Shown here: one piece after another, positions 1 through 17,367 of the stretch
Position numbering within the stretch: the first letter of the stretch is position 1
Layout of the letters: every line of letters begins with the position of its first letter
Virus record (IMG/VR): IMGVR_UViG_2606217110_000021
Strand: one strand, 5' to 3'
Length of the DNA: 17,367 nt
Origin: a virus
Lineage: Duplodnaviria > Heunggongvirae > Uroviricota > Caudoviricetes
Translations under genes and position numbers: made by a program
The notes under the pieces: generated by a model
Seen by the model: only the letters and a program-made list of their open reading frames with translations
Told to the model about the DNA's origin: nothing
Databases searched by the model: none

Positions 1-39
1 GATAACCAGAGCGGAGATAATCGCGGTTACTCTGTTCAT
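1..39 (-). CDS. Rz-like spanin, 5' end only (gene continues beyond window start)
   Basis: ATG at 39-37 overlaps the endolysin stop (ATGA). The first 13 codons translate to [13 protein letters not shown], matching the conserved N-terminus of lambda Rz as I recall it. Confidence 0.55.
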
Positions 40-533
40 TGCTGACCCCACAAACAGATTTCACGCTCAATCTCACGACGAGTCATGAGACCTTTCCATT
101 GCTTACCGCCAGCATATGTCCAGCGACGTAGCTGATCACATGCGCCTTTGATATCGCCCTGGTTTATTTTGCGAAGAAGCGTCGATGTTCTGAAATTGCC
201 AGCACCCACGTTGTAAACGAATGAGTAAAGAGCGCCGCGCGTTGTTTCCGGTATATCGACTTTGATGTACGGGTTAATTTGTCTGGCGACCGTGGCAAGG
301 TCTTTATTCAAGAGTGTTTTGCATTCTGCTTTGGTATACGTTTTACCGAGCATGATGTCTTTTCCTGTATGCCCGTGACATACAGTCCATACACCAACAA
401 TATCTTTGTATGGTATGTAGCTGACACCTTCCAGACCATCGTTACCACTTGGGCCAGTGATTAACACTGATGCTATAGCAATTGCTCCGCCACCAATAGC
501 AGCAGCAACGACTTTTCGTAATGATGGAGGCAT
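36..533 (-). CDS. SAR endolysin (phage 21 R-type lysozyme)
   Basis: 165-aa ORF from the track. N-terminal Gly/Ala-rich weakly hydrophobic segment ([20 protein letters not shown]) typical of a signal-anchor-release domain, followed by a lysozyme-like body. Start overlaps the holin stop (TAATG). Confidence 0.88.
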
Positions 534-748
534 TATTCACCTCTCGCAGCCTTGCGCTTATCTTCTTTAATCTTGAAATAAAGGTTTGTCAGGTACGTCA
601 GCAGGCCAAATACCAGACTACCCAGCACACCGATTGCAGCCCACTGTGACGGAGTTACTCTATCGAGCAACTGTAAAAACCAGTAGCCAGCACTGCCTGC
701 GGAGGTGCCGTAGGCAATGCCTGTTGAAATTTTGTCCATGGATCTCAT
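533..748 (-). CDS. class II holin (pinholin, S21-like) with dual start
   Basis: The ORF track gives 533..805, but the likely start is ATG at 748 (MRSMDK...), preceded by GGAGGTGA at 5-6 nt. A second in-frame ATG at 739 gives the classic two-start antiholin/holin arrangement. 71 aa with two hydrophobic segments and a charged C-terminus. Confidence 0.85.
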
Positions 749-850
749 AGCCTCACCTCCGCACGGAACGGATGGCATAGTTATTATGTGTAGGCTTTCA
801 GACACATCAATCAGAGCCTTAATTGATATATATGCTGGAGACGATGCAAT

Positions 851-874
851 ATAAAAAGCTCGCCGTAGCGAGCT
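851..874 (-). terminator. intrinsic terminator downstream of lipoprotein gene 1
   Basis: Perfect 7-bp stem AGCTCGC/GCGAGCT with a 4-nt loop. On the minus strand it is followed by TTTTTAT. Confidence 0.5.
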
Positions 875-999
875 AATAAAATGTATTTCTCTGATATTAT
901 GTTTATTTGTATTAGCTCAGACTTGACATCACAGGTTTCGTATATAGAACATCATCAAATCTGTCAGTTTGCTATGAATGAGATATAGTAATTGAAGAG

Positions 1000-1395
1000 C
1001 TAACCTCGCATGTCAAAGCCAGATTTCTGAAAATCTCTGTAGACTTCCGGATTGTTGAAGGCCGGAAATTTGGCTTTATGAGCTGCGGACTTTATCGCTT
1101 CGCAATAGGCTTTATCACCGTTACTGGTAGATATTTTTAACGCCGTGCCATCCTGAGAGAATTCCATATGCAACCTGCATTTTTTCCCTTTCCAGTTATG
1201 CGGCTCATCAAGTTTGGCATTAATTGCAGCTCTGATTCCCCGCGCTTGCGCCCCCCATTCATCCTGATCATCCCAGCGTCCTGAACTGCAACTACCTGTA
1301 GCAGTAGTTTTGTGGCAATCTGAAGGGTGTAAAGGTGTGCATCCCGCAACAAAACCGACCCAAAAAGTCAACATAACGATTTTCTTTAATCCCAC
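1000..1395 (-). CDS. lipoprotein with divergent TolA domain III-like C-terminus
   Basis: GTG start at 1395 preceded by GAGGAG at 6 nt. Signal peptide MGLKKIVMLTFWVGFVAGC with lipobox VAGC. C-terminal region shares the pattern KxC-L-M...GD..C..A....A..PA..PEVY..FQ with the downstream paralogue. Confidence 0.75.
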   Translation of the reverse strand: MGLKKIVMLTFWVGFVAGCTPLHPSDCHKTTATGSCSSGRWDDQDEWGAQARGIRAAINAKLDEPHNWKGKKCRLHMEFSQDGTALKISTSNGDKAYCEAIKSAAHKAKFPAFNNPEVYRDFQKSGFDMRG

Positions 1396-1545
1396 TTCTT
1401 GCTCCTCAATCCATTAAAATCTCAGCAATAGTAGTTGCTACGTCCGCCACTGGCTCAGAGCTGACTATCCGCTAAATTTAGCTCAGTGCCGTAGCTGTGT
1501 CAGAACAAACCTAAGCCGAAACCGTTTATTACAAAACAATAAATA

Positions 1546-1974
1546 TCAGGGTTTAAAATCCAGCACCCCATTTTGAAATACTTTATATACTTCCGGCGAA
1601 GGGGGGGCAGGTATATCAGCATTCTTTATCGCATTCATCGCTTCACGACATAAATCGAGGTCTCCACTTTCTCTTTTAACCTCCAGTAGAAGGCCATTCG
1701 GGGCCATATGCATTCTCAGTGTACACTCTTTTCCTGAATACTTACTCGCATCCCCGAACTGTTTTTCGATGGCGCTCTTGATTTGATGGGCATACAGACG
1801 GATATCCTCACTAACATCAGAAGTACGTTCAGATGAACTCACATACTGTGTCTCTATTGCTTTATCGGAGTAATATGATGTACGGTCATGATAATTTGTC
1901 GATACAGCATCAGTGCACCCGATAATAATCCCACTAATAATCAACGTAAGAATTGATGCGCTACGAAAACCCAT
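1546..1974 (-). CDS. lipoprotein with TolA C-terminal domain (domain III)-like module
   Basis: ATG at 1974 preceded by GAGGA at 5 nt. Lipobox IIGC. The C-terminal ~85 aa (YAHQIKSAIEKQFGDASKYSGKECTLRMHMAPNGLLLEVK...IPAPPSPEVYKVFQNGVLDFKP) closely resembles the C-terminus of E. coli TolA as I recall it, including both cysteines and the terminal LDFKP. Confidence 0.8.
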   Translation of the reverse strand: MGFRSASILTLIISGIIIGCTDAVSTNYHDRTSYYSDKAIETQYVSSSERTSDVSEDIRLYAHQIKSAIEKQFGDASKYSGKECTLRMHMAPNGLLLEVKRESGDLDLCREAMNAIKNADIPAPPSPEVYKVFQNGVLDFKP

Positions 1975-2562
1975 TTTTCCTCACATATGTCATATAGTAA
2001 AGGATTATATATACCGTTGTTTTGGACGCTCAAACAGCGAATCAGATCAAATAAAACGCACATTTGTTAACATTTACACAAAGTCTGCGTGGGATATTCT
2101 GAAAGAATATCCATAATGTGGAGAGAATCTATTGAAGTGCATGGTGCCGGGTGCCTCCCGGTGAACAAAATGTTCGTGATACCTGTCGGCGACAGAAAAG
2201 GTTAATGGTATCACCCCACCGCACAGGGGGATTCACCATGCAGGAGTTTTCTTAGCAAACTCACTGCGCGCCCGGCAACTCCCAACCACATAAAATGCGG
2301 AGTTTGTGGTATTTATGCATATAACTCGCAGGAATTATCTTAAAAAACTGATGTCGATCCGGATTAAAAAGAAGCAGGTCATCATCAGATGACTGGAAAA
2401 AAGGAAAACAAAAAATACTCATCATACAGTTTTGATTGCAGGGATGAGCCTGCTATGCACAATATGCAGAATATAAGCAAGATAAAAATATGCAGGCATA
2501 TTATTTCGGATTTTGTTATTAACACAACCTTTTTAATAATCATTTGGCATACAATAAACCAG

Positions 2563-2592
2563 CCCAAAAAGAACCGCCTAAACAGGCGGTTG
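2563..2592 (-). terminator. intrinsic terminator (minus strand)
   Basis: Stem AACCGCC/GGCGGTT with a 7-nt loop at 2572-2592. On the minus strand it is followed by TCTTTTTGGG. Confidence 0.5.
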
Positions 2593-2911
2593 GTCAATAC
2601 AAAGGATGCTTCGTCTTTATTATAGTAATCTGAGGCGTCGGGTGTCTTGTATCAGACAACATATTGTCCCGCTAAACAGCGAATTACAAACCACCCTGCA
2701 ATGATCTCTCATCTCATTTTATATGAGTTGACGACATCAGGATAACGCATCATCAGCCCCTGCCAAGAAATATCAAAACTCCCGCCAGCAATGTGTTATC
2801 ACAATATTGTAAAAAAAACACAGCACCGAAACTATAACTGGTCTCTGTTATAATTTGGAGCAGAAAGACCAGTTGCCCAACTAGCAGCATTCTCCCCTGC
2901 TTTCCTGACGT

Positions 2912-2938
2912 AAAAAAACCGCATTAAGCGGTTTTTTT
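2912..2938 (-). terminator. intrinsic terminator just downstream of Q-like gene (candidate tR'-type or operon-end terminator)
   Basis: AAAAAAACCGC-atta-GCGGTTTTTTT: a GC stem flanked by A and T runs on both sides, so bidirectional in principle. It lies 80 nt downstream of the Q-like stop. Confidence 0.6.
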
Positions 2939-3018
2939 ACGATGTCCATGTCTGCAATCCGCCTCGCGATACAGCTTTGCGAAGCATAGCAAAATTGAAG
3001 CAGTTTATACGTAAGAAA
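2939..3018 (-). promoter_or_regulatory. putative late promoter / Q-utilisation region (position-based)
   Basis: Inferred only from synteny: the interval between the Q-like stop and the terminator at 2912-2938. A TATAAA-like element is present on the minus strand, but I could not map a clean -35/-10 pair. Confidence 0.25.
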
Positions 3019-3561
3019 TCAAGCCATTTTCTCAGCAAATGATTCACGCATGGGAATATATAGGGCATACTCAGCAACAGCTAACCAATTAGCAATCCGT
3101 TTTTCGCATGTGCTAAAACACCACTCTGGGTGTGCATCATTTAGCAATTCAGCCATTTTGCGCTTAGTCATCCCCCGCCCTTCATAGCGTTGCCGGAGAA
3201 TGCAAATCAATCCTGGATGCTCTGCCAGCACCTCACTTATGACTCGATCAATACATAACGCCTCTGCATCAGTACAATGCGCCAGCCAGCTCTTTTGCTT
3301 GCCGTTGATCATCTCTCGCAAAAACGCTTCCAGCTCAGCTTTCTCTATTCCCGCTTTTTTCATTCTGCGCAGGGCTTCATTAATGGCTGTTTTCGTCAGT
3401 TTTTTGGATGCCAACAACTGATTGAACATATTCCCTGACCTGCCACCGCCAATATACGACCAGCGCCCCCACATACGTAGTTTTCCCTGAATCCAGACAC
3501 TTTCCAGCGTGGTGAGGCGAAGGTGTTCTCCGCTTTTTCCTGTATTCGTTGGGTAAATCAT
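3019..3561 (-). CDS. putative late-gene antiterminator Q-like protein
   Basis: 180-aa ORF immediately upstream of the lysis region, overlapping the upstream gene by ATGA. Cys-containing C-terminal half. The assignment rests mainly on synteny with lambdoid late-control regions. Confidence 0.6.
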   Translation of the reverse strand: MIYPTNTGKSGEHLRLTTLESVWIQGKLRMWGRWSYIGGGRSGNMFNQLLASKKLTKTAINEALRRMKKAGIEKAELEAFLREMINGKQKSWLAHCTDAEALCIDRVISEVLAEHPGLICILRQRYEGRGMTKRKMAELLNDAHPEWCFSTCEKRIANWLAVAEYALYIPMRESFAEKMA

Positions 3562-3848
3562 AAATGACCTTTCTTTCTCCAGATTTCTTGTGTGCGAAAA
3601 ACCCCTTCAGCATGCATCAGGCGCAATTCTTCTTTGGTGTAATCGCTGGTTTTTACCCGCCCGTCGATTAGATCGTGGCATGAGCTACAGGCTATCGCCG
3701 CCTGCATATCGTGTGGTTTTGTCGCTGTTCCGCACGTCCCCGCCAGCCTGTAATGCGCCAGCACAGAGGTTTCGGGATTGTGATTGCAGTAGCCAGGGAT
3801 TCTGATCTGGCACATCTGGCCTTTAGCCGCTTTACGTAAATTCACCAT
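3558..3848 (-). CDS. DUF1364 (YbcO-like) putative nuclease
   Basis: 96 aa with CQIRIPGYCNHNPETSVLAHYR and IACSSCHDLID motifs, recalled from the prophage YbcO family. Translationally coupled to the flanking genes. Confidence 0.75.
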   Translation of the reverse strand: MVNLRKAAKGQMCQIRIPGYCNHNPETSVLAHYRLAGTCGTATKPHDMQAAIACSSCHDLIDGRVKTSDYTKEELRLMHAEGVFRTQEIWRKKGHL

Positions 3849-4447
3849 TACGCAAACTCCAGTAGTTGTGCGGCCACATTTTCAACTTCCTCCTGAGAGG
3901 AGAATTTACGAAACAGAATCCAGTTCCACAGCACATTCAGTACAGATTTATAAACCTGCTGAAACTCGACTTCGTCCATATTCGCAAAAGCGATGGATTT
4001 TGCCCGACGCCCACGGCTACCGTCCGGATAAATATGCTCGGTGTAAAATCCGGCCTGAATGGTTACCCACTCGCGGAAAGCCTCAAACGACTTTAGCAAC
4101 GCCGTATCCCGGGTTCTACGAGTCGCAACGGTGTTAAGGTATTGCTCTGCGGCATCACTCAGGGCTGGCGTGTGTTCCCGACCAACTGATTCGCACAGGT
4201 AATCAACGAAACCAGACAGCAGTTCTCGTTCGCGAGGCGTGATCGCCCCACCGACCGGAGTCCAGTAATCGAATCCCAGTTGCAGGAGTTTGAAAAAACG
4301 CTTGTGGAATGCGTAGTTACGCACACGCTTAAAGTCTGCGTGTATCCACTCACCTATTTTGATTTGATGCAGAAAATCGCAACTCTCCGGCGTCGCCGGG
4401 AGAAGTAAACCAGAAGAAGTTTGTTTGACCAGTTGTATATGCGCCAT
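3848..4447 (-). CDS. DUF1367-like phage protein (nin-region type)
   Basis: 199-aa ORF; its stop overlaps the downstream start. Family assignment is from memory of prophage YdfU-like proteins and is tentative. Confidence 0.65.
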   Translation of the reverse strand: MAHIQLVKQTSSGLLLPATPESCDFLHQIKIGEWIHADFKRVRNYAFHKRFFKLLQLGFDYWTPVGGAITPRERELLSGFVDYLCESVGREHTPALSDAAEQYLNTVATRRTRDTALLKSFEAFREWVTIQAGFYTEHIYPDGSRGRRAKSIAFANMDEVEFQQVYKSVLNVLWNWILFRKFSSQEEVENVAAQLLEFA

Positions 4448-4727
4448 TTCTCAATCTCTCGATGGCGCAGCGCAGCAGATGCCAGTTGTTCAGGCTGACG
4501 AATAAAGTATAAATAAACTGGCTATGGTGTAAAGCCCCACATAGCATGAACAAACACTACATATCAAATAGCTGGTACAAGGATAGAAATACGACATTTA
4601 TTATTAAAAACGATTAGATAAATTACATTTTAATGTTATGCAAAAGTTCTTTTTTATCATAACATTTCAATAAAAGCATTACAGATGCAATCATCCCGTC
4701 ATCATCAATTATTTAAGGTGGTTAAAC

Positions 4728-4814
4728 ATGGAAAATAACAAGTTCGCACATCTCGCTCCTTTTTTATCCGTAATCCTTTTCGCTTGTTGTTTTATATGGG
4801 CATTATTTTTATAA
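4728..4814 (+). CDS. candidate 28-aa small hydrophobic membrane peptide
   Basis: ATG at 4728 preceded by AAGGTGG at 6 nt. Translation MENNKFAHLAPFLSVILFACCFIWALFL gives a short polar N-terminus followed by one roughly 20-residue hydrophobic stretch. It is below the ORF-track size cut-off. Confidence 0.35.
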   Translation: MENNKFAHLAPFLSVILFACCFIWALFL

Positions 4815-5205
4815 AGTAGCCACATGATAAGTTGCTGGAATCATATTTCCCACTCAAGTCATTAACATTTGATAAGATATATCTAAAAGGACGCCTTTAC
4901 ATTATTTATGTGTATATAATTTATTTATATACACAGTAAAGGTATCCTGGGAAAATATTTATCGTTAAAAAATACATCATAAATAATTAAGCTGAAATTT
5001 CAGAACACAACTAATACACACAATAAGGTTCAGTAACAATAATCTATGTGGACTACATCGAGATTTTTTGATTAAACTTTAATAACTTATTCCTAACACA
5101 CAGAATGCATAAACTAAAAGTAAAACAAATAGTTATACGAAAAACAACCATATTTATTATATCTTCTCCTCTAATCAACATATCAATTATGTGTTTCATA
5201 ACAGC

Positions 5206-5238
5206 TTGACATAACCCTCAAAAACACGCATTTATAAT
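5206..5238 (+). promoter_or_regulatory. putative sigma70 promoter for the DUF1971 gene
   Basis: Consensus TTGACA at 5206-5211 and consensus TATAAT at 5233-5238. The spacer is 21 bp, which is longer than optimal, so this is tentative. Confidence 0.3.
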
Positions 5239-5260
5239 GCATGTTTTTGAGGAGGTGGTT

Positions 5261-5599
5261 ATGACACACAAGAGAATTCCTAAAGATTGGGTAATCAAAC
5301 GCTCAACTCCGTTCTTCACAAAAGAGAACGTACCTTCAGCGTTATTAACACATCATAATACAGCAGCAGGTGTTTTTGGGCAGTTGTGCGTAATGGAAGG
5401 CACTGTAACATATTATGGTTTTACTGATGAGAATGCTACTGAACCGGAGATAAAAGTAGTCATTAATGCTGGCGCTTTTGCAACAAGCCCACCACAATAC
5501 TGGCACCGTGTTGAACTAAGCGATGATGCTCAGTTTAATATTAACTTTTGGGTCGCTCCAGACTTCTCGGGCGAAAAAGTCTATAGCACCAAAAAATAG
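5261..5599 (+). CDS. DUF1971 / YeaR-like protein (TehB N-terminal domain family)
   Basis: The ORF track starts at 5237, but ATG at 5261 has GGAGG at 5 nt. Motifs RSTPFF, VFGQLCVMEGTVTYYGF, INAGAFATSPPQYWHRVE and FNINFWVAPDF match my recollection of E. coli YeaR. Confidence 0.75.
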   Translation: MTHKRIPKDWVIKRSTPFFTKENVPSALLTHHNTAAGVFGQLCVMEGTVTYYGFTDENATEPEIKVVINAGAFATSPPQYWHRVELSDDAQFNINFWVAPDFSGEKVYSTKK

Positions 5600-5628
5600 A
5601 TGATCATATTAAAAATGCTTTAACAGTC

Positions 5629-5665
5629 AGACCCGGCAGGGCTATCCCCGACGGGTCTCATTTTT
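5629..5665 (+). terminator. intrinsic terminator after the DUF1971 gene
   Basis: Stem AGACCCG/CGGGTCT with inner GGG/CCC pairing, followed by CATTTTT, 30 nt after the stop. Confidence 0.6.
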
Positions 5666-6074
5666 GTAAATATATTGGTTCTACATTGACAGGAGACTTC
5701 AATCATAAGAAGTAATCTGAATACTTGAGCAATAAATTTACTTAAGATTAATGAGCGCACCTTGCCGGACAAAGATAAACCAAGGTAACACCTTTTTTCT
5801 AGCCAGTATGTAATCAATCAGAAAGCCGCTCCATAAGAACAACAGCAAGACAATAAATTGCCATTACAGCCGCAATAGCCAGCGCACATTTGAGAACCAG
5901 CACGACACCCCCCTGTATTAGACGCACACCAGTCCTGATAAATATAAGGCTGTCTCGTCAGTGATTCAATACAACTATTGGGTATAGTTTCTGTGATTTT
6001 ATTCTGTAGAAATGGAACACAACAACCAGTCACCACCAGCACTTCTTTAAATACGCCAAGTCCGACGCAAGCTA

Positions 6075-6140
6075 ACCTTCTAGTCCGCTTTGAGCGAGAA
6101 GCGGAAGTCTCGGTCTTATTATGTTCTGAGACTAGAAGGT
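6075..6140. repeat. nested and overlapping inverted repeats (structured element)
   Basis: Outer 11-bp perfect inverted repeat ACCTTCTAGTC (6075-6085) and GACTAGAAGGT (6130-6140). Inner hairpins CGCTT/AAGCG (6086-6103) and AGTCTC/GAGACT (6106-6133); the second overlaps the outer right arm. Confidence 0.5.
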
Positions 6141-6202
6141 ATTTCTTAAGGATGATTATTCGTTACGCCTACATATAATAGAAACAGAAATTTAAAGTTT
6201 AA

Positions 6203-6232
6203 ATCTAGGTATCTGGCTAATGATACCTAGAT
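6203..6232 (-). terminator. hairpin downstream of the HEPN-like gene (probable terminator)
   Basis: Perfect 11-bp stem ATCTAGGTATC/GATACCTAGAT with an 8-nt loop, about 40 nt past the stop at 6270. The flanks are A/T-rich but lack a clean U-tract. Confidence 0.45.
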
Positions 6233-6269
6233 TGAATTTGAATCATATTTTGTTAGTTAACTTTAACTA

Positions 6270-7637
6270 TTATCTTTCTCCAACATCCTCTTCTAAAACA
6301 TGATCTATCTTATCTACAGGAAGATTATCATACTTAGAAAAATCAAAACCATCGGGAAGTTTATTTTTTGCTGCTTTTAATATTCTTATTGAATCGTTAC
6401 CGTTTCTAGAGCGATTTCGCCAATAACATTGATTGTTTTTGTTTGCTCCTTCAAGCAGGGTTAACATTTGCTCGCTTGAGTAATTAGCCAAGTCTTTGTC
6501 AATAAATCTATCAAAATATATATCGGCTCGTTCGAAATCAGCACTATTTATAAAACAAGCAATTCCAAAATCGCGATACTCTGATTCCAAACCTAATTCG
6601 CTGCAAACATTTTTAAAAATTGCCAAATGTTGCTGGTTGAGAAAATTCCCATTATCCCCGTATTTTTTGTAATATTTTTCAGATATTCTTTTTGTTACGC
6701 GATTAATGTGTTCCTCCGGCGATTCAGATATAAAAAAGGCTATTCCAAAATAAGATATGTTATCTTTTATAATAGGCTTTATGAGTTCTTTTACTGAATC
6801 ATCCAAGGCGTTATATATTTCTTTCTCCATGGAAATGAACTCAATTAGTGCCTTAATTGCATCATGGTTATTGGAAATATTGGAGTAATAAGCAGTTTCT
6901 GCTTTAACCGAGTCCACCATGGCTTGCCTGTCTTTTTCAAATATCAGTTTCATAGCTCTGATATTTATCTCTCTATTTTCTAATGGCTTAGCTTCTTCAG
7001 ATCTAAACGAAAACTTCCACAACCCCTTGAATATCTTAACTAATACTTCCTTGTTTAAAGATTTGAAATATTTAACATCTAAGTATTTTTTTAGCGCGTT
7101 ATCGGAAGGGAATAGGTCCTTTACCTTTTCTAGATCTGCAACAAATGTGGAAAGTATTTTTTGAGACATAAATGGCGGCTTGCTTAATATTACTTCTATA
7201 CTATTCCTAATGTCACTTCTAATCATTTCCTGTGTTGGCTCGAATAACGTATCTTCGTCACTTATTACGGGATGGGCAGATAAATGCCTGTGTTTTTGAA
7301 TAAGTAAAACTTTATGGTTTGAAGCAGTGTCTAATAATTGAGTTCTTTCAAAAACTCTTTTAATAAGCTCTTTTTCCCATTTAGGAGAGTAAGGATCATC
7401 GTTTTGTAGTGCTTCAATTTCTAATAATATCTTTTCCGCAACAGCATCGTTATGAACATCTCGCAGTTCTTGGAGCTTAAAAATAATATCACATACAACT
7501 ACTGACCATAGCATCACGGTAGCAGAACGGTAACAACCATTAGCATAGCTCTTATAAACCTCTTCAAAATATTTTCTAGTTCTTCTATCATAAATTTTAC
7601 TCTTCTGAGATTCTAATGAGAATATTCTAACGTCCAT
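6270..7637 (-). CDS. orphan 455-aa protein with N-terminal HEPN-like domain (Rx4H motif); candidate abortive-infection or defence RNase
   Basis: The ORF track gives 6270..7685, but the likely start is ATG at 7637 with GGAGA at 6 nt. Strongly AT-rich. The sequence [13 protein letters not shown] (nt 7272-7292) fits the HEPN Rx4-6H signature. The C-terminal ~320 aa carry no motif I can recognise. Confidence 0.8.
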
Positions 7638-7933
7638 AATTTCTCCATGAAAAATATTTAACTCAAATAATTGAATATGAATCATGTAGTCATAAATACT
7701 TCAAAATTATATTTTTAGCCCACTTAATTCATACAAAACTTCTTTAATAAACTGATTCAGGCCTCATGCATTATGCTTTTAACAAACTATCCTAACCTTC
7801 ATAGTGTAAATCTTGATGTTCAATTTTACAATACGCCAAGTTTCCGTAAATCAATGAATGCGTCGGATTTTACAATAATTTAAAAGAGATGTTGAATAGT
7901 ATCCATGAAGTGTAAGGTTAATATACCCAAAAC

Positions 7934-7957
7934 GTCCGCCTCTGGCACAAAGCGGAC
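7934..7957 (-). terminator. weak hairpin downstream of backbone gene 8026-8448
   Basis: GTCCGC/GCGGAC stem with a 12-nt loop. On the minus strand it is followed by GTTTTGGG. Confidence 0.3.
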
Positions 7958-8025
7958 AACCACGCTAGCTCTACCCTGTGCCACAAAATGTCAATTTGCA
8001 TCTGAACTAATGCACTTTAATCTCG

Positions 8026-8448
8026 TCACTTCAATAAATACCGAACATCACCCTGATAAAACGACAATATGCGCTGCATAACTTCACTCTTCCGGCACTC
8101 GCGACAGATTATGTTCTGACGCCTGTCGTAGCGACGTATTTCTCCGTCAGGTAATGACCAGATAAGGTCCGGATCAACCGCAGATGGTTTCTTCAGCTTT
8201 GCCCTTGAGAGCTTTTTACGGGCATTTTGCCAGTCCTTACGCGCCTGTTCAGACGGGAATAACCCGTAACCAGAGTTGTATACATCGCCGCTGGCAACCA
8301 GCTCTCTTGCGAGAACGCTCATCAGATATCTTGTCGCATCTGTCTTGACTTCCAGTTGCCGTAACGTCTCGCGTCCACTCCGGCGTACTAGCTCAACAAC
8401 CTGCCCTTTAATTTTTTCCCGCTCTTCCTGTGTAAAAACTTTTGCCAT
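8026..8448 (-). CDS. hypothetical phage protein
   Basis: The ORF track gives 8026..8463; the likely start is ATG at 8448 (MAKVFTQEE...) with GGAGG at 5 nt. Basic protein with a CxxC pair (ICRECRK). It abuts the upstream gene. Confidence 0.7.
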   Translation of the reverse strand: MAKVFTQEEREKIKGQVVELVRRSGRETLRQLEVKTDATRYLMSVLARELVASGDVYNSGYGLFPSEQARKDWQNARKKLSRAKLKKPSAVDPDLIWSLPDGEIRRYDRRQNIICRECRKSEVMQRILSFYQGDVRYLLK

Positions 8449-8463
8449 AAGCGCCTCCGGCAA

Positions 8464-9225
8464 TCACTTTTCCGATACAACACGGCGGGAAGAATCAGTA
8501 ATTTGTCGAACAATATCCCGGTGCTTGTTCAGCTCCCGCAGCGCGGCGCAGACTCGCTCCCACTTCTGGACATGATTTTTCGCCCGACGCAGTTCACGAT
8601 TTGCCATATGCAGCGATGGTAAAATCAGGTTATCCGCTTGCGTTTCAGTAAACGATGGCAACGACTGCACAATGTCCGCCACAGTTTCTGTTTTAATATC
8701 TTCCTGTGTTGCAGCTTCCTGTACTGGTAACGCAACACCGGCTGGCTGAGGAAAGGCTTTACCATCAGTTTCCGCTACCGATGCAGCTTTCGGCTCTGCT
8801 GGTAAATTATCGCCCGGCATGCAGTAACGAAATTTACCGTTCTGATTAACGCGAATCAGACGACCTTTACTGATTGCCATTGCCAGCGTTGAAGCCACTT
8901 TGCGTGATGTGATGCCGAAAAACGTAGCCAGTTCATCCGCCGTTTGTGGGCCACGTTGTTCAATCGTCGCAGTTAAATCGCACTCCGAAATTTTTGCGAC
9001 TGTTGCCGTGGTGGTTTCTTCCGGCAGTTCTGCCTGCTCTGGCTGTTCCTGCTGAACGTTGTTATCAGCCACGCGCCAGGTGTATACGCTTTTATCAACG
9101 AAGCCAGCCTTTTTCAGTTCCCACAGCTCGTTCAGCACTTCTTCACGACTGATATCAAGTCGCGCAGCCAGTTCTACCGACGTAGCTTTCCCCATTGCTT
9201 TCAGTGCGTCAAAAACAGTCTCCAT
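8464..9225 (-). CDS. phage protein with N-terminal winged-helix-like domain and acidic linker (DUF1627-like, tentative)
   Basis: The ORF track gives 8464..9276; the likely start is ATG at 9225 ([45 protein letters not shown]) with GGGAGA upstream. This start avoids overlap with the DnaC-like gene. Confidence 0.7.
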
Positions 9226-9247
9226 TAAATTTTTCTCCCGGTAAAAA

Positions 9248-9994
9248 TTACTTCGCAATTCCTGGCTGGACGACATTCGGACGCCAGCTCTCCCAGTTAA
9301 AATTCACCCATCGCCCGCCGTTCATGGTCATGCGATCCATAATCCGCTCGCCGAGCAATGTTTTCATGGCCTCATAGTTCAGGTTTGTCAGCATTCCCAC
9401 GCTACGCATCGACGCTGTCCGTCGATCAATAATCTGGTGCAGTACCACCTGCTCGTTTTTCGTCTCGCGCTGAATGCCAATTTCATCAAGAACCAGCAGA
9501 TCCACTTCGCACAGTTCCCGCAAAAATTTTTCGCCTGACTGCCCGTCGTCATAGCTGGCGTGGAGGGCACTCATAACATCAGCCACGGTAACCACAATCA
9601 CTGTCTGACCGTCTTTCAGCAGGCGATTCCCGATAGCTGCCGCTAAGTGATTCTTCCCGGTACCAGGTTTTCCGCTGAACGCAAAATTTGTACACCCGGT
9701 CATCAGTTCATCAGCGATGGATTTCGCCTGACTCAACGCGTATCGCTGCCCTTCGTTCTGCACCTGGTAATTCGAAAACGAGCATTTGCGGTGCAATGGC
9801 TGGATGCCAGAGCGATTCAGAATTTTTTCCACCCGCAACTGACGATTCTGACGGTTGATCTCCTCACAACGTTTCTGGCCTTCGGAAAGTTGCCACTCGC
9901 GCCACTCCGCTACCGTCTTGAATGGCGCGGTTACATGTGACGGGGCCAGTCTGCGGATACGTTCAAGAACGTCGCCTGTCGCAATATTTTTCAT
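9248..9994 (-). CDS. DnaC-like replication helicase loader (IstB/DnaC AAA+ family)
   Basis: Walker [14 protein letters not shown] and Walker B LLVLDEIG. Overall similarity to E. coli DnaC as recalled ([31 protein letters not shown]). Confidence 0.9.
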
Positions 9995-10000
9995 GGTCAG

Positions 10001-10789
10001 TTACCCCCTGAAGCCTGGCGGGATCGCACTATCCGGTAACGAGACGGTGTTAACCTGTCGGAGTAACGTCTCAGGTCGAACACCTTTCGGCGCGAACAAG
10101 CCCTGGTATTCGTTGGCGATGCTGTGTCGAATCACCTGCTCAGGTGAAAAACCCTGCTGGCGGAATTTTTCCAGCTCCCGTATCGCCCCGTTAGCGCCCT
10201 GCTCCGTTCGAATCGGTTTTCGCAATGCCTGCCTGAACTGAACCCACTCATGCCAGAGTGTTTCCGGCAACCAGTCAGGCAGCTCGATAGCCTCCGGTTC
10301 GAATTTTTTAGACGCTCGTTTTTGGCGAGGGGGATTTAGGGGGAGATAAGTATTTATATCTTCCTCTTTCTCTTCCTCTGGTAACGCTTTTTGATCCGTT
10401 TTTGTAACGCTGGCAGCGTTACCTTTTCGTTTCAGTTCTCGTATTTTTGTTACTCTCTCGTTTGTAACCGCCCGTTTTTTAGAGCTTTTCCCGTTATGGC
10501 GCTCAAAGTTAGGAAGCGACAACACACCATTAGTTTCGACCAGCCATCCAACCTGAATTAACGCATCAGCAAACCCAGCCATAAAAGTGATGCGATCTAT
10601 TGCACTTTTTGTAACGCCGCGAGCGTTACACTCTGCGTTACCGTCTATCATTTGTTGATCCGCCCATGCCCAGAAGCGAATGACTTTCCCTAATGCGGCA
10701 TCTGGATCAATATTCAGAATCTCAGCAAGCCTGAATATTTCCGGCTTATCCGGCGTAATAACTTCGAGCTTTATCCAGTTTGAAGCCAT
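10001..10789 (-). CDS. replication initiation protein, O-like / YdaU-like (DUF1376 N-terminus)
   Basis: 262-aa ORF directly upstream of the DnaC-like gene. Contains GTAACGC palindromes within its coding sequence, analogous to ori iterons inside lambda O. Confidence 0.8.
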   Translation of the reverse strand: MASNWIKLEVITPDKPEIFRLAEILNIDPDAALGKVIRFWAWADQQMIDGNAECNARGVTKSAIDRITFMAGFADALIQVGWLVETNGVLSLPNFERHNGKSSKKRAVTNERVTKIRELKRKGNAASVTKTDQKALPEEEKEEDINTYLPLNPPRQKRASKKFEPEAIELPDWLPETLWHEWVQFRQALRKPIRTEQGANGAIRELEKFRQQGFSPEQVIRHSIANEYQGLFAPKGVRPETLLRQVNTVSLPDSAIPPGFRG

Positions 10790-10822
10790 TTGTTTTCACC
10801 TTGTAACGCTCGCAGCGTTACA
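10380..10822. repeat. iteron-like palindromes GTAACGC(N3)AGCGTTAC x3 plus half-sites (candidate origin or operator)
   Basis: Palindromes at 10403-10422, 10611-10629 and 10803-10821, about 200 bp apart. Additional GTAAC(G/C) half-sites near 10381, 10464 and 10635. An A/T- and polypyrimidine-rich stretch lies at 10344-10380. Confidence 0.6.
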
Positions 10823-10866
10823 TTTAACTGATACCGAACAAAACAGTTCGGTACGATTAATTTCAA

Positions 10867-11289
10867 TCAATGCACTACGACAGAATCGCTAGGAGAACCG
10901 CCGCCGCTGAAATGTGCTTTACGGTAAACGGCCTGGACTGCATCATCATGCGCATCAATTGCCGTACTCAGTGCATCCTGTGCCGCCAGTAATGCACGGC
11001 GTTCCAGGGTATCGAAGATGCAGAGTCGGTGACGCAGCTCGCGAGGAAGAATTGCCAGAACCGCAGGGATCAGTTTCTGAATTTTTTCCCTTTGCGCATT
11101 CGTTTCACCTTTCAACCAACGATGATAGATATTCTGCTGATTGTTCCAGTCCTTGCCTGGTACCAGGGGCAATTCGCCGCCCCCCTGGCGCAGATATTCT
11201 TCAGTAATTGCGTTAGCGACCCACGCCTGCCCTTTTTCGGCTGCCAGGGCTAACAACACTGATTCGATGTGCTCATGCTTGATTTTCAT
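10867..11289 (-). CDS. YdaT-like protein (CII-analogue of Rac-type immunity regions)
   Basis: 140 aa, matching the length of Rac YdaT as I recall it. Start overlaps the upstream Cro-like stop (ATGA). Confidence 0.75.
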   Translation of the reverse strand: MKIKHEHIESVLLALAAEKGQAWVANAITEEYLRQGGGELPLVPGKDWNNQQNIYHRWLKGETNAQREKIQKLIPAVLAILPRELRHRLCIFDTLERRALLAAQDALSTAIDAHDDAVQAVYRKAHFSGGGSPSDSVVVH

Positions 11290-11540
11290 GAATCAACTCC
11301 CATCAGCTTTTTCGTAGTAGTTTTATTTCTGCCAATAGTTAAAATTGCATCGGCAGAAAATAATCCGTTTGATGCATGAGCGATTTTTTCAGCGTAATTT
11401 GTTTCGCCGGTATATTCTGTGCGAGGCAATTTTCCGTTATCCATCCATTTGTAGATTGCTCTTTGGCTGACACCACAAACGTCGGCCACAACAGAAACGC
11501 GAACAGTTTTGATTACATCTTCAAGTGTTTTCTGGTTCAT
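11286..11540 (-). CDS. YdaS-like Cro-type HTH regulator
   Basis: The ORF track gives 11286..11612; the likely start is ATG at 11540 (MNQKTLEDV...) with GAGGGTG at 5 nt. HTH-like segment VADVCGVSQRAIYKW. Divergent from the repressor gene. Confidence 0.75.
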   Translation of the reverse strand: MNQKTLEDVIKTVRVSVVADVCGVSQRAIYKWMDNGKLPRTEYTGETNYAEKIAHASNGLFSADAILTIGRNKTTTKKLMGVDS

Positions 11541-11619
11541 ATCACCCTCACAATGTGAACTTTGAGTACATGCTATAACAGAACTGACAGTACATTCAAG
11601 AGCGAATATCATTGAACTT
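11541..11619. promoter_or_regulatory. divergent promoter/operator region between Cro-like and repressor genes
   Basis: 79-bp intergenic region with palindrome TCACAaTGTGA (11548-11558) and two direct AGTACAT repeats (11565-11571 and 11589-11595). Confidence 0.5.
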
Positions 11620-12039
11620 ATGGTTCATGAAGATAAAGCGCGTAAAGAGTTCGCCAGTAGGCTTGCGCTAGCCTGTGAAAACGCTGGTTATGAACAACAT
11701 GGAAGGCAGGCAGAAATTGCCCGTCGAATGAAATTAACACCAAAAGCGGTTAGCAAATGGTTTAATGGTGAAACAATTCCTCGCCGAGAGAAATTAAGGG
11801 AATTAGCAACACTCATTGGAACAACACCAACCTATCTTTTGGGAGAGGATACAGAAGAAAGTGGACAGATACGTTTCTATCAGGAGTTAAATCCAAGACA
11901 AAAAATCATCATTGACCTTCTGGACGAGCTCCCTGACAGTGAGACAGATGAACTTTTAAAAACTCTTGAGGAGAAAAAACAGAAGTACAATGCAATTTAC
12001 GAAGAGTTAGCACGAAAGAAAAAACAAAAAGCCTCTTAA
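11620..12039 (+). CDS. RacR-like prophage repressor (XRE-family HTH)
   Basis: 139 aa. HTH segment GRQAEIARRMKLTPKAVSKWFNGETIPRREKLRELA. Divergent arrangement with the Cro-like gene. No obvious SD, so possibly leaderless. Confidence 0.8.
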   Translation: MVHEDKARKEFASRLALACENAGYEQHGRQAEIARRMKLTPKAVSKWFNGETIPRREKLRELATLIGTTPTYLLGEDTEESGQIRFYQELNPRQKIIIDLLDELPDSETDELLKTLEEKKQKYNAIYEELARKKKQKAS

Positions 12040-12099
12040 ACCAGCATAAATCCGGTAGCGTCCCCCTCCGGGTTTGTGCTTCACTTTATCCCGTCTAAT

Positions 12100-12160
12100 T
12101 TTTTTATACATAAAATGTACTTAAAGTACTTTACAATGATGAACACAAAGTACATTATAT
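12100..12160. promoter_or_regulatory. candidate second operator/promoter downstream of repressor
   Basis: Palindrome GTACTTAAAGTAC (12117-12129). AGTACAT motif in inverted form at 12115-12121 and direct form at 12149-12155, the same heptamer as in the repressor/Cro intergenic region. Confidence 0.35.
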
Positions 12161-12326
12161 ACCTACCAACCCACCCCGCCCCACAGAACGCCGGGCAATA
12201 CTTCGAGTTACCAGGCAGTGGTCAGGGGTTAAGTAGCCAGCCCGAGGCGTATGAACATGACGGCGGGATTCAAATTTTGCAGTGCAGCAGTTAGTTCCGC
12301 CACCCGGCGTTAAGGGGATAGATAAG

Positions 12327-12461
12327 ATGGTGCATTACGAAGTAGTTCAGTATTTGATGGATTGTTGCGGTATCACTTACAACCAGGCTGTGCAGGCTTT
12401 ACGCAGCAACGACTGGGATCTCTGGCAGGCAGAAGTCGCTATACGTAGCAACAAGATGTGA
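12327..12461 (+). CDS. ydaG: small protein, YdaG-like (44 aa)
   Basis: ATG at 12327 with AAGGGGA at about 8 nt. 44 codons (MVHYEVVQYLMDCCGITYNQ...). Position and length match Rac ydaG as recalled. Below the ORF-track cut-off. Confidence 0.55.
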   Translation: MVHYEVVQYLMDCCGITYNQAVQALRSNDWDLWQAEVAIRSNKM

Positions 12462-12471
12462 GATTCGCAAA

Positions 12472-12627
12472 ATGCAAAAAATCGACCTCGGCAACAACGA
12501 ATCCCTGGTGTGCGGCGTGTTCCCCAACCAGGATGGAACGTTCACTGCCATGACGTATACCAAAAGCAAAACATTTAAAACCGAAACTGGTGCGCGCCGA
12601 TGGTTGGAGAAGCACACAGTAAGCTAA
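12472..12627 (+). CDS. ydaF: small protein, YdaF-like (51 aa)
   Basis: ATG at 12472, 51 codons (MQKIDLGNNESLVCGVFPNQDGTFTAMTYTKSK...). Converges on and overlaps the sieB stop by 4 nt. Matches Rac ydaF as recalled. Confidence 0.55.
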   Translation: MQKIDLGNNESLVCGVFPNQDGTFTAMTYTKSKTFKTETGARRWLEKHTVS

Positions 12628-13112
12628 CGATTAAAACGTCTACTCCTGCTGTTCCAGAATAACTTCATAAAATGGGAGTATTTTTCGGTGACAAGATAAT
12701 AAGAACAGTTTGCGCTATCACTCTGATGTTGAATGATGCCCTTCCGTTCTAATTTTTTCATAACCGGGTTACGGCAAGGAGAAGTGATAATAAGATTTCC
12801 TGTTTTAAGGAAATCTTTAAATACAGCGATTTCTTTCTCAGATAAACGAAGCAATACTCGTTGCTCTGGTAGTAATGAATAATGCTTTTGAATATGTGCT
12901 CGCAATCTTGAGAAGGAAATGGCGACCACGAAAGAAAAGGCAAAAACGATAATCTGAAAGAGCCAAGGTATTTCAGTATAAGCATTGAATGCGGCAGTAA
13001 ACTCTTTCGGTATCAGCCAGAGAGTGAGACCAAAAATGATAATCGTATACATAAGTCTTTCGAGTGGCTCGTTAGCAAAAAGTTTCAACAATGGAGTAAA
13101 TACATCCAACAT
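12624..13112 (-). CDS. sieB: superinfection exclusion protein B
   Basis: The ORF track gives 12624..13235; the likely start is ATG at 13112 (MLDVFTPLLKLFANEPLERLMYTIIIFGLTLWLIPKEF...), giving 162 aa with hydrophobic membrane segments. Matches Rac/lambda SieB as recalled. Confidence 0.75.
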   Translation of the reverse strand: MLDVFTPLLKLFANEPLERLMYTIIIFGLTLWLIPKEFTAAFNAYTEIPWLFQIIVFAFSFVVAISFSRLRAHIQKHYSLLPEQRVLLRLSEKEIAVFKDFLKTGNLIITSPCRNPVMKKLERKGIIQHQSDSANCSYYLVTEKYSHFMKLFWNSRSRRFNR

Positions 13113-13553
13113 ATCAATAACTCTCAACTGTAAGGGTATTGAAATGTTAACACAAGCTCTCGCTGTAGGGGTATAGCCGAGACCACCGAAGTCCGGAGGT
13201 GGTGAAATAAAACCGGGCACAACACGAAGGCGCATTTCCGATATCCATAAAGAGTCGGTCTTGTCTGTTAAATTTAAATGGTGGGAGTGCGCCTCCGGTT
13301 GTAAATAACGACATTGCTGTGTGTAGTCCTGGCGGCATCAGTTTTTTTCTTGAAGTTCGGCTGATGTCCGCCCTTTTTAAAGTGAATTTTGTGATGCGGT
13401 GAATGCGGCTAAGCGCACGTGGCACAGTTAAAAGTCATGTTAGTCCTTATTGGTTTGGGTGGGAAAGCCGACTGTAATTGTTAACTGGTTGCAGTCACCT
13501 GGAGGCACCAGGCACCGCATCAACAAAGTTCATTTGTAAAAATGGAGATAATT

Positions 13554-13775
13554 ATGATTGCACATCACTTCGGAACTGATGAAATACCACGTCAGTGTGT
13601 GACTCCTGGCGATTATGTTCTTCATGAAGGCCGGACATATATTGCCTCGGCAAACAATATTAAAAAGCGAAAACTATATATTCGTAACCTGACCACAAAA
13701 ACATGCATTACTGACCGCATGATTAAAGTCTTCCTCGGTCGTGATGGTTTACCTGTAAAGGCGGAGTCATGGTGA
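13554..13775 (+). CDS. kilR: KilR (FtsZ-targeting killing protein of Rac)
   Basis: The ORF track gives 13542..13775; ATG at 13554 has GGAG at 6 nt. The 73-aa product [45 protein letters not shown]... matches KilR as recalled. Confidence 0.8.
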
Positions 13776-13945
13776 TGACTAAGAAAATAAAATGTGCTTA
13801 CCACCTTTGCAAAAAAGACGTTGAAGAAAGCAAAGCTATTGAAAGAATGCTTCACTTCATGCACGGGATTTTATCAAAAGACGAACCGAGAAAATATTGC
13901 AGTGAAGCTTGTGCCGAAAAAGACCAGATGGCACATGAACTTTAA
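13775..13945 (+). CDS. ydaE: YdaE-like small Cys-rich protein (56 aa)
   Basis: ATG at 13775 overlaps the kilR stop (TGATG). Product [56 protein letters not shown] has four Cys. Below the ORF-track cut-off. Confidence 0.65.
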   Translation: MTKKIKCAYHLCKKDVEESKAIERMLHFMHGILSKDEPRKYCSEACAEKDQMAHEL

Positions 13946-14019
13946 TTAATTGACTATTCGAAACTGAATTTATGCCAGAAATGGCAGGTATTCGCTCAAC
14001 CTTAATTAAGGAGAAAAAC

Positions 14020-14295
14020 ATGATTACCAATTATGAAGCCACTGTTGTAACTACCGATGACATTGTTCACGAGGTGAATCTGGAAGGAAAGCGCATTGGC
14101 TACGTAATTAAAACAGAAAATAAAGAAACCCCATTCACTGTGGTTGATATCGATGGTCCATCAGGCAACGTAAAAACACTTGATGAAGGTGTCAAAAAAA
14201 TGTGCCTGGTGCATATCGGAAAGAATCTGCCCGCAGAAAAAAAAGCCGAATTTCTGGCAACTCTAATTGCAATGAAATTAAAAGGTGAAATCTGA
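14020..14295 (+). CDS. racC: RacC
   Basis: The ORF track gives 13972..14295; ATG at 14020 has AAGGAG at 6 nt. The 91-aa product MITNYEATVVTTDDIVHEVNLEGKRIGYVIK... matches Rac RacC as recalled. Confidence 0.75.
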   Translation: MITNYEATVVTTDDIVHEVNLEGKRIGYVIKTENKETPFTVVDIDGPSGNVKTLDEGVKKMCLVHIGKNLPAEKKAEFLATLIAMKLKGEI

Positions 14296-14300
14296 AAGAA

Positions 14301-14325
14301 ATAGCCTGCGTATGGCGCAGGCTAT
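14301..14325. other. perfect 10-bp hairpin between racC and recE
   Basis: ATAGCCTGCG-tatgg-CGCAGGCTAT, 6 nt after the racC stop. There is no U-tract on the plus strand. Confidence 0.4.
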
Positions 14326-14396
14326 GAACAGTGTGTATCCGGCAAGATCATTCACTGAACAAAACGAATTTTAATCTGAGTTGAGGTTAAAAAACA

Positions 14397-15272
14397 ATGA
14401 GCACAAAACCACTCTTCCTGTTACGGAAAGCGAAAAAATCATCCGGTGAACCTGACGTCGTCCTGTGGGCAAGCAACGATTTTGAATCGACCTGTGCCAC
14501 TCTGGACTACCTGATCGTTAAGTCAGGTAAAAAACTGAGCAGCTATTTTAAAGCTGTTGCCACGAATTTTCCTGTCGTTAATGACCTGCCCGCTGAAGGT
14601 GAGATCGATTTTACCTGGAGTGAACGCTATCAACTCAGCAAAGACTCCATGACATGGGAACTAAAACCGGGAGCAGCACCAGACAACGCTCATTATCAAG
14701 GCAATACCAACGTCAACGGCGAAGACATGACTGAGATTGAGGAGAATATGCTAATCCCAATTTCTGGCCAGGAACTGCCCATTCGTTGGCTTGCTCAACA
14801 CGGCAGCGAAAAACCGGTAACGCACGTTTCACGCGACGGACTCCAGGCATTACACATTGCTCGGGCTGAAGAACTACCGGCTGTTACTGCCCTGGCTGTT
14901 TCCCACAAAACCAGCCTGCTCGACCCGCTGGAAATTCGCGAACTCCACAAACTGGTTCGTGACACTGACAAAGTTTTCCCTAATCCTGGTAATTCAAACC
15001 TGGGACTGATAACTGCTTTTTTCGAAGCATACCTGAACGCTGACTACACCGATCGAGGACTGCTGACAAAAGAGTGGATGAAGGGTAATCGTGTTTCACA
15101 CATCACTCGCACGGCTTCCGGTGCTAATGCTGGCGGCGGAAACCTCACCGATCGCGGCGAAGGTTTCGTACACGATCTGACGTCACTGGCGCGCGACGTA
15201 GCCACTGGCGTACTGGCCCGTTCAATGGATCTGGACATCTATAACCTTCATCTGTCAGCGCCAATGATATAA
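14397..15272 (+). pseudogene. recE: recE (exonuclease VIII) 5' fragment, truncated by IS insertion
   Basis: The ORF begins [46 protein letters not shown], matching the RecE N-terminus as recalled. The reading frame leaves RecE-like sequence after ...DIYNLH (codon at 15249-15251) and terminates 7 codons later inside the IS left end. Confidence 0.65.
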
Positions 15273-15353
15273 GACAGTAATTCACCATTTGGATTGTCCG
15301 CTCCACCCAACATGTTGTTTCCTTAAGGTTCCTACACCACAAAGGGAACACTC

Positions 15354-17320
<1,967 letters not shown>

Positions 17321-17367
17321 TGACCAATAGCGGACATTAAAAATGGCGAAAAACGGCCAATAATCTT

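Follow-up and report, generated by a model that had tools for sequence, protein, structure and literature searches.

Organization of the locus

The window analysed here is a 17,367-nucleotide stretch of DNA from a Rac-type E. coli prophage, in which two small genes, hereafter A and B, occupy the slot between the late-gene activator and the lysis genes (Table 1). A preliminary description of this DNA had placed two lipobox-bearing open reading frames between Q and the lysis genes, and both the frames and their position are borne out, with a Q-like gene on one side and holin and lysozyme genes on the other. The lysozyme is presumably a P21 R-like SAR endolysin, and the holin is annotated essD in NZ_CP010129. 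Each of the two genes has an SD sequence of its own, as had been noted. For A it is GAGGAAA, ahead of the ATG; for B it is GAGGAG, with a spacing of 6 nt to the GTG, and the B arrangement GGATTGAGG-N6-GTG is kept across genera.

Table 1. Features of the A-B locus, with coordinates in the window
Feature	Coordinates	Strand	Basis and remarks
Q-like late antiterminator (DUF1133)	3561..3019	minus	PF06576 E = 2.5e-107; weak PF06530 (Phage_antitermQ) match; phrog_753 'anti-termination protein Q-like'
STnc100 (RF02076) structured RNA	2085..2271	minus	Rfam 86.6 bits vs gathering score 47; upstream of A
Sigma-70 promoter-like site TTGAGC-18-TATAAT	2033..2004	minus	consensus scan, 10/12 matches; ~30 nt upstream of A start
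Gene A	1974..1546	minus	ORF, ATG start, 142 aa; predicted lipoprotein
Gene B	1395..1000	minus	ORF, GTG start, 131 aa; predicted lipoprotein
Intrinsic terminator-like hairpin and T-run, AGCTCGCTACGGCGAGCT TTTTAT	874..857	minus	downstream of B, upstream of holin
P21-type (class II) holin	748..533	minus	PF04971 E = 4.5e-35
Phage lysozyme, hydrophobic N-terminus	533..36	minus	PF00959 E = 1.8e-45

Terminators had also been described as flanking the pair. The downstream one is clear, whereas the upstream terminator-like hairpins, at 2591..2572 and at 2393..2378, are separated from the pair by more than 400 nt that include the STnc100 element and the promoter-like site. The promoter-like site falls within a conserved mosaic module and could drive A and B independently of Q; the scan that located it gave 11 hits, where shuffled sequence would be expected to yield 7.3, and a match alone is not evidence of activity. 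The shared module (532..~2262) comprises A, B and the holin gene and is common to loci with other Q and endolysin modules. Its upstream break point, for which positions 2262 and 2303 were obtained, corresponds to the 5' end of STnc100. All copies retrieved from IMG/VR were near-identical ones in E. coli prophages, informative on mosaic boundaries and not on diversity. In related prophages the slot between Q and holin holds other cargo, for example a DUF6645 gene in CP-933O. A variant of A in L005 takes the position, following Q and tRNA genes, that stx occupies in Stx phages; it lies several kb from the lysis genes and has extra STnc100 copies on its flanks. The layout of the pair, preceded by a promoter-like site and followed by a terminator, appears moron-like; the shared module nevertheless includes the holin.

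Signal peptides of A and B

The N-terminus of A is MGFRSASILTLIISGIIIGC, continuing with TD, and that of B is MGLKKIVMLTFWVGFVAGC, continuing with TP. Both display the features sought in a lipoprotein signal, namely a positive n-region, a hydrophobic core and a lipobox of the form [LVI][ASTVI][GAS]C, and can be parsed as MGFR-SASILTLIISGI-IIGC in A (lipobox IIGC) and MGLKK-IVMLTFWVGF-VAGC in B (lipobox VAGC). All 120 B-type homologues have a lipobox, as does each of the 34 A-type homologues that have an N-terminus, the other 12 of the 46 A-type hits being without one. Position +2 is Thr in both A and B and Ala, Ser or Thr in the homologues; there is no Asp, and by the sequence rule this corresponds to no inner-membrane retention signal. 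Both proteins are predicted to be lipidated and to reside at the outer membrane.

Both proteins contain a TolA domain III

The preliminary description had recognized a module resembling TolA domain III (hereafter, TolAIII), and a profile search confirms it in both proteins. The TolA C-terminal family PF06519 matches A with 82.6 bits (E = 2.4e-23) and B with 54.6 bits (E = 1.3e-14), where the gathering score is 25 bits. In sequence comparisons with solved TolAIII chains, A was matched with E = 5e-28 over TolA residues 334-421, at 59% identity to that segment of the E. coli protein, and B with E = 5e-9 at roughly 30% identity. The two share 29% identity with one another. The TolA-like C-terminus had been assigned to the downstream gene; the sequence is real and belongs to A, which is promoter-proximal and hence the first gene of the pair.

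A is composed of a signal peptide (residues 1-19), Cys20, a low-confidence linker (21-53) that is probably disordered, judging from the predicted model, and the TolAIII domain (54-142). In B, Cys19 is followed by a conserved, cysteine-containing linker (20-43, with C27 and C36) and a divergent TolAIII domain (44-131). The linkers thus span 25-33 residues and are of low confidence in the AF2 models of both proteins, while the domains are modelled confidently (pLDDT 83-95 over residues 51-142 of A). Superposed with Foldseek, the model of A matches 2x9a_B with an rmsd of 0.6 Å and a TM score of 0.96, and that of B matches 3qdp with 1.1 Å and 0.92, and TolAIII chains from complexes with g3p and colicin A are matched as well. 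The predicted structures accordingly show the alpha/beta fold of solved TolAIII, its three-stranded sheet included, as the preliminary description had anticipated. The claim that both disulfide cysteines are conserved likewise stands: TolA C363 and C388 align with C84 and C109 of A and with C73 and C98 of B, and these positions are invariant in a family alignment of 17 sequences. The cysteines of A and B are predicted to form a disulfide equivalent to C363-C388.

Neither protein is a full-length TolA. At 142 and 131 residues, A and B are without the N-terminal transmembrane anchor and the long helical domain II, and they match only the C-terminal 80-97 positions of full-length TolA models. Scores against the full-length equivalog NF007065 were 107.8 for A and 53.7 for B, both below the cut-off of 213; for TIGR02794 (cut-off 59.45), A scored 75.6, which is above the cut-off but with only model positions 265-362 matched, and B scored 47.2, below it. 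The genes lie outside the tolQRA-tolB-pal operon and are neighboured by the phage Q-like gene and the holin gene. The RefSeq gene name 'tolA' for A is an over-annotation, and can mislead pangenome and expression studies. Across Pfam and PHROG, the only matches were to TolA and, for A, to phrog_5772 (function unknown there), with none to lipoproteins of the Cor or Llp type.

Ligand sites and selection

In TolA, the N1 domain of g3p, the TolB N-terminus and colicin N each add a strand to β3 (residues 412-420), the substitutions D418P or K420P abolish binding, g3p makes a further contact with helix 334-349, and the colicin A site is the box 375-LLDIKP-380 (PMC4339652, PMC7391070). The corresponding segments of A are FQNGVLDFKP at β3, DIRLYAHQIKSAIE at the g3p-contact helix and LLEVKR at the colicin A box, and 14 of 20 residues are identical at the contact-guided positions in the α2 helix and β3 that were mutated in the cited paper. 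By this alignment A appears to match E. coli TolAIII in sequence at both of the ligand sites mapped there. In B, β3 reads FQKSGFDMRG, without the proline and with Asp128 kept, the box position reads ALKIST, and 5 of the same 20 positions are identical; its ligand-site surfaces appear to have diverged. The description of B as a divergent version of the same module is thus apt at the level of the fold and falls short in that B was separately acquired and its binding surfaces have changed. Among 51 other clusters of lipoprotein-TolAIII proteins, the information content of β3 is 2.60 bits, as compared with 2.65 in genuine TolA, and that of the position corresponding to D418 is 3.01 versus 1.51.

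Both A and B are under purifying selection, with dN/dS between 0.04 and 0.27. The domain of A gives 0.27 when compared with an 81%-identical variant, and B gives 0.04-0.10 with the linker included. The B linker taken by itself (C19-Q43, with C-x8-C spacing) gives 0-0.08. Such strong constraint on the linker, together with the divergence of the surfaces, hints at a function beyond passive tethering, which a decoy model leaves unexplained. We weighed what could be taken for a resemblance of this linker, SSGRWDDQDEWG, to the TolB boxes of colicins; the Trp spacing differs and we make no claim for it.

Distribution and origin

The A-B pair is present in 770 of 5426 complete E. coli genomes, and genes of this kind occur in about 16-23% of them. 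A is confined to E. coli and Shigella. The B subfamily is separately mobile and is found on some 600 plasmids, of the IncI/B/O and pO157 types; on an IncI/B/O plasmid the gene is directly 3' of the nikB relaxase gene, and on pO157 it is near the leading region. Stand-alone B-type genes also occur at non-syntenic chromosomal sites in Enterobacter, Citrobacter, Serratia and Klebsiella, where they have an upstream region of ~150 nt in common across several genera, and one of them adjoins GmrSD and HEPN genes. In a profile search, at least 60 more clusters of short proteins of this lipoprotein-TolAIII type came up across Enterobacterales. In a collection of 50,697 phage genome records searched with tblastn, such a gene was present in only one, mEp460_ev081, and a BFVD fold search gave no viral structure resembling A or B. 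Truncated or frameshifted copies are numerous in databases.

Three simple origins were considered and set aside. Recent capture from the host tolA gene would leave similarity at the DNA level; blastn at 65-70% sensitivity matched A in only 898 of the 5426 genomes, so that chromosomal tolA is not detected with A at this level, and A is no recent fragment of it. The preliminary description had viewed A and B as tandem paralogues, yet the two are only 29% identical and belong to different subfamilies with different distributions, the DNA homology of B with plasmid and chromosomal copies is restricted to 997..1432, and variants of A occur without B, all of which argues against a local duplication. 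Vertical inheritance of the B-type genes in Enterobacteriaceae is at odds with their non-syntenic loci and with Citrobacter and Serratia copies that are 95% identical in DNA.

Full-text literature searches turned up no paper on TolAIII proteins of the phage, plasmid or lipoprotein type. The 'tolA' gene induced in soil (PMC2948877) is not identified there as a prophage gene. EDL933_2012, a candidate described as 'TolA-type' with 32-fold induction by ciprofloxacin (PMC11125564), is by its RefSeq record a CP-933O tail-fibre gene and was discarded; the annotation of that prophage shows no gene for a TolA domain in the interval from Q to the holin.

A possible decoy for TolA-dependent invaders

The reading that we favour, and to which we would give slightly less than an even chance, is that A and B act as decoys, each a non-productive TolAIII held at the outer membrane, against group A colicins and filamentous phages. 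Each protein would be expressed in the lysogen as a stand-alone TolA domain III hung from a short linker. Lacking the membrane anchor and long helical domain of TolA, it would not be coupled to the TolQR motor, and a bound ligand would be held unproductively at the outer membrane. The decoy would catch TolA-binding epitopes as soon as they come through to the periplasmic face of the outer membrane, ahead of genuine TolA. Two kinds of invader are meant: group A colicins and related bacteriocins, caught by their translocation domains, and filamentous phages, caught by the N1 domain of g3p. The lysogen would thereby become tolerant to them, as would a plasmid or chromosomal carrier of a relative. 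A would act as a close mimic of E. coli TolAIII at both mapped sites. B, whose subfamily is spread more widely, probably binds a different range of ligands; as it was acquired separately and its surfaces have diverged, it need not bind the same ligands as A. The affinity of colicin N for TolA is ~1 µM and that of TolA for TolB ~40 µM (PMC4339652), so that the decoy, in moderate quantity, could soak up invaders with little interference in Tol-Pal.

The decoy idea, raised already in the preliminary description, is consistent with the apparent retention of ligand-site residues in A, with the lack in both proteins of the parts that couple to TolQR and with the presence of relatives on pilus-encoding plasmids and at sites unrelated to lysis. 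I pili are among the primary receptors of TolA-dependent filamentous phages. The F pilus is such a receptor as well (PMC7391070). The distribution of the pair and of B-type genes fits that of a protective accessory gene. The match of the models to solved TolAIII, the conservation of β3 across the family to the same degree as in genuine TolA, the higher conservation of the D418 position, the moron-like layout and the purifying selection also count in its favour. Several points speak against it. The location in a Q-dependent late operon and the co-travel with the holin suit a late, lysis-linked role equally well; binding of the TolB N-terminus would bring a costly tol phenotype; for colicins that engage TolB and not TolA itself, any block would be an indirect one; and no PADLOC model covers A or B, neither of which gave a match at E ≤ 1.

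A broader proposition, which we advance only tentatively and consider rather doubtful, is that lipid-anchored TolAIII proteins make up a widespread and unrecognised class of receptor-mimic immunity factors in Enterobacterales, serving as dead-end traps at the outer membrane and encoded on lambdoid prophages, IncI/B/O and pO157 plasmids and single-gene chromosomal cassettes. At this locus two specificities would be stacked, with A tracking E. coli TolA and B, with its constrained Cys-loop linker, directed to other ligands or to a Tol-Pal partner.

Comparison with known systems

A and B share the fold, family and cysteines of TolA domain III (PDB codes: 1TOL, 1S62, 2X9A, 3QDP/3QDR), and A appears to keep β3 and the colicin A box. 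They differ from TolA in having a lipoprotein signal peptide and short linker in place of the transmembrane helix and domain II, and in being encoded on a prophage, with relatives on plasmids and at scattered chromosomal sites, instead of in the tol-pal operon. [quoted passage not shown] The free periplasmic domain reportedly competes with native TolA, and it would be a direct functional precedent for a decoy. The 1993 construct was made in the laboratory, soluble and overproduced, whereas A and B are natural, predicted to be lipid-anchored, mobile and present together as two divergent versions.

Tol-dependent colicins and filamentous phages are the textbook exploiters of TolA, and the known defences against them are receptor loss, immunity proteins and exclusion mediated by g3p. 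Boeke, Model and Zinder reportedly observed in 1982 that g3p made in infected cells leads to superinfection exclusion and colicin tolerance. Intracellular g3p targets the same g3p-TolAIII interaction and shuts the Tol route, as the mirror image of the arrangement proposed here, since in that case the ligand saturates the real receptor. Cor (phi80, N15 and mEp phages), Llp (T5; described in bioRxiv 10.64898/2026.03.26.714494) and TraT (F plasmid) are small outer-membrane lipoproteins of mobile elements, as A and B are predicted to be, and stop the entry of competitors. These mask a host receptor (FhuA, OmpA), whereas A and B would imitate a receptor and bind the invader, and the Pfam and PHROG matches show no relationship in sequence or fold. 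A further parallel is provided by the FimU-like pilins of Pseudomonas prophages (PMC12952977), in which a prophage homologue of a part of the host surface machinery blocks the entry of other phages; that system concerns the type IV pilus, acts by incorporation into the pilus and is not homologous to A or B.

If the decoy reading is true, a natural, mobile and lipid-anchored copy of a receptor domain would represent a different principle of defence, that of a periplasmic receptor decoy. It would bear on the survival of lysogens and plasmid carriers in the face of colicins and of phages specific to pili, on the reason for the presence of such genes in about 16-23% of complete E. coli genomes, and on how much competition for TolB the Tol-Pal system can tolerate.

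Alternative roles

A late-phase antagonist of Tol-Pal that aids lysis or release, related to the perturbation of Tol-Pal at lysis raised in the preliminary description, is unlikely in our view. In its favour, the two genes lie on the same strand between the Q-like gene and the holin gene, the module shared between prophages includes the holin, A appears to keep the β3 strand to which TolB binds, and a complete tol phenotype, leakiness of the outer membrane included, is known to follow when the TolA-TolB interaction is blocked (PMC4339652). From a late, Q-dependent transcript, tethered TolAIII would take the free TolB N-terminus in TolB-Pal complexes; TolA would then be unable to pull TolB off Pal, Pal could not bind peptidoglycan, and the outer membrane would be loosened before the pinholin and endolysin fire, which would complement the spanins or raise vesiculation. 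The affinity of TolA for TolB is weak for such a purpose, however, and the terminator between B and the holin gene and the promoter-like site ahead of A also count against it, as does the distance between the A-variant of L005 and the lysis genes. Moreover, most family members, on plasmids or as stand-alone chromosomal genes, do not adjoin lysis genes, and such a protein is found in a single phage record and resembles no viral structure in BFVD. A lysis role is weakened as a family-wide one by this lack of linkage and by the rarity among phage records.

It appears still less probable, and distinctly unlikely, that the tethered domain is an envelope-fitness factor that tunes Tol-Pal rather than stopping invaders, for example by holding the TolB N-terminus near the outer membrane or by engaging another partner through the constrained linker of B. 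The outcome would be a change in outer-membrane stability, vesicles or stress and serum tolerance, as with other lipoproteins of lysogenic conversion. The strong purifying selection on single chromosomal B-type genes in several genera, with their common upstream region, would suit such a factor, the low dN/dS of the B linker suggests a specific partner, and modulated TolB interactions could regulate vesicle production (reviewed in PMC7391070). The non-syntenic, horizontally moving copies, such as those of Citrobacter and Serratia with their 95% DNA identity, are nevertheless more typical of accessory genes related to conflict than of housekeeping tuning.

It is highly improbable that A and B are tolA fragments carried passively by the prophage as functionless cargo, for despite the 'tolA' annotation of A, its 59% identity to the host domain and the many broken copies in databases, both are intact open reading frames with their own SD sequence and a newly acquired lipoprotein signal peptide that is absent from tolA, their dN/dS values are well below 1, blastn detects no similarity of A to chromosomal tolA, and the same architecture recurs in at least 60 sequence clusters.

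A and B are predicted lipoproteins with a TolA C-terminal domain

The Pfam model of the TolA C-terminal domain (domain III, hereafter TolAIII; PF06519) matches both A (82.6 bits, E = 2.4e-23) and B (54.6 bits, E = 1.3e-14) above its gathering score of 25 bits. Against PDB sequences, A gives a gap-free alignment to residues 334–421 of E. coli TolA (E = 5e-28, 59% identity), and B aligns to residues 341–419 (E = 5e-9, ~30% identity). The AlphaFold2 models are of low confidence across the N-terminal 40–50 residues, with block-mean pLDDT of 83–95 over residues 51–142 of A and 72–95 over residues 41–130 of B. Using Foldseek, the A model overlays on the solved TolAIII structure 2x9a_B with 0.6 Å rmsd (TM 0.96) and the B model on 3qdp with 1.1 Å rmsd (TM 0.92); TonB C-terminal domains are returned as distant matches only. 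The TolA disulfide cysteines correspond to C84/C109 in A and C73/C98 in B and are invariant in the alignment. HMM score, fold and cysteines place both A and B in the TolA C-terminal domain family. The homology and cysteine conservation anticipated in the preliminary description, and the superposition on TolAIII suggested there as a check, are borne out.

The lipoboxes proposed earlier are likewise present: each protein begins with a canonical lipoprotein signal peptide (MGFR...IIGC followed by TD in A, MGLKK...VAGC followed by TP in B), and a lipobox is found in all homologues of B (B-type) and in all homologues of A (A-type) that possess an N-terminus. As the +2 residue is not Asp in either protein, the usual sorting rule predicts that both should be outer-membrane lipoproteins.

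A and B are not TolA. Full-length TolA has an anchor and domain II and is encoded in the tol-pal operon, whereas A and B have neither region and lie outside that operon; they also score below the TolA equivalog models or match only part of them. The RefSeq name of A in NZ_CP010129 ('tolA: cell envelope integrity protein TolA'), where the C-terminal domain alone is present, is therefore an over-annotation. In the same record B is begun at an internal ATG (124 aa), so that the signal peptide loses its charged N-terminus; an SD-N6-GTG arrangement kept across genera favours the GTG start. Spurious extensions at the N-terminus are seen in many of the homologues in databases.

With a profile built from A- and B-type sequences, a search of 1.84 billion representatives returned 578 matches at E <= 0.001; among the best 150 of these, 94 are of 170 aa or less and 62 bear a lipobox at the N-terminus. 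Those with a named source belong to Serratia, Rahnella, Dryocola, Erwinia and Klebsiella, and each has been auto-annotated either as TolA or as 'colicin import membrane protein'. Among sequenced phages the architecture is rare, occurring in one of 50,697 records (mEp460_ev081). Both proteins map to phrog_5772 (function unknown), a BFVD fold search found no structure like the A/B-type model, and PADLOC models gave no match to either. The TolA domain annotation of such proteins is already in databases; lipoprotein–TolAIII proteins as a widespread mobile family, and their likely role, appear undescribed in the literature searched.

Position within the prophage

The window corresponds to the early-to-late part of a Rac-type lambdoid E. 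coli prophage. Its query region (850–2300) is 100% identical to strain C9 (NZ_CP010129), in which the prophage adjoins ttcA and carries trkG, and the remaining window genes include those for YdaT, SieB, RecE and a Ren-like protein, with an IS21 insertion. The pair lies between Q and the lysis genes, as described previously, and each gene has its own Shine-Dalgarno sequence; A, placed downstream in that description, is first in the direction of transcription. Of the terminators said to flank the pair, the downstream one alone is convincing.

Features of the A–B region and of related loci
Feature	Coordinates	Strand	Remarks
Q-like antiterminator	3561..3019	-	DUF1133, weak Phage_antitermQ match, phrog_753
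STnc100 RNA element	2271..2085	-	Rfam match (RF02076); in ~1 kb non-coding stretch between Q-like gene and A
Gene A	1974..1546	-	first of pair in transcription direction
A–B spacer	150 nt	-	between A and B
Gene B	1395..1000	-	second of pair in transcription direction
B residues 1–43	1321–1395	-	linker C19–Q43 at 1267–1341
Intrinsic terminator	874..857	-	clean; between B and holin
P21-type holin	748..533	-
Lysozyme	533..36	-
Chromosomal B-type locus L090	5001–5450
Chromosomal B-type locus L093	5001–5408
Chromosomal B-type locus L096	5001–5408
Chromosomal B-type locus L006	6001–6435

Directly after the Q-like gene stands a hairpin flanked by A-runs and T-runs (2909–2936, minus strand; AAAAAAACCGCTTAATGCGGTTTTTTTA). 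Some 300 nt beyond it (2565–2648, minus strand) come a promoter-like site (2648..2619) and, no more than 30 nt further on, a strong terminator-like hairpin (2591..2572); these may constitute a late promoter with a Q-dependent terminator. A 471-aa ORF (6270–7685, minus strand) matching neither Pfam nor PHROG models neighbours a DUF1971 ORF (5237–5599, plus strand); the nin-like genes lie to one side and the Ren-like/replication genes to the other, and the two ORFs may form an accessory island. At 14397–17320, a short RecE-like ORF (291 aa) followed by an IS21 istA/istB pair suggests an interrupted recombination region.

Distribution of the two subfamilies

A and B had been regarded as tandem paralogues. 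They are 29% identical and belong to separate groups that differ in distribution, which rules out a local duplication. The A-type group comprises 46 clusters, with named members from E. coli and Shigella only, and has representatives in 898 of the 5426 complete E. coli genomes. A is most closely related to E. coli TolAIII (59%), other lipoprotein clusters reaching at most 53%. Recent derivation from host tolA is ruled out, since a DNA-level search of the 5426 genomes with A did not detect chromosomal tolA. The B-type group comprises 370 clusters (Citrobacter, Enterobacter, Klebsiella, Raoultella, Serratia) and occurs in 1269 of the E. coli genomes, at 826 chromosomal places and 536 on plasmids. 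Copies at least 99% identical to A and B nearly all occur together as the pair (770 genomes). A relative of A with 81% DNA identity (A-variant) stands alone in the related prophage locus L005, beyond Q, a methyltransferase gene and tRNA genes, at the position that stx occupies in Stx phages.

Stand-alone B-type genes with 87–88% DNA identity are found on ~600 plasmids. On the IncI/B/O plasmid pHUSEC41-1 (L003, 6004–6435) the gene lies 67 nt past the nikA/nikB relaxase genes on the same strand, as if belonging to the oriT operon, and on pO157 (L097, 27011–30565) it has toxB on one side and the hok/psiAB leading region on the other. In Enterobacter, Citrobacter, Serratia and K. oxytoca the B-type gene stands by itself at four unrelated chromosomal sites, that of Serratia adjoining GmrSD and HEPN genes; none of these four loci shows an evident mobility gene. 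The Citrobacter and Serratia copies share 95% DNA identity, and these two have ~150 nt of upstream sequence in common with the K. oxytoca copy and, partially, with that of Enterobacter, which makes B a horizontally moving one-gene cassette. Homology of the window to the plasmid and chromosomal copies is confined to 997..1432; in the phage B the native upstream region has been lost, and its transcription must start further upstream.

Ligand sites and possible function

The g3p N1 domain, the TolB N-terminus and colicin N each add a β-strand to TolAIII strand β3 (residues 412–420), and D418P or K420P in TolA abolishes all three interactions, with a full tol phenotype; g3p additionally contacts helix 334–349, and colicin A binds the opposite sheet edge at 375-LLDIKP-380 (PMC4339652, PMC7391070). 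At the helix, colicin A box and β3, A reads DIRLYAHQIKSAIE, LLEVKR and FQNGVLDFKP, and B reads EWGAQARGIRAAIN, ALKIST and FQKSGFDMRG. At 20 contact-guided α2 helix and β3 positions picked for mutation in the cited work, identity to TolA is 14/20 for A and 5/20 for B. B retains the β3 Asp and has no proline there, so strand addition is possible in principle. Conservation of β3 is 2.60 bits in the lipoproteins versus 2.65 in full-length TolA, and Asp418 is more conserved in the lipoproteins (3.01 versus 1.51).

The best-supported reading, held tentatively, is that A and B are dead-end receptor decoys for group A colicins and filamentous phages. It draws on the TolAIII domain, the lack of TolQR-coupled parts, the predicted outer-membrane tether, the affinity gap between invaders and TolB (for TolA, ~1 µM for colicin N and ~40 µM for TolB; PMC4339652, PMC7391070), and carriage by pilus-encoding plasmids and stand-alone cassettes unlinked to lysis. 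A tethered TolAIII would bind the ligands of colicins and filamentous phages and, not being coupled to TolQR, would lead them to a dead end. When exported in soluble form, TolAIII reportedly makes E. coli leaky and tolerant to colicins (Levengood-Freyermuth et al. 1993). Decoys of the proposed kind would have functional parallels in the entry-blocking lipoproteins Cor, Llp and TraT and in the exclusion of filamentous phages through g3p, but with the opposite logic, by imitating the receptor.

The main rival, in which A and B are expressed late and antagonise Tol-Pal so as to loosen the outer membrane ahead of lysis, would fit the late-operon position and the holin that travels with the pair, but relatives exist outside phages and a terminator separates B from the holin; we consider it unlikely. 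A role in Tol-Pal tuning or fitness is slightly less likely again, and that A and B are inert cargo is highly improbable.

Compared with the L005 variant, the A domain has a dN/dS ratio of 0.27; for mature B, compared with plasmid and chromosomal copies, the ratio is 0.04–0.10. In B, the 25-residue linker between the lipobox Cys and the domain (C19–Q43; TPLHPSDCHKTTATGSCSSGRWDDQDEW) is modelled with low AlphaFold confidence and is nearly invariant across genera, including the C-x8-C spacing of Cys27 and Cys36. Its dN/dS is 0–0.08, with dS saturated, a constraint at least that of the domain. This is too strong for a passive tether and is accounted for by none of the models.

A mosaic module with STnc100

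Among 80 IMG/VR prophage loci carrying A, about half have the Q module of the window and the other half lose homology at 2016–2303; at the opposite end, homology stops in 35 of them precisely at the holin/endolysin junction (532). These breaks define a unit of STnc100, A, B, terminator and holin that moves between lambdoid backgrounds. Its upstream recombination break points at 2262 and 2303 coincide with the STnc100 5' end. STnc100 looks like a repeated structured element bracketing cargo genes in lambdoid late regions. Five copies are present in the L005 prophage (1943–2922, 4682–4894): one immediately follows the A-variant, and the other four form a tandem array ahead of a nanS-p-like esterase gene. 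Window 2211–2252 has ~90% identity with sequence that follows stx1B in 78 Stx1 phage records.

What the first reader, a model, noticed from the sequence alone, without database searches (positions are those of the whole stretch)
4450..8025. AT-rich accessory island between the nin/Q-like block and the replication module
From about 4560 to 7990 the sequence is visibly more AT-rich than the flanking prophage backbone, with long A/T runs, large intergenic spacers and convergent genes each with its own promoter-like and terminator elements. This is the layout expected for horizontally acquired moron cargo. As I recall, the comparable position in the E. coli Qin prophage carries toxin-antitoxin cargo (hokD, relBE), consistent with a hotspot for addiction or defence genes.
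Basis: partly seen in the sequence, partly recalled or inferred. Interest (0 to 1): 0.5.

Follow-up and report, generated by a model that had tools for sequence, protein, structure and literature searches.

The report
Prophage defence-gene hotspot carrying DARNA
The AT-rich stretch is a real, horizontally acquired cargo slot in a Rac-like E. coli prophage; its main gene is an exact copy of an already characterised anti-phage protein (PD-T7-3 / DARNA), so the finding is correct but largely known, apart from the palindromic sites that bracket the gene.

Summary
Window 4448-8025 is 34.2% GC, while no other stretch of equal length in the window falls below 42.3%.

The island lies between the replication module (DUF977/ydaW-like) and the nin/Q block (DUF1367) of a Rac-like prophage. 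It has two cargo slots separated by a conserved 300-bp segment.

Slot B holds a 455-aa gene (6270-7637, minus strand). It is 100% identical to PDB 9wxf and matches PADLOC PD-T7-3 (= DARNA) over its full length. DARNA is a published HEPN tRNA anticodon nuclease, activated by ssDNA presented by phage SSB. Related lambdoid phages carry PD-T7-1, CBASS, Nsn, AbiH and others in this slot: 18 fillings in 77 loci.

Slot A holds a YeaR-like DUF1971 gene with a predicted NsrR operator. Relatives carry hokD there. The window itself has no toxin-antitoxin gene.

The less expected result concerns the cassette ends. The cassette lies between two inverted 24-bp palindromic sites. The same sites bracket 48 different cargos in lambdoid and P2-like phages, four of them shared between the two. 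They also occur as REP-like repeats in other bacteria.

Two conserved, unannotated small ORFs (28 and 29 aa) also lie in the island.

The parts
4448..8025 (.). AT-rich accessory island between the DUF1367 (nin-like) gene and the DUF977 (ydaW-like) gene of a Rac-like prophage
   Evidence: GC 0.342 against a minimum of 0.423 elsewhere. Flanking genes identified by Pfam. Prophage context trkG...intR-ttcA seen in L001.
4448..4815 (.). Conserved backbone segment upstream of DUF1367, shared at 74-95% identity with prophages that carry hokD
   Evidence: BLAST against L005, L013, L056, L045.
4728..4814 (+). Unannotated conserved small ORF, 28 aa, hydrophobic (MENNKFAHLAPFLSVILFACCFIWALFL), with Shine-Dalgarno TAAGGTG
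   Evidence: Start and length are kept in all 8 aligned copies, and the stop in 7 of them (in L056 a one-base gap lies at the stop), at about 75% DNA identity. The 7 pairwise comparisons give 0-7 synonymous and 3-8 non-synonymous codon changes on this strand, against 0-5 and 4-17 for the overlapping minus-strand ORF 4709-4825, which is broken in several copies. No family hit.
4816..5798 (.). Cargo slot A. Relatives have the hokD locus here; one locus (L045) has both hokD and DUF1971
   Evidence: Homology breakpoints at 4815/4816 and 5798/5799.
5223..5245 (.). Predicted NsrR-type operator, an 11-1-11 palindrome AACACGCATTT-A-TAATGCATGTT, inside a 17-bp-arm inverted repeat (5216-5252) that overlaps a TATAAT box and the Shine-Dalgarno of DUF1971
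   Evidence: 18.0 bits with a weight matrix built from 19 published NsrR sites (PMC5320621). Next best in the window is 8.0. Leave-one-out scores of known sites are 6.7-27.6. The maximum of 200 random controls is 16.9. Fold z = -5.6. The variant in L045 (AAGGTGCATTT-A-TAATGCATTTT) keeps the consensus.
5261..5599 (+). DUF1971 / YeaR-like (TehB N-terminal-like) gene, 112 aa, start preceded by GAGGAGG
   Evidence: Pfam PF09313, E = 2.6e-26. 41% identical to K-12 YeaR. PDB 3dl3, E = 3.5e-59. Annotated WP_000149055.1.
5629..5667 (+). Intrinsic terminator of DUF1971 (GC-rich stem followed by UCAUUUUUG)
   Evidence: Fold -17.7 kcal/mol, z = -2.3.
5799..6096 (.). Conserved ~300-bp segment separating the two slots; matched at about 86-95% identity in the sampled records, with no annotated feature under the match
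   Evidence: 2002 of 5426 genomes match the 4450-6102 query, and most rows of the spread sample match only this 300-bp part, annotated 'none'. Alignment A1.
5814..5903 (-). Unannotated conserved small ORF, 29 aa, hydrophobic ((V/M)LVLKCALAIAAVMAIYCLAVVLMERLSD), GTG start; Shine-Dalgarno AGGAGG in relatives, GGGGGG here
   Evidence: It is the most conserved block of the segment even in the divergent phage HannyBb, and substitutions are synonymous or conservative. tblastn finds it in 48 of 80 lambdoid loci and in 4 phage records. A promoter-like TTGAAT-17-TATATT lies at 5969-5941. No family hit.
6083..6106 (+). 'L' boundary site of the cassette: GTCCGC-TTTGAGCGAGAA-GCGGAA (6-bp arms, 12-nt spacer)
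   Evidence: Part of the 52-nt inverted repeat 6070-6121 / 7919-7970.
6097..7942 (.). Cargo slot B, the DARNA cassette, delimited by where cargo-linked site variants begin. By BLAST it spans 6082-7957 against the P2-like copy and 6103-7930 against the alternative cargo
6199..6236 (-). Hairpin 34 nt downstream of the DARNA stop codon, a probable terminator
   Evidence: 15-nt arms, 93% complementary. Fold z = -4.8.
6270..7637 (-). PD-T7-3 / DARNA / 'Dandelion' gene, 455 aa: N-terminal HEPN RNase plus a C-terminal alpha-helical ssDNA-sensing domain. The ORF listing start at 7685 is an upstream in-frame ATG without a Shine-Dalgarno
   Evidence: PADLOC PDLC04108, E = 3e-168, positions 3-429 of 432. 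100% identity over 455 aa with PDB 9wxf. F6, N33, R98, R117, H122, E347, F368 and W406 are all present. GGAGA lies 5 nt before the ATG at 7637.
7823..7850 (-). Promoter-like site of the DARNA gene (TTTACG-16-TAAAAT)
   Evidence: The same hexamers are annotated as -35/-10 in GenBank AJ512676.1.
7934..7957 (-). 'R' boundary site: GTCCGC-TTTGTGCCAGAG-GCGGAC, followed on the minus strand by GTTTTGGG. It is also terminator-like and lies 69 nt after the DUF977 stop
   Evidence: (fold z = -2.3).

Best explanation
The interval is a two-slot cargo (moron) hotspot of a Rac-like lambdoid prophage. It sits where the early rightward operon passes from the replication genes (ydaS...ydaV, DUF1627, DUF977) into the nin/Q genes (DUF1367, DUF1364, DUF1133).

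Slot B carries a self-contained cassette: its own promoter, a 455-aa gene and a terminator hairpin. The gene encodes PD-T7-3/DARNA. According to the published work on the identical protein, DARNA forms a dodecamer of HEPN dimers whose active sites are occluded. During infection, ssDNA presented by the phage SSB (but not the host SSB) binds the C-terminal 'claws'. The HEPN sites then cut tRNA anticodon loops, translation stops and the infection aborts. The lysogen population, and therefore the prophage, is protected against T-even, T5 and T7-type phages.

Slot A carries a YeaR-like DUF1971 gene with its own terminator. A predicted NsrR operator lies over its promoter, so it is probably de-repressed under nitrosative stress. 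Its biochemical function is unknown.

The cassette was acquired laterally. It is bounded by two inverted 24-bp palindromic sites that also bound the same cassette, and many others, at the Z/fun hotspot of P2-like phages. Exchange has occurred inside these sites.

What is shown here: composition, gene identities, variability of the slots, sharing with P2, and the junction architecture. What is taken from the literature: the DARNA mechanism. What is inferred: expression in the lysogen, NsrR control, and the way cassettes move.
For: - Composition.
- Gene identity: PADLOC PD-T7-3 at E = 3e-168; 100% identity to PDB 9wxf, deposited with 12 chains; all published functional residues present (against bioRxiv 10.64898/2026.02.22.705581).
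- Source: PD-T7-3 was cloned from ECOR30. The same cassette was deposited as phage P2-EC30 Z-region ORF1, AJ512676.1.
- Anti-phage activity of PD-T7-3 is reported in PMC9519451.
- Hotspot behaviour: 18 fillings in 77 lambdoid loci, mostly AT-rich. They include PD-T7-1, CBASS, Nsn, PDC-S15, Tmn, AbiH, SIR2 and GmrSD.
- Rarity: the cassette is in 15 of 5426 E. coli genomes.
- Slot A: hokD occupies it in relatives. The DUF1971 gene is identified, and the NsrR-type operator.
- Own signals: promoter and terminators.
- Junction sites.
Against: - No expression or phenotype data exist for this prophage copy. AT-rich DNA of this kind is commonly silenced by H-NS, so the genes might be poorly expressed.
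- Promoter-like hits in the island are not more frequent than in shuffled sequence.
- In one near-identical genome (L001) the gene is annotated as two ORFs, which shows that copies decay.
- The NsrR operator is a prediction from a weight matrix. One of 200 random controls came close (16.9 against 18.0 bits).
- The DARNA mechanism rests on a preprint.
Confidence: 0.9

Rival explanations
1. The island is a toxin-antitoxin (addiction) locus, as at the equivalent place in Qin (hokD, relBE). On this view the two small hydrophobic ORFs (28 and 29 aa) are type I toxins with antisense RNA antitoxins.
For: Relatives carry hokD exactly in slot A. K-12 Qin has hokD-relE-relB there. The window has two conserved, unannotated, hydrophobic small ORFs with good ribosome-binding sites, a size and composition typical of type I toxins.
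Against: There is no Hok, RelE or RelB-like sequence in the window (best E = 0.22 over 12 residues). Homology to hok-bearing relatives breaks in the -35 box of the hok promoter. The small ORFs match no toxin family and no Rfam antisense RNA lies in the island. The 29-aa ORF co-occurs with hok in relatives rather than replacing it. The largest cargo is a defence gene, not a toxin-antitoxin pair.
Confidence: 0.07
2. The AT-rich stretch is decaying, non-functional remnant DNA of a cryptic prophage (pseudogenes and debris), with no present function.
For: Rac-type prophages are commonly defective. IS1 or IS3 insertions lie in or beside this interval in several genomes (H2-H9). The gene is split in L001. 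About 40% of the island has no annotated gene.
Against: The 455-aa ORF is intact and identical to a protein that has been purified, solved and shown to be active. The DUF1971 ORF is intact with Shine-Dalgarno, operator and terminator. The 'empty' spacers contain ORFs kept intact across copies that are about 75% identical. The cassette is 99.7-100% identical across unrelated phages, indicating recent spread.
Confidence: 0.03

Closest known systems
PD-T7-3 (Vassallo et al. 2022, PMC9519451) = DARNA (bioRxiv 10.64898/2026.02.22.705581) = 'Dandelion' (PDB 9wxf, 9wwz, 9wx2)
   Same: The protein is identical over all 455 residues. The HEPN Rx4H motif and all residues mutated in the preprint are present. 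It is a single-gene system with its own promoter.
   Different: Genomic location. The characterised copy came from ECOR30, and the 2004 GenBank record of the same cassette places it in the Z region of a P2-like prophage of that strain. Here the cassette sits in a Rac-like lambdoid prophage between the replication and nin modules.
P2 Z/fun defence hotspot between tail-fibre assembly gene G and tail-sheath gene FI (described as a second P2 hotspot in PMC9519451; iLund4u preprint 10.1101/2024.10.15.618418)
   Same: It shows the same cassette architecture and the same two 24-bp boundary sites. Four cargos are shared with the lambdoid slot: DARNA, a 269-aa gene, PD-T7-1 and one more.
   Different: The backbone is unrelated. 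Diagnostic bases inside the sites differ by backbone: TCTGTGCCA and GCAGAC in P2, TTTGTGCCA and GCGGAC in lambdoid phages.
Qin prophage rem-hokD-relE-relB region of E. coli K-12, and the hokD/hokW loci of lambdoid phages such as mEp460
   Same: The position relative to the nin/Q block is equivalent. hokD occupies slot A in most relatives.
   Different: This window has no hok or relBE. K-12 Qin shares no DNA with the island and lacks the 29-aa ORF.
E. coli yeaR-yoaG operon (NsrR- and NarL-regulated, induced by nitrate/NO; PMC5320621)
   Same: The protein has the DUF1971 fold family and is 41% identical to YeaR. An 11-1-11 NsrR-type palindrome lies at the promoter.
   Different: The gene is prophage-borne, has no yoaG partner, and is closer to PDB 3dl3 'tellurite resistance protein B' than to YeaR. 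Regulation has not been tested.
REP/REPIN dispersed palindromes, and integron or pdif-module cassette systems (as analogies for the boundary sites)
   Same: The sites are short imperfect palindromes. They are dispersed in intergenic gaps, often as inverted doublets about 15 nt apart, with many copies per genome. Cassettes lie in tandem, each bounded by a pair of sites.
   Different: They lack the GTAG motif of enterobacterial REPs and the attC R'/R'' cores. No integron integrase or other recombinase is consistently nearby (2 integrases among 139 ORFs). Association with a RAYT transposase was not tested.

Membership tests
PD-T7-3 / DARNA | Full-length similarity to the family profile | tested here: met
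   PADLOC PDLC04108, E = 3e-168, 558 bits, protein 5-440 against profile 3-429 of 432.
PD-T7-3 / DARNA | N-terminal HEPN domain with catalytic R117-x4-H122 | tested here: met
   R117 and H122 lie in [11 protein letters not shown]. PDB 9wx2 'Dandelion-hepn' is identical over residues 1-158.
PD-T7-3 / DARNA | C-terminal ssDNA-sensing domain with F368 and W406; RNA-contact residue R98; oligomer-interface residues F6, N33, E347; regulatory loop 81-85 | tested here: met
   All are present at the published positions; the loop reads DPYSP.
PD-T7-3 / DARNA | Dodecameric assembly | not testable with these tools
   The identical sequence is deposited as a 12-chain entry, 9wxf, and the preprint reports a 660-kDa dodecamer.
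PD-T7-3 / DARNA | Abortive-infection defence through tRNA anticodon cleavage triggered by phage-SSB-bound ssDNA | not testable with these tools
   Literature only. It applies by sequence identity.
Prophage defence hotspot | Conserved flanking genes with variable content between them in related elements | tested here: met
   18 fillings of 805-5366 bp among 77 DUF977-anchored loci.
Prophage defence hotspot | Cargo enriched in known defence systems | tested here: met
   PD-T7-1, CBASS cyclase plus 2TM effector, NsnA/B/C, PDC-S15, Tmn, PD-T4-2_A, AbiH, SIR2, GmrSD. No formal enrichment statistic was computed.
hok/sok or relBE toxin-antitoxin locus | A Hok-family or RelE/RelB coding sequence | tested here: not met
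   tblastn of HokD, Hok(R1), RelE and RelB against the window gives nothing better than E = 0.22 over 12 residues, and nothing in the island.
DUF1971 / YeaR family | DUF1971 domain | tested here: met
   PF09313, E = 2.6e-26, profile positions 1-80 of 80.
NsrR regulon | 11-1-11 inverted-repeat operator at the promoter | tested here: met
   18.0 bits, within the range of known sites and above all 200 random controls. Binding was not tested.
Integron | attC sites with RYYYAAC / GTTRRRY cores and an adjacent IntI integrase | tested here: not met
   The boundary sites are GTCCGC-N12-GCGGAC. There is no integrase in the window's island, and only 2 integrases among 139 ORFs near chromosomal arrays.
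REP / REPIN | Short palindromes dispersed in intergenic regions, many per genome, often as inverted doublets | tested here: met
   Up to 12 sites per 8 kb in Xanthobacteraceae MAGs. R/L doublets 39-42 nt apart in Erwinia, Ewingella, Citrobacter and others.
REP / REPIN | Cognate RAYT (Y1 HUH) transposase in the genome | not tested

The most novel reading that the evidence does not exclude
The two inverted 24-bp palindromes that bound the DARNA cassette may be portable cassette-boundary sites. The R site is GTCCGC-TYTGTGCCA-NN-A-GCGGAC. The L site is the same with a TGAGCGA loop.

They bracket at least 48 unrelated cargos at two hotspots of unrelated phage families, the P2 Z locus and the lambdoid slot between DUF977 and nin. 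Crossovers map inside the sites and cargo orientation is fixed. The same sites form tandem cassette arrays in Erwiniaceae and Enterobacteriaceae chromosomes, and are sequence-identical to a REP-like repeat of soil Alphaproteobacteria.

If these sites direct exchange, whether through a trans-acting recombinase or transposase or through recombination targeted to the hairpins, they would explain how single-gene defence systems shuttle between unrelated prophage hotspots. A 2026 survey (PMC13586616) lists that question as unresolved.

Caveat: the title of Nilsson et al. 2004 (Mol Biol Evol 21:1), and the repeat features in its GenBank records, suggest that the P2 half of this, and a link to enterobacterial prophages, were already described. 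I could not read that paper.
Probability: 0.3. Interest if true: 0.7.

Novelty: new member of a known kind. Interest (0 to 1): 0.4.

Why it matters
As a gene find it adds little: the protein is already cloned, tested and solved.

What it does add is context. A validated P2-borne defence gene also resides, as the same 1.9-kb cassette, in Rac-like lambdoid prophages, at a slot that is itself a rich defence hotspot. The un-named fillings of that slot are therefore good candidates for new systems: a 269-aa phrog_21495 protein, a HEPN/RES-like plus GNAT-like pair, and a 1210-aa protein.

The shared boundary palindromes give a concrete, testable handle on how defence cassettes move between unrelated phages.

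The two conserved small ORFs, and the NsrR-type operator on the DUF1971 gene, are missing from current annotation of a region present in about 2000 sequenced E. coli genomes.

Tried and rejected
- **Toxin-antitoxin reading:** rejected for this window, although hokD occupies slot A in relatives.
- **Known RNA families:** an Rfam scan of the whole window at E <= 1 found nothing credible in the island; the only hit there is a plant miRNA model at E = 0.5. Rfam also has nothing for the alphaproteobacterial repeat.
- **Minus-strand 38-aa ORF 4709-4825**, which some phage annotations call: rejected in favour of the plus-strand 28-aa ORF.
- **The 74-aa Cys-rich ORF 5818-6042 and the 37-aa reading of 5814-5927:** not supported. 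Conservation starts at the inner GTG with its Shine-Dalgarno.
- **Integron reading of the cassette arrays:** rejected, because there are no attC cores and no integrase.
- **Invertible-segment reading:** rejected. Cargo is in the same orientation in 115 locus pairs and inverted in none.
- **Boundary hairpins as plain intrinsic terminators:** only the DARNA cassette's R site is followed by a T-run. Most cargos have ATT or GTT followed by unrelated sequence. The L hairpin is not significantly stable (z = -1.1).
- **Literature:** Nilsson et al. 2004 and Odegrip et al. 2006 are not held. Text searches for the site sequence returned only unrelated primers. 'Dandelion' has no paper in the library.
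- **Not run:** structure prediction, because an identical solved structure exists.


Full report

Yes. The sliding profile shows GC falling from 0.50-0.54 at 3800-4400 to 0.26-0.41 between 4400 and 8000, then returning to about 0.50 from 8000.

Computed on exact limits:
- The island 4448-8025 is 0.342 GC.
- The lowest of 133 non-overlapping windows of equal length is 0.423.
- 500-bp windows average 0.339 inside and 0.470 outside.
- Third-codon-position GC is 0.28 for the long gene and 0.36 for DUF1971, against 0.52 for both flanking genes.

The two main genes are convergent. Terminator-like hairpins are enriched (8 found, 2.0 expected). Promoter-like hits are not enriched.

**2. Where is it?**

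The window is a Rac-like prophage of E. coli; near-identical copies lie between trkG and intR-ttcA.

On the minus strand the early operon runs ydaS/T/U/V, DUF1627, DUF977 (8026-8463). The island follows, and then DUF1367 (3848-4447), DUF1364/YbcO and a DUF1133 Q-like gene.

**3. Anatomy**

Comparison with other prophages divides the island into five parts:

| Part | Window | Content |
|---|---|---|
| a | 4448-4815 | conserved backbone |
| b | 4816-5798 | slot A |
| c | 5799-6096 | conserved ~300-bp segment |
| d | 6097-7942 | slot B |
| e | 7943-8025 | conserved backbone up to the DUF977 stop |

**4. Slot B**

*Gene identity.* The long ORF is best read from the ATG at 7637, which has GGAGA five bases upstream; this gives 455 aa.
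- Pfam, PHROGs and NCBIfam give nothing.
- PADLOC gives PD-T7-3 at E = 3e-168 over the full length.
- A search of PDB sequences gives 100% identity over all 455 residues to 9wxf, 'Dandelion', an entry with 12 chains. The two separately solved halves are 9wx2 (HEPN) and 9wwz.

*Published function.* PD-T7-3 was found by functional selection in ECOR30 and protects more strongly against T-even phages than against T7 (PMC9519451). A 2026 preprint renames it DARNA and reports:
- an abortive-infection HEPN RNase with the motif R117-x4-H122;
- a dodecamer;
- cleavage of tRNA anticodon loops;

Every residue that the preprint mutates (F6, N33, R98, R117, H122, E347, F368, W406) is present here.

*Cassette signals.* The cassette has a promoter-like site at 7850-7823, annotated as -35/-10 in GenBank AJ512676.1. 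A strong hairpin lies 34 nt after the stop codon (z = -4.8).

**5. Is slot B a hotspot?**

The DARNA cassette is rare: 15 of 5426 complete E. coli genomes. The one I inspected outside a Rac-like setting (H13, locus L003) lies in a P2-like prophage between tail-sheath gene FI and tail-fibre-assembly gene G.

I collected 80 viral contigs with a DUF977 homologue and mapped anchors on them. Slot B has 18 different fillings in 77 loci, 805-5366 bp long. Most are at 0.32-0.41 GC against 0.46-0.52 for their own backbone. None of the 80 contigs carries DARNA.

The 45 cargo ORFs include:
- PD-T7-1, a CBASS cyclase with a 2TM effector, NsnA/B/C, PDC-S15, Tmn and PD-T4-2_A;
- AbiH, SIR2 and GmrSD;
- QueH, which is the commonest filling.

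Phage mEp460 carries PD-T7-1 in this slot (E = 4e-157).

**6. Slot A**

*The gene.* The gene at 5261-5599 is a DUF1971 protein. It is 41% identical to K-12 YeaR and closest to PDB 3dl3. A terminator follows it (z = -2.3).

*Predicted operator.* At its promoter lies a palindrome with 17-bp arms (5216-5252; z = -5.6). Its core, AACACGCATTT-A-TAATGCATGTT, was scored with a matrix built from 19 NsrR sites listed in PMC5320621. The results:
- this site: 18.0 bits;
- next best site in the window: 8.0;
- known sites, leave-one-out: 6.7-27.6, median 15.8;
- best of 200 random controls: 16.9.

Chromosomal yeaR is itself an NsrR target in that paper. I infer NO-responsive control; binding has not been tested.

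*Relatives.* In most relatives slot A holds hokD instead. One locus has hokD and DUF1971 together. In the window, homology to the hok-bearing relatives ends inside the -35 box of the hok promoter. No Hok, RelE or RelB-like sequence exists in the window.

**7. Two unannotated small ORFs**

*29-aa ORF (5814-5903, minus strand).* The conserved 300-bp segment recurs widely. 2002 of 5426 genomes match the 4450-6102 query, and most sampled rows match only this part, with no annotated feature under the match. Its most conserved core is a 29-aa hydrophobic ORF with a GTG start and, in relatives, an AGGAGG Shine-Dalgarno. Substitutions across five copies are synonymous or conservative, even in a phage that shares nothing else with the segment.

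*28-aa ORF (4728-4814, plus strand).* This hydrophobic ORF keeps its Shine-Dalgarno, start and length in eight copies that are about 75% identical in DNA. The overlapping minus-strand ORF that some annotations call is broken in several copies.

Neither ORF matches a known family. Their function is unknown. Small membrane proteins or type I-like toxins are possible, but nothing tested here supports toxicity.

**8. The cassette boundaries**

*Breakpoints.* Against a Rac-like prophage with another cargo, homology ends at 6102 and resumes at 7931. Against the P2-like copy it spans 6082-7957. The overlaps are two hairpins: 6083-6106 (GTCCGC-TTTGAGCGAGAA-GCGGAA) and, on the minus strand, 7957-7934 (GTCCGC-TTTGTGCCAGAG-GCGGAC). 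They are inverted copies of one site type and form the core of the longest inverted repeat in the region (52 nt).

*The same sites in both phage families.* They recur at the junctions of the lambdoid fillings and of about 37 different fillings of the P2 Z locus. Pooled, 48 distinct cargos are bracketed: 27 found only in P2-like phages, 17 only in lambdoid phages, and 4 in both.

*Where crossovers fall.*
- Conservation extends about 10 nt into the cargo side (A-GCGGAC-RTT) and then falls to background.
- The two variable bases and the inner-arm variants travel with the cargo.
- One base in each site is diagnostic of the backbone and stays with it. This places crossovers within TGTGCCA(NN) on one side and CGCTCAAAGC on the other.
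- Cargo is never inverted: 115 locus pairs share a cargo in the same orientation and none in the opposite one.

*An empty site.* An empty P2 site lacks both sites and about 60 bp on each side (L104).

**9. Where else are the sites?**

I scanned one genome per species for the 24-bp R/L pattern.

- **No phage markers.** None of the 120 loci has P2 tail genes, DUF977 or hok, although positive controls were found as expected.
- **Enterobacterales.** In Erwinia, Ewingella, Pantoea, Mixta, Citrobacter and Enterobacter the R and L sites alternate. Successive R...L units are separated by about 15 nt, giving tandem cassettes or, read differently, REPIN-like inverted doublets in each intergenic gap.
- **Neighbouring genes.** These are ordinary chromosomal genes (LysR, LysE, MFS, ABC) plus Gabija, DRT and Old systems. 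Only 2 integrases occur among 139 ORFs.
- **Other phyla.** In Xanthobacteraceae/Pseudolabrys MAGs, and in some Actinomycetota and Acidobacteriota MAGs, the identical 24-mer is one variant of a dense, same-orientation intergenic repeat.
- **Prior description.** No Rfam family or paper in the library matches it.

My reading is that the sites belong to a REP-like palindrome family that also marks the exchange points of phage defence cassettes. I could not decide whether exchange needs a dedicated enzyme or only short-homology recombination; this prophage encodes RecT.

The GenBank record of the same cassette (AJ512676.1, 'left inverted repeat') and the title of its paper, which I could not read, indicate that the P2 side was described in 2004. 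A 2026 survey of P2/P4 defence exchange does not mention the repeats and treats the mechanism as open.

**10. Verdict**

The main cargo is already known down to its structure. The instance is a new location for it: a lambdoid hotspot that shares cassettes with P2. I score interest at 0.4. The gene itself would rate lower. The shared boundary sites, the unexplored cargos of the slot and the two small ORFs raise the score.

Noticed in passing
window 6083-6106 and 7934-7957; loci L011-L170, L172-L291: Two inverted 24-bp palindromic sites (GTCCGC-N12-GCGGAC, with loops TTTGTGCCA or TTTGAGCGA) bracket 48 different cargos at the lambdoid slot and the P2 Z locus. They form tandem R...L cassette arrays in Erwiniaceae and Enterobacteriaceae chromosomes, and are identical to a REP-like repeat in Xanthobacteraceae and other soil MAGs.
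   Followed up: partly
window 5814-5903 (-): Conserved, unannotated 29-aa hydrophobic ORF (GTG start, AGGAGG Shine-Dalgarno in relatives) in a 300-bp segment that recurs widely in E. coli genomes with no annotated feature under it. In relatives it lies directly upstream of the hokD promoter.
   Followed up: partly
window 4728-4814 (+): Conserved, unannotated 28-aa hydrophobic ORF with a strong Shine-Dalgarno, intact in 8 copies at about 75% DNA identity. Some phage records instead annotate the overlapping opposite-strand 38-aa ORF, which is not conserved.
   Followed up: partly
window 5216-5252: A 17-bp-arm palindrome over the DUF1971 promoter and Shine-Dalgarno scores as an NsrR operator (18 bits), suggesting NO-responsive control of a prophage moron.
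   Followed up: partly
L002 6778-7587; L006 5419-7398; L035 7829-11461; L080 8138-10642: Uncharacterised fillings of the same defence slot: a 269-aa phrog_21495 protein (also found at the P2 Z locus), a two-gene pair with weak HEPN/RES-NTD1 and GNAT hits, and single proteins of 1210 aa and 834 aa. These are candidate new defence systems.
   Followed up: no
window 13318-13373 (+), 2085-2271 (-), 13375-13561 (+): Rfam hits outside the finding: a DicF-like RNA below the gathering score (39 bits against 48), STnc100 above gathering at 2085-2271 (87 bits), and a weaker second STnc100 copy next to the DicF-like element.
   Followed up: no
L104 (P2-like locus), about 1600-1700: An 'empty' P2 Z locus: the G stop codon is followed directly by the terminator upstream of FI, without either boundary site or the roughly 60-bp flanks. 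The whole bracket is therefore itself an insertion in P2-like phages.
   Followed up: partly
L003/L007 flank of the R site: The P2 flank next to the R site contains GGGAGCTTACATA, which I recall as identical to the core of the enterobacterial ERIC repeat. It also holds a degenerate inverted copy of the site (TGGCACAGAGTAAAGC), so the flank may be a repeat-derived doublet.
   Followed up: no
L001 10821-12187 (NZ_CP178650.1): In one otherwise 99.9% identical genome the DARNA gene is annotated as two ORFs (321 and 1044 nt), implying an inactivating mutation in that copy.
   Followed up: no

Follow-up and report, generated by a model that had tools for sequence, protein, structure and literature searches.

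Does the AT-rich gene on the minus strand of this 17,367-nucleotide phage sequence (the whole stretch is hereafter called the window) encode an orphan HEPN-type RNase with a role in abortive infection, as a first-pass annotation made from the sequence alone had proposed, or a defence protein that is already known, and how is it embedded in the phage genome that carries it? The open reading frame spans 6270..7685 and encodes 471 aa when counted from the first ATG, while the ATG at 7637 gives a protein of 455 aa followed by a TAA stop. RefSeq annotates this latter start for the identical gene (WP_001703208.1). The closest homologues are mostly 455 aa long as well, and the PDB construct described below begins at the same residue; a longer version of the reading frame is annotated in an older GenBank record. 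The 455-aa product with its own Shine-Dalgarno sequence, as initially described, was thereby borne out, as was the strong AT-richness of the gene: the coding sequence has a GC content of 33.0%, compared to 44.4% for the window, and is contained in a 3.5-kb low-GC stretch (4501-8000, 33.8% GC).

6270-7637, minus strand: coding sequence of DARNA/PD-T7-3/‘Dandelion’, 455 aa plus stop (open reading frame list, PADLOC, identity to the PDB and ECOR30 sequences)
7642-7646, minus strand: Shine-Dalgarno sequence GGAGA, 4 nt 5' of the ATG (direct sequence reading)

Identity of the encoded protein

The product was matched over its full length by the PADLOC profile for PD-T7-3 (PDLC04108; E=3e-168, 558.5 bits, residues 5-440 against profile positions 3-429 of 432), and a sequence search of the PDB returned 9wxf_A, from a 12-chain entry named ‘Dandelion’, with 455 of 455 residues identical. 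Two separate PDB entries, 9wx2 (‘Dandelion-hepn’, residues 1-158) and 9wwz (residues 156-455), were also 100% identical. Using tblastn, an open reading frame of the prophage P2-EC30 in Escherichia coli ECOR30 was found to encode a product 100% identical to the window protein, and at the DNA level window positions 6082-7983 aligned to positions 65-1966 of AJ512676.1 (the Z-region of P2-EC30) with 99.2% identity over 1903 nt. ECOR30 is the strain from which PD-T7-3 was cloned (contig QOXP01000001, open reading frame of 1368 nt, labelled ‘HEPN’ in Table S2; PMC9519451). PD-T7-3 was isolated by Vassallo et al. in 2022 as a defence against T7 and T-even phages (PMC9519451) and was renamed DARNA in a 2026 preprint by Puteikiene et al. 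(10.64898/2026.02.22.705581). Residues named in that preprint, F6, N33, K69, R98, R117, H122 and K201 as well as K204, E347, F368, D372, Q403 and W406, all occupy identical positions in the window protein.

The gene is thus almost certainly DARNA (ssDNA-Activated RNase), synonymous with PD-T7-3 and the ‘Dandelion’ of the PDB, a single-protein abortive-infection defence that here is cargo of a lambdoid prophage of the Rac type; it is the experimentally studied gene itself, beyond a mere relative of it. As membership in PD-T7-3/DARNA is given by identity, the protein is already known: its defence phenotype dates from 2022, its mechanism was reported in the 2026 preprint and its structures have been solved. 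The proposal of a single-gene abortive-infection or defence RNase is supported by this identity to a characterized system, and the sequence-only reading had rightly picked out an abortive-infection nuclease of the HEPN type whose C-terminal region is a sensor. The label ‘orphan’, on the other hand, did not hold, with 314 homologues found at E<=1e-3. Nor did the suggested membership in Abi_2, DUF4145 or ApeA-like families: at E<=1, the only Pfam match was to DUF6559, below threshold, and the only PADLOC match was to PD-T7-3. No significant domain was detected in Pfam and NCBIfam scans, where the matches to DUF6559, Prp and DAHP synthase were sub-threshold noise, and a literature search for ‘Dandelion’ together with HEPN and phage returned no paper on the PDB name. 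The RefSeq label is still ‘hypothetical protein’ and there is no Pfam or NCBIfam model, so annotation pipelines keep flagging the gene as unknown. For the protein, the value of the present analysis is confirmatory, and the window teaches nothing new about its biology.

The HEPN domain and its catalytic motif

7161-7637, minus strand: N-terminal HEPN RNase domain, aa 1-159
7272-7289, minus strand: catalytic Rx4H motif R117-H-L-S-A-H122 (translation and conservation)
7383-7397, minus strand: loop aa 81-85 (DPYSP) between helices a4 and a5 (occluding role according to the preprint)

The RHLSAH motif lies where it had initially been placed, at residues 117-122 (nt 7289-7272). In composition-matched shuffles of the protein, Rx4-6H occurred in 78% and Rx4H in 40%; the bare Rx4-6H motif is not beyond chance, and its meaning comes only from its conservation. 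We therefore turn to an alignment of the window protein with 75 full-length homologues (76 sequences in total) from Gammaproteobacteria, Myxococcota, Bacteroidota, Firmicutes and Patescibacteria, with identities from 91% down to 33%. R117, H122 and P123 were invariant in the 76 sequences and H118, L119, S120 and A121 were each at least 95% conserved, while in the loop P82 was found in 72/76 and S84 in 64/76 sequences. The HEPN domain was more conserved than the C-terminal domain (mean identity 60% vs 39%).

The first-pass annotation had named a HEPN fold in the structure prediction and conservation of the R and H among homologues as decisive for its proposal. Both were found: the predicted structure is an all-helical HEPN fold with a motif-bearing helix, and the two residues are invariant as described above. 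The protein belongs to the HEPN superfamily by motif conservation and fold. According to the preprint, HEPN dimers form a composite site in which the two H122 residues are about 8 Å apart by cryo-EM, and H122A served as the catalytic-centre control in cleavage assays (10.64898/2026.02.22.705581). The frequency of Rx4-6H in shuffled sequences and the lack of a significant domain in Pfam and NCBIfam could be taken to mean that the motif is a chance occurrence in a helical protein without RNase activity, but this is refuted by the conservation, the fold and the published biochemistry, and we give it practically no credence.

The C-terminal sensor domain

6273-7160, minus strand: all-helical C-terminal sensor domain, aa 160-455 (PDB 9wwz, aa 156-455; AF2 model)
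6414-6536, minus strand: stretch contacting ssDNA (‘CT’ motif), with F368, D372, N402, Q403, Y405, W406 and N408 (contacts according to the preprint)

The AF2 model of the C-terminal domain was all-helical with a pLDDT of 94.3. A Foldseek search of this domain against a PDB library without 9wwz gave no match at E<=0.001, and only weak alpha-solenoid, HEAT/ARM-like resemblances were seen. In the preprint the domain is described as Pds5-like and ssDNA-binding (10.64898/2026.02.22.705581), a description with which the weak alpha-solenoid resemblance of the model appears compatible. Given that no significant Foldseek match was obtained and that 9wwz was absent from the library, our reading of the domain rests on sequence identity and on the Pds5 comparison made in the preprint. 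All seven published contact residues (F368, D372, N402, Q403, Y405, W406 and N408) occur at their published numbers in the window protein. Q403 was invariant in the alignment, D372 was found in 74/76 sequences and position 368 was F or Y in 75/76; the F368A and W406A substitutions led to loss of function (10.64898/2026.02.22.705581). The initial suggestion that the C-terminal region could be a sensor thus agrees with the preprint, where this domain of the identical protein was shown to bind the ssDNA activator.

Published phenotype and mechanism

The mechanism outlined here is taken from published work on the identical protein, with the preprint as the mechanistic source; seen directly in the present analysis are the sequence identity, the HEPN fold, the conservation of the catalytic and ssDNA-contact residues, the solitary gene, and the prophage cassette with its promoter-like site and terminator hairpin. 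The preprint reports abortive infection against T3, T5, T7 and also T4, and assigns a HEPN domain to aa 1-159, with the catalytic residues R117 and H122, and an ssDNA-binding domain to aa 160-456 (10.64898/2026.02.22.705581). DARNA was found to cleave tRNA in the anticodon loop; phage escape mutations mapped to the phage SSB, and co-expression of the T7, T5 or T4 SSB led to growth arrest (10.64898/2026.02.22.705581). The activator was identified as ssDNA with several ‘CT’ motifs, the effect of which is enhanced by phage SSB, while direct binding between DARNA and phage SSB was not detected (10.64898/2026.02.22.705581). By cryo-EM, the protein forms a dodecamer with six HEPN active sites (R117/H122) that are occluded by the loop 81-85, and the distal C-terminal domain binds ssDNA via F368, D372, Q403 and W406; function was lost in the F368A, W406A, R98E and F6A+N33A+E347A variants (10.64898/2026.02.22.705581).

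Applied to the window protein, this would mean a homododecamer in which paired N-terminal HEPN domains form six composite active sites (R117/H122), kept occluded by residues 81-85 in the resting state, with outward-facing C-terminal helical domains that would bind ‘CT’-containing ssDNA via F368, D372, Q403 and W406. In the uninfected cell, ssDNA coated by host SSB would fail to activate the enzyme. Upon infection, the phage SSB (T7 gp2.5, T4 gp32 or T5 SSB) would present ssDNA in an accessible form, and the activated enzyme would cut most host tRNAs in the anticodon loop, so that translation stops and the infection is aborted.

Comparison with other nucleases and defence systems

The HEPN ribonucleases Csm6/Csx1 of type III CRISPR-Cas carry a CARF domain and respond to cyclic oligoadenylate, whereas DARNA responds to ssDNA on an alpha-solenoid domain, has no CRISPR association, targets the tRNA anticodon loop and assembles as a dodecamer. 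No CARF domain was matched in the Pfam and PADLOC scans of the protein, and the genetic context is a prophage and not a CRISPR locus. Among the anticodon nucleases known from phage defence (PrrC, RloC, HepS, ApeA and HepT), to none of which the protein had a match in PADLOC and Pfam, the trigger of PrrC is the Stp peptide acting through EcoprrI, HepS responds to a tail-tip protein, and AMPylation by MNT keeps HepT under control. The trigger of DARNA is a different one and, unlike this group, the enzyme is promiscuous across most tRNAs. AbiD/AbiF (Abi_2), DUF4145 and RnlA/LsoA, likewise without a sequence-profile match in Pfam and PADLOC, have another C-terminal domain, and DARNA has neither an RNA nor a protein antitoxin. 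DARNA is accordingly not a member of Abi_2, DUF4145, ApeA, HEPN-MNT or Csm6. The SSB-responsive systems Hna, AbpAB and retron-Eco8 are listed in the preprint as sharing with DARNA phage escape mutations in the phage SSB; unlike these, according to the preprint, DARNA reads SSB-presented ssDNA and does not bind the phage SSB directly.

Prophage context and single-gene status

The gene map identifies the window as a Rac-type lambdoid prophage, with the following features around the DARNA gene.

36-805: lysozyme and holin
1000-1395 and 1546-1974: two TolA-C-domain open reading frames
3019-4447: Q-like DUF1133, YbcO and DUF1367
5237-5599, plus strand: DUF1971 (TehB-family) gene, on the strand opposite to DARNA
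5620-5817 and 5818-6042, minus strand: two unannotated small open reading frames
8026-11612: DUF977, DUF1627, ydaV, ydaU, ydaT and an HTH gene
10867-11289, minus strand: YdaT-toxin-family gene
11620-12039: racR-like repressor
12624-13235, minus strand: sieB superinfection-exclusion gene (Pfam SieB, 1.9e-31)
14397-15272: recE, truncated at about 15252
15253-17367: contains an IS21-family element with istA (15354-16526) and istB (16523-17320)

Homology to other Rac-type prophages ends at 15252. A PADLOC ‘DrmD’ match on the open reading frame at 16523-17320 was rejected, as this is IstB (Pfam IstB_IS21, 1e-87) adjoining the IstA transposase. With sieB and the YdaT-toxin-family gene, the same prophage encodes two or more functions in exclusion or defence in addition to DARNA. 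A match to the Rfam sRNA STnc100 was also found at 2085-2271 on the minus strand (86.6 bits vs a gathering score of 47), in an ORF-poor stretch between the TolA-like open reading frames and the Q-like DUF1133 gene.

The initial description of the gene as having no co-oriented partner does not stand literally: a DUF977 gene lies 388 nt upstream and the small open reading frames at 5818-6042 and 5620-5817 lie downstream, all in the same orientation. In a functional sense it does stand, as the DUF977 gene and the small open reading frames are outside the swappable cassette described below and are retained in prophages with other cargo. The small open reading frames at 5620-6042 and the DUF1971 gene were considered as partners and rejected for the same reason. 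Only one open reading frame is found inside the cassette, also in P2-EC30, and the homologues in Pseudomonas aeruginosa, Myxococcus and Shewanella had no shared neighbour gene; the P. aeruginosa homologue sits in an island flanked by an integrase and an IS. Low GC extends to the left of the cassette (4501-6097), where the DUF1971 gene and the two small open reading frames are located, and in strain SCZE5 two IS1 copies flank the DUF1971 gene.

If the protein were instead the toxin half of a HEPN toxin-antitoxin system (HepT/MNT-like or RnlA/LsoA-like), restrained by an antitoxin encoded next to it and not by a built-in sensor, a cognate antitoxin gene would be expected, as in HEPN-MNT or RnlAB; none was found inside the cassette and no neighbour was conserved. 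The small open reading frames lie beyond the cassette boundary and stay when the cargo differs, the P2-EC30 cassette holds this one open reading frame only, and the distant homologues are without a common partner gene. Moreover, PD-T7-3 has been reported to defend as a single cloned gene, and the preprint shows regulation through ssDNA binding to the C-terminal domain. We consider the toxin-antitoxin explanation highly improbable and favour a self-contained enzyme with its own sensor.

Regulatory signals and state of this copy

7822-7850, minus strand: candidate own promoter, TTTACG, 16 nt, TAAAAT, with the -10 at 7822-7827 (consensus scan)
6202-6233, minus strand: post-gene hairpin, probable terminator with a weak U-tract (fold statistics; conserved in the P2-EC30 copy)

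The candidate promoter coincides with the -35/-10 signals annotated in GenBank AJ512676.1 and falls within the fragment that expressed PD-T7-3 from its ‘native promoter’. Downstream of the gene, the perfect hairpin noted initially as 11 bp proved real, with a 12-bp perfect stem (arms 6222-6233 and 6202-6213), an 8-nt loop and a position 36 nt past the stop codon. Its fold z-score was -4.1 and 0/200 shuffles folded as well, although a terminator consensus scan of the window did not call it because its T-run is short. The window copy is probably expressed and active in its host.

Carriers of the gene are rare in E. coli (only 15/5426 complete genomes), and in 4 of these 15 (hits H11-H14) the match is interrupted about 3 nt ahead of the DARNA start codon. 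In strain 1217KP (L135 3938-5260), the one of the four that was examined, an IS3-family element is found at the break and parts the gene from its promoter; in a fifth genome, the copy covers only 63% of the query. The insertion in 1217KP may represent natural silencing of a costly abortive-infection gene. Copies can thus be uncoupled from their promoter, while the window copy is intact. The upstream breaks and the 63% copy suggest a cost and occasional inactivation, and the window prophage is itself decaying, with recE truncated by the IS21-family insertion; together, these observations speak for an intact but silent passenger, either unexpressed or unprotective against the phages that the host meets. 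Against this, the open reading frame, Shine-Dalgarno sequence, promoter-like site and terminator are all intact in the window, and the DNA has 99.2% identity to the ECOR30 fragment, which provides defence when expressed from the native promoter. A silent passenger is therefore unlikely, and an active copy is the preferred reading.

The cassette and its boundary hairpins

6082-7983, minus strand: whole 1.9-kb DARNA cassette with boundary hairpins, promoter, gene and terminator (common to the P2-like prophage)
7919-7970, no strand assigned: right boundary, inverted-repeat arm with hairpin core at 7935-7957, minus strand (inverted-repeat pair I1, motif search)
6070-6121, no strand assigned: left boundary, other inverted-repeat arm with hairpin core at 6083-6105, plus strand (inverted repeat, motif search)

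The boundary element of the cassette is the only part of the locus that may be worth following up. The ECOR30 reference copy of PD-T7-3 and the window copy have in common the protein (455/455 residues), the cassette DNA (99.2% over 1.9 kb), the promoter-like site and the terminator hairpin, but differ in location: the former is in the Z-region of a P2-like prophage, between the tail genes G and FI, and the latter is flanked by the DUF977 (ydaW-like) gene on one side and the DUF1971/nin-region genes on the other, in a lambdoid prophage of the Rac type. The presence of the same cassette in P2-like and Rac-type prophage hotspots is a small addition to the natural history of the system.

A 52-nt imperfect inverted repeat (6070-6121 and 7919-7970) brackets the DARNA segment. 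Each arm holds a hairpin with the core GTCCGCTTTG-N-GCSA-NNN-GCRGA (consensus GTCCGCTYTG-N-GCSA-NNN-GCRGA), for which 0 chance matches were expected. Alignment to the Rac-type prophage of NCTC10444 places the homology breaks at window positions 6097/6098 and 7930/7931, the latter also being the breakpoint against other prophages. In place of the 1.83-kb DARNA segment, NCTC10444 has a 2.2-kb cargo of two genes (L002 6599-8796) that was found in 211/5426 complete E. coli genomes. The cargo encodes a 333-aa protein with a weak GNAT match and a 320-aa protein with a sub-threshold match to a HEPN/RES N-terminal domain (E=1.9e-4). As neither protein has a PADLOC family, the two genes are a candidate for an uncharacterized defence pair. 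The DUF977 anchor of the slot is present in 4096 of 5426 complete E. coli genomes. The slot was also occupied in strain LF82 by an FRG-domain protein (PDC-S15, a candidate system of PADLOC), in STEC1575 by a Tmn-like protein of 1210 aa, and in an O157:H7 strain by a Dcm-type methylase together with an NgoMIV-family endonuclease and QueH; an unassigned 340-aa protein was a further occupant. In 6/6 lambdoid prophages compared, the conserved flank enters the hairpin and divergence begins at the inner arm, and the P2-EC30 cassette is bounded by the same element, annotated in GenBank as an inverted repeat.

The hairpin core was found to mark the limits of cargo at two hotspots that belong to unrelated prophage families, one downstream of DUF977/ydaW in lambdoid prophages and the other the G/FI ‘Z/fun’ region of P2. 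A scan of IMG/VR returned more than 120 loci with the core; among the 120 examined (L015-L134), 41 adjoin a DUF977 gene and 22 adjoin the start of the P2 FI gene. With one mismatch allowed, at least 57 adjacent motif pairs were found, mostly convergent and 0.5-4 kb apart, with low-GC cargo in between; at least about 24 different cargos were seen, sometimes as tandem cassettes. The IMG/VR cargos include CBASS, PD-T7-1, Tmn, PDC-S06 and PDC-S15. When 20 cargo representatives were compared to PADLOC, 7 had matches (CBASS cyclase, PD-T7-1, PDC-S06, PDC-S15 and CARF-type, and more weakly Hp2 and PDC-S33) and the remaining 13 had none. Unassigned cargos include those of L062 (269 aa), L066 (447 aa), L054 (484 aa) and L026 (531 aa).

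These observations raise the possibility, which we hold only tentatively, that the DARNA gene moves in a 1.9-kb cassette of its own, delimited by a conserved inverted hairpin element. If so, the hairpins would act as integron-like or PeSL-like sites of exchange through which defence genes pass from one phage family to another, and those 13 of the 20 sampled cargos that had no PADLOC match would be candidate new defence systems. The alternative is that the hairpins are conserved terminators that simply provide short homology. Read on the minus strand, the right boundary looks like a terminator after the DUF977 gene, with a terminator-like site at 7958..7933. In either case, the boundary hairpin may serve as a marker for further phage-borne defence cargo. 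The inverted repeats around the P2 Z-region cargo were probably described by Nilsson et al. in 2004, the source of AJ512676. Our literature searches found no description of the lambdoid DUF977 hotspot or of the shared boundary element, the nearest analogue being the promoter-stem-loop ‘mobile regulatory cassettes’ of T4-type phages (PMC2839356).

At three loci (L081 1480-2798, L017 5423-5486 and L046 466-529), two hairpins in back-to-back (-/+) orientation are separated by only 15-18 bp, and at the first of these they part two tandem one-gene cassettes (143 and 155 aa) in an arrangement resembling an integron array. The window itself contains a third copy of the core, with 1 mismatch, at 1443-1465 on the minus strand. 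As this copy lies in the gap between the TolA C-terminal-domain open reading frames, one TolA-like gene may also be cassette cargo.

Follow-up and report, generated by a model that had tools for sequence, protein, structure and literature searches.

GTAACGC palindromes in and upstream of a phage replication initiator gene as a putative self-encoded origin

The window, by which we mean the whole 17,367-nt stretch of prophage DNA analysed here, carries on its minus strand a replication initiator gene, immediately followed by a gene for a DnaC-like helicase loader. Repeats of the motif GTAACGC are found within and upstream of the initiator gene. The features are as follows.

9248-9994, minus strand: gene for the DnaC-like helicase loader YdaV, immediately downstream of the initiator gene (PF01695 IstB, E=3.9e-20)
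10001-10789, minus strand: replication initiator gene, 262 aa; N-terminal domain of ~100 aa, a linker encoded by the proposed origin, C-terminal DnaT-like domain
10345-10379: candidate DNA-unwinding element; 21-nt homopurine run of the gene strand AGAGGAAGAGAAAGAGGAAGA (10359-10379) plus A/T-rich TATAAATAC; encodes EEEKEEDINT
10380-10387: half-site GGTAACGC (gene strand GCGTTACC); encodes Ala-Leu-Pro and abuts the purine tract
10404-10422: linker-cluster palindrome GTAACGCTGGCAGCGTTAC, gene nt 368-386; exact match, proposed core initiator-binding site
10449-10453 (GTTAC) and 10464-10468 (GTAAC): degenerate half-sites, resembling remnants of the tandem half-site array of relatives
10611-10629: cluster A palindrome GTAACGCCGCGAGCGTTAC, gene nt 161-179; codons Cys-Asn-Ala-Arg-Gly-Val-Thr
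10635-10641: extra cluster A half-site (gene strand GGTAACGC), 12 nt from the palindrome; codons Gly50-Asn-Ala
10803-10821: upstream palindrome GTAACGCTCGCAGCGTTAC; lies 14 nt before the start codon of the initiator gene and adjoins the Shine-Dalgarno sequence AAGGTG

The initiator matches the PHROG profile phrog_2509 (replication initiation protein) over its whole length (aa 1-262 against profile positions 1-277, E=4.7e-88). Its N-terminal domain is predicted to be winged-helix-like; a Pfam search at E<=0.01 returned no family, either with the full-length protein or with aa 1-125 alone, and NCBIfam had nothing for the domain. The preliminary description had called the gene O-like, which fails for the DNA-binding half of the protein: this has no match to PF04492 or any other Pfam family, and the hhalign probability of the family profile against lambda O is 0.24%. 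A match to the 'O-like' profile phrog_678 is confined to aa 76-236. The C-terminal part (aa 170-262) resembles DnaT structures (PDB 2ru8, E=1.6e-4; 9zbt, E=5.9e-4); since the NCBIfam DnaT model gives a tail match far under its cut-off, we take this as resemblance to the DnaT domain and not as a DnaT equivalog. YdaV matches NF009043 (E=6e-153), the DnaC equivalog model (E=6e-92) and phrog_50, and is presumed to be the partner recruited via the C-terminal domain of the initiator. Genes identical to the initiator gene occur in the Escherichia phage records vB_EcoS-673R7 and vB_EcoS-666R9, a point in favour of an active module, and 450 of 5,426 complete E. coli genomes contain a match to 80% or more of the 2.2-kb initiator region (window 9900-12100). 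The initiator family comprises ~10,000 clusters at 50% identity; an initial search for homologues had yielded short fragments only, of at most 212 aa.

A motif scan of the window located three exact 19-bp copies of GTAACGC-N5-GCGTTAC, each with 0 mismatches. The copies at 10404 and 10803 are perfect palindromes of 8+3+8 and that at 10611 one of 7+5+7, their centres being 207 and 192 bp apart, so that the three sites described previously at intervals of about 200 bp are real and all perfect. The formula given for them, GTAACGC(N3)AGCGTTAC, has to be corrected, as it spans 18 bp and has zero matches, the actual sites being of 19 bp (7+N5+7). Coordinates also bear out that two palindromes are intragenic (ORF 10001-10789, minus strand) and that the third falls in the 77 bp that separate the initiator ATG (10789) from the ydaT-like ORF, whose stop codon is at 10867. 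Both intragenic palindromes are read in a common frame, encoding xNAxxVT. The GTAACGC heptamer occurs 10 times in the whole window against 1.77 expected, a count attained by 0 of 200 shuffles, and 8 of the 10 occurrences fall within 441 bp (10381-10821). Extra half-sites, likewise noted before, are present at 10380-10387 and 10635-10641. Sequences of 5-6 nt on their own, the TGTAAC hexamer among them, occur in the window at chance frequency only, and we therefore rate the half-sites at 10449-10468 as weak, as remnants only.

A motif scan of related phages, proposed in the preliminary description as a check, found the sites kept in position. The sample (class A) consisted of 48 non-redundant homologues (<85% identity) from entero-, Pseudomonas, Xanthomonas and Ralstonia phages. 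The density of GTAACG in these is 12.5/kb in gene nt -120 to +430 and 0.33/kb outside, with two sharp clusters at nt 140-200 and nt 320-420; the half-site positions common to the 48 homologues correspond to codons 50-58 (cluster A) and to the inter-domain linker. In the linker the homologues have an array of 2-6 half-sites at 11-12 bp spacing, followed directly by a homopurine tract, and a counterpart of the linker palindrome is found in every class A homologue at gene nt ~356-395. The sites had been described as dispersed and not tandem. This does not hold for the linker site, which is a member of the family-wide, 11-12 bp phased tandem array, and it does hold for the family-wide cluster at codons 50-58 and for the upstream palindrome of an enterobacterial subgroup, which are truly dispersed. 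Compared with its relatives, the prophage has a linker array that is reduced to one palindrome plus flanking half-sites. The half-site at 10635-10641 originates with a 4-codon insertion that duplicates a half-site; it is missing in many close variants (position 153 is variable in 17 of 39) and is therefore apparently dispensable.

The upstream palindrome is found in the enterobacterial subgroup only, at -19 to -99, and is missing from 39 of the 48 class A members, from all members of a second class (class B, below) and wherever the initiator gene overlaps the upstream gene. Since it is found behind four different upstream genes, it accompanies the initiator gene rather than ydaT. The surroundings are otherwise variable: upstream of the initiator gene relatives have genes for YdaT-like, KilAC, methylase, Roi-like or other proteins, and downstream of it genes for DnaC/IstB-like, lambda-P-like (PF06992), DUF6475 or DUF1064 proteins. 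The C-terminal domains of the initiators themselves differ as well, the N-terminal domain being the only constant part.

The codons used at the sites are fixed beyond what the peptide demands. Gly50 is encoded by GGT in all 48 homologues, including those from hosts of 60-67% GC, against a GGT background of 16% (Fisher p=2e-35), and at other invariant glycines of the same domain GGT accounts for 0-33%. The Val of cluster A is GTT in 45 of 48 (background 22%), its Asn is AAC in 48 of 48, and Leu within the sites is TTA even at 60-67% host GC, in contrast to the mixed codons at invariant Gly and Val positions elsewhere in the domain. Among 39 close variants, 13 of 15 spacer positions vary against 15 of 56 arm positions (mostly singletons), the background elsewhere being 45% of positions. 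The choice of codons at the sites reveals selection at the level of the DNA.

The motif also co-varies with the initiator lineage. In an SPN1S/epsilon15-like lineage (class B, 27 non-redundant homologues) GTAACGC is replaced by GTCCGC, which has a density of 12.3/kb inside the region and 0.55/kb outside, and a Vibrio/marine lineage has GTCAC as its motif. In each of these two lineages the swap is present in both clusters. Neighbouring half-sites are 11-12 bp apart in classes A and B alike, whichever of the two clusters is considered. The motif of one class occurs at background frequency in the other, despite the enterobacterial hosts common to A and B. Residues specific to the classes were also compared, and no clear recognition surface emerged, partly because some of these residues are encoded by the sites themselves.

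The A/T- and pyrimidine-rich stretch noted earlier beside the sites is confirmed at 10346-10379. The plus strand has an uninterrupted run of 21 pyrimidines at 10359-10379 beside the A/T-rich 10346-10359, and from 10340 to 10480 GC is 0.35-0.45 with a strongly negative AT skew. The homopurine run with TATAAATAC directly abuts the half-site at 10380-10387. This arrangement is a family trait: a purine tract (AGAGAAGAGAAGAG...) comes directly after the last half-site in classes A and B and in the Vibrio class, AGAGAAGAGAAG-type tracts following an array of 2-6 half-sites (11-12 bp spacing) in all three, and the junction of GCGTTACC and AGAGAAGAG is conserved family-wide. Against a reading of the tract as an unwinding element, its A/T-richness in the prophage is just moderate (GC ~0.38) and is matched by nearby 40-nt windows. 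Scans gave no IHF consensus in the entire window, and no DnaA box in the vicinity of the sites; an origin at this place does not need them and gains no extra support from their lack.

The order of these elements is that of the lambda origin. In both phages the origin, proposed in our case, is in the linker-coding segment of the initiator gene (lambda iterons at O gene nt 349-433, as annotated; half-sites here at nt ~320-410), the sites measure 18-19 bp and have dyad symmetry, the coding strand has a purine-skewed, A-rich tract directly after them (PMC5043065, PMC7466680), a helicase-loader gene is next downstream, and the whole belongs to the early rightward operon, past cro- and cII-like genes. 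Repeats in the linker-coding part are found in 48+27 non-redundant homologues. The prophage has a strand-asymmetric tract after them (of moderate A/T content) and a loader gene directly downstream; among relatives the loader is lambda-P-like, DnaC-like or of another type. The two systems differ in that the sites of the prophage family are made of 8-bp half-sites, direct and inverted, at 11-12-bp spacing, and in that the family has a second cluster ~200-280 bp upstream, in the N-terminal coding region, and in some members a third site upstream, for which the lambda record has no annotated counterpart. Also, the loader is DnaC-like in place of lambda P, and the C-terminal domain of the initiator is DnaT-like.

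Taken with the positional conservation, the codon selection, the co-variation of motif and lineage and the purine tract, this gives strong comparative support to the earlier suggestion of ori iterons that lie in the initiator gene and are recognized by its product. We consider it likely that the GTAACGC palindromes are sites for the N-terminal domain of the initiator, that the linker cluster and the tract form a lambda-style origin, and that the outlying palindromes are extra sites. The core of this origin would consist of the palindrome at 10404-10422, the half-site at 10380-10387, the degenerate half-sites at 10449-10468 and the tract at 10345-10379, and would sit in the part of the gene that encodes a flexible inter-domain linker. 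Initiator protomers may bind half-sites about one helical turn apart, and dimers the palindromes; the resulting nucleoprotein complex would strain the purine tract and open it, and the C-terminal DnaT-like domain could then recruit host DnaB along with the DnaC-like YdaV. Further initiator sites would be provided, at distances of ~200 and ~400 bp from this core, by the cluster at codons 50-58 (10611-10641) and by the upstream palindrome, respectively; these most likely join the core complex by looping or wrapping; alternatively or additionally, the initiator may throttle its own expression through them. For the upstream palindrome, presumably an auxiliary site, autoregulation and anchoring of the origin complex are both possible.

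If the palindromes were operators only, at which an initiator dimer represses or roadblocks its own transcription or translation, the origin would lie elsewhere. The upstream palindrome is well placed for this, 14 nt from the ATG and beside the Shine-Dalgarno sequence, and its inverted-repeat symmetry suits dimers, inverted repeats being also where plasmid RepE-type dimers exert autorepression (PMC5043065). However, it is this site that is mostly missing from the family while the intragenic clusters are universal, a crude consensus scan for sigma-70-like promoters had no hit on the gene strand around 10803-10821, and the linker cluster is invariably accompanied by a purine tract, where lambda has its origin; an operator would have no use for such a tract. 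We regard an exclusive operator function as improbable; the operator and origin roles are not mutually exclusive. Transcription of the initiator gene probably reads through from the early promoter. The 'terminator-like' signals given by a scan are on the antisense strand and are simply palindromes followed by T runs, and were discarded. Another protein could also be the binder, be it the YdaT/CII-like regulator, one of the Cro-like and DicA-like repressors that the prophage encodes, or a host factor. The ydaT gene is immediately upstream, and YdaT proteins are tetrameric on inverted repeats and able to bridge two distant sites (PMC11879457), but the YdaT box TTGATT-N6-AATCAA (PMC11879457, PMC9986795) is unlike GTAACGC, and the GTAACGC sites persist in phages that lack ydaT and differ widely in neighbouring genes and immunity region. 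Elsewhere in the window, moreover, the published YdaT box is present, with a perfect match at 11279-11296 that covers the start codon of ydaT, an arrangement also published for Rac, and matches with 2 mismatches each at 10853-10870 and 8842-8859. This makes YdaT an unlikely binder, and the earlier idea that it recognizes the GTAACGC sites finds no support. A host factor is disfavoured by the difference in motif between lineages common to E. coli and Salmonella hosts. Altogether, a binder other than the initiator seems very unlikely.

The palindromes might instead act in the message, as hairpins that control its stability or translation. Folding of the transcript 10770-10880 predicts two stable hairpins (MFE -30 kcal/mol, z = -3.0), one of them formed by the upstream palindrome immediately ahead of the Shine-Dalgarno sequence; any DNA palindrome, however, trivially gives a stable fold. 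The arm sequences are invariant among homologues at 35-100% identity, with no variation of base pairs and hence no compensatory change, many relatives have the half-site as direct repeats (11-12 nt) that are incapable of pairing, and lineages replace the whole motif in both clusters together, all of which leaves a role as RNA hairpins in place of DNA sites highly improbable. Finally, the repeats could be a by-product of constraint on the peptide G-N-A..V-T, or of chance, with no function of the DNA. The shared frame of the intragenic palindromes (xNAxxVT) is in line with this, and so is the presence of GNA..V[TS] in 128 of the best 141 family representatives. But the synonymous positions are fixed too (GGT, GTT, TTA for Leu), the motif recurs in the non-coding DNA upstream, and the shuffled sequences speak against chance. 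In addition, the peptide segment is the sole part of the N-terminal model with pLDDT <50, and so looks in the model like a tolerant loop. A reading without DNA function is thus hardly credible and is effectively refuted by the codon tests already.

The self-encoded origin that we favour has features in common with iteron plasmids (F RepE, P1 RepA, pSC101 RepA, RK2 TrfA), in which helically phased, replicon-specific sites also lie beside an unwinding element. Iteron plasmids use the same sequence as direct repeats for initiation and as inverted repeats near the rep start for autorepression by dimers (PMC5043065). In contrast to their intergenic oriV, the sites of the prophage are intragenic, and the half-site period is 11-12 bp compared with ~22 bp in the plasmids. 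Unlike the plasmids, the prophage has no DnaA boxes near the sites and no promoter detected at the upstream palindrome, and a Pfam search reveals no homology of the initiator to the Rep_3 or RepA families.

Closer to the prophage in gene order is Rac of E. coli K-12, which has the same slot, ydaS-ydaT-ydaU-ydaV, with a DnaC-like YdaV in both. K-12 YdaU and the initiator have the C-terminal half in common (97% identity from gene nt 532), the homology junction being directly after the half-sites; the N-terminal domain of YdaU is DUF1376, and the GTAACGC sites are absent from its gene. An active origin, oriJ, has been reported in Rac (PMC3945230). In K-12 ydaU a TGTTCA motif occurs in a matching layout (upstream, nt 149 and linker), and we infer that these repeats are linked to oriJ. 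The YdaT boxes of Rac and CP-933P are, like the GTAACGC sites, inverted repeats in the same operon, with one YdaT box over a start codon, and differ from them in sequence (TTGATT-N6-AATCAA versus GTAACGC-N5-GCGTTAC). A more far-reaching reading is tentative, and we rate it as somewhat doubtful. The family origin may be an overlapping code, in which iterons and unwinding element dictate the peptides G-N-A..V-T, (G-N-x-x)n, A-L-P and E-E-K-R-R-E; it might be obligatorily bi- or tripartite, its clusters ~200-280 bp apart being joined by looping, wrapping or handcuffing for firing or copy control; and the three-place layout might have arisen independently with the non-homologous DUF1376 initiator, at the presumed oriJ of K-12 Rac.

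Phage replication modules are reportedly the subject of Weigel & Seitz 2006. Open-access papers, the scope of our search, contained no description of the GTAACGC site or of the family origin; the Eru papers were rejected as such a description, as they concern other replication modules. The sites described here would provide a concrete origin and a recognition code for a replication module that is among the commonest in temperate proteobacterial phages and is present in many prophages of E. coli and Shigella. To each of the motifs GTAACGC, GTCCGC and GTCAC belongs an initiator lineage of its own, and these three specificity classes are natural swap material for studying how the domain reads DNA. 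The conserved second cluster, unlike the lambda paradigm, suggests an origin geometry that is as yet unstudied. The module would also be a case in which DNA function shapes a protein, with codons, a 4-codon insertion and linker motifs set by the sites and the unwinding tract. The signature GCGTTACC+AGAGAAGAG could serve for origin annotation in phage genomes by the thousand and for the design of compatible phage-derived replicons. It was found in 113 IMG/VR contigs, and the N-terminal domain is encoded just upstream of it in 74 of 74 evaluable cases, a linkage that is partly circular because the signature is coding sequence of the same gene.

A motif scan of the window, together with direct reading of 10100-11300, showed that the 19-bp palindrome GTAACGC-N5-GCGTTAC occurs in three perfect copies, with 207 and 192 bp between the centres of consecutive copies. 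The preliminary description had placed three such palindromes at intervals of about 200 bp, with extra half-sites and an adjacent A/T- and pyrimidine-rich stretch, and all of this holds; its literal formula of GTAACGC, N3 and eight further bases (7+N3+8) is one base short and has 0 matches in the window, the true form being 7+N5+7.

Genes and sites of the replication block
9248-9994, minus strand: DnaC-like loader gene (YdaV)
10001-10789, minus strand: 262-aa initiator, full-length match to PHROG 2509 'replication initiation protein'
10345-10379: tract after the linker array, AGAGGAAGAGAAAGAGGAAGA-TATAAATAC
10346-10359: A/T-rich stretch
10359-10379, plus strand: 21-nt pure pyrimidine run
10380-10387: strong half-site, GGTAACGC
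10404-10422: perfect 19-bp palindrome, GTAACGCTGGCAGCGTTAC
10449-10468: two degenerate half-sites
10611-10629: perfect 19-bp palindrome, GTAACGCCGCGAGCGTTAC
10635-10641: strong half-site
10803-10821: perfect 19-bp palindrome, GTAACGCTCGCAGCGTTAC
10867-11289, minus strand: YdaT/CII-like gene
11286-11612, minus strand: Cro-like helix-turn-helix protein gene
11620-12039, plus strand: DicA-like repressor gene

The palindromes are a genuine feature, and chance falls far short of explaining them: the 17.4 kb contain 10 copies of the heptamer GTAACGC where 1.77 would be expected, 0 of 200 shuffles attain 10, and 8 of the 10 copies are concentrated in 10381-10821. Both intragenic palindromes are read in one frame (tGT AAC GCn nnn nGC GTT ACa, encoding x-N-A-x-x-V-T), while the upstream palindrome (10803-10821) ends 14 nt from the initiator ATG, adjacent to the Shine-Dalgarno AAGGTG. 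The pyrimidine run adjoins the half-site at 10380-10387, near which the A/T-rich stretch also lies, and 10340-10480 has low GC and a strongly negative AT skew. Apart from the repressor-like gene, all genes of the block are on the minus strand. Among E. coli lambdoid prophages the initiator region is a common module: 450 of 5,426 complete genomes contain 80% or more of it. Two named Escherichia phage records encode an identical initiator. A Pfam search of the 262-aa protein returned no family; its residues 170-262 are similar to the DnaT C-terminal domain (PDB 2ru8, E=1.6e-4).

The best-supported reading is that the sites are predicted cognate initiator-binding sites of a lambda-type origin inside the initiator gene. 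The half-sites in the inter-domain linker-coding part (the linker cluster) and the purine tract would form the origin core, and two further sites, cluster A (10611-10641, codons 50-58) and the upstream palindrome, would be auxiliary. The main value of such an arrangement lies in a family-wide origin code and in overlapping constraint on DNA and protein. The lambda record annotates four ori iterons at O gene nt 349-433, with an A-rich purine tract after them. As published, ori-lambda is situated mid-gene in O, where O dimers bind four inverted repeats and the 40-bp A+T-rich region after them opens (PMC5043065, PMC7466680). Position in the gene, order of elements and a loader gene downstream all match in the window. 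However, the DNA-binding domain of the initiator is not detectably related to O (a PF04492 search of the initiator gave no match, and hhalign against lambda O a probability of 0.24%), and the proposed origin departs from ori-lambda in its half-site grammar and in its conserved second cluster. The comparison best supports an origin that would work like ori-lambda and O, yet with an initiator outside the O family.

The relatives looked at first were phage records, with N-terminal domains about 65% identical (TL-2011b, BUCT554) or, at 35-49% identity, those of Xanthomonas CP2, Pseudomonas VW-6S and PAN70, Ralstonia YL1 and others; in every one the motif recurs at the same two positions in the gene. 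Three profile-seeded scans gave 240 IMG/VR loci, with gene starts placed by tblastn, which were thinned to 76 representatives below 85% identity. In class A (48 representatives), GTAACG has a density of 12.5 per kb in gene nt -120..+430 against 0.33 per kb outside, with peaks at nt 140-200 and 320-420; in the SPN1S/epsilon15-like class B (27 representatives), GTCCGC has 12.3 per kb in nt -120..+430 against 0.55 outside, with peaks at nt 40-110 and 280-400. Neither motif rises above background in the class that uses the other, and a marine/Vibrio lineage (8 loci) carries GTCAC, also in both clusters. The motif therefore follows the lineage of the N-terminal domain, both clusters switching together, even though classes A and B share their enterobacterial hosts. 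With a profile built on the N-terminal region, 10,204 clusters (50% identity) are detected at E<=1e-3, of which 4,033 reach E<=1e-30. The imprint GNA..V[TS] is found in 128 of the top 141 family representatives and LP-x-EE or EEKRRE in about half of them, and precomputed Pfam domains cover this region in none of the 120 homologues listed. We found no description of the sites or origin of this family in the mostly open-access literature covered.

Alignment of the linker-coding DNA across the three classes revealed a single architecture. The array begins with 2-6 direct half-sites (GGTAACGnnnnn with a 12-nt period in class A; an 11-nt period in class B), after which come one or two inverted half-sites and a final half-site GCGTTACC (A-L-P) fused to a homopurine tract TAGAGAAGAGAAGAGAAGA (R-E-E-K-R-R-E), often followed by a C-run/G-run inverted repeat. 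The half-site consensus is (G)GTAACGC(T) in class A and (T)GTCCGC(A)(T) in class B. The centres of neighbouring half-sites are separated by 11-12 bp, roughly a helical turn, so that the half-sites share one face of the helix. The composite signature GCGTTACC-WR-GAGAAGAGAAGAG occurs in 113 IMG/VR contigs, and directly upstream of it the family N-terminal domain is encoded in 74/74 evaluable cases. The window array, with its degenerate pair, palindrome and strong half-site, is a reduced version of this arrangement. In many members (comparison loci L092-L171 and L172-L251) a C5-6...G5-6 inverted repeat such as CCCCCCTTACCCCCCAAGGGGA, encoding P-P-L-x-P-P, lies directly past the purine tract; the window counterpart is only CCCCCTAAATCCCCC, direct and not inverted. 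The family repeat is reminiscent of an inverted repeat beyond the A+T-rich region of lambda.

Cluster A, which is universal in the family, encodes G-N-A..V-T in class A. Gly50 is GGT in 48/48 representatives, whereas GGT makes up 16% of the remaining Gly codons of these genes (Fisher p=2e-35) and 0-33% at four further Gly positions that are invariant in the domain. The Val is GTT in 45/48 (background 22%), the three exceptions being a neighbouring Val caught by the regex, and the Asn is AAC in 48/48 (background 65%). This bias persists across loci of 37-67% GC, and high-GC phages use TTA for the next Leu, where another GCGTTAC half-site overlaps. Among 39 close E. coli variants, the arms are polymorphic at 15/56 positions (mostly singletons), against 45% of positions elsewhere. 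The 5-nt spacers (10810-10814, 10618-10622, 10411-10415), polymorphic at 13/15 positions, vary more than the rest of the region. Selection thus acts at the DNA level. In an AlphaFold model of aa 1-125 (pLDDT 78), residues 49-55 (window 10625-10645), which cluster A sites encode, are the sole segment below pLDDT 50, so that these sites seem to be accommodated in a tolerant or disordered loop.

The second cluster occupies codons 50-58 in class A and 19-35 in class B, which suggests selection for sites 200-280 bp from the core and not for a particular peptide. In the window subgroup a 4-codon insertion duplicated a half-site, giving GNAECNARGVT, and this extra half-site has often been lost again. 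Only an enterobacterial subgroup, amounting to 8-9 of the 48 non-redundant loci of class A, has the upstream palindrome. It precedes the ATG by 19-99 nt there and follows any of four different upstream genes, which assigns it to the initiator module. A promoter scan there gave no promoter-like site. The transcript can fold into hairpins at this palindrome, but the arms are invariant and half-sites are used as direct repeats elsewhere in the family, which argues for constraint on the DNA. The outlying sites may serve in looping into the origin complex, in autoregulation or in limiting re-initiation. Between ydaT and the initiator gene, an 8-bp-stem inverted repeat at 10832-10853 (TACCGAAC-N6-GTTCGGTA) is predicted to form a stable transcript hairpin; the gene strand has no U-run after it, making it unlike a classic intrinsic terminator.

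As for the protein that binds, the N-terminal domain is the sole constant partner of the sites across the family. Upstream genes (YdaT-like, KilAC antirepressor, methylases, Roi-like, small unknown proteins), downstream genes (DnaC/IstB-like, lambda-P-like PF06992, DUF6475, DUF1064) and the C-terminal domains all vary. YdaT is an unlikely binder, since its footprinted box, TTGATT-N6-AATCAA (PMC11879457, PMC9986795), is unrelated to GTAACGC and is present elsewhere in the window as a perfect copy, TTGATTTTCATGAATCAA at 11279-11296; this copy overlaps the start codon of ydaT, matching the footprint published for Rac YdaT (PMC11879457). A box with 2 mismatches, ACGATTAATTTCAATCAA at 10853-10870, lies across the stop codon of ydaT and is 30 bp away from the upstream palindrome. 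YdaU of the E. coli K-12 Rac region (L252) shares the C-terminal half, with 97% DNA identity from gene nt 532 to the end, and has identical neighbours; its N-terminal domain, by contrast, is DUF1376, and GTAACGC sites are absent from ydaU. DNA homology between the window gene (10001-10374) and this ydaU starts at nt ~416 (80% identity), right after the half-sites, which indicates that the N-terminal domain and its sites were exchanged together, as a single module joined at the purine tract; K-12 Rac is, on this comparison, a natural swap of that module. In K-12 ydaU (3120-3977 of L252, which is NC_000913.3 1418000-1423500), TGTTCA/TGAACA occurs at nt -21, 149, 360, 393, 426 and 453, six copies in ~480 nt against ~0.2 expected. 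Copies upstream, in the N-terminal coding part and in a linker cluster repeat the layout of the window, although the motif is different and the DUF1376 domain non-homologous to the N-terminal domain of the window initiator; these repeats may be the iterons of oriJ.

Elsewhere in the window, a Pfam search of the 471-aa ORF at 6270-7685 (minus strand) gave no family at E<=0.01. By ORF calling the Cro-like and DicA-like starts are just 7 bp apart (window 11541-11620). A Cro-like start at ATG 11541, with the ribosome-binding site GAGGGTGAT, is more likely and would leave a divergent control region of ~78 bp, in which GTACAT and TGAACTT are repeated as candidate operators.
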